This document shows positions 1 to 64,000 of a stretch of DNA of 64,000 nucleotides, piece by piece; position 1 is the first letter of the stretch; each line of letters opens with the position of its first letter. Below the pieces are notes generated by a model, which saw only the letters and a program-made list of their open reading frames with translations, had not been told where the DNA came from and made no database searches. The position numbers and the translations under genes are program-made. The stretch lies in assembly GCA_002269645.1 (NCBI GenBank), contig NIVC01002808.1, forward strand, positions 13,295-77,294. Reading direction: 5' to 3'. The DNA is from Macrostomum lignano (Eukaryota).

Positions 1-10288
<10,288 letters not shown>

Positions 10289-11477
10289 GGTCTGACTGCT
10301 TTGAACATTGCAATAGGCACAATTCAGAAATGAAAAATATACATGTATTACTGTGATAAAAGTACATTCTTTGCCCTTAAAACAATAAAGTCTACTTTTT
10401 ATATATTTAACATTGCTAGGACAGTCAGAAAACTAGAATTTATTTTTCTTTTAAAAGAGAAATAGAGTTTTAATAATTACTATAAGTTTCAGGTTTATGA
10501 ATATGATCACAAACATAGTCATGACTAATGTTTAAATTTTGTTTTAATCTAAGTCTATAAATGAATACAAATTAATTCCTGGTTAAAAATAATTCTGTCT
10601 TTTTGTCCAATTTTTGTCCGTTTTCTGTCCATTTTCTGCGGAAAAGCCTCAAAAACGGACCAGGAGAGTCAAAAGCGGATATTTTTGTCCGTTTTTTTCA
10701 CTTCCAGAAAAAACGGATACCAAAGGGAACAAAAGCGGACTTGCGCTTTAAACGGAAATAAAAGTGGACATAGAAGTGGACAAGGGCAAAGAAAGTTTAA
10801 GCCACCGTCCGCTTTTATTTCCACATTCTTGTCCACTTTTTAGTCCACTCTGTAAGGACTTAAAGTGGGACAGAAAAGCAGACAAAGACGGACTTAAATT
10901 TTGAATGTATGTCTTTTTTTGTCCCCTTTGAGGTCCGACTTGCTGGCCACTTTATGTGGACTTTTTGTTATAATGTAACGTGATGTATTTTAATGCTACC
11001 GTAACGCAACGTACTGACTTAATAAACACATGTAAGCCATATCACTTTCTAGCCCATTAACTAGATTCATTCCGGTGTCTATACCTAAGCAGTGACTTAT
11101 TTAAACTTCAAGTTATAAGGCACAGACTTCTGTATGAGTTCTTCTACAGCTTGCAATTAACTATCTAAGCTACATAATGTAACCTGCATACCTGTTTGTT
11201 TCAGCTGCCTAATATGGACCACTGGTCCCATGCCGCAACCTGATCAATTTGTTCGGCTCTTGTGGAAGAGAGCCGATTGTTGCGTGTTGAGAACAATCGG
11301 CTTCGCGAATCAGGACACTCGTCGCCTATATTTAACACCGGTGCGACCGTGAGGTTTCATCGTGCCATGGTTGCCTGCGACATACTGCCACCTACACAGG
11401 TAGTTGAGACAGCATGGCCATTTGAATCGCACAATCAAAGCAGACCAGATCAGTTGGCGTCGTCCACTAAGGCCCAC

Positions 11478-12175
11478 GGCTCCGAGACCCAAGGCCCAGT
11501 CGCTGACGATGACGGCTCCGAGACCCAAGGCCCAGTCGCTGACGATGACGGCTCCGAGACCCAAGGCCCAGTCGCTGACGATGACGGCTCCGAGACCCAA
11601 GGCCCAGTCGCTGACGATGACGGCTCCGAGACCCAAGGCCCAGTCGCTGACGATGACGGCTCAGAGACCCAAGGCCCAGTCGCTGACGATGACGGCTCAG
11701 AGACCCAAGGCCCAGTCGCTGACGATGACGGCTCAGAGACCCAAGGCCCAGTCGCTGACGATGACGGCTCCGAGACCCAAGGCCCAGTCGCTGACGATGA
11801 CGGCTCCGAGACCCAAGGCCCAGTCGCTGACGATGACGGCTCAGAGACCCAAGGCCCAGTCGCTGACGATGACGGCTCCGAGACCCAAGGCCCAGTCGCT
11901 GACGATGACGGCTCCGAGACCCAAGGCCCAGTCGCTGACGATGACGGCTCCGAGACCCAAGGCCCAGTCGCTGACGATGACGGCTCCGAGACCCAAGGCC
12001 CAGTCGCTGACGATGACGGCTCCGAGACCCAAGGCCCAGTCGCTGACGATGACGGCTCCGAGACCCAAGGCCCAGTCGCTGACGATGACGGCTCCGAGAC
12101 CCAAGGCCCAGTCGCTGACGATGACGGCTCCGAGACCCAAGGCCCAGTCGCTGACGATGACGGCTCCGAGACCCA
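11478..12175 (+). repeat. 36-bp tandem repeat GGCTCCGAGACCCAAGGCCCAGTCGCTGACGATGAC (19 copies plus a partial) inside the transposon
   Basis: Direct reading; translates as GSETQGPVADDD or PRPKAQSLTMTA. Confidence 0.95.
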
Positions 12176-12229
12176 GGAAATGGATTCCAATATCTAATAA
12201 ATTTATGTCCTCCGTCATTCCGAAATTCA

Positions 12230-14266
12230 GTGATGGTGTTTCAGCAAGCATGGATGACGGCACAAAAGAGAGAAGACGCAGACAATCTTTAACGCGTCGC
12301 CTATACATGCAGCGCAGAAGGGCTTGCACGCCTATACATGCACGCCAATACATGCAGCGCAGACGGGCTGAGTCCGCTCTACGCATCGTAGATGGCGTAG
12401 AGCGGACGCTTCGGCTGCACCCTCTTCTCGGCCTTTTCGACGCACCGGCTAGAACGGATGCTTTCGGAATGAGACGCTGCGCGGCAAGGTAACGGTCTAC
12501 TAAAGCACATACGTAATTTGCCTTGCACCTTTGCTATTCGATAAAGGTGCTATATCGCGACCACGAGTCAGGGGGGTGGTGGAGGCCGGCGTTTCCCCGT
12601 TCGTGTTTCGCAGGCCATGCAGCGAGAAGCTGCAGAGCAGGGCTGCACCCAGACCTCTGTTCGCAACATGATGGATACCCTGACACTGGTCCAGGTCCGA
12701 CAAGAGACACATGCCGGTCCGAACACAGACACGCTCGGTGCGTTGGCTTTCGCCTCTGGCCGCGATAGCCGGTTTCGACTTCATCCGGTCCTGCCCTCCT
12801 TGCTACCTGCATCAGCTTTTGTCGGGGACGCTGAAGCGGATGCTGGTGCAAATGTTTCTCCCTACTTGGGACAAACCAGAGAAGGGCCCATCCAATTGTC
12901 TCAACCTGCACGGGCGCATCGACGACGTTGACGAGCGTTTGCGAGCAATTGTTGTGCCCAGGTGATCATGTGATCACTGCTCATTTCTCAGGTTTAGTCA
13001 AAATACTACCTAGACTTTCGCGGGGACTTGCCTCTCATTGAAGGTCTGTGCAGCGGCAGCAGGTACGGCCGTTGTCGGAGATTCGACACTTCCGTGGCCA
13101 CGAGTATGAGATGTGGTAATTTGCACTGGGTTTTCTGTCTCTGCGCGGCATCCTAGAGGAGACCCATTACCAGCATCTCATGCTGCTGTCGACCGCTTAA
13201 ACACTGGATCGTGTGCCCATTGCCGAACTGGCACACGTCAGACAGTCGCTTCTGTACTTTCACAGGAAGCTGCCTAGGCTGTACTCGCAGCGCGCACTGA
13301 CATACAATGCGCACCAGGCATAAATGCCCTTCACTAGTAATATTTTAGGCACTGGTTTTCAGAGAAGTATTTCAACCATGGATAGCCTGCTCGCCTGCTT
13401 TTCAGGTGTGCTGGCATACGGTGCAGCACGCAATTCTAGGCGGACCAGTGCATCTGCTTCTGCTATCCACAGGCCTATTCGAGACTATGCATTCGCGAAT
13501 TAAAACTCGATTGCACGGTACGCGGCATATATTGACGTCGAGTTGGTGCGCGCCATCGAGCTTGACGTCGCATCAGCACAGGTTTGCCAGTCACTAGAGC
13601 TGTATTGGACTAAAAAGTTTCTCGATTTTAAAAAGAACACTCATGTACTTTGCCTGGCTAAACAGGGAACCGTGGAACTCACTTTAATCTATTTTAATCT
13701 TTCAATTTAGAATCGCGGCCAACTCCAAGATGCCGGCCAGACTACGAAGGACCCGCGAGACAAAAACGAGGTAGTCGTCGTGCCCTCCCGGTTAGGACCG
13801 ATTGTGCTTCGACGACCTAGGACGATGACGACTGGGTGGAGAAGCGCGTCGCTGCCATCAGCCGTCTATGTTGAGGCGTGGCATCCCATCGCAGGACGAC
13901 GTCTGAACTCTGAAGACTTCATCCAGCTTCGTTTCTGTACAGGCGGATACTGAACCGATGGACTTCGTCTTCGGCCGCACACATAGTCTGGAATATGGTG
14001 GCAGCGACGTTGTTCGCGTACTTCTAGAAGTACTCCCGGTGGAGCCTAGCGTAGATCCCCTGCAGGAATTGGCCAACGTTAGGTCGGACTTTGGGGAACG
14101 TGGATGCCGCAACGCAAGTTTTCGGCTTCTGCGGACGGACCCCTTTGCCGACCTGCAGGCATTTGGCCCCCCAGTGCCCTTCAACGTCAACACAATCGTT
14201 GGTGTTTGCGCCGTCAGTCCCACGGCCATCGCTCTGCTGCCTCACTTGCAGTTAGGCTTCTCATGA
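12230..14266 (+). pseudogene. CMC/EnSpm-type DDE transposase pseudogene (intron-containing, with stops, frameshifts and probable internal deletion)
   Basis: Family motifs appear in the expected order: LGLFDAPAR; SPLAAIAGFDFIRSCPPCYLHQLLSG (C/DxxH); RIDDVDERLRAIVVP; RPLSEIRHFRGHEYEMW*; LRGILGETHYQHLMLL; LYSQRALTYNAHQ; GGPV...LFETMHSRIKTRLHGTR; FVFGRTHSL. In-frame TAA stops occur near 13117 and 13198. Confidence 0.78.
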
Positions 14267-14779
14267 TTCAGAATAATAACAGTCCAGACATAGATATCCC
14301 TCTAATATAGGTTACTTTTTCAGGTGGTAACAAAATCTCGGGCCAAAATCAGCGATGGTTCCAGGAAAGGATTCCATCTGAATACTATGATTCCTGTAAT
14401 CCACTCTTCAGGCAGCTTCGCACTGTCTGTCCTTGTGTATGCTAATTTTGTAAGCGTTCGCTCGAGACTCCGCTTTTTTGCAGACTATTTCGTTTGCCTA
14501 CATCATGTGCATACTGACGATTGATTGATTTTTGATTGCTTGAAAATATTGTATCCTTCGTTTCATTTTGTGCTTTCCTTTGCCAAAAAACCAAAAGTAT
14601 AACCAAAAAAATTTGCTGCTACCACAGTTATTTAAATAACTATAGGAACCCATATTAGGGATCCTTTAGTCTGGGAATAGTCTGGTAAGTTAGAGATTAG
14701 TCGGGCAGATTAGGCCCGTACATGGGAACTCGGAATCCGTAGTATACATATCGCACTTTGCACTTGCGCTGCAAATCCT

Positions 14780-16197
14780 TTGATCTTGCAGTCCCGACAT
14801 ATGGATCACTCGTCCAGTGACTCGGGAATTAACTGGAGCAAATTATTCGACGCCTGTGCCACCCCCAGCGACTGGGAGCCGACAGACAGCGACAGCGAAG
14901 GCTCCGAAACAGACGTTGAGGATCTGCGCGCGGAGCTGTCAGCTAAACGACCCCGAAACGTTTATTCACTCGCGGATTACAACCGCTTACCGCCTGAGCC
15001 TCCCGCCCAATACGGCATCAGAAGCGGGAGAAGCACATGCGTCTGCCAGCCCAAACCTGCCCCGACTGTGAGGATTGGTTTGCGTAGCTTTTGCCAAAGT
15101 CACGCGCTACTCGCCTACAATACCATGGACGTCATCGGCACCGCTGCATAATCCAGGCGAACTTTTTTTTGATATCGACACGCCCCCCTCGCCACTACCT
15201 GCCCCCTTCGAGCTAATGAAGGTTGGCAAGAGGCGACGTCGACCACTTTTGTGACCTGCAGGCCAGGTCGCACAGCCCCACTAAAATCAAGGCGCCGATG
15301 AATGACTTAGTAAATCCATCGGCGTCACCATTGGGCAGGTCGTGGTCGTGGGGCAGGAAATATGCGTGCTTCAGGCAATGCTGATGTAGAGCAGCCTCGG
15401 TAACACCGCTGCTGGAAAGGTAAGCTTAGTTGGCCTGCAAGCGCTACAATGCAAAAAAACACCACAAACGCGCCGTTCCACGCTTATGCCCCCCACTTTT
15501 CCCACTCCCCATAGGTTAAAGCCATCCACTTTAATGTGGGCTGCATGGTAAGCAAGGACAACATTATTGTGGAGCTGGAGCCGGCAGCCTAATGATGCAG
15601 CCTGTCCCTGGCCGTACTACTAACAAACGTAATGCAGTTCACTCATTTAATTGAGAGGATTGATACCCCAGCACTATTTACTTGTTGTTGCACATAATAA
15701 AAATCTCACATTATCTGCACCGTCTATTGTATGCGCTGAGGTTCGCTAAGGCAGAACAGTTGTACCAGCCAACCCTGCAAAAAAAGAACGTTATCGACGC
15801 ATTCCTAAAGAATGCTAATGCCATCCTTACCGAATGCCAAAAAGGGAAAGTCTTCCACTGCTGTAAGGAAATGGCCCTTAAGCGCCTCAGCTTATATGCA
15901 CCAAAGCAGAAGGCAAAGACTCCTACTCTAGGCTGGGAGAAAATGCAGAGCATCTCCAAGAGCCAGCGTCCTTGCAACGCCAAAGCCCCGTCGCCCATCG
16001 TAATTGCCAACGATGCAGTTTCAGGCGTAGCTGCACTTATACGCATTGTACACACCAGCAACGCTGGCGCTGGATCCTTGGATGTCCACCACCAAAATTT
16101 GGACAGCGACTCCTTACACATTATTAATGAGATAGTATGTCTCATTAAATATTTTGCACTATATTCAGCAGCATTTTTTCTTTACTTGGAAAACTAA
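14780..16197 (+). pseudogene. Probable second (accessory) spliced ORF of the transposon, fragmentary
   Basis: GC-rich blocks: acidic N-terminus (SDWEPTDSDSEGSETDVE), Cys/His segment, donors AAG|GTAAGC (~15420) and ATG|GTAAGC (~15548), acceptor CCCATAG, and ORF 15682-16197. No family recognised. Confidence 0.3.
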
Positions 16198-19100
16198 ACT
16201 CTTTTATTTGAGAGAGCATCCAAGCAGCTAAATGTTAATTAAGCATATATACTATTGTCCAACTCGTCTATATATCTATTTCATGGATACATACATATTG
16301 TTTGCTATTGAATAGGCCATAATTGTATCCATTTCCTAGACCATTTATGTCCTAAATGCCAAGGTCCACTTCCTTATCCATTTTAATGTTTATTCTCTAG
16401 TCCATTTTTATCCATGGCAATTATGTCCATTTTTGTCCATTCTAGTGATTGCTTCATTGTTCATACAACTTGAACAAAAAAGTAGTTTGCAAAAAAGTTT
16501 TTTGCAGATAGGAAATAGACTAACATGGAGGACAATCTCAAAATATGTCTATAAACATTACTTTTCCTCCATTTTACCACTATAAAAATAGGCCTAAATG
16601 GACACATTCTGGACAGAAAAGTAGACTTCTAATCTCCTATTCTCCAAAAATGCTCTAAAAAACAGAATTATTTTTACCCACATAGGTCTTATTTGAGACT
16701 TTGGTATTTGTAATTATTTTTTATTTATAAACTAAATAAACCCAAGATAAAATTAATTTTTATAAGAGATAATTTGACTAAATTTATAAATAGCAAGAAA
16801 TTATTATCTTTTTAAATGTTTAATTCCTATATAGCTTTTATTTGTTTTATTTATAGAGCTATTAATATTGTATTTTAATTTATATAACTATAAATAAAAT
16901 TAGGAATGCCATGGTGATATAAATACTAATAGGCCATACCTTAGTCCTAAAGAATATGATAGTAATAGAAATAAAACTGATAGAAGAATGATAGGGTAAA
17001 AGCTCATTTATTTATAGAGTTGAATATTTCAACACAAAATTGATTTGCAGGCTACTTTTATATTGTTAGATAATAAGAGTTGAGTGCTGTAGGCCAGACT
17101 TAAAGATGTCATAGACTAGATCTAGCCTATAGGCAAGAGTTTGCTAACCCCTAATATATAATCATAAATTTTGTTTATAACTATGACCATACATTAAGTC
17201 TAGTCAAAGTTTTTAATAAATACATTAAAAATATTTTTTATTTTACCAATAGCTACTAAGCCTGAAGTTATTATGTTTATACATAGAAAGCATGCCTAAT
17301 AGTAATAGGTATATGCATATGGCTAATATAACTTAGCTACAAGTGGTTTAAGCATCTAGATATAGCAAGGAGACATTGCTGCTTAATCTGCTAACCCCTG
17401 GTGACAAAAGGCTATTTCATAAAAATACTACTTATTAGCTAGGTCTACTATATAAAGTATTGCAATATAAAGAAATCTACATAGATTACTGATTAGTTTG
17501 TTAAATAACAAAAGAATATACACATACACTATAACACAATTCAAAACTATTAAGTCAGATCTTTGGTCTACTTCCAATTTAACCAAATTGATTTTTTCTG
17601 GAACTATATATCGCAATAAACAACAACTAATTCACAGAGTTGGCCAGCCAGTGACTAGTATGATTAGGCGATTAGCTAACAACAAATAAGTAAATTAGTT
17701 AATACAATATGAAGCTCCTGCTCCATCCTTACTAAAAACATCGTCGTTGTGACACAAAGTTTCATTTAGAGTTAGCTTGGGTAATTTTTCAGCTCCAAGC
17801 TTCTAACTAAACTTGATCAGCTAATTTTACACACTAGAGCAAGCATAACAACGGTCACACACGTGGTAAAAATGATCAACCAAATTTTAAAGTGGGTTTT
17901 TTTTCTTACCAATGGCTGTTTGCAAGCTGAAATATTAAAGTAAAATGTTTAAGCGGAATAAAAAGAGTGTGATTTTTTATTTTTTTTATTTTTAACCATC
18001 TTAAACCCAATATTCTACACGCCTTTTGTTAAAGCATTATGAAGTAATTTTAATCAAGAAACAAGAATCAAAATTCAAACTCGTTAATTACCACGTCTGA
18101 AAAAAAGTGGACTATCCTAATAGACAAAAGCTGCAACTGACTGAAGTTAGATTAAAATTCTGTGTGGCACGTTTTAAAACAGTTCGTTACTTTCACTGCT
18201 ATTTAGCAAGGCAAGATTTATCATGACAATTAATTTTGTACTCTGTATTGCAATAGTATACATGTACATCAGCCTTGCGTATTGCGGTTGGTGTGAGCCA
18301 CACTTTGACTTTAAATAGCTATAGAAGTCGATATCGCCAACTTGGCTGAGAGTCGTGTATACCCATAATCAGTTTGCGCTTTAACATTTGCGTCGCAAGC
18401 ACAAGCTAGGAAGCCCCCTATATGTAAGCTGGGCCGCTAGATCGAATTAGTCAAAGTGAGAAAGTGAGATGCAAGCCTTAGTGGCCGCCACACTGCAAAG
18501 TAAATACGGTCCCAAATTTTAAAAGCAAATTTTGCAAGACACGTCTCAGTCATCGGCTGCGGCAGCATCTGAAGTGCTACGATCAACCAAAATTCATCAC
18601 CGCAAGATCATCGTGCCAGCTGGACCGCCAAGTAAAATATTTCGAAGGTATGATGGCCGAGATGATCCATGGCCAATGGATTAGGGTTGCCAACAATCTG
18701 TCGACCAATTGCAGTGTACGAAGTGTTGGTCGCCACTAAGCAGCGACGCCGCAGCCGAGAGTGTAAAGACAAGGAAGCGGCGATATCGCAGCATCTGGTC
18801 TGTCAGGGCGACTTGGTTTGCCCTCATATTGGCCAAGACAGCAAAGAGAGTTAGTGGCCAGCTATATGGTCTGTCTGTTAATTAAGGAAAAAGACTCCCC
18901 CCCCCCGAGAACAGTTTGTTCTTCGGCAAGCTTCGCTTGGATTTCCAATTGGCGGTGATCTGGCAAAATGTCTTGTACCTCAGACTATATGCTGTATGCA
19001 TTTAAATAACTTTTCAAACCTTAAGCTACGAGCGTATAATAATCTTAGTGCTAAATGAAAATTTCTTTCCTTGTTGCTTGGCTGTCTTTTATGCAGAGTA

Positions 19101-19789
19101 AAGGGGTAGGGTTCTTTATTTTTTATCATACTGTTCAATTTCTAACTGTTCGAATGTGTACCATATTCGAATACGTTTACAGTTGAAAAATTATTACAAA
19201 TACTGTAAAAATTAGGTTATACGTTAGGTTTGTTAAATTGTCTGCTATCTTATCCTTGACACTATCCTTGATCTGCACAGTGTCATTTGTCCACTTACAG
19301 GTCATACTGCATGGTTCTCAATTTGTTGTTTAGGGTCATTTGTCCAGCTCGTGTCATTCCTTGATCTGCATAGTGTCATAGCAGCAGCCATGCATGCAAG
19401 GACTTTAGAACTGTATTGTAGATGTGGATCCTGTGTACGAGCTATCAATTCGTTAATAGTAAATATGTGTACTTTTCGATTCAAGCACATAAATCGAGTA
19501 CACTTTGGAAGGCAAATTGTTTTTTACAGCTTTGATACATTCATGATACATGTATACTAGCATTCGCTAATGCATTTGCCATTTAAGAAGAGAAAAATGC
19601 GTAATAAACGTTAACACGTTTGTCAGATTTTGATTTAAATGGTTAAAATTTTAAGTAGCAATTAGTGCGTTACTACTTTTAGTACTATAGTATGCGGTAA
19701 ATCTTCGTGAAAACTCGAAGCCTTATCCAGGGGTTCCGTGTGCAAAATTTCACATCTCCGAAAAGCAGCCTCCGTCACAACTCCGACAC

Positions 19790-22700
19790 TTCATATTTCC
19801 GACACAATTTATATCTCCGACACTTCATATCTCCGACATTTCATATCTCCACACTTCATATCTCCACACTTCATATCTCCACACTTCATATCTCCGACAT
19901 TTCATATCTCCGACACTTCATATCTCCGACATTTCATATCTCCGACATTTCATATCTCCGACACTTCATATCTCCGACACTTCATATCTCCACACTTCAT
20001 ATCTCCACACTTCATATCTCCGACACTTATTTCCAACACTTCATATCTCCAACACTTCATATCTCCAACACTTCATATCTCCAACACTTCATATCTCCAA
20101 CACTTCATATCTCCGACATTTCATATCTCCGACACTTCATATCTCCGACATTTCATATCTCCGACATTTCATATCTCCGACACTTCATATCTCCGACATT
20201 TCATATCTCCGACATTTCATATCTCCGACACTTCATATCTCCGACATTTCATATCTCCGACACTTCATATCTCCGACATTTCATATCTCCGACACTTCAT
20301 ATCTCCGACATTTCATATCTCCGACACTTCATATCTCCGACACTTCATATCTCCGACATTTCATATCTCCGACATTTCATATCTCCGACACTTCATATCT
20401 CCGACATTTCATATCTCCGACATTTCATATCTCCGACACTTCATATCTCCGACACTTCATATCTCCGACATTTCATATCTCCGACACTTCATATCTCCGA
20501 CATTTCATATCTCCGACATTTCATATCTCCGACACTTCATATCTCCGACATTTCATATCTCCGACACTTCATATCTCCGACACTTCATATCTCCGACATT
20601 TCATATCTCCGACACTTCATATCTCCGACACTTCATATCTCCACACTTCATATCTCCGACATTTCATATCTCCGACATTTCATATCTCCGACACTTCATA
20701 TCTCCGACATTTCATATCTCCGACACTTCATATCTCCGACATTTCATATCTCCGACACTTCATATCTCCGACATTTCATATCTCCGACACTTCATATCTC
20801 CGACATTTCATATCTCCGACACTTCATATCTCCGACATTTCATATCTCCGACACTTCATATCTCCGACATTTCATATCTCCGACACTTCATATCTCCGAC
20901 ACTTCATATCTCCACACTTCATATCTCCACACTTCATATCTCCGACACTTATTTCCAACACTTCATATCTCCAACACTTCACATCTCCAACACTTCATAT
21001 CTCCAACACTTCATATCTCCAACACTTCATATCTCCGACATTTCATATCTCCGACACTTCATATCTCCGACATTTCATATCTCCGACATTTCATATCTCC
21101 GACACTTCATATCTCCGACATTTCATATCTCCGACATTTCATATCTCCGACACTTCATATCTCCGACATTTCATATCTCCGACATTTCATATCTCCGACA
21201 TTTCATATCTCCGACACTTCATATCTCCGCACTTCATATCTCCGACATTTCATATCTCCGACATTTCATATCTCCGACACTTCATATCTCCGAAACTTCA
21301 TATCTCCGACATTTCATATCTCCGACACTTCATATCTCCGACATTTCATATCTCCGACACTTCATATCTCCGACATTTCATATCTCCGACATTTCATATC
21401 TCCGACACTTCATATCTCCGACATTTCATATCTCCGACACTTCATATCTCCGACATTTCATATCTCCGACACTTCATATCTCCGACATTTCATATCTCCG
21501 ACACTTCATATCTCCGACACTTCATATCTCCGACATTTCATATCTCCGACATTTCATATCTCCGACACTTCATATCTCCGACATTTCATATCTCCGACAC
21601 TTCATATCTCCGACACTTCATATCTCCGACACTTCATATCTCCGACATTTCATATCTCCGACACTTCATATCTCCGACATTTCATATCTCCGACATTTCA
21701 TATCTCCGACACTTCATATCTCCGACATTTCATATCTCCGACACTTCATATCTCCGACACTTCATATCTCCGACATTTCATATCTCCGACACTTCATATC
21801 TCCGACACTTCATATCTCCACACTTCATATCTCCGACATTTCATATCTCCGACATTTCATATCTCCGACACTTCATATCTCCGACATTTCATATCTCCGA
21901 CACTTCATATCTCCGACATTTCATATCTCCGACACTTCATATCTCCGACATTTCATATCTCCGACACTTCATATCTCCGACATTTCATATCTCCGACACT
22001 TCATATCTCCGACATTTCATATCTCCGACACTTCATATCTCCGACATTTCATATCTCCGACACTTCATATCTCCGACACTTCATATCTCCACACTTCATA
22101 TCTCCACACTTCATATCTCCGACACTTATTTCCAACACTTCATATCTCCAACACTTCATATCTCCAACACTTCATATCTCCAACACTTCATATCTCCAAC
22201 ACTTCATATCTCCGACATTTCATATCTCCGACACTTCATATCTCCGACATTTCATATCTCCGACATTTCATATCTCCGACACTTCATATCTCCGACATTT
22301 CATATCTCCGACATTTCATATCTCCGACACTTCATATCTCCGACATTTCATATCTCCGACATTTCATATCTCCGACATTTCATATCTCCGACACTTCATA
22401 TCTCCGACATTTCATATCTCCGACACTTCATATCTCCGACACTTCATATCTCCGACACTTCATATCTCCGCACTTCATATCTCCGACATTTCATATCTCC
22501 GACATTTCATATCTCCGACACTTCATATCTCCGAAACTTCATATTTCTCCGACACTTCATATCTCCGACATTTCATATCTCCGACACTTCATATCTCCGA
22601 AACTTCATGTCTCCACACTTCATATCTCCGACACTTCATATCTCCGACATTTCATATCTCCGACATTTCATATCTCCGACACTTCATATCTCCGACACTT

Positions 22701-22937
22701 CATATCTCCGACACTTCATATCTCCGACACTTCATATCTCCGACACTTCATATCTCCGACACTTCATATCTCCGACACTTCATATCTCCGACACTTCATA
22801 TCTCCGACACTTCATATCTCCGACACTTCATATCTCCGACACTTCATATCTCCGACACTTCATATCTCCGACACTTCATATCTCCGACACTTCATATCTC
22901 CGACACTTCATATCTCCGACACTTCATATCTCCGAAA
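19790..22937. repeat. 16-bp satellite (ACA[C/T]TTCATATCTCCG)n, ~195 units
   Basis: Direct reading; source of the >1000-aa spurious ORFs. Confidence 0.98.
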
Positions 22938-23639
22938 CTTCAATCCGCAACAAGTTCGCCATTAGAAAAAGTTAAGTAATAAATTCAGTAATATCTCCCC
23001 TGAACCCGGGAAGTCTGAGCTGTTGCTCAAATCGTACCTCCACAGCTATGCGGTATGCAACTTTCTGTCTGTGAGCACAGCTGCCCTCTGTGCAAGCGCT
23101 GTGATAAAATTCCCCTTTTTTCCCCAAAGAATTTTAGCGTCAAGTTTACTAAAGCAAGTGTGCTTTGCATTGCCTTGCGCTTGCTGTGCTCCTGTCAGCT
23201 CTACAAGGAGTTGAATACTTCCTGTCAGTCCTATTTTCAACTACCGTAGCTGCTGGTTCAACCCCTATTGTGGACTGATTCTAATAGTTTTCTTGCATTT
23301 CACGTTGTGTATTGATTCTTCAGCAGGTGTCCCTGTACAGTGACTGGCCCTGTTCTCTCTGTAGTGTAAGGACTGGATTTCCCTTTAAGCTTTTTTATGA
23401 GCAATTATACACACGAGGTGCTGTGCAACTCACAGCTCTGCTACCTGGTGCCGCTCCTTTTGCCTTTACACTTTGAAAGCATTCTAAAATGGACTACTTT
23501 TTAAAGTTATTATAATGAGAATATTAAAATTAATATATTAATCATCTCTTTAACAGTATATTAAAGCGAATATTAAAAGGAAAATCTAACTCTTCTTCAA
23601 ATTTGTCCTACGCTTTTCGACCTGTAAATTAAACCCTTC

Positions 23640-24020
23640 ATCTGCCTCCCTCTCCCTTCCATCCGCCTCCCTCTCCCCCTCATCCGCCTCCCTCTCCCCT
23701 CCATCCGCCTCCCTCTCCCCCTCCATCCGCCTCCCTCTCCCCCTCCATCCGCCTCCCTCTCCCCCTCCATCCGCCTCCCTCTCCCCCATCCGCCTCCCTC
23801 TCCCTCTCCATCCGCCTCCCTCCCCCATCCGCCTCCCTCTCCCCCCATCCGCCTCCCTCTCCCCCCATCCGCCTCCCTCTCCCCTCCATCCGCCTCCCTC
23901 CCCCATCCTCCTCCCTCTCCCCCATTCACCTCCCTCTCCCCTCCATCCGCCTCCCTCCCCCCATCCTCCTCCCTCTCCCCCCATCCGCCTCCCTCTCCCC
24001 CCATTCACCTCCCTCTCCCC
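23640..24020. repeat. Pyrimidine-rich repeat CCATCCGCCTCCCTCTCCCC(T)
   Basis: Direct reading. Confidence 0.9.
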
Positions 24021-24787
24021 TCTCCGCTTTTGCCTCTCGCGTGAATGAAAAGTGAGAAAGGGAAGGTGAGCAGAGAAGCGAGGAAGCAAGACAGACAGAA
24101 GAGAGGGTACGTATGAGAGATGCAGGGGCTGAGGGGAATGCCATATAGCGCTGACATGCAGTAGTAAGATACAGATAGATATTAGCAATCCCAGTCCATC
24201 GGTCTGCCGACACGCACAAGACAGAGACCCGTGCCACCCTCTCCCCTCTCCCTTATCCCATCCCACCTCTCCTTCGCGTGCGGTTGTCGTGCCACTTTCA
24301 CATCTGTTCCAACTTCCATCTGATTTCAAAATTAATAGGCGGGGGGCGGACCAGAGCAGACAGAAGGCCACACAGACTGCAGATCTGCTTGCTGCAAAGG
24401 CTGCTATTAAACACTGTTGTGTTAGCCAAGGTTCAAAGTTGTGACAACCGCGTTGGGGGCGGAATGCAACTAATAATAATGAAGAAAATGGGGTTTGAAA
24501 ATCTGAGATAAAACTCCTATAGCCCCGTCATCATCGCCAAGCCTCTGTCTAGTGTAGGGTATCGCCTTATAGCACAAAGACTGTGTATAGCTATTGCCCT
24601 AGCACAAAGACCTACAAACACAACAGATTGCAAGAATCTGTACAACTTAGTTGAATAAGGTGTCTCTTAGAATAATTTGGAAACTAACAAAATTAATCGC
24701 TTCATTAAATCCACAGTTCCAGTTATTGGCCTTTTGTTGTATTTTACTCGCACTTATGAGGGTGAGGCAGGGAGGCAGGTGGAAGGG

Positions 24788-25125
24788 AGAGGGAGGCAGA
24801 GGGAGGCAGAGGGAGGCAGAGGGAGGCAGAGGGAGGCAGAGGGAGGCAGAGGGAGGCAGAGGGAGGCAGAGGGAGGCAGAGGGAGGCAGAGGGAGGCAGA
24901 GGGAGGCAGAGGGAGGCAGAGGGAGGCAGAGGGAGGCAGAGGGAGGCAGAGGGAGGCAGGGGAGGCAGAGGGAGGCAGAGGGAGGCAGAGGGAGGCAGAG
25001 GGAGGCAGAGGGAGGGGAGAGGGAGGCAGGGGGAGGCAGAGGGAGGCAGAGGGAGGCAGAGGGAGGCAGAGGGAGGCAGAGGGAGGCAGAGGGAGGCAGA
25101 GGGAGGGAGAGGGAGGCAGAGGGAG
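24788..25125. repeat. (GAGGGAGGCA)n 10-bp polypurine repeat
   Basis: Direct reading. Confidence 0.95.
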
Positions 25126-25835
25126 GAGAGAAGAAGCCAGTTTGAGGGAAGAGGGCTGAGTGGAGAGGGGGGCAGGTGGAGACGAAAGGGAGGCAGATAG
25201 AAGGGAGAGGGAGGCAGATGAAGGGGAGATGTTTGCAAGATGAGGGTCACAGGCAGAAACTTTGTTCCAATTTAAAGAAAAAAACGTTAAAAATTTGAAG
25301 TGAACGGCTGGATGGAGAGAAAAAACTCGCGATAAAAAAGCAGACTTTGAAAAGCGAAAAGCTCAGACAGTGCAGGCCGCCCAGTGATTGCACAATTTGC
25401 CTTGGGGCTGCAATCTCGGTTGGTGTCTCCAGTCCTGCAGCCCCCCCCCCTGCCCCCGAGCGAGCAATTATATTTAGGGACGCCATTGTGCAAGCGATTA
25501 AGTTGATCGCCTCAACACACCTTTCGCTTTCGCCCGATAATAACCAACGCGAATTGATTTGGTGCCGATTGTCCCCCCCAGCTGAGTGGAGTCTGGGCGG
25601 CCTCATCAGCTGCGGCTTTAATTGCAAACGAAATGGAGGGCGAGAGAATTGTAAGACGTGAACGAGGCACAACTCTCTCTTCCTTCTTAATCCCCAATTA
25701 TTGACACCCAAAGTCACTTCTTTTTTATCCCCTAAATGGGGATCATTGTGCGATCTGCATATAGTCTTTGTAGGCTTGGAACAAAGACTAAGAAAACGAA
25801 TTAAATCGGCTTATCTTCGTGCTCTTGGAAACGCG

Positions 25836-26041
<206 letters not shown>

Positions 26042-26721
26042 GGTATGTGATCGATTTCAGAAGAATAATAGCTATAAGAATAGTACAGAAACTGCTGAAG
26101 AAATTATATCTGCTCTACATTTTTTGTACTACAAAGCTTGCACAAAGAGCAAGTAAGGAATTCCCAGATGGGCGACCGATGGAGCTTCAGCTCGAGCAGC
26201 AAAATCCCTACTGAGTTAAGAAAGGAAAAGCGTGCAGTTTTAGCACCATCTCATGGTCGTCAAGGCAACAGACTCTAATCGCGGGTAAAGTCTCTAAGTG
26301 CTTCCTCCCCTGGGGGATTCCATCCTGCCCGGTAGGCGCCAATTCAAAGAGCAGTCTTCCTCGACCAAAAAAGTTAAACAAAAAATCTAACCCAGGTTCA
26401 CAGCAAGTCTGAAGCACTCGGTTTGCTGCTCAATTGAACTACTCTGCAAAACATTCCTGGAAAAAAACTACTCAACATTATTAGCGGCCATGAAGTGGGG
26501 GGTAGCGCTGTGTTTTGTAACCAAGCTTGTGTCGGAGGTCTGTTTTTTAAACTATTTTTCAATCTTCACGTCCTTTTAAAGGGCGAAATCCCATGGGAAT
26601 TCCTGCGGTCGTATAGGGCCGGGTGTCCCGTTAGCCACTTAGTATTGAAATTAGTCAATTAAAAATCATGTACACACAAATTGTTCACCAACTTTGCTGA
26701 GCTCCTATACCGTTAAGAAGG

Positions 26722-27425
26722 CCGCTAGTCATGCAGGAATCACCCGCTAGTTATCCAGGAATCACCCGCTAGTTATCCAGGAATCACACGCTAGTTATTC
26801 TGGAATCACCCACTAGGCATCCAGGAATCACCCGCTAGTCATCCAGGAATCACCCGCTAGTTATCCAGGAATCACCCGCTAGTTATCCAGGAATCACACG
26901 CTAGTTATTCTGGAATCACCCACTAGGCATCCAGGAATCACCCGCTAGTCATCCAGGAATCACCCGCTAGTTATCCAGGAATCACACGCTAGTTATTCTG
27001 GAATCACCCACTAGGCATCCAGGAATCACCCGCTAGTCATCCAGGAATCACCCGCTAGTTATCCAGGAATCACCCGCTAGTTATCCAGGAATCACCCGCT
27101 AGTTATCCAGGAATCACACGCTAGTTATTCTGGAATCACCCACTAGGCATCCAGGAATCACCCGCTAGTCATCCAGGAATCACCCGCTAGTTATCCAGGA
27201 ATCACCCGCTAGTTATCCAGGAATCACACGCTAGTTATTCTGGAATCACCCACTAGGCATCCAGGAATCACCCGCTAGTCATCCAGGAATCACACGCTAG
27301 TTATGCAGGAATCACCCGCTAGTTATCTAGGAATCACCCGCTAGTCATGCAGGAATCGCCCGCTAGTTATCCCAGAATCACCCGCTAGTTATCCAGGAAT
27401 CGCCCGCTAGTTATCCCAGAATCGC
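26722..27425. repeat. 22-bp minisatellite CAGGAATCACCCGCTAGTTATC (family A, copy 1)
   Basis: About 31 units with internal higher-order variants. Confidence 0.95.
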
Positions 27426-28022
27426 CTCAGAGTCGCAGTGGTGTCCTCAGGGCGCTGTCTCAAAAAACCGCAACTGGCGCAGCTTCCACCGTTGCCAATG
27501 TAAATAATAACCAGTGCCAGGCTATAGAGAAATAAGAAGCCCCAATGCAAAGGGACTGAGAACTGGCGGGATTGTAGCTATTGCAAGGATTGATTCCGCT
27601 CGGATTGCAAATTTCAGTGAAGAGTCCCAATTGTCCCCCTATTGTTCAGGAGATGTCTAGCATGCATGCATTTAGCTCAGCTATTTAGTTTGTGCAGTGT
27701 ATAACAGTTCGGTGAGCAAAGCCTATGCTAACAGCCAATTATTTATTGGCTAGCCCTAGCAACCAGGCCACTGAGACCCGGGAAGCTTAGGTTAGCCCAT
27801 AGACTATGGCGAATTCCTAAAAAAAACGTTACAAACCTCTGCCCTAACCTTCAATTTCATGACTTCTGATGACTTTTTAAGCTTTCTGATTGCAAGTCAT
27901 TTACTTACGTCGTGTCATCCAAAAATTTTTGCACACTTGAGGCATTCGGGCATGTTATTCTGAGAGATGAGGAAATGTGGAGTTTAGGGGATATTTTGCA
28001 TTCTTGCATTTGCATTCTAAGG

Positions 28023-28790
28023 GAAGTGCCATTTTCGATTCTAGGAGTGCCATTTTCTATTCTAGGAGTGCCATTTTCTATTCTAGGAGTGTCATTTTCT
28101 ATTCTAGGAGTGCCATTTTCTATTCTAGGAGTGCCATTTTCTATTCTAGGAGTGCCGATTTGTGTTCTAGGAGTGCCGATTTGTGTTCTAGGAGTGCCGA
28201 TTTGTGTTCTAGGAGTGCCGATTTGTGTTCTAGGAGTGCCGATTTGTGTTCTAGGAGTGCCGATTTGTGTTCTAGGAGTGCCATTTTGTATTCTAGGAGT
28301 GCCAATTTGTGTTCTAGGAGTGTCAATTTGTATTCTAGGAGTGCCAATTTGTGTTCTAGGAGTGCCATTTTGTATTCTAGGAGTGCCAATTTGTGTTCTA
28401 GGAGTGTCATTTTGTATTCTAGGAGTGCCAATTTGTGTTCTAGGAGTGTCATTTTGTATTCTAAGAGTGCCAATTTGTGTTCTAGGAGTGCCAATTTGTG
28501 TTCTAGGAGTGCCAATTTGTATTCTAGGAGTGCCAATTTGTGTTCTAGGAGTGTCATTTTGTATTCTAGGAGTGCCATTTTGTATTCTAGGAGTGCCAAT
28601 TTGTGTTCTAGGAGTGCCAATTTGTATTCTAGGAGTGCCAATTTGTGTTCTAGGAGTGTCATTTTGTATTCTAGGAGTGTCATTTTGTATTCTAGGAAGA
28701 GTGCCATTTTTTTAGGAGTGCTATTTTCCATTCTAGGAGTGCCATTTTGCATTATAGGAGTGCCATTTTGTATTCTAAGAGTTCCCGTTT
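28023..28790. repeat. 21-bp minisatellite GGAGTGCCATTTTCTATTCTA (family B1)
   Basis: About 35 units. Confidence 0.95.
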
Positions 28791-29730
28791 TGTTCTCAAA
28801 AAGTCGGTTTTTTTAAATAAAGTTTTATTTTATATTTATTTTGAGCAATTCTGTGCCATTTTGATGCAAAAACTGTGTCACTGACCAGTTTGTATCAAAG
28901 CCCAAAATATCGGGAAATTTAAATTTCAAACCCGAGAGTGAAGAAATTAATTACTGCTTCCAGGGAAGAAAATCAATTAAGATTCAGAGGATGAGCTGCT
29001 TCTGTTGCTTTGGTAGGGCCAGAAAGAGAAGAAGACTAAAATTGCTTTTTTTTCTCCCAGCCAAACCCCCGCCCACTCCTAAAAGATAAGTTTTTTACAA
29101 GCAGCTGCTACTCTGGCTCCGCCCACCTAATTAAGCCCGTGCAAATTCATTAAAACATCGGTGCACCCAGCCCCACCCCATGCGGGCAAATAATCTAACA
29201 CAAAATCATTGTTGCATTGTGCCTGCTTCTCATGCCCGTGGGTTCACAAGTGAGCTGAGAACGGCTGCACTGGATGAAGCTGGCTGAGGTCAGCCTAGCG
29301 TCTCAGAATTACTATACCTAGATAGTATTGCATGAGAACAAAAGTGATGAAGCTGTTTCGAGCTGAGTGCATTATCAAGTGGCCTATAGCTTCATCTACT
29401 ATGTTAGGAGATCTCGAAAATCTGCGTGAGAACGCTGCTCCCGGTGAAATAGGGGCCCAGCAAGATGGAGTGGTCAGACAGGCAGATAGGGTCCAAGTTG
29501 AAGAGAGTGGGTAAGTGGCTATTTTGATTGACAGGTTTGACACTGTCAGTCTTTCGGTACCTATGCAGTGCATTTCTATGCTGTACACGTGTCCAGCCAC
29601 GCAGTAATGCAATGCAGATTCTATTGAAGGTTTTGAAATTTCATTGATTACTGCTAGCTAACAATGGTCATTTTTCTCAGCTCATTTTAGTGTCAAATCT
29701 CTCCAATCTGATTCTATCGTGGACTGGGAA

Positions 29731-30256
29731 TAGTTATCCCAGAATCGCCCGCTGGTTATCCCAGAATCGCCCGCTAGTTATCCCAGAATCGCCCGCTGGT
29801 TATCCCAGAATCGCCCGCTAGTTATCCCAGAATCGCCCGCTAGTTATCCCAGAATCGCCCGCTAGTTATCCCAGAATCGCCCGCTAGTTATCCCAGAATC
29901 ACCCGCTAGTTATCCAGGAATCGCCCGCTAGTCATGCAGGAATCACCCGCTAGTTATTCAAAAATCACCCGCTAGTTATCCCAGAATCACCCGCTATTTA
30001 TCCCAGAATCACCCGCTAGTTATCCAGGAATCGCCCGCTAGTCATGCAGGAATCACCCGCTAGTTATTCAAGAATCACCCGCTAGTTATCCCAGAATCAC
30101 CCGCTAGTTATCCCAGAATAGCCCGCTAGTTATCCCAGAATCACCCGCTAGTTATCCCAGAATCACCCGCTAGTTATCCCAGAATCACCCGCTAGTTATC
30201 CCAGAATCACCCGCTAGTTATCCCAGAATCACCCGCTAGTTATCCCAGAATCACCC
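29731..30256. repeat. 22-bp minisatellite CCAGAATCACCCGCTAGTTATC (family A, copy 2)
   Basis: Same unit family and orientation as 26722-27425. Confidence 0.95.
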
Positions 30257-31127
30257 ACGAGCTTCAGTCCGATTTCGTGATCATCTGTGACGGTGACTGG
30301 CAGGCAGTTCAAGTGCACAATAACCCCCCCCCCCAACCTTAATTGATGCACCTTATCGAGAAGCCAAAAAACGCGCGTTGAAACCGCCAAGCATTGTAGA
30401 ATGCGAGAGGAGAGGAGAGATGAAAGTAACAGAGGGAGCTGCGGTTCCCTCCCTCAAGGAGATAGGAAATCCCTGCTAGCTACACATGCCGAAACCTTCA
30501 TCAGTGCTGGAGTGGGCTGCGGATAAACAGTGCAGTCCAAGTTCTGCGCCACCACCTTGCAAAAGCTGTCAGTCAAAGTTCTGTTGCGCAGACTGCACCC
30601 CATATACAGCCTTATACATACATCACCGCTAAGTTCTTTGCGGAAAGGAGTTGATGGACAGGAAAGGTAAGAAAGTTATATCGGTCCGTGTCTGTATAAT
30701 CGCATCTTGGTGGTTCGACCAATACTGCAATGCATTCCAGAATCCCAACTACTGAAACCCTTTTCCCACACGTGCGGGATCAAGATTGCACGGCCGGCCA
30801 CTGACACACTGTCTACTAGTTTCCATTGAGCTTCGGCCTAGCAACCAGATTTTAATGATCTGATGGCGCTGATTATGGGAGCAAAGTGGGTGGAAGCGGG
30901 GAAGGCCATGCGAAATTCTCCCACTAAATATGGCTGATTGATCAAGATCGGTGGCACTCCTTAATACTCTCACTCAGAACAACAAGAGCTTACAGTTTCC
31001 CACAAGTTCAGAAGCTCATGGACGGTCAATAAAATCCATTTATCTGCATGAATCTGTGCTCTATGTGATTGCATTCATTGCATTTTTGTGGTGTGCCACT
31101 TAGCGATCAGAGAGTTCAGTATTCGTT

Positions 31128-31985
31128 AAGTGCCATTGGAGATCTGGGGAGTGCCATTGGAGATCTGGCGAGTGCCATTGGAGATCTGGAGAGTGCTATT
31201 GGTGATCTGTGGAGTGCCATTGGAGATCTGGCGAGTGCCATTGGAGATCTGGCGAGTGCCATTGGAGATCTGGCGAGTGCCATTGGAGAACTGGCGAGTG
31301 CCATTGGAGATCTGAAGAGTGCCATTGGAGATCTGAGGAGTGCCATAGGAGATCTGGTGAGTGCCATTGGAGATCTGGAGAGTGCATTTGGAGATCTGAG
31401 GAGTGCCATTGGAGATCTGGAGAGTGCCATTGGAGATCTGAGGAGTGCCATTGGAGATCTGGCGAGTGCCATTGGCGATCTGGCGAGTGCCATTGGAGAT
31501 CTGGCGAGTGCCATTGGAGAACTGGCGAGTGCCATTGGAGATCTGAAGAGTGCTATTGGTGATCTGTGGAGTGCCATTGGAGATCTGGCGAGTGCCATTG
31601 GCGATCTGGCGAGTGCCATTGGAGATCTGGCGAGTGCCATTGGAGAACTGGCGAGTGCCATTGGAGATCTGAAGAGTGCCATTGGAGATCTGAGGAGTGC
31701 CATAGGAGATCTGGTGAGTGCCATTGGAGATCTGGAGAGTGCTATTGGTGATCTGTGGAGTGCCATTGGAGATCTGGAGAGTGCATTTGGAGATCTGAGG
31801 AGTGCCATTTGAGATCTGGAGAGTGCCATTGGAGATCTGAGGAGTGCCACTGGAGATCTGGAGAGTGCATTTGGAGATCTTGGTGTGCCATTGGAGATCT
31901 GGGGAGTTCCATTGGAGATCTGGGGAGTGCCATTGGAGATCTGGGGAGTGCCATTAGAGATCTGAGGAGTGCTATTGGTGATCTG
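31128..31985. repeat. 21-bp minisatellite GAGTGCCATTGGAGATCTGGC (family B2)
   Basis: About 40 units; shares GAGTGCCATT with B1. Confidence 0.95.
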
Positions 31986-32674
31986 TGGAGTTCTATCAGA
32001 GACATGGGGAGTAGCATAGGTGCAGCTCTGAGAAATTCTGTGCTAAAAGTACTCCAGGTAAAAACTTCTAGATCCCATTGAGAACTCTCGCAGACTAGAA
32101 CCCATGGCCATTCAAGCTTGGCTCCCCGCAGCGCAGCTCCACGAGCTCCCACTCGCCACTTTAGAGCACAATATATAGCAATTATATAGATATAAAAAAG
32201 CTAATTTTGAGTTTGTCTGTTCACCTTCACCTACTTATCAAATCTATAATATTGTTCGCAAATTATTTGGATGAATTGTCTGTATAATAACACAATAAAT
32301 TAATATAGCCAATCTGAATGAGACTGGGGTTGAGTGACAAATCCCACTGGGAAATTAGCAATTGCTTGCTTGAGTCGCATCCGGCAATTCAGAATTGTTA
32401 AAACACCCGGTCAGCGGGCGGTACCCAGCATGCAACCCAATTGGCCAAGAAAATCTTGGGCCTAAATGCATGTGAATGAAGACCCACACAGACACAGATT
32501 GGTAAATCCCAATGCTTTATGGGCGACCCCCTGCGGATGTTGCAACAACTGTTCCTTGCCATTTTTTGAGAAAAAAGTCAAGCACACAAAGCAGGCAGAA
32601 AGAGGGTTGCTTCACGCATGACAATCGAAGTTTGTTATAAATATAGCTTTGTTGCAACCTCGTATGTGAACTGT

Positions 32675-33270
32675 GTGATATACAGAATGACTGTAAATAA
32701 GCTACAGTGTGATACAGAATGGCTGTAACTGATCTACATTGTGATACAGAATGACTGTAACTACAGTGTGATACAGAATGGCTGTAAGTGATCTACAGTG
32801 TGATACAGAATGGCTGTAACTGATCTACAGTGTGATACAGAATGGCTGTAAGTGATCTACAGTGTGATACAGAATGGCTGTAACAGATCTACAGTGTGAT
32901 TCAGAATGACTGTAACTAATCTACAGTGTGATACAGAATGACTGTAACTGATCTACATTGTGATACAGAATGGCTGTAAGTGATCTACAGAGTGATACAG
33001 AATGGCTGTAAGTGATCTACAGTGTGATACAGAATGACTGTAACTAATCTACAGTGTGATACAGAATGACTGTAACTGATCTACATTGTGATACAGAATG
33101 GCTGTAAGTGATCTACAGTGTGATACAGAATGGCTGTAACTGATCTACAGTATGATACAGAATGGCTGTAACTGATCTACAGTGTGATACAGAATGGCTG
33201 TAACTGATCTACAGTGTGATACAGAATGGTTGTAACTGATCTACAGTGTGATACAGAATGGCTGTAACTT
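32675..33270. repeat. 32-bp minisatellite CTACAGTGTGATACAGAATGGCTGTAACTGAT
   Basis: About 18 units upstream of Zic. Confidence 0.93.
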
Positions 33271-33913
33271 AAATACAGCAAAATACAGAATGGTTTAAAA
33301 AGTAATTAAACGGAATAGCATTACAGCATTGCTCGAACAGCACTTCCTTAACAAGCCAGCGCAGACCTCGGTCCCTAATTTGCGCAATAACTCGCAGTCA
33401 AGCTTATTAAACATTATTGGCCAGTATTAATGGCCATAGACTAAATTGCCCGAAGCTCCAGTTCTGCCCCTCGCAATTTTCGCTAAGGGGGGTCTCCAAA
33501 CCGCGGTCCATTAGCCCAGCGAACTGCTCCGGTCCCTCGGCTCCGCCCTCCCGAACCCCCGCTGCGACTGGCCCAGCTGGCCGGCCAATCCGAGCCGGTC
33601 CCGGTGCCCGCCCACCCCAACCTCCGCGCCAGCCTCCGCCACCTCCAAAGCCCCGGCTCTCCCCGGCGCGGCACCCCGCAGGTTAAAAGACCGACCCCCC
33701 GGCGGAGGCCACCCGCCAGGCGCTCCCGCTCAGTCGGTCTTCTGCAAGCAGAAATCAGGCAAAAGTCTATTATAACCAACCTCGCCTACCCAGCCGCCTA
33801 GGCAGAGTCTCCCTGCAGTGCAGCGGGATCCTTAATCCCCGGGCCAGCGGTCGCAAATCCCCCCCGTACAGCCACACCCCCTGCCGAGTTCTCCGCGGTG
33901 TAAAGCCGGCGGC

Positions 33914-36900
33914 ATGTTCAGCCCCTACCACCCGCACGCGGTGCAGCCGCAGGTCCCGTACCAGCAGCAGCACCAGCTGCAGCACCAGCACCAGCACCTG
34001 GTTGGCGGAGGCGACCTGACGGCGTACTCCAGCCCGGCTTCGGTCGGTGACCTCTTCCTGCGCCGACACCAGCAGTACGCCGCCGCCGCTGCCACAGCCG
34101 CCGTTGCTGCCGCCGATTTTCCCGTCTATGGCGAACTGTTCGGGCAGGCCCAGCAGCCTCATCACCAGCCTCAGCATCATCAACAGCAACAGCAACAGCA
34201 GCAACAACAGCATCAGCAGCACCTACAGCAGCAGCAGCAGCAGCAGCAGCAACAAGCTCAAGCTGCCACTACTTCAGAGCAGCAACATCTCAATCAGCAT
34301 CAGCAGCACCTACAGCAGCAGCAGCACCAGCAGCAGCAGCAGCACCAAGCCTCTCATGCCGGCTTTCCCCTGAGTGCAGATCTGCACTTGCAGCCTCCTT
34401 ATTCGCCTCATCTGCAGCAGTCGCAGTCTCACCCTGCCCAGCAGCAGCCTCACCAGCAGCCTCATCATCAGCATCAGCATGCGTATCAGCAGGCCGCCGC
34501 GGCTGCCGGTCACTTGGCCAGCAGCTTCGGCCACTTCAACCATTTGAACATGTCGGCCTACGGGCCGGCCTTCTACCGGGCCTACCTGCAGCGCAGCGGC
34601 GGCGGCGGCGGCCTGCGAGACTATCGCTGCCTGTGGATCGAGCGGGACCAGCCGGAGCCAAGGAAACCTTGCAACCGCATGTTTGCCAGCGTGCACGACA
34701 TTGTCACGCACATCGCCGTGGATCACGTGGGCGGTGAGTCAACCATAGACTGCATATAGCCTGGGCATAATTCTTACTGATCTATAGGCCACCTTACTGA
34801 TATATAGGCTTCCTCACTAATCTATAGGCTTCCTCGCTCATCTATGGGCTACCTTACTGATTTAAAGGCTTCCTTACTGGTCTATAAGCTTTTCTACTGA
34901 TCTATAGGCTTCCCTACTGATCTATAGGCTTCCTTACTGGTCTATAAGCTTCCCTACTGATCTATAGGCTTCCCTACTGATCTATAGGCTTCCTTACTGA
35001 TCTATAGGCTTCACTACTGATCTATAGGCTTCCATATTGATTTAGGCTTCCTTGCTGATCTATAGGCTTCCTTACTGATCTATAGGCTTCCTCACTAATC
35101 TATAGGCTTCCTCACTGATCTATAGGCTTCCTCACTGATCTATAGGCTAAATCTGTATTTATGCATCGTTTTGATAACGCCAGCCGCCTCCGCCCCGCAC
35201 CTCAGCAGGACCCGAGCTGACCGATCACACCTGCTACTGGCAGGAGTGCGCCCGACACTTCAAGCCGTTCAAGGCAAAGTACAAGCTGGTGAACCACATC
35301 CGGGTGCACACAGGCGAGCGCCCGTTCCCCTGCCCGTTCCCCGGCTGCGGCAAAGTGTTCGCCAGATCGGAGAATCTCAAAATTCACAAGCGAACTCACA
35401 CAGGTGAGCATCTGGAGATTTTTTGTCTTACACGAAACAGACTTCGGTCGCGCTGCGGGTGTCGCAGAGCAAAGAATTTTGAAAGAAAAATCCTACGGAG
35501 GCTTCATTAGGCACAGCTGGGGGCGGGGCTGGCCCATAGACCATTAGGGCCCGTGCATCTGTCGGCCTGTTTTCCCACCTCGCATTAGAAGCTCTTCTCT
35601 GTTCCTTTCTCAAGAATTTTTTGTCCCTTAATGCTGTCCGAGAATTTGCGGACTCAACTGCCGCTAGCCGGCCGAAACGCCTGAATAAATGATGAGGCCG
35701 ACAGACAAAGGGAGAGCAGGCAGAGGCAGCGCATGCAAACGTGAGCCTGATGGGGCTGGTCCAGCTTCCTAACACCAGAAAGTTTGTCAAGTGACTCCTG
35801 CAGAGAGGAAGAGAGATGGAGAGTTTCTAATGAGCATCGCTTTTTTACAAATTGCAGTTTCTTTTGTCTTCCACTGTTTTTATGCAACACTTTCCTTTCC
35901 GCAGCTCTTCTATACACAACCTTGCTGAGTAATTCTCCCACTCTCCTCTTGCGCAGCTGTCAGGCCATTATCCTCTGGACAATAGAAGAAAGTGTGAAAA
36001 ATGCGGAAGCCACGAGGGCACGCGCCTTTCTTGCGTCGGGTCGGGCCCATAGACAGGCACCCAGCGCTTCCATATAGTTGCCATGGCCTCCAATGCCCCC
36101 AGCTTATATAAGAGGCTGAAAACTCTGTTGCCAACCTGTTGCTACTGTTCCTCTTTCCTCTGTCCCGTCATTCCTAACGCCTGACTTCCTGCAGCGGAAG
36201 CGTGAAATTTTCATAGATTCTAAGAATTTAACAGCGGGGGCCTTCGGTACAGCAGGGCGGATCGCGCTTCACTGGGCTCTGCTGCGAAGCTCCTCTCGAC
36301 CCGTTGAACATCTCTCGTGTCCTCGGGTTCGACTGGATTCAACATTTGAGCTTCCTAATCTCAATCCTCCCAGCTTCAATACCTCTCCCTCTGCCTTGTT
36401 CCTATCCGTACCTGTCCGTACCTGTCGAGCTTACGCATCTTTTCCCTCCCTTCATTCTCTACTCTCCTCTCTTCCTGTTTTCTCCCTGTGCCCCCTGATC
36501 TCTCACCCATCTGCCTCTCACATCTTACCCTGTCATAGTCCCTCTCATTTTAACCTCTCAGCATCTCCCTTCCCGGTCGTCACTCCGCTCCCAGCATCTC
36601 CCTTCCCGGTCGTCACTCCGCTCTCAGCATCTCCCTCCCCGGTCGTCACTCCGCTCTCAGCATCTCCCTCCCCGGTCGTCACTCCGCTCTCAGCATCTCC
36701 CTCCCCGGTCGTCACTCCGCTCTCAGCATCTCCCTCCCCGGTCGTCACTCCGCTCTCAGCATCTCCCTCCCCGGTCGTCACTCCGCTCTCAGCATCTCCC
36801 TCCCCGGTCGTCACTCCGCTCTCAGCATCTCCCTCCCCGTCGTCACTCCGCTCTCAGTATCTCTCTGCTGTCCCGCCCGCAGGTGAGAAGCCGTTCAAGT

Positions 36901-37436
36901 GCGAATACGACGGCTGCGACCGCCGCTTCGCCAACAGCTCGGACCGCAAGAAGCACATGCACGTGCACATGAACGACAAGCCCTACTACTGCCGGGTGGG
37001 CGGGTGCGACAAGTCCTACACGCACCCCAGCTCGCTGCGCAAGCACATGCGGGTCCATTCGACCTCGCCCAGCGGCCGGTCTCTTGACGACGACAATGAC
37101 GGAGCGGACGACAGCGTCAGATCGGACGAGTCGGACGGCACCGGCCGGACAGCCGGCGACGGCAAGGGCGGCTCCGGCCAGGTGAAGCCGCCGACGGCCC
37201 AGCAGCAGCAGCAGCGGCGCCGAGCTGCCACCGCAGCGGCCTCCGTCGCTGTCAAAGCCGAGAGGAAGCCGGCCGAGTGGACAAGTTACGTCGAAACGCC
37301 ATCTACTTCGCCGAACGAACCGTCGCCGACTCCGCCGTCGGTGTCCAGTGATTGGACGAGTCCCTACATGGCTATGATGCAGCAGCAGCCGCATCAGCAG
37401 CCGCACTGCAAGCCAGTGCTGTTTCCGGCCTTCTAG
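33914..37436 (+). CDS. Zic: Zic/odd-paired family C2H2 zinc-finger transcription factor, 3 exons
   Basis: Exons 33914-34733, 35209-35403, 36883-37436 (both introns phase 1). Diagnostic peptides: [10 protein letters not shown]...CLWIE (ZF-NC and ZF1), [63 protein letters not shown]|[46 protein letters not shown]. The second intron is at the conserved ZF3-ZF4 position. Confidence 0.97.
34770..35148. repeat. 20-bp minisatellite CTTACTGATCTATAGGCTTC filling Zic intron 1
   Basis: About 19 units. Confidence 0.93.
36555..36857. repeat. 33-bp minisatellite CTCTCAGCATCTCCCTCCCCGGTCGTCACTCCG directly upstream of the Zic exon 3 acceptor
   Basis: 9 units; the last is 32 bp. Confidence 0.95.
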
Positions 37437-38269
37437 GTCACCACGTGTTCAAACCCTGAATTCCAGTTCTGTACAGCTTAATGTACGCGGCTTGATCCAC
37501 TATAATGTCTGCATTTTTATCCGCACCAAGTTGACCTTAGCGCGCACAGTTCCGCAATGCTGTACATTCATAGCATGCAGCCAATTGACAAATACTTGCT
37601 GCCTTCACAGCCCCTGTGCCAGACTTTGCTGTTAGTTCTATCTGTGTTTAGCTTGTAACCTTGTGAATTCCTCACCGCTGTAGCGGTGATTACTGTCCCC
37701 CTTGTTGCTACAGATATGAGAAATAGAGACAAGCAATCCTCAGCGGGGGTGACAAAATTCATTTTGTAAAAACATTTCCTATTTTTCCTTGTCTGCATTC
37801 CTAATTCGCCTGCTTCTGGCCGTTGTGTTGCTGCAGAATCTTCTTCAATCCAGCGATGTCGAGCCCCCCTACTGGCCAGCAACACAGCCGGGGGTCCGGG
37901 GGAGTCGCGGCAGCAGCGGCGGCTCTCCACGGGAGCTCGCAAGGATCTGGCTGGGACCGGCCGTGGGAGCCGCGGCCGGTTGCCTGAAATTGGAGGGGAT
38001 TTTCGGGGCCTCGTTAGAGGGGATCAGCGGCTCCTGACAGATGCTTTCAGCGCAGCCATTCCTGCGCGAGTGGCAACGCAGAGGCGAGCTTGGGGAGGCT
38101 GGGATGGAGGAGCCAATTTGTGCAACTGACGCAGTTCATGGGGATCGTGTCAATCAAGCGGTGGGGCTGGGGAAGGCAGAGGGATTTCCGGGAAACGATG
38201 GGAACTGGGGGGAGACAAGTGCGCGAGAGGCTCATCAGCTGGCCGACATTACTGCCTTAATAAACTTGG

Positions 38270-39854
<1,585 letters not shown>

Positions 39855-40361
39855 CACTGCTTCAGTCCCTTATTTCGAGCTCCCGTCATTGAAAAACAAG
39901 CTGGGACCAGCAGCAGCAGCAGCAACCCAATTAACGCGATAACCAAAGCAGAAAAAGCAACTGAAGCAAATTGAAGTGCCTTGCGAATTTTGGCCATTTT
40001 CGGCACAGCCATAGGCAGCATATAAGCGATGTGAAGTGGCCACTTGAAAAGTCCGAATGCTTCATGACCCGCAGCTCTGAGCGGCGTGGTTAGGAAATGT
40101 TGAGCCTACTCGAATTAAGAGAAGGCAGCAGCGCCTCATTCTGGCTGGCAACTACCAGAAATTGCCGTTCACCACTGTTGCGGCTTTTTATTAATAAAAA
40201 TCTGAAAACTGAAGCTTCTGTCATGCAGGTAAGGCTACTCCAGTTACGTAATCTACACGTGCGTCTGCCCGCTGTGGGGAGTGCCGCACTTATTTGTATT
40301 TGTTTACCTGAGCAACTCTTCAGTTAATTGTTTAGCTATCAGTTTGTGCGTCTAAATACTC

Positions 40362-40783
40362 ACCAGTGTGTCTGAATACGAGCTTCTCACCTGTGTGTCT
40401 ATATACACTCACCTGTGTGTCTATATACACTCACCTGTGTGTCTGAATACGAGCTTCTCACCTGTGTGTCTATATACACTCACCTGTGTGTCTATATACA
40501 CTCACCTGTGTGTCTATATACACTCACATGTGTGTCTGAATACGAGCTTCTCACCTGTGTGTCTGAATACGAGCTTCTCACCTGTGTGTCTATATACACT
40601 CACCTGTGTGTCTATATACACTCACCTGTGTGTCTGAATACGAGCTTCTCACCTGTGTGTCTATATATACTCACCTGTGTGTCTAAATACTCACCTGGGT
40701 GTCTGAATACTCACCTGTGTGTCTGAATACTCACCTGTGTGTCTGAATACTCACCTGTGTGTCTAAATACTCACCTGTGTGTC
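40362..40783. repeat. Minisatellite with CTCACCTGTGTGTCT core (about 17 copies)
   Basis: 20-26-bp units. Confidence 0.93.
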
Positions 40784-41244
40784 CAAAATGCATACTCTTC
40801 AGCCCAAACTTACTCGAGACTTAGCGCGGCAGAGCCCTGAGCTGCTGATCGGCAGCAATCTCTTGCAGTCCGTGACTGACAGGTCCCGGATGCGGGGCTG
40901 GCGGGCCCAAACAGCAGCTGCTTCGTCGTCAACTGTGACAACATCATCTTTGCCGGCTCCATTCCTGCAGCGCACCAACAAGTTTGGCTAAACAGCCCCC
41001 CATGTTTATGCTTTCCCCGCCTTGTCCGCCTCATCTGTGTATTCAATCTTGGTCAGCAGTGCCCAAAACCGGACCTCAGCATCGGGAACTAATCATAATC
41101 TGTTTCAGTTCACCAAAACTGCTAAAGAAAATCAATGCCAAAAATGTTTTGCTGAATTTCTTCCGGCTCTGTCTGCAGCTGCTAGCCACCTGAGTCACCG
41201 CCTCAGCTGCATGCATCTCTCATCTACACTCAGTATCGACTTCT

Positions 41245-41650
41245 CCCTCTCTGCCTCCCTCTCACCCTGCCTCTCTCTCACCTTGCCTCCCTCTCACCCT
41301 GCCTCCCTCTCACCCTGCCTTCCTCTCACCCTGCCTCCCTCTCACCCTGCCTCCCTCTCACCCTGCCTTCCTCTCACTCTGCCCCAGCTCACCCTGCCTC
41401 TCTCACCCTGCCTCTCTCTCACCCTGCCTCCCTTTCACCCTGCCTCTCTCTTACCCTACCTCTCTCTCACCCTGCCTCCCTTTCACCCTGCCTCTCTCTT
41501 ACCCTACCTCTCTCTCACTCTGCCTTCCTCTCACCCTGCCTCGCTCTCACCCTGCCTCCCTCTCACCCTGCCTTTCTCACCCTGCCTCCCTCTCACCCTG
41601 CCTCTCTTTCTCACCCTGCCTCCCTCTCACCCTGCCTCTCTTTCTCACCC
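41245..41650. repeat. Pyrimidine-rich repeat CTCTCACCCTGCCTCC-type
   Basis: Direct reading. Confidence 0.9.
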
Positions 41651-42315
41651 TCTTCTTCCACAGCTGATTGCGGTGAACAAAGCCCAGAGTATTTTAAGTG
41701 GGTCCCAGCCAGAGCACCACTTCTACTTCAACAGACACACATGGTCAGCAGCTGATTGCTAGCATAGCCATCTTCCTCAGCTGCCTCATCCATGACTGTG
41801 ACGCAATCCCAGCAAGTCACTCTCTCCCTCTGTTTCTTCCTATTCGAAGAGTCAAGAAGTTTATTTGTTTGCACTGAGTCTGGCAAGAGGGAGGAGCCTT
41901 CGCGTCTTTATTAGAGACTAGTCTTGACCCCTGATTTCAGGTGTTTATTGTGCATATCGGCCGGCCCGCTTCTCGAATGGCGAGAGGCGCCGCACAAACC
42001 CGCGAAGTGGGGGCGGCCCACTCGGTCAGCAGGATTCTGGCAGACTAATGATAACACGACTAGGACATGTCAATCAGCTGACCGCGCTACTGCAGAAAAG
42101 AGATGGGGAGTGGGAGACATCGGAGATAAACAACACAGTGCGGGACCGTGGCGTGAAACCGGGCTGGCTTTGGGGCACTTGAACTGGACCCAACATAAGT
42201 GCTGACATCTGCGGACAAGGGACCCGGTGTGCGGTGACAATCGACTTCTTTTTAGCTCTTACACTGCACTCCTGCTCTGACCAATTACACCTCTTCATTT
42301 TTTTCATCTGCAGTA

Positions 42316-42316
42316 A

Positions 42317-42397
<81 letters not shown>
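42316..42397. repeat. (TAGA)n microsatellite
   Basis: Direct reading. Confidence 0.95.
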
Positions 42398-43059
42398 GCA
42401 TCCTGTAGCAGAAAGCTGTCTCTTTCAAAAGCAGCAAACAAGCACCGGAAATTCTGCAACAGTCACGCTTCAGGCGGAGAATTACTCTCGTGAAAAGCAA
42501 AACCCGGTCAAACCAGCGGCTTGCCACATGAATAGCGGGACCCCCGCTGAGAGGCGCTGAGAACTGCTCATAGTTATGATTATTATTAATTCCCAATCTG
42601 CTTTGCCAGCTATTTTCGAAAGTAATCACGTTTTGAGTCCCATTGCTAATACTCACTTGGCTAATAATTCTTGGTCATTCACACTTCATCAGTCAAACTA
42701 ATATATAAGAATAATTTTATTCGAACCCGTTGGTTAGTGACTCAGTGAGACCCATACTCCATCATCAGGTGATTCACCTAGAGTCTCTGAGTAGGGCTGG
42801 ATAGGGAGGAGAGAGAGAGGACCCGTCAAAATTTTGAGCACGAGTCTGCCATGAAAGAGCAAAGACTCCAAATTGTGGTGGGGGCGAGGAGGATGAAGGC
42901 AGCTGGGGAGTCAGAGAGTTGAGATGGAGGTTAATTATTTCTTAATGCTGCTTCCTGACGTGCCGCATCCGGTGATGGAGGGCCTTCCACATCAGGTGGG
43001 AAGAGGAGGCGGCGCGTTTTGTTGCGATTCGGACAGTGCTTTTGACTTTTGACTTTTGA

Positions 43060-43522
43060 CTGACTGACGACTGACTGACTGACTGACTGACTGACTGACT
43101 GACTGACTGACTGACTGACTGACTGACTGACTGACTGACTGACTGACTGACTGACTGACTGACTGACTGACTGACTGACTGACTGACTGACTGACTGACT
43201 GACTGACTGACTGACTGACTGACTGACTGACTGACTGACTGACTGACTGACTGACTGACTGACTGACTGACTGACTGACTGACTGACTGACTGACTGACT
43301 GACTGACTGACTGACTGACTGACTGACTGACTGACTGACTGACTGACTGACTGACTGACTGACTGACTGACTGACTGACTGACTGACTGACTGACTGACT
43401 GACTGACTGACTGACTGACTGACTGACTGACTGACTGACTGACTGACTGACTGACTGACTGACTGACTGACTGACTGACTGACTGACTGACTGACTGACT
43501 GACTGACTGACTGACTGACTGA
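43060..43522. repeat. (GACT)n microsatellite
   Basis: Direct reading. Confidence 0.98.
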
Positions 43523-43957
43523 TAAACCCTCAAGTGATGGCGAGTTAAGAAGCATTTTTTGAAACTTTAGACAATCTAATATACAAAAAATAGTTTGTTA
43601 TTTTTCAGATTTTTACAATAATACTTGCAAACGAAGTTACTTTCTATTTATTCTATTTATTATATATTTTTTAATATAAAAAACGACAATAAGTACTTTG
43701 AGTAGTGAAAAAGCGAAGGCAGGAAATGTAAACTGCTTGAACAGTATAGCTGGGAAATGCTAAGCCAACTGAGTGTGTTTTAGTAGATAATTCTAAGGCT
43801 CATATAAGTATCTATGGAATGGATATGATTGGGATTACAGGTGTCTGAGGAAGAGATGAGACGGAGGCAGCGTCAGAGGTGATCTCAATGCATAAGGAGA
43901 ATTTCGCCTCAAACATGAGCAGTCAGCATCAGTAAGACATAACTGATTCCGTCAAGT

Positions 43958-46900
43958 TCAATAGCCAAACACCTGTGTCGTAGCAGAGGTGATGTCGCGC
44001 GAGCAGCTGTCAGCGACGGAGTCTGACGCCAGGCGGCCTCGGCAGGCCCGGCACTGAATGCTGGCCGCTGCAGCTGCCGCAGGGTCTGCTGGCACCGAGT
44101 CATCGACGCCGAGCTCCGCAGTCAGCGTGGGCGATCGAGATCGTGGCAAAGGCTTGGCAACTGGCTGAGGCTGAGCAGTGAGCAGCGCTGGCGTCGGCTG
44201 TGGGCGGGACAGCTGGAACTCGACCAGGGACCAAGACTGCAGAGCAGACAGCACCAGCTGCAGAGCGAATTGAGAGTGCACTGCGGGACGGCGAGGGCGA
44301 GGGAGTGGAGGGGGGCTCAGGAAACATGGTAGTAGTTAATGGCTTGTGAGACATTCAACGAGAACTTTAGGGATACTTCAGGAAAAAATATGGAAAAATG
44401 GGAATATAAATCACAACTGAGGCATTGCATGATCTCAACATGCACCGGAGACAGGATTGTGTGGCAATAAAATGGGGATCAGTGATCTATTTGGGGAATA
44501 AAACAGTGATCGATTTGGGGAATAAAACTGTAATCTACTTGGGGATTAAAACGGGGATCAATAATCTACTTGGGGAATAAACTTGGATAAATGACCCACT
44601 TAGGAATAAAATGGGGATAAATGACCCACTTAGGAATAAAATGGGGCCACTTGGTAAATAAACTGGGGATCAGTAATCTACTAAGGGAATAAAACGAGGA
44701 TCAATGATCTACTAGAGGAATAAAACGGGGTTCAATGATCTACTAGGGGAATAAAACGGGGATCAATGATCTACTAAGGGAATAAAACGGGGATCAATGA
44801 TCTACTAAGGGAATAAAACGGGGATCAATGATCTACTAGAGGAATAAAACGGGGTTCAATGATCTACTAGGGGAATAAAACGGGGATCAATGATCTACTA
44901 AGGGAATAAAACGGGGATCAATGATCTACTAAGGGAATAAAACGGGGATCAATGATATACTAAGGGAATAAAACGGGGATTAATGATCTACTAGGGGAAA
45001 AAACGGGGATCAATGATCTACTAGGGGAATAAAACGAGGACAATGATCTACTAGGGGAAAAAACGAGGACAATGATCTACTAGGGGAAAAAACGGGGATC
45101 AATGATCTACTAGGAACTAGGGGAATAAAACGGGGATCAATGATCTACTAGGGGAAAAAACGAGGACAATGATCTACTAGGGGAAAAAACGGGGATCAAT
45201 GATCTACTAGGAACTAGGGGAATAAAACGGGGATCAATGATCTACTAGGGGAAAAAACGAGGACAATGATCTACTAGGGGAAAAAACGGGGATCAATGAT
45301 CTACTAGGAACTAGGGGAATAAAACGGGGATCAATGATCTACTCAGGGAATAAGACGGGGATCAATAATCTACTCAGGGAATAAAAGGAGGGATCAGGGA
45401 GAGAATACTTTAGGAGATGGGGACCCCCAGGCTTATGCCACAGACCACTCCAAACTGGCCGCAAATTATGCCACACAAGGAGACAATGCGCAAGTGAGAG
45501 AGCGGACTCAACAGCCACTCACCAGCGATCTCAGCGGCATTGGCGCCATCAGCCTTCCAGAAGTCGGCGACGTAAGCGGCGCTGTGCAGCCCCATCTGGG
45601 CGAGGCAGGCGCCGGCCAGCGGAACGAACTTGGCGCCAAGCCGGTAGCCGGGAAGCAGCGGCGGCCGGCGGCAGCAGCGGGCGACGAGGGCGACTGCGGC
45701 GAGGCTGCCGGCCAGGCGGGAGGCAGCGGCGAGGCCGCGCAGCCAGACGAGCCAGCCCTCCAGCGGGGGCTGCCAGGGCGGCTGCGGATCCGACCGGAGC
45801 TGCTGAGGCGGCCGGGCGCCGCCGTTGTCCAGCAGGATGGCAGCCGACACCGCCAGGTTGCAGCAGTGGAACAGCTGGCCCTGGCGCACCAGAGCCCGCG
45901 CCGTCAGCAGCTGGAATCTGGCAGTGGTGGCGCATCTTGCCCTGGGGGAGACTGGAAGCTAACTGGGGACAGTGGGGATGGCGGGGACGGTAGGGATGAT
46001 GGGATGATGGGGATGGTGGGGATGGTGTGGATGGTGGGGATGGTGGGGATGGTGGGGATGATGGGGATGGTGGGGATGGTGGGGATGGTGGGGATGGTGG
46101 GGATGGTGGGGATGGTGGGGATGGTGGGGATGGTGGGGATGATGGGATGATGGGGATGGTGGGGATGATTGGGATGGTGGGAATGGTGGGGATGGTGGGG
46201 ATGGTGGGGATGGTGGGGATGGTGGGGATGATGGGATGATGGGGATGGTGGGGATGATTGGGATGGTGGGAATGGTGGGGATGGTGAGGATGATGGGGAT
46301 GATGGGGATGGTGGGGATGATGGGGATGGTGGGGATGGTGGAGATGATGGGGATGGTGGGGATGATGGGGATGGTGGGGATGATGGGGATGGTGGGGATG
46401 GTGGGGATGGTGGGGATGATGGGGATGATGGGGATGGTGGGAATGGTGGGGATGGTGGGGATGGTGGGAATGGTGGGGATGGTGGGGATGAACAATGAGA
46501 GTAATAGAGAGATGGTGGGGATGGTGGGGATGGTGGGGATGATGGGGATGGTGAGGATGATGGGATGATGGGGATGGTGGGGATGGTGGGGATGGTGGGG
46601 ATGGTGGGGATGGTGGGGATGGTGGGGATGATGGGGATGATGGGGATGGTGGGAATGGTGGGGATGGTGGGGATGGTGGGAATGGTGGGGATGGTGGGGA
46701 TGAACAATGAGAGTAATAGAGAGATGGTGGGGATGGTGGGGATGGTGGGGATGATGGGGATGGTGAGGATGATGGGATGATGGGGATGGTGGGGATGGTG
46801 GGGATGGTGGGGATGGTGGGGATGGTGGGGATGGTGGGGATGGTGGGGATGAACAGTGAGAGTAATAGAGAGTAAGCAGGGAGCGAGTGGGATAGTGGGC

Positions 46901-48893
46901 AGGGAGGGGTTGGGATAATGGGAGGGGTTGGGATAATGTGCAGGGGTTGGGATAATGGGAGGGAGGGGTTGGGATAGTGGGTAGGGAGGGGTTGGGATAG
47001 TGGGCAGGGAGGGGTTGGGATAGTGGGCAGGGAGGGGTTGGGATAGTGGGCAGGGAGGGGTTGGGATAGTGGGCAGGGAGGGGTTGGGATAGTGGGCAGG
47101 GAGGGGTTGGGATAGTGGGCAGGGAGGGGTTGGGATAGTGGGCAGGGAGGGGTTGGGATAGTGGGCAGGGAGGGGTTGGGATAGTGGGCAGGGAGGGGTT
47201 GGGATAGTGGGCAGGGAGGGGTTGGGATAGTGGGCAGGGAGGGGTTGGGATAGTGGGCAGGGAGGGGTTGGGATAGTGGGCAGGGAGGGGTTGGGATAGT
47301 GGGCAGGGAGGGGTTGGGATAGTGGGCAGGGAGGGGTTGGGATAGTGGGCAGGGAGGGGTTGGGATAGTGGGCAGGGAGGGGTTGGGATAGTGGGCAGGG
47401 AGGGGTTGGGATAGTGGGCAGGGAGGGGTTGGGATAGTGGGCAGGGAGGGGTTGGGATAGTGGGCAGGGAGGGGTTGGGATAGTGGGCAGGGAGGGGTTG
47501 GGATAGTGGGCAGGGAGGGGTTGGGATAGTGGGCAGGGAGGGGTTGGGATAGTGGGCAGGGAGGGGTTGGGATAGTGGGCTGGGAGGGGTTGGGATAGTG
47601 GGCAGGGAGGGGTTGGGATAGTGGGCAGGGAGGGGTTGGGATAGTGGGCAGGGAGGGGTTGGGATAGTGGGCAGGGAGGGGTTGGGATAGTGGGCAGGGA
47701 GTGAGTCGTGAGTGGGATAATTGGGAGAATTAGCCAGATTCGAGCCCCTTACCTACTCCAAAGCGGCTTGGTCCTGAGCACGGCAACCCGCGCGCTGTCT
47801 TCGCAGCCAGTCTGGTCGGCGAGGGCGCGCCGGGGGCCCAGAATGAAGCGAATAGCGCCGAATTTGAAGGCCAGAAGATTTGCCAACTCGTTAAAAGCGA
47901 CCATGGAATACCTGAAAATTAGTTCAAGTATTTCTGCTTATTTACCTAGTTTACAGGTGTCATAAATTAATAAGCGGCAAACTCACGCTGCCATCAGCAC
48001 GTGCATGAACTCGGCCGATTTTGGCACCAGTATTGCCAAACAAATCAGCCATTGGTACACCTGGAGGGCAGGTTGGGAGTGCATCAGGTTCAGGTATTTC
48101 CTTTTACTAGTGATAATGGAATGAAATAATTGAATAGTTTTAAGACGTCCAACAGACAAGGTAAAACGTAAACAAGGTGAAAAGTGAAGTGCTTGCGCCG
48201 TCGGCTAATAAAAAACTGCATTTTTCTACTATTATCAGTAGCAAAAGTAGCGTGTTTTATATTTTTAATGAAATAAAAACTATAAAATCTGTGGGGTACT
48301 GCTGTAAGAATTTCATTTTTAATAACGCAGCAATACGCTCAGCTACTCAGATACACGCACCGGAAACAGGGCGGTCAGGTTTGAGGCCAGGGTCAGGTGA
48401 GAATGCGACAGGCGGTCTCTGACCATGGCGCCCATGCGAGTGGCGTACAGGCAGGCGCCGGCCGCGGCCAGGGTCAGGCAGACTGCGGTCTCCGCTTTGC
48501 CCACCGTTGGCAGGGCTGCAGTGAATAAATGGAAAATGGGAATCAGTGTTTAGTTAGGCGTGGGATCGGTATACAATCTGGCACAACCTGACACTCACTG
48601 GCTGACACAACCTGACACTCACTGGCTAACACAACCTGACACCCACAGGCTGACACAACCTGACACAACCTGACACTCACTGGGTGACACAACCTGACAC
48701 TCACTGGCTGACACAACCTGACACCCACAGGTTGACACAACCTGACACCAACTGGCTGACAGTCCAACTAAACCTGACACACGCTGGCTGGCTGACAGTG
48801 ACAATCCAGAACAACCTAACACGCTGACACTCTCAAGTGACAACACAATGGAAATTAATGCTATTTACTTTGTGTATAAAATTTGACAGACAT
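43958..48893 (-). CDS. Organic solute transporter alpha-like (OST-alpha/SLC51A, Solute_trans_a family) multi-pass membrane protein
   Basis: Phase-consistent exons 48361-48515, 47987-48060, 47753-47911, 45523-45941, 43958-44280, plus a tentative first exon 48869-48893 (MSVKFYTQ). Peptides LPTVGK, LFPVYQWLICLAILVPKS and GYRLGAKFVPL resemble OST-alpha (CLWIPRS, QNMGAKFALFQ) from memory. Confidence 0.65.
44480..45390. repeat. ~29-30-bp minisatellite GGGAATAAAACGGGGATCAATGATCTACTA
   Basis: About 28 units in the last intron of the OST-alpha-like gene. Confidence 0.93.
45985..46850. repeat. (GGGGATGGT/GGGGATGAT)n 9-bp repeat
   Basis: Direct reading; contains a duplicated GAACAATGAGAGTAATAGAGA marker. 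Confidence 0.95.
46895..47700. repeat. 23-bp G-rich minisatellite GGGAGGGGTTGGGATAGTGGGCA
   Basis: About 32 near-perfect units. Confidence 0.97.
48570..48830. repeat. Degenerate minisatellite CTGACACAACCTGACACTCACTGG-type
   Basis: Same family as 57518-58398. Confidence 0.85.
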
Positions 48894-51113
48894 CACGACA
48901 CTTCAGCATAATCTGACGCAGTCTGACTAGCATTCTAACAGTCTGACCTGAAACACTAAAGCATACTAAACAGTAAACACCAACAATCAAAGTTAATCTG
49001 AGACGATGCTTTATTAAAGGAAGTCTTGGTCTCGGTTTGTACCATTCTGCTTAAAAAAGCAGGATTTTTAACACCCCTACACAGCAAGACTCACTTGTAA
49101 TGTAAGCCAGACCGCTCTGCGCTTCCACATCTGAAGAAGCAGGCGGTGTTCCGTTCGTGACTTGGCCAGATTGGCACAGTGGGGGTTGCTGTCCCATTGC
49201 ATTGATTTTAGGCTTTGGTGGATTGAAGGCGCAGTTCTACTCAGAAGTGAGAACTCATTAATTAACTTAAATATTTCCACCCTGGACTATCAATTATCTG
49301 CTGAACTATCGGCTATTTTAATTGCTTTTAATCGTGGTCCGGTTGATTTAGCCTGGGCGTGCCTAGGCGTCTGGCTCAGAAGATTGGGGTGGTTGTAGCC
49401 GATGTACATAGCCAGAGCCAATGTACATTAAATCTCTAACCCTCCCCCGCATGTACAAAGGACGGGCCACTTTCTCTTTTACTACTTTACCAGGAGTCTT
49501 TACCCCAAACCGTTCACCCCGTGCACAATCAAATTAGGCAACGTTTCACGCGCAATGTTCAAGGCCATGCAAATTGGTGTACAAGTTGGATGTTTAGTCC
49601 ACAGAGCCACAGAAAGTTCTGCGGTTTAGCCTTCATTGATTATAGTGAACGAGAACCGAGTGCAAACGAAAAATGAATACAGTAAGCATAATATTCTATT
49701 TGATTTTGTTTGCGAGCTACATACGGGGCTTAGAACTAATTTATGATTTAAACAAAACATTCTGAAGTTTTTTGTTTCTTCACAACATTAAGTTTTTTTG
49801 TTTTGTTTCTGAACATTCTGAAGATACCGGATTTTTCATCGTTTTTTGATATTTCATAAACGGGAAATTGTATAGTAATTGTTTTTTATATGTTATACAT
49901 TTCCATATACTAATGCAATGGTTTGCATAGGTGCTTGCAACTTATGCAAACCAGCTTTAGTGACCAGCCACCCCCTGCCTTTGTGCATCTGTTTAGGGCA
50001 TGCTGTACTTAGCCCCACCCCCTCCGCTGGCTATTTAGCACGCCGTTTCAGCGTTGCGCTCAGTGTTCTCGCTGCTATAATTTTTTCTAAATTTTTCTAA
50101 ATAAGTTGTTATAAAAGCGAAAGACGCGAAAATAAAACATTTTTAATATGCGTCCTGACTTGTAACGACTATAGCTTTTCAAATTATTAATTTTAATTAC
50201 TAACTGATTTGTTACACTTTCCTAGAATTTTTTATAAACGACTATATTTCAGCATCAACCATGATGAATACTTATCAGGATGCCATGAAGAAGATGATAT
50301 ATTACTAAATCATCATTGACATTGGAGAGGGACGCCCGCCCATTGCTCTTGATATGGTTCCCACGAAAAATTATTCAAACTGGAATGAACAAAAAAATTT
50401 ATTTAGTCAAATAAGTCTTTTTTAAATAAATATATGAAAACGTACGTGCTCAAGCATCCACTGGGAGCTCTTATTCCAAAATTTATTCGGAACACTCATT
50501 CTAAAGCCATTAATTGTTTTGTTGGAAGAAAAGTTTGCTATTTTGTTTGCTAGATGGCCTAGGTTAATAATGCGACATGCTGTCGGATTACAAAAGTGAG
50601 CCTTTAGCAGCGAATATTGTTATTTCTCACGGAAAGTCCGCATTAAAAACTGCAATTAACATAAATGAAAAACAGAGATCTATAAATAGTATTCCGAAAT
50701 CTGAGTGCGTATGCAATAAATTCATTTGCAGAGACAGGTGTACAAATTAATATTTTTTCTGGTAAACTCGGGCTTTTGTCATAGTTTCAGCAGGCCACTA
50801 GTCGGAGTTGTCTTCATCTCTTTCGGCGAATATTTACACTGAAAATAGTTGTCAAAAACACTCCCCAGTGACTAAAGTGCTGCAAAACAATGCATAAAGT
50901 TTAAAGCGGTGTTTACGCCGCGTGAGAGCAGCCACCAGCAGTGCAGAGGCGACTCGAAGCAAGAAAAAACTGTTGCCTTCATTTAGCCAGCCAGCCTCAA
51001 CCCCTCTGTTTTCGAATGAGAGCTCGTATATTGTCTCTGCTTACACTCAGCCGCCCATAAAAACAAGCTTCATCTCAGAGTGAATTATTTAGACAACCGA
51101 CAATTTAGCGCTC

Positions 51114-53798
51114 ATGCGGCCGTGGGTACTAATCCTGCCATTACTGCTTCAACTCGCCCGCGTCAGGGCCCAGTGCAACCCGGCCAGCTCCGTGCCCGAC
51201 CCTCGAGTTGGCGTCGTTGACTACCCGGGCACGGCTGGCGACAGCTGCTACTTTCCCTTCACCTACGGCGGCAGGGTGTTCCACGAGTGCGACGGGCCTT
51301 ACTGTGACGGCTCCTTCTGCGGCTACTGGTGCGCCACCAGCTGCAACTACCCCACCGACTACTCGGCCTGGCGCTTCTGCCGCTTTATGGTGGCCGACCT
51401 GGCCAAGCCGAACTGCGCCGCTCTGGCCAACATGAGCTCCTCGACCGAGATTGAAGTCTACGGCGGCAGCGGCTCTGGCACAGCCTGCTACTTTCCGTTC
51501 ATGCACGACAATGTCTGCTACGATGACTGCATTGATACTGACGGCAGCGGCCAGTTTTGGTGCTCAACCACGGATGTCATGTACCACGTAGCTACCAACA
51601 AGCGCTTCTGTCGTGCCACCAGGAAGGGCCTGAGGGATTCTAGCTGTTCCAGACTTAACGCTACCGCCCCCGTGTACCTTCCACAGCAGATTGGCAACTA
51701 CTCAATAGCTCTGGTGCAAACGGATCCTACAGGTAACTGCACCTTCCCTTTCTACTACAAAGAGAAATGCTACGATGACTGCACGACGGTGGATGCTCAA
51801 GCTTGGGACCTGCCCTGGTGCTTAACCGAGAAATACTACCAGCCCAACAAGCGAACGAGGGTCTGCCCGCACTATCGCAAGTATAAGGAGGTCACCGGCC
51901 TCGCACTTGACTGGGGATTCTTCTACATCCGAGAGCACACCAGCTGCAGCTCCGGTGGCGCCGCTTGCAACTCGTCCTGGTCTCCCGCAGGTTCCGCTGT
52001 GCCAACCACATCAGCTGGATCAAAACGGATGGCGCTGCAGTCGTCAGCTGAGCCAATTGAGGTCATGCCTCAGCCAAATGGCCTCTTCATCTTAAAGTTG
52101 CCATTGAGTTGCACCGACTCCAACTGGAGAAGCTTAAGCATCGATGGCAGCGAGGTCGGCCTGGAGCCGATTTCGAACGAGCGCGAGTTCTGGGACCTCC
52201 GTCCCACTGGCACGCCAGGTGCGTTCACAGTGCAGTCGATGCGAAACAGCACGCGCGGAATGTATCTGTCTCACAGCTCGCTGAGCGGTACTCCGGTTTT
52301 AAGCCTGTCGGCTACCAGCGCCACCCAGTGGCGATTCGAAGCGCTTTCAGGACTGTCTAAGGCCACGCTGGGTCTGCCGTGCGAGAATCCGACCCGGCTG
52401 AACGGATCTTGGTGTGCCTGGAGTGAGTACTTTGTGTCCGGGAGCGTTTCGACCAGAAATCGAACGTGCGCCTGCCCGCCAGCAATTCGCGGCCTGCCAT
52501 GCGATGGGAACAGTACGGAGGTTGCCTCTGTGGTCAACGGCAGCTGGTGCGGTTGGTCCGCTTGGACCGAGATCAGCGATGGCTACAACACGAGATCTCG
52601 ATTGTGCAACTGTAGCGCGCCGAAAAATGGCGGTGCAGACTGTCCAGGCGCGGGCAACGAGACTGGCCTGCGAGTGAACGGGTCGTGGTGCGATTGGTCC
52701 GCGTTCACTGTCGACCCTGACGGCTGGGGATTTAGGAGTCGTTACTGCAACTGCAGCGCGCCGCAGTACGGAGGTTTGGACTGCGTCGGACCAAGCAACG
52801 ATACAGGAGTGGCTGTTAACGGCAGCTGGTGTGCCTGGTCTTCATTCTCTCCCGCAGATAGCTCTGGACTGAGCTCCCGAACCCGAGTTTGTAACTGCAG
52901 CGCTTCGCAGTACGGAGGCTCAGAGTGCGTTGGAGCCAGTAACGAGACCGGGCCTCAAGTAAACGGGTCCTGGTGCAACTGGTCGCCATTCAATGTTACA
53001 CACGGTCAAGGAACTCGAAGAAGATCTTGCAACTGCAGAGCGCCACAGTTCGGAGGTGCTGCTTGTCCAGGAAGCAGTATCGAGACAGGCCCCGCAGTCA
53101 ATGGCACTTGGTGCAGCTGGTCGCCTTTCACTGTGAGTGGCTCTCTAGGCGTCAGAACGCGAGCCTGCAACTGCAGTGCGCCGCAGTTTGGCGGCTCGAA
53201 TTGCTCCGGACTAGGCAGAGAAGAGGGACCGGCCGTGAACGGCACCTGGTGTGCATGGTCGGCCTATTCAAGTAACGGAACTCATGAAACTCGACGACGA
53301 GTCTGCAACTGCAGCGCGCCGCAGTTCGGCGGATCTGACTGTCCGGGCAGAGGCGTCGAGGCGAGCAGCATCGTTTCCGGCGGCTGGTGCAGCTGGTCAG
53401 CCTGGTCTGTCTCTGGCACCGGCCGGAGCAGCAGAAATCGATCATGCGCCTGTCCCTCAGCCAGTAGGCTGGGCGCCGGATGCAGCGGGCCGGACACTGA
53501 AACTGAAAGCGGCGGTGGCGGCGGCAGCAGCGGACGGGCGCATCCAGCCGAGCCGGGCGAGCCAGGCGCGGCCTTTAACAGCCTGGACTCATACTCCCGC
53601 CTCGTGGCCTGGTCAGCGGTCATCTGCCTGGCCATGCTGACCAGCACACTGACCGGCCTGGGCCTCATGCTCAACCGGATTGTCCAGTCCAGACGCTCTG
53701 TTGGCTCCAGCACCGAGGCGTCCCAGCAGATCAGACCGAAACGGCCGACACCACCGATATTCTCTGACTACGGATCTCACAGTGCCTACCCGGGATGA
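51114..53798 (+). CDS. Intronless type I membrane protein (894 aa): signal peptide, 3 fibronectin type II domains, putative beta-trefoil, 8 TSP1-like repeats, TM helix, short tail
   Basis: Uninterrupted 2685-bp ORF with hydrophobic MRPWVLILPLLLQLARVRA. Three C-x-FPF-x-Y...C...WC.T...C modules (51246-51866). Eight NG(S/T)WCxWS...RxRxCxC...C units (52401-53510). TM LVAWSAVICLAMLTSTLTGLGLML (~53601-53675). Confidence 0.9.
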   Translation: MRPWVLILPLLLQLARVRAQCNPASSVPDPRVGVVDYPGTAGDSCYFPFTYGGRVFHECDGPYCDGSFCGYWCATSCNYPTDYSAWRFCRFMVADLAKPNCAALANMSSSTEIEVYGGSGSGTACYFPFMHDNVCYDDCIDTDGSGQFWCSTTDVMYHVATNKRFCRATRKGLRDSSCSRLNATAPVYLPQQIGNYSIALVQTDPTGNCTFPFYYKEKCYDDCTTVDAQAWDLPWCLTEKYYQPNKRTRVCPHYRKYKEVTGLALDWGFFYIREHTSCSSGGAACNSSWSPAGSAVPTTSAGSKRMALQSSAEPIEVMPQPNGLFILKLPLSCTDSNWRSLSIDGSEVGLEPISNEREFWDLRPTGTPGAFTVQSMRNSTRGMYLSHSSLSGTPVLSLSATSATQWRFEALSGLSKATLGLPCENPTRLNGSWCAWSEYFVSGSVSTRNRTCACPPAIRGLPCDGNSTEVASVVNGSWCGWSAWTEISDGYNTRSRLCNCSAPKNGGADCPGAGNETGLRVNGSWCDWSAFTVDPDGWGFRSRYCNCSAPQYGGLDCVGPSNDTGVAVNGSWCAWSSFSPADSSGLSSRTRVCNCSASQYGGSECVGASNETGPQVNGSWCNWSPFNVTHGQGTRRRSCNCRAPQFGGAACPGSSIETGPAVNGTWCSWSPFTVSGSLGVRTRACNCSAPQFGGSNCSGLGREEGPAVNGTWCAWSAYSSNGTHETRRRVCNCSAPQFGGSDCPGRGVEASSIVSGGWCSWSAWSVSGTGRSSRNRSCACPSASRLGAGCSGPDTETESGGGGGSSGRAHPAEPGEPGAAFNSLDSYSRLVAWSAVICLAMLTSTLTGLGLMLNRIVQSRRSVGSSTEASQQIRPKRPTPPIFSDYGSHSAYPG

Positions 53799-54224
53799 CC
53801 TTTCCGGGACTAGCTTAGTCTAGCTATACTCGTAGATACTTTGGCCTCAGTTGAGCAAGCTGCGATCGTGCTCACTCCTGCAATTCATCTTTCATTGACA
53901 CTTCGCACTCTCCCTAAATATACATAAGATTTATAACCTGACAGCATCGAGCTGCCTAATTTATTCTTTGCCATATTACTGAAACACTCAAATTTAGTAT
54001 ATTAGACTAGCCATCTAGTGCCCCCCTTCCGAGGCGCTCAATAAGCAAGGAGCAAAAATTATTCATGCAAATCCATTAAAAAAGCACATTTTCTTAAGAG
54101 CTTATTCCTTCTTCAGTTTTATAAATCACCTTATTTGAGTAAAATTGTCATGAAAAAAGATGCTTACCATGAATATCTTGCTTCTAAAAGTAACAAAGGG
54201 ACGCAACAAAATAAAGCCCTCAAG

Positions 54225-54545
54225 AAGATAGCAGGCATACCCCCTAAATCGAAAGCATCCCCAGAAAGCAAGCATCCACCCCCCCAGATAGCAAGCATCC
54301 CCTGATTGCAGGCATCCCCAGAAAGCAAGCATCCCCCAGACAGCAAGTAGCTAGTGCAACAATTTCCTCAGCTATTGCAATAATCGCTTTCTAAGCTATT
54401 GTAATAACCCCTTTGTAAGCTAGTGCAATAACCCTTTTTTATTTAGTGCAATAAACCTTTACTCGTCAAGTACAATAATCCTTTTCTCATGGTGCAATAA
54501 TCGATGTCTCTGCTAGTACAATAGTCACCTTCTCAGCTAGTGCTG
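54225..54545. repeat. Short degenerate repeats (AAGCATCCCC-type, then TAGTGCAATAA-type) between convergent 3' ends
   Basis: Direct reading. Confidence 0.7.
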
Positions 54546-54990
54546 AGCAACAAAATGAACTGAGGCAAACTTTTTCAGCTCTTTATTATTGCGTAAAAAC
54601 AGGTCTTAAAAAATAACATTGTCATCAGATCTTGAGTTTAAAAAATACCTTGGTAGAGCAATTGAAAGTTTGGTGTATTCCAAAATGCCGAATTTAGTAT
54701 TGGAAATGTCATCTAGAGAACTGGCATATTGAAGAATCTCATAATTACTCTGCAACAAAACTATTTTGAATAGATTAAAAACAAATAATATTTCATGCAA
54801 AAATCTTTTCTGTTAAAAAAAATACGCAAATTACTTGCAAGTTACTAATAGTAGTGCGAACTGAAAAGCGTAGAATAGTAGCGTAAAATTTGCACTGTTC
54901 CAGTTTGAACGGCGCGGCCTGGCGCTGACAGATAAATGGCGCCAAAAGGGCAGACAGAAGACAGTTCGACTGCCCTCAACAACCACTCTA

Positions 54991-57900
54991 TCAGGGAGCC
55001 GGCTTGGCTGACTGCTGCCGCCGCCGCCTCTCCAACCGCTGCTGCACCAGGTCATCCGCCAGCAGCAGCAGCCCCGCGAATCCGATCAGAGCCGACAGGA
55101 AGATGATGGAGGCGTTCCAGGAGCCGGTCCGGTCGAACAAATCGCCTGGAGAGGAATTTCAAGTATCAATTCGAGGGTTCGCGGCGATAAAAGCGTTCGG
55201 CACTGGTTAGTGAGGCTGGCTTTGGCGCTCTGGGCCAGCCTGAATGGAATTAAATACTTCTAGTGCGAGCTGAGGGTCTGCTTGCCAGTCTGCTTGTACT
55301 GAATATTCTGCTGTGTGTACCCCAATAACCTCACAATGCCTCTCTAGTCCATAGTACTCCAATCCAAATTCACGTATCTTCATTGCTTCCCCAATTTCCA
55401 TCTATCCCATCCCATCCTATCTCATCCTATTCAATCCCATCCCATCCCATCCCAACCTATCCCATCTCATCCCATGTCATCCCCATCCCATTCCATCTCA
55501 CCCCATCCCATCCCATCCCATCCTATCCTATCCCATCCCATCCCATCCCATCCCATCCCATCCCATCCTATCCTATCCCATCCCATCCCATCCCATCCCA
55601 TCCCATCCCATCCAACTCCATCCTATCATATCCTCTCATATCCCATCCGATCCCCATCCCCAGCAGCAGTAACGCACCCAGCAGCACGGGCACGATCAGC
55701 ATGATTATGCTCTCGATGATGCCCAGCATCCCGTAGGTCAAGCCCAGGTTCTCAATCCCGAACGTCTCCACCAGCATTGGCGCCAGGTTGGGAACCAGGC
55801 CGCCAGCCAGTAGGCCCTCCAGCAGAGCGTAGGCCAGGGCAGCGGCCGGTGTCGGGTGCAACAGGAGGCACCAGAGCGCACCCTGGGCGATCGTGAGGGT
55901 CAGCAGCAGCAGCTGCCGCCTGAACAGCTGCCTGTCAGCCAGGAAGCCGATGCTAATCCGAGTGACGAGGTCTGTGATGCCCTGGTACTGCAGCAGCCGG
56001 GTGTACTCAGTGGCCGTCATGCCGATGTTCTTGCCGTGCTGCGGCAGCACCATGAAGTTGAACGGCATCGCCTGCGCGGCCAGCGACAGGCTGAACAGCA
56101 GCACCCAGAAGCGGGGCCGGCGCATCAGGCGGCCGCTCTCTTTGAAGCTCCGGCGGAGTCGGGTGACGAAGTTTCCCTGAAAGACGTCTTCCGGGGTATT
56201 CGCTGGGCCGCCGCCGGAGTCAAACAAGACGCTGACGTCTCCACAGGACGCCAGGAAGATCGCCGGGGCGTGCGGGGCCGGGGCGCCGCGGGACGCATCT
56301 TCCGCTGCCTCTGCGGACGTGGCGTTCGTCGAGGTAGCTCGACGTCGACAGCTGCGCCCGGCTGCGGACTTGGCCGAGCCGGACACAAAAAGAATGTTAT
56401 CGGCGCTGGTGCAGTAGTGGTGCGGGTCACCGTTGGTTTGTTGCTTGGCTTTGCTCTTGGAGGTGCAGCTTGCACAAGCCTCTGGCTGGCTCTTGCTATC
56501 GTTGTCCATTTCACTTTCTACATCCTTTTCCGTGCTCTGCTTTTTAGTCTTCATTGCGTTTTCTTCCACCACCTCTTCAGCATTCTTCTCCGCATTCTTC
56601 TCTGCATTCTTCTCCGCATTCTTCTCCGCATTCTTCTCTGCATTCTTCTCTGCACTCTTCTCCGCATTCTTCTCCGCATTCTTCTTCGCATTCTTCTTCG
56701 CATTCTTATTCGCATTCTTCTCCGCATTCTTCTCTGCACTCTTCTCCGCATTCTTCTCTGCACTCTTCTCCGCATTCTTCTCTGCACTCTTCTCCGCATT
56801 CTTCTCCGCATTCTCAGCCTCTTCGCCGATCAGCGCCTCCGCCTCAGGGGCAGCTCCCTGGTCGCTGGCGGGCACAAACGGGCGCATGACAGCGGCAGCC
56901 ACGGCCACGTTGAGCATGATTGCGCCCCAGATCAGCATGCAGCCGCGGAAGGTGTACTGCTCAATTAGATAGTTCATCAACGGCGGCATGCACAGAGCGC
57001 CCATGGAGCAGCCGGAGAACGTGATGCCCATAGCGACCGTCCGGCGCTGCAGAAAGTAGTAGCTGATGATCAGCACAGTCGGCGGGTGCGTCATGGACAG
57101 CCCGATGCCCACCAGCAGCCCGATGGTGAAGTACAGCACCTCCAGCGATTCGGCAAAGTAGGACAGGGAGAAACCTAAGCCGAGGAAGCAGCTGCCGATG
57201 GACACGACCAGACGGACTGAGAAGCGCCTGGCCAGGGCCATTGTGACTGGCGCTGGCGGGTTCGTGGAGGAAGACGGATTAGTGGAGAATCATAGGGTTA
57301 AACTGGAGCTCATCTGCTCATCTTCTGACTTACTAAGAATGAGAAACACCAGAAACATGAAGCTCAAAATCCATGAGGTGTCCCGCTTGCTCCTGTTGTA
57401 GTGCTCCGACACGCTGGCCAGCAGCAGGCCGGTGCTTCGGACATTGCCGATCACCAGGATGTGCAGGAATGACCCAGCTGAAATGTGCATTCGGTCACCT
57501 GCTCGCTTAACTGGCAGTCTGACACTCACTGACTGACAGGCTGGCACAACCTGACACTCACTGACTGACAAGTTGGCACAACCTGACACTCACTGACTGA
57601 CAGGCTGGCACAACCTGACACTCACTGACTGACAAGTTGGCACAACCTGACACTCACTGACTGACAAGCTGGCACAACCTGACACTCACTGGCTGACAAG
57701 CTGACACAACTTGACACTCTCTGACTGACAAGCTGGCACAACCTGACACTCACTGACTGACAAGCTGGCACAACCTGACACTCACTGACTGACAAGCTGA
57801 CACAACCTGACACTCACTGACTGACAAGCTGGCACAACCTGACACTCACTGACTGACAAGCTGGCACAACCTGACACTCACTGGCTGACAAGCTGACACA

Positions 57901-58492
57901 ACTTGACACTCTCTGACTGACAAGCTGGCACAACCTGACACTCACTGACTGACAAGCTGGTACAACCTGACACTCACTGGCTGACAAGCTGGCACAACTT
58001 GACACTCACTGACTGACAAGCTAACACAGCCTGACACTCACAAGATGACACAGCCTGACACTCACAAGCTGACACAGCCTGACACTCACAAGCTGACACA
58101 ACCTGACACTCACAGGCTGACACAGCCTGACACCCACAGGCTGACACAGCCTGACACTCACAAGCTGACACAGCCTGACACTCACAAGCTGACACAACCT
58201 GACACTCACAGGCTGACACAGCCTGACACCCACAGGCTGACACAGCCTGACACTCACAAGCTGACACAGCCTGACACTCACAAGCTGACACAACCTGACA
58301 CTCACAGGCTGACACAGCCTGACACCCACAGGCTGACACAACCTGACACTCACAGGCTGACACAGCCTGACACTCACAGGCTGACACAGCCTGACACTAT
58401 GACAATTCAGCACAACCACAGCACTCACCGCCGCAGATGACCCAGGCCCAGCCCCTGTCAACAGGCGATGCAGCTGGCTTGGCAAGTGCCAT
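54991..58492 (-). CDS. SLC16A: Monocarboxylate transporter (SLC16/MCT family, MFS), 4 exons, ~645 aa
   Basis: Exons 58429-58492 (MALAKPAASPVDRGWAWVICG), 57334-57477, 55678-57252, 54991-55145 (GDLFDRTGSW); all introns GT-AG phase 1. MCT motifs: D-x-GWAW, YFLQRRTVAMGITFSG, RISIGFLAD. Family member not assignable. Confidence 0.92.
55405..55660. repeat. (CCCAT)n repeat in MCT intron 3
   Basis: Direct reading. Confidence 0.93.
56580..56815 (-). repeat. Coding 12-bp repeat encoding (N/S)AEK tetrapeptides in the MCT central loop
   Basis: In-frame within exon 3. Confidence 0.9.
57518..58398. repeat. Compound minisatellite (32-bp CTGACACTCACTGACTGACAAGCTGGCACAAC, then 24-bp CTGACACAGCCTGACACTCACAAG) filling MCT intron 1
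   Basis: Direct reading. Confidence 0.95.
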
Positions 58493-59384
58493 CAAAGATG
58501 GCCTCCAAAACAGAAAAAAACCTAATGAAGATTCTACTGCAATGGAAAACTCGTATTTCGGCGAAGTCTTTCGGAAAGTAGTTTAAAACCTGGCAGTTCT
58601 GCGTTTTGTCACCACCGACTGACCCGGCTCGAGTTCACAATGATCAAAATCGGCGATAACAGAATGAAATAAATGAAATTATAAACAGACAAAAGAAGCG
58701 CTACTGAAAAAGCGAGATGGCATCTTATAAAAAGCAAGATTGGCCAGTTTTTTCTCCATCCGAAGCTCCATTGGCTGCAGTGCGCTGACCTGATGCCATT
58801 CCCTTACCCCGAGCAGCGCTGTACGCGGAGCCATGGACGCCATAAGGTAGACATCTGGACACAGGTCTAGCCCAATGGAATTTCCCCAATCGATTGAAAC
58901 GCAAAAACACAAACTGCCTTCCATTCCAGACTCTCTCTCTCTCTCTCTGTCTAGGAGTCCCTGGCAGAGCGCTGATGCTGCGGCATCTGCCCCTCACCCG
59001 TCCGCCCAAGTGCACACTGCTAGGGGTACACTGAGACGTACAGGGAGGGAGCAAGGACTCAAGAGCTACGCACTGCCCTGTCCTGTGACATCCATCTGTA
59101 CTCGCCTGTACCGCGGCTACATGAGTACACTTTCCTCAGCGCCTCTCATTGCCTCTCATTGAAACCCTAAGATCTGGAATGGAACCCGGCTATTTTTAGG
59201 AATAAAACCGACTAAGAACTGGGCCATGCTTTTATTGGCATCAGGATCGTAGTTTGTCTGCGTCCCTGGGTGTATTAAGGGCCCGCGTTCACGCCAACAG
59301 GCAGTTAGAGTTGTCAATCAAGAAACAACACTGATTTCAAGCTGTGGTTTCATCAGGATTGCCTATAGCACTAATGCGTAATGA

Positions 59385-60310
59385 GCTGGGATCTGTAACC
59401 TGGGATCTCGGATCTGTGTTCCAGGATCTGGGATCTGAGATCTAGCATATGGAATTTATGACCTATGCTCTGGGATGTAGAATCTGGGATTTGGGATTCG
59501 AGATCTAGGATTTTGGATTCGGGATCTAAGATGTGGAATATTGGATCAATGTTTTGGGATCTTGGGCGTGGGATTAGGATCTGATTTAGGCTGCCTGTTT
59601 TCTGGAGTCTTCATCCGGGATATGAAATCTGGGATCTGGGATCTGGGATCTGGGATCTGGGATCTGGGATCTGGGATCTGGGATCTGGGATCTGGGATCT
59701 GGGATCTGGGATTTGGGATCTGGGATTTGGCATCTGGGGTTTGGGATTTGGGATTAAGGATCTTGGATATGCGATTCATTATCTGAAATCTGGGATTCAG
59801 AAGTTAAAATCTCGCATCTGTGATTTTGGATTTAGGATTTGGAACCTGAGATGTGGAATAATGGATCAATGTAATATTTTGGGATCTTTGGCGTGGGATT
59901 TCGGATTTCGGATCTGATTTGGCTGTCTGTTTTCTGGAATATTCATCCGAGATCTGTGATCTTGGATTTGGATTTGAGATATGGGATTTGTAATCTGAAA
60001 TCACGGATTTAAAAGTTGAGATCTCGGATCAGTGATTTGGAATTCGGGATTTGGGATCTCGAATCTGGGATGTGGAATATTAGAACCCATGTTCCGTGAT
60101 CTTCGAGGCGGGATTTGGGATCTATGATCTGTTTTAGGCCGTCCGTTTTCTAGAAACTTTTATCTGGGATTTAGGATCTGGGATCTTGGGATCTCTCTGG
60201 AATCTGCATTCTAAAATATGGCTCTAGAATCTGTCTTCGAGGATAAAGAATTTGTGGGATTTGGGATCTGAGGAATATAATCTTAGAACCTTGGGACCTG
60301 GAATTTAGAG
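59385..60310. repeat. Degenerate (GGGATCT)n heptamer region with an internal ~300-bp duplication
   Basis: Pure core at 59627-59710; 59520-59620 resembles 59840-59950. Confidence 0.85.
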
Positions 60311-60474
60311 CCAGGAATTTTGAGCAACGAGTATGTAGAAAGAAAAATTCAAAGACTACTACTTAACAGAATAAGTACTATATGTAGCGCTTTTATCGCA
60401 TTTTACTCGTATAGTGGCTCCCTTAAAATTGGCATGACGCTTACTTTTACGTTTGAAATTGTGTATCTTTTATG

Positions 60475-62745
60475 TTTGACATGGTGGCTCTTTTATGTTC
60501 TACATGGTGGCTCTTTAATGTTCTACATGGTGGCTCTTTGATGTTTGATTCGGAGTTTTTTAATGTCTGACATGGTGTCACTTTAATGTTTGACATTGTG
60601 GCTCTTTTATGTTTGACATGGTGGCTCTTAGTGTTTGACATGGTGGCTCTATAATGTTAGACATGGTGGCTCCATAATGTTAGACATGGTGGCTCTTTAA
60701 TGTTCGACATGGTGGCTCTTTAATGTTAGACATGTTGGCTATTAAATTTTTGACATGGTGGCTCTTTAATGTTCGACATAGTGGTCCTTTTATGCTTGAA
60801 ATGGTGGCTCTTTAATATTTGACATGGTGGCTCTTTTATGTTTGGCATGATGGCTCTTTGATGTTTGATATAGAGTCACGAATATACTTGACATGGTGAC
60901 TCGTTAATGTTAGACATGGTGGCTCTTTAATGTTTGACATGGTGGCTCTTTAATGTTCGACATGGTATATCTATAATGTTAGACATGGTGGCTTTTTAAT
61001 GTTCGACATGGTGCCTCTTTAATATTTGACATGGTGGTCCTTTTATGTTCTACACGGTGGCTCTTTATGTTTGACATGATGGCTCTTTAATGTTTTACAT
61101 GGAGTCACATATATGTTGGACATGGTGGCTCTTTAATGTTCGACATGGTGGATCTATAATGTTTGACATGGTGGCTTTTTAATGTTCGACATGGTGGCTC
61201 TTTAATGTTAGACATGGTGGCTCTTTAATGTTTGACATGGTGGCTCTTTTAATTTTTGACATGGTGCTCTTTTATGTTTGACATGATGGCTCTTTTATGT
61301 TTGACATGATGGCTCTTTTATGTTAGACATGGACTCTTTTATGTTAGACATGGTGTCATGACATGGTACTTTACATGGTGACTCTTATGTTAGACATGGT
61401 GGCTCTTTAATGTTTGACATGGTGGCTCTTTAATGTTAGACATGGTGGCTCTTTAATGTTTGACATGGTGGCTCTTTAATATTTGACATGGTGGCTCTTT
61501 AATGTTTGACATGGTGGCTCTTTAATGTTAGACATGGTGCTCTTTAATGTTTGACATGGTGGCTCTTTAATGTTAGACATGGTGGCTCTTTAATGTTCGA
61601 CATGGTGGCTCTTTAATGTTAGACATGGTGGTTCTTTAATGTTCGACATGGTGGCTCTTTAATGTTAGACATGGTGGTTCTTTAATGTTCGACATGGTGG
61701 CTCTTAATGTTAGACATGGTGGTTCTTTAATGTTCGACATGGTGGCTCTTATGTTGACATGGTGGCTCTTTATGTTTGACATGGTGGCTCTATATGTTGA
61801 CATGGTGGCTCTTTACTGTTTTGACATGGTGGCTCTTTTATGTTTGACATGGTGGCTCTTTAATGTTTGACATGGTGGCTCTTTTATGTTTGACATGGTG
61901 GCTCTTTTATGTTTGACATGGTGGCTCTTTAATGTTCGACATGGTGGCTCTTTAGTGTTTGACATGGTGGCTCTTTAAGGTTTAACATGGATTCACGAAT
62001 ATACTTGACATGGTGACTCGTTAATGTTAGACATGGTGGCACCCTAGTGTAATGAATGCTCTTTAATGTTTGAAATGGTGGCTCTATATTGTTCGACATG
62101 GTGGTTCTTTATGTTCGACATGGTGGCTCTTTTATGCTTGACATGGTGGCTCTTTACTTTTTGACATGGAGTCACATATATGTTTGACATGGTGGCTTTT
62201 TAATGTCAGACATGGTGGCTCTTTAATGTTCGACATGGTGGTACTTTTATGCTTGACATGGTGGCTCTATAATGTTCGACATGGTGGTTCTTTTATGTTC
62301 GACATGGTGGCTCTTTTATGCTTGACATGGTCGCTCTTTACTTTTTGACATGGAGTCACATATATGTTTGACATGGTGGCTCTTTTATGTTGGACATGGT
62401 GGCTCTTTTATGTTGGACATGGTGGCTCTTTAGTGTTTGACATGGTGGCTCTTTTATGTTTGACATGGATTCACGAATATACTTGACATGGTGACTCGAT
62501 AATGTTAGACATGGTGGCTCTTTAATGTTTGACCTGGTGGCACCCTAGTGTAATGATGGCTCTTTAATGTTTGAAATGGTGGCTCTTTAATATTTGACAT
62601 GGTGGCTCTTTAATGTTCGACATGGTGGCTCTATAATGTTAGACATGGTGGCTCTTTAATGTTCGACATGGTGGCTCTTTAATGTTAGACATGGTGGCTC
62701 TTTAATGTTAGACATGGTGGATCTTTTATGTTTGACATGATGGCT
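60475..62745. repeat. ~23-bp satellite GACATGGTGGCTCTTTAATGTT(A/T/C), ~95 units
   Basis: Direct reading. Confidence 0.97.
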
Positions 62746-63149
62746 CTTTAATGTTTTACATTGTGCTTTTTGTTTTTAGCATTTAAAATGTTTTTATTTA
62801 GGGTTTTTTTAATAAAAAAATCTTTTTGCACTACTAAGCTTTGAACCCAGGTCGCTACATAAGCAGTCCAATCTGTTTGCATCGAGGCTTTCTCTTTTCA
62901 ATTGGCGAACATGATTTGTGGCCCTTATAATTCAATGCTTACAGCAAGTTGGTTAGAGTAAAAAGTTATGACATAATCAATTTCTTAGTCAGCCAGTATC
63001 AGTGTCAATTTAAGTTAGCAATATTGTTACGCAATTTCAATCAAGTTGTGTGTGCATTTCTTTGGCACTGTTTTCAACTTGTTGTGATGCAATCTTTATC
63101 AGAATTGAAATTCAGTCAGTCAGTTTTTTCTCTAGCATTCTTACAATGC

Positions 63150-63378
63150 ATTTCAGATCGAAAGAGCCGCTTGACCTTTGCAAAAAAGCCTGTTTTTCGA
63201 ATATTTAATCCCTTTAATATTGAGCAATTTCTTAGCCAAGATGCATGTACCGTCCCAGGAAAATTTCTGATCGAATGGTGCAAGTTTGAAAGAAAATCGG
63301 TTGAGCCATTTTTTTTTGAATTCTATCGCATCCTACCCACATACATACAGACAACTCATTTTTTAGTATATACGAGGC
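63150..63378 (-). mobile_element. Possible end of a non-autonomous Helitron-like element
   Basis: TGCAAGTTTGAAAGAAAATCGGTTGAGCC...ACATACATACAGACAACTCATTTTTTAGTATATACGA resembles the termini of invertebrate non-autonomous Helitron-like repeats as I recall them. The other end was not found. Confidence 0.25.
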
Positions 63379-64000
63379 CAACTCCTCCTTCGGAGAAGAA
63401 AGAGGGAAGACCTCCAATCAGCGGAATTCCATTCCCTGAACTCCATCAGCGGAATCCCATTTTCCAACACCTCTCGCGCAACAGAAATTCGTCTCCGTGA
63501 AACTGAACACTATCATAAATCTCTCCTGGTGAAACTGAACACCATCGAAATATTCTCGCGAAATAGAAATCCTCTCCGTGAAACTGGACTAAATCGAAAA
63601 TTTCTACGTCAAACAGCCCAGCTCTCAGAATTCATTGGTTAAGCGTTCAGGTTAGGGTTAGAGCTACACACAGCTATGCGTGTTGAAAGACGCCGTTAAA
63701 AACTTGAACAATTAAATTGCGCAACTTATTTCTCAGGCAGTCAGTATCAGCCTCAGTTAAAGTTAACAAAAAGATTGCGCCAATCTAAATCAACCTCAAA
63801 TACACAGCAACCGACCCCCTTCAATACGCAGTGCAGCTAGAAATTGAACCCCCCCCTCACCAACTATTGGGGTCGGTCTGACCCCCATTTAACTCCAAAA
63901 TGAGAACAATCTTTGCAGAAAGCTAAAAGTATGAAAATCTTATTCTTGAATGCGCTGTGAATTTAATTTTCATATTTTAAAGCAAAAAACTTATATCCCG

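Follow-up and report, generated by a model that had tools for sequence, protein, structure and literature searches.

The reading frame on the forward strand at positions 51114 to 53798 of the window (the whole 64,000-nucleotide stretch of Macrostomum lignano DNA under analysis) is best read as a genuine, lineage-restricted M. lignano gene that encodes a type I membrane glycoprotein, in which FN2 modules and thrombospondin-like repeats (TSRs), brought together by module shuffling, would form a matrix-binding anchor without signaling by the tail; we give this reading a probability of about 0.6. From N to C terminus, the predicted protein comprises a signal peptide, three FN2 modules, a 176-residue domain, eight TSR-like repeats, one transmembrane (TM) helix, and a 40-residue tail, laid out as follows:

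51114..53798, + strand: complete intronless coding sequence, 894 codons plus stop (Mlig014498; open reading frame list, ATG to stop)
51114..51173, + strand: putative signal peptide, about aa 1-19/20 (MRPWVLILPLLLQLARVRA/QC cleavage; read by eye as a hydrophobic core followed by V-R-A)
51246..51380, + strand: FN2 module 1, aa 45-89, carrying an additional Cys-rich insert (C64, C69, C77) (Pfam fn2; own HMM, i-E 4e-8; PDB fibronectin, MMP-9, and PDC-109)
51486..51611, + strand: FN2 module 2, aa 125-166, with an extra Cys135 and without the terminal W-G (own HMM, i-E 2.5e-12; Pfam fn2)
51738..51866, + strand: FN2 module 3, aa 209-251 (best Pfam fn2 stretch, profile positions 1-42/42; own HMM, i-E 1.9e-9; MMP-9 alignment)
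51870..52397, + strand: orphan middle domain, aa 253-428, 176 residues with 4 conserved Cys (278, 285, 333, 423) (profile search, AF2, hhalign)
52398..53525, + strand: eight short TSR-like repeats in tandem, aa 429-804, 46-47 aa each (repeat parsing; Pfam TSP_1; TSP-1 TSR chains; AF2)
53526..53600, + strand: Gly/Pro-rich linker and juxtamembrane segment, aa 805-829 (pairwise alignment)
53601..53675, + strand: one TM helix, about aa 830-854 (Kyte-Doolittle 19-residue window, maximum 1.98, nowhere else)
53676..53795, + strand: cytoplasmic tail, 40 aa, unconserved (comparison with the paralog and with copy L001)

Gene model, copies and constraint

The frame proposed in the initial annotation proved exact, running from ATG to stop over 894 aa, and its product is 99% identical to PAA56683.1 (Mlig014498g1, M. 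lignano), a model of the Mlig_3_7 annotation that is already on record as a "hypothetical protein." Two contigs of GCA_002269645.1 carry this model with an identical 894-aa product, and its gene span equals the length of the coding sequence. The Mlig_3_7 gene set was made from RNA-seq data and transcriptome assembly, with the use of StringTie/TACO and the removal of novel transcripts of low RPKM (PMC5730564). Judged from how this annotation was made, Mlig014498 appears to be transcribed, and the refuting case of an untranscribed frame, named in the initial annotation, does not appear to apply. The putative signal peptide would direct the product into the secretory pathway, and the protein contains 28 N-glycosylation sequons. 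A search for paralogs, which had been suggested at the outset, returned one in M. lignano, Mlig009063, at 45% identity; a hydrophobic leader is present at its N terminus too.

It is highly improbable that the frame is nonfunctional, whether as a chance reading frame, a pseudogene copy in decay, or an artifact of annotating a highly repetitive and partly duplicated genome. The window is full of tandem arrays, which yield long spurious reading frames such as that at 19707-22979; a third genomic copy (L001, 98.7% identical) carries a CAG-to-TAG change at codon 871 (Q871*), with loss of RPKRPTPP; and at the locus of the paralog (L004) the large reading frame is broken within the repeat array. However, TRF lists no tandem array inside the frame, unlike most of the window, and the frame is therefore not a tandem-repeat artifact. 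Over 2.7 kb it holds, in a coherent order, a signal peptide, the three FN2 modules that passed HMM scoring, eight TSRs, and a TM helix, and the stop in the third copy costs only the last 24 tail residues. Comparison of the frame with the third copy gave 21 synonymous and 15 nonsynonymous changes, corresponding to a dN/dS (omega) of 0.22, with a binomial P of 9e-6 against neutrality. The ectodomain has an even number of cysteines (56, from 57 overall, with one within the TM helix), the paralog keeps 24/24 of the head cysteines, and the gene belongs to an RNA-seq-derived set.

Modules from head to tail

The three FN2 modules of the initial annotation were confirmed by HMM scoring. Pfam fn2 (PF00040) reached 39.4 bits where the gathering threshold is 22.2, over three stretches, and a profile of our own (model length 40), built from 68 foreign FN2 modules, matched end to end (1-40/40) at aa 45-89, 125-166, and 209-251, with i-E values of 4e-8 to 2.5e-12. 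PDB sequence matches of aa 32-258 included MMP-9 (1l6j, E 2.5e-9), fibronectin (1e88, E 9e-9), MMP-2 (1eak and 1ck7), and PDC-109 (1h8p and 1pdc). Each module has its four FN2 cysteines (C45/C59/C73/C89, C125/C139/C150/C166, and C209/C223/C236/C251), the C-x-F-P-F and W-C core is present in 3/3 modules, and linkers of 35-42 residues separate them. The consensus C-terminal Trp-Gly is missing from modules 2 and 3, which makes gelatin binding of the classical kind less than certain. The region most alike between the paralogs is module 3 (68% identity); every Cys of module 2 is kept in the paralog, and Cys135 probably pairs with the upstream C101. Roles of FN2 in binding collagen-like or matrix ligands and phosphorylcholine are established (cited in PMC6211748 and PMC3435950). 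The earlier view of FN2 as a mainly chordate module is weakened, since nemertean and crustacean proteins are among the nearest FN2 proteins and FN2 has been on record in flatworms since 2012 (PMC3435950; also PMC6211748).

The array annotated as eight TSP1 domains was likewise recovered as eight tandem repeats, parsed at aa 430-804, with the consensus V-N-G-S-W-C-x-W-S-x-[WFY]...R-x-R-x-C-N-C-S-A-P-x-x-G-G-x-x-C-x-G and 4 Cys in each. Pfam TSP_1 (PF00090) scored 25.5 bits, above its gathering threshold of 21.6, with only 2 stretches passing singly, and phmmer matched aa 475-700 to the TSR crystal chains of thrombospondin-1 (3r6b, 1lsl, and 7yyk) at E values of 3e-10 to 3.5e-8. In the 99%-identical copy P0001, 8/8 repeats fit a family-built profile (E 1e-14 to 1e-22), which was made from the same repeats and so proves likeness among them and not TSR identity. 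The repeat rod bears many N-glycosylation sequons, and the WxxW motif is found in 8/8 repeats. Across the repeats of both paralogs there is little or no variation in W-C-x-W-S-x-[W/F/Y] and R-x-R, which fits the sequence pattern of a WxxWxxW strand opposite an RxRxR strand (the Trp-Arg ladder), a statement about sequence and not about ladder geometry. Equivalents of TSR cysteines C3 and C4 are kept and C1, C2, C5, and C6 are absent, with two new Cys per repeat, one after the first Trp and one at C3+2; the C-x-x-[ST]-C-x-x-G (POFUT2/CSxTCG) motif was not found in the repeats. By this cysteine pattern, the repeats are a variant four-Cys form of TSR that falls outside the canonical six-Cys group 1 and group 2 patterns. 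An AF2 model of two repeats had medium confidence (pLDDT 68.3), and in a Foldseek search with it the TSRs of Sema5A, BAI1, complement, and pleiotrophin ranked near the top, none significantly (best E, 0.16).

The label "beta-trefoil-like," initially given to the middle domain, found no support. Profile searches returned zero Pfam families and zero PDB chains at E<=10; the AlphaFold2 model, from a 3-sequence alignment, contains strands only, at a pLDDT of 29.7; and self-comparison with hhalign gave one off-diagonal match (domain aa 50-83 versus 140-173), at an E value of 0.11. Against Pfam-validated ricin B1, ricin B2, and MRC1 CysR, hhalign scores were 10.0-13.5, compared with shuffled-column maxima of 16-18, in a weak test that gave no more than 17.7 for two genuine trefoils, ricin B1 and MRC1 CysR. 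Sequence or profile similarity to a beta-trefoil family (PF00652, PF14200, or CysR PF24562) was not detected in these comparisons. The low-confidence model suggests that the domain is probably all-beta. By eye, three segments with aromatic ends (EFW and TQWRF) look QxW-like, which is a lead only.

Between the final TSR and the membrane lies the Gly/Pro-rich linker SGGGGGSSGRAHPAEPGEPG, which is probably flexible, and the juxtamembrane segment FNSLDSYSRLVAW is conserved in part in the paralog. The single TM helix of the initial annotation holds as the only hydrophobic segment in the Kyte-Doolittle scan, the paralog has one at the equivalent position, and the TM and juxtamembrane segments are 40% identical between the two. 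The proline/basic motif and tyrosines remarked on in the tail are indeed present (RPKRPTPP and two Tyr), but they are not conserved, with only about 9 aa following the TM helix in the paralog and the motif deleted by Q871* in the third copy; no YxxPhi, NPxY, or dileucine motif was found in the tail. From this comparison, the picture of a receptor with a signaling tail appears weak. A tail that is unconserved and apparently dispensable would point to a passive anchor, adhesion molecule, or coreceptor, with neither signaling nor sorting by its own tail.

Distribution and comparison with known proteins

A HMMER profile of the head was run against 1.84 billion representative proteins, and the best 150 of 405 matches were examined. 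Among the matches listed, the whole head was matched only by the protein's own copy and one M. lignano paralog, and the best alignments of the remainder lay in the FN2 region. The middle domain was matched only by P0001 and P0002 among the best 150 of 405, a range beyond which weaker relatives (E of about 1e-7 to 1e-3) could exist, and two metagenome scans gave zero matches. By these searches, the gene appears lineage-restricted, being confined to the M. lignano lineage in protein collections that may simply contain no other Macrostomum species. No described family with three FN2 modules, the middle domain, eight TSRs, and a TM helix was found in the literature or among the listed profile matches. 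The initial annotation knew of no protein combining FN2, a TSR stalk, and a TM helix; the exact architecture is indeed undescribed, but the pairing of FN2 with TSR exists elsewhere, in P0015, a protein from environmental and SRA-derived transcripts that was the only 1 of the 104 nearest FN2 proteins to contain both Pfam fn2 and TSP_1. With 7 FN2 modules and 4 canonical six-Cys TSRs interleaved with them, and with neither a TM helix nor the middle domain, P0015 is a secreted protein that matches through generic FN2 and TSR sequence only and, on this evidence, is not an ortholog; the FN2-TSR combination is thus, as far as sequence comparison goes, rare and not unique.

Tandem FN2 modules are shared with the gelatinases MMP-2 and MMP-9, which have three, and with the gelatin-binding region of fibronectin, and these proteins gave the best PDB matches. 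The M. lignano protein, however, has no peptidase M10, hemopexin, or FN1 domain, and its FN2 modules carry extra Cys and are spaced by their linkers, whereas those of the gelatinases are packed inside the catalytic domain. TSR-stalk type I membrane proteins include THSD7A/B, THSD1, semaphorin-5, UNC5, BAI/ADGRB, and apicomplexan TRAP/MIC2. They are alike in having TSRs between the ligand-binding region and the membrane anchor, and sequence or fold matches were obtained to TSP-1, UNC5, BAI1, and Sema5A; to our knowledge, none of those named (THSD, Sema5, UNC5, BAI, and TRAP) has FN2 or the M. lignano middle domain. Their TSRs have six Cys and CSxTCG; each M. lignano repeat, with four Cys (WC...CxC...C), falls short of that length by about 10 residues and has no POFUT2 motif for O-fucosylation. 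Tails of the TRAP family bear a conserved acidic/Trp motor-binding motif, unlike the unconserved M. lignano tail. Closer in taxonomy are the VAL-FN2 fusions of the flatworms Dugesia and Schmidtea, SCP/TAPS proteins with one C-terminal FN2 (PMC3435950). These are likewise FN2-containing secreted proteins of free-living flatworms, but they have no TSR and no TM helix; they document FN2 shuffling within Platyhelminthes (PMC3435950).

By these comparisons, the combination of three FN2 modules, an orphan domain, and eight short TSRs is undescribed yet a product of ordinary module shuffling, and the earlier ranking of the gene as the best candidate for an undescribed system was too generous for what is one lineage-specific mosaic gene and not a system. 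If the main reading is right, M. lignano has built a surface receptor of its own from old extracellular modules (FN2 and TSR) and one domain without detectable relatives. Such a gene is a clean case of lineage-specific module shuffling and adds weight to the view that FN2 did not originate in vertebrates. Lineage-restricted mosaic ectodomain proteins number in the thousands across invertebrate genomes, and the interest of this one is modest, with no long-standing question opened or settled by it. M. lignano serves as a model for work on regeneration, adhesion, and sexual selection in which transgenesis and RNAi are both feasible.

Role and alternative readings

The architecture suggests that the protein is most likely a membrane-anchored adhesion protein that binds matrix or glycan. 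The FN2 head would bind either a matrix ligand (collagen-like or of another kind) or one of the phosphorylcholine type, by analogy with gelatinases, fibronectin, the mannose-receptor family, and BSP proteins, and the TSR rod would place this head tens of nanometers off the membrane and may also bind sulfated glycans. On this view the protein would serve for passive anchoring, for adhesion, or as a coreceptor, and its own tail would neither signal nor sort. Its origin would most probably lie in extracellular module shuffling inside the macrostomid lineage, followed by a single duplication.

An endocytic, scavenger, or pattern-recognition receptor of the mannose-receptor type, with an R-type lectin as middle domain and TSRs in place of lectin domains, internalizing collagen fragments or microbial glycans, is quite unlikely. 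The layout logic is similar: the mannose-receptor family (MRC1, MRC2/Endo180, PLA2R1, and LY75) also consists of type I glycoproteins with N-terminal FN2, a second head domain, a repeat array, one TM segment, and a short tail; in MRC1 and Endo180 the FN2 module binds collagen; and the middle domain is of beta-trefoil size (about 130-175 aa), with strands only in its low-confidence model and with the EFW and TQWRF segments as a lead by eye. That domain, however, has no Pfam or PDB profile match at E<=10, scores of 10-13.5 that lie under the shuffled maxima, and no significant internal repeat. Members of the family have one FN2 after a CysR trefoil (an MRC1 fragment gave CysR, fn2, and Lectin_C in Pfam), whereas here three stand first, ahead of the putative trefoil; they have 8-10 C-type lectin domains, whereas the M. 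lignano protein has a TSR array and no Lectin_C or CysR match; and their tails carry tyrosine-based or dihydrophobic endocytic motifs, whereas the M. lignano tail has none, is nearly missing in the paralog, and is cut in one copy. To judge from these differences, the likeness is a layout analogy only, with no sequence kinship beyond FN2. A gamete-recognition or other reproductive surface protein (of sperm, egg, or antrum lining), changing rapidly through sexual selection and hence without detectable orthologs, is distinctly doubtful. It would fit a gene confined to M. lignano in the collections searched, with paralogs down to 45% identity, as well as the PDC-109 matches, since FN2 proteins of the BSP/PDC-109 type coat sperm, and rapid evolution of Macrostomum reproduction-related genes is reported in PMC7336406. 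The dN/dS of 0.22 between copies, however, indicates purifying and not diversifying selection on a recent timescale, and neither Mlig014498 nor Mlig009063 was found by ID in the supplements of the published M. lignano studies examined, in Macrostomum reproduction-related RNA-seq, or in the supplement of a germline/neoblast study, a weak negative, since all these tables may be incomplete or use other transcript IDs.

A precursor whose ectodomain is shed as a soluble or matrix FN2-TSR glycoprotein of the extracellular matrix or mucus, with a TM helix that serves biosynthesis only, is very unlikely. TSR proteins are very commonly matrix components, and the unconserved tail, the probably flexible linker before the membrane, and the secretion of P0015, the only other FN2-TSR protein found, would all suit such a product; against it, the TM and juxtamembrane segments are kept in both paralogs, suggesting that the anchor matters, and a furin-type RxxR was not seen by eye in aa 805-829. 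A bolder version of the membrane-anchored reading, in which the middle domain is a new fold or a divergent lectin that forms a new ligand head with the variant FN2 modules, the repeats are a four-Cys TSR subclass with a strand A-B disulfide, and the two genes make up a flatworm receptor family analogous to the mannose receptors but of independent origin, is unlikely. The compact four-Cys TSR could interest structural biologists who study C-mannosylation or the Trp-Arg ladder fold.

The reading frame, its gene model and its copies

The gene Mlig014498 was listed as one unbroken ORF that runs from ATG to stop over 894 codons (51114..53798, plus strand), with a GC content of 60% and a GC3 of 68%; the remainder of the window ranged from 30 to 60% GC. 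Since none of the 51 tandem-repeat rows that TRF reported for the window lay inside it, the ORF was not a repeat artifact. Two contigs of GCA_002269645.1 carry annotations for an identical 894-aa product, with a gene span equal to the CDS length, and the CDS is therefore intronless. The model belongs to the Mlig_3_7 gene set, which its authors report having built with StringTie, TACO, and TBONE from RNA-seq plus a transcriptome assembled de novo, with novel transcripts below 0.5 RPKM dropped (PMC5730564). Its presence in a set built in this way implies that Mlig014498 is transcribed, which goes against the possibility, raised in the initial annotation, of an untranscribed ORF. Expression data were also sought by identifier, but neither Mlig014498 nor Mlig009063 (the locus of its paralogue) appeared in the full texts searched or in supplements of five M. 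lignano papers. A TRAP/MIC2-like apicomplexan identity, considered in view of the TSRs, TM helix, short tail, and intronless gene, was ruled out because the organism is M. lignano.

In the window, tblastn matched the gene only to itself, with no second copy or paralogue. A third genomic copy, with a 98.7% identical CDS, was located elsewhere:

L001 8009-10693, contig NIVC01002590.1: third copy of the gene

The flanks of this copy were 93 to 98% identical to those of the window gene, and it may represent an allele or one of the duplications that a redundant, neopolyploid assembly would be expected to contain. The two coding sequences differed at 36 positions, 21 synonymous and 15 nonsynonymous by the Nei-Gojobori method (dS, 0.034; dN, 0.0074; omega, 0.22), a deficit of nonsynonymous changes with a binomial P of 9e-6; a nonfunctional ORF can practically be excluded.

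The paralogue, encoded at Mlig009063 (g1 and g2), is another M. lignano protein, 969 aa long. It was 45% identical to the gene product and shared the full set of 24 head cysteines (aa 21-423). The ectodomain of the gene product contained an even number of cysteines, 56, leaving out one in the TM helix. Database names in the paralogue cluster were unreliable. UniRef calls the paralogue entry P0002 (A0A1I8FYL0) “Protein-tyrosine-phosphatase,” a name rejected as unsupported, since Pfam detected fn2 alone; other members of the same cluster were called “Fibronectin type-II domain-containing protein” or were fused models, and P0162, a 2735-aa “C2H2-type domain-containing protein,” is probably also a fused gene model. 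The number of TSR repeats varied among the paralogue models (L004 6001-9260, which is the Mlig009063g2 locus, and P0002, P0160, and P0161), and P0002 carried a corrupted repeat, “RLYRFQLPWQFTDSL.” At L004, the genomic ORF ended at 8670 and the annotated Mlig009063g2 model picked up again at 8805; this break and the differences in repeat number could stem from an unstable array, from a true intron, or from errors of assembly or annotation. In the annotated Mlig009063g2 model, an N-terminal extension of 58 aa that resembled translated 5' UTR preceded the signal-peptide Met.

Domains of the predicted product

Features of the 894-aa product (gene on the plus strand)
Putative signal peptide, read from the sequence: leader MRPWVLILPLLLQLARVRA followed by QC
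aa 45-89: FN2 module 1 (i-E 4e-8, FN2 HMM)
aa 125-166: FN2 module 2 (i-E 2.5e-12, FN2 HMM)
aa 209-251: FN2 module 3 (i-E 1.9e-9, FN2 HMM)
aa 253-428: middle domain, with four conserved Cys and 48% identity between paralogues
aa 429-804: TSR array, eight repeats of 46 to 47 residues each
Between the TSR array and the TM helix: Gly/Pro-rich linker
About aa 830-854: single TM helix
C-terminal to the TM helix: cytoplasmic tail of 40 residues

The FN2 calls of the initial annotation survived HMM scoring: Pfam fn2 matched three stretches at 39.4 bits against a cutoff of 22.2, and all three modules matched end to end an independent HMM of our own, built from 68 modules of fish, reptile, frog, nemertean, and environmental proteins. 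PDB sequence matches to the region included MMP-9, MMP-2, fibronectin, PDC-109, factor XII, and SEL1L. All three modules were variants: a Cys-rich insert set module 1 apart, and modules 2 and 3 had an extra Cys (V/K-C-Y-D-D-C), which probably pairs with the upstream C101 and C178, respectively, and lacked the terminal Trp-Gly. The view that FN2 is mainly a chordate module did not hold, as the closest FN2-rich proteins included one nemertean and one prawn protein and FN2 was reported in planarian VAL proteins in 2012 (PMC3435950).

The middle domain appeared to be an orphan confined to two M. lignano loci, a new feature on the evidence of profile searches. In an HMMER search of 1.84 billion representative proteins with a profile of the head (FN2 modules plus middle domain), the only whole-head matches among those listed were two M. 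lignano proteins; all other listed matches scored best in the FN2 region, and a local HMM found no relatives of the middle domain among the best 150 of 405. At E<=10, neither Pfam nor the PDB profile search returned a match for the middle domain of the window gene; for the paralogue domain, there was one chance-level glycoside-hydrolase match (E 0.028), found in a single member out of three. An AlphaFold2 model from a three-sequence alignment had a pLDDT of 29.7, and its strands, practically helix-free, were a weak hint only. The beta-trefoil-like fold proposed earlier received no positive support: the likeness was one seen by eye, namely, three segments with EFW and TQWRF recalling QxW. Self-comparison by hhalign gave no significant three-fold internal repeat (E 0.11, not above shuffles), and comparison with three baits of Pfam-confirmed ricin-type/CysR identity (ricin B1, ricin B2, and MRC1 CysR) gave scores of 10 to 13.5, under the shuffled-column maxima of 16 to 18. 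This test had little power; because true trefoils (ricin B1 versus MRC1 CysR, the positive control) scored only 17.7 in it, it cannot tell whether the domain is a trefoil.

Pfam TSP_1 scored 25.5 bits against a cutoff of 21.6 for the TSR array, and only two repeats passed individually. In phmmer, aa 475-700 aligned with crystal chains of thrombospondin-1 TSRs (E 3e-10), and TSRs of UNC5, C8, and BAI1 aligned with other stretches of the array. A single consensus, with invariant positions W-C-x-W-S, R-x-R, C-x-C, G, and C-x-G, was common to all eight repeats, and all eight repeats of P0001, a 99%-identical deposited copy, matched a profile made from the repeats of this family itself (E 1e-14 to 1e-22), a measure of likeness rather than independent proof of TSRs. 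Compared with the TSP-1 TSR, the repeats kept canonical C3 and C4 but lacked the CSxTCG hairpin cysteines (C1 and C2) and the C-terminal pair (C5 and C6), whereas two new cysteines, directly after the first Trp and at C3+2, may form a disulfide from strand A to strand B. This four-cysteine short TSR is a new feature. A two-repeat AF2 model (pLDDT, 68; alignment of 12 repeat pairs) had Sema5A TSR3-4, BAI1 TSR3, complement TSRs, and pleiotrophin among its top ten Foldseek matches in the PDB; none was significant (best E, 0.16), and model and matches are consistent with a TSR fold without proving it. A WxxW C-mannosylation-type motif was present in every repeat, N-x-S/T sequons numbered two or three in most repeats and 28 in the whole protein, and the POFUT2 O-fucosylation consensus was absent from the repeats.

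The RPKRPTPP motif and tyrosines of the tail, earlier singled out, were not conserved. All paralogue copies finished ...LLCRQAS(T/A)GSAF about 9 residues past the membrane, and in the L001 copy a CAG->TAG change at codon 871 removed the last 24 residues, including RPKRPTPP. YxxPhi, NPxY, and acidic-dileucine signals were absent from the tail. Because the tail is unconserved, truncated in L001, and devoid of known signals, the protein probably neither signals nor sorts through it.

Rarity of the layout and proposed role

Among the 104 nearest FN2-containing representatives, all of which had fn2 in a Pfam scan, the partner domains were PAN, Sushi, matrixin/hemopexin, VWA, EGF, and Kringle, and fn2 occurred with TSP_1 in one, P0015. 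This 807-aa secreted protein, in which seven FN2 modules are interleaved with four canonical six-Cys TSRs, and its cluster members P0151-P0155 came from environmental/SRA-derived contigs of ~2.5 kb (Logan and JGI), that is, uncultured-eukaryote transcripts. Unlike the gene product, P0015 lacked a TM helix and a middle domain. Since P0015 combines the two modules, the FN2-TSR pairing is rare rather than unique; of the novelty claimed earlier, the full layout stood, being found nowhere else in the proteins searched. No relatives were found in metagenomes, where back-translated conserved peptides gave pattern matches only, and no description of the FN2/TSR architecture was found in the literature searched.

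The product has the features of a type I membrane protein that enters the secretory pathway, its head of three FN2 modules and an orphan domain carried on a sequon-rich TSR array. FN2 modules have known roles in gelatinases, fibronectin, Endo180/MRC1, and BSP proteins, and TSRs bind glycosaminoglycans; by analogy with these roles, the ligand of the head would be collagen-like, a matrix component, or of the phosphorylcholine type. The eight-repeat TSR rod, probably some tens of nanometers long, would hold the head away from the membrane, there would be no conserved role for the tail, and the protein would act as an adhesion molecule, anchor, or coreceptor. With FN2 modules shared with MRC1 but a tail devoid of sorting signals, a mannose-receptor-like endocytic lectin is unlikely. 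The chance that the product is a reproductive recognition protein, for which the FN2 modules of BSP proteins offer a parallel, is equally small, and that of a shed matrix precursor, set beside the single TM helix, is slightly smaller still. The reading as an adhesion molecule, anchor, or coreceptor was preferred.

Shuffling of extracellular modules is commonplace in metazoans, the modules are known, and the gene is already deposited in GenBank and UniProt as an uncharacterized protein, so the earlier suggestion of an undescribed system was not upheld. The particular module combination, the orphan domain, and the four-cysteine short TSR are new, and the gene merits an annotation line and perhaps in situ or RNAi work in the tractable M. 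lignano model.

Other sequence in the window

Dozens of unrelated tandem-repeat arrays filled the window (1-64000), with periods of 4 to 136 bp and up to ~400 copies; many showed extreme GC skew. Long spurious ORFs arose from them, among them one of 1090 aa at 19707-22979 and another of 633 aa at 38041-39942.

1282-2170: tandem-repeat array
8600-9403: tandem-repeat array
19781-22942: tandem-repeat array
38270-39853: tandem-repeat array
60444-62765: tandem-repeat array
55568-57241, minus strand: neighboring ORF, MFS transporter fragment (Pfam MFS_1, 96.9 bits)

The annotated gene at the MFS ORF is a 601-aa multi-exon model. A 12-bp tandem repeat of ~20 copies (56580-56814) read as an (AEKN)n low-complexity loop insertion in this ORF, and an ATCCC microsatellite (5 bp, ~51 copies; 55404-55660) read as a plus-strand (HPIPS)n ORF, 55383-55736, that overlapped the 3' end of the MFS ORF, which encodes its C-terminal part.
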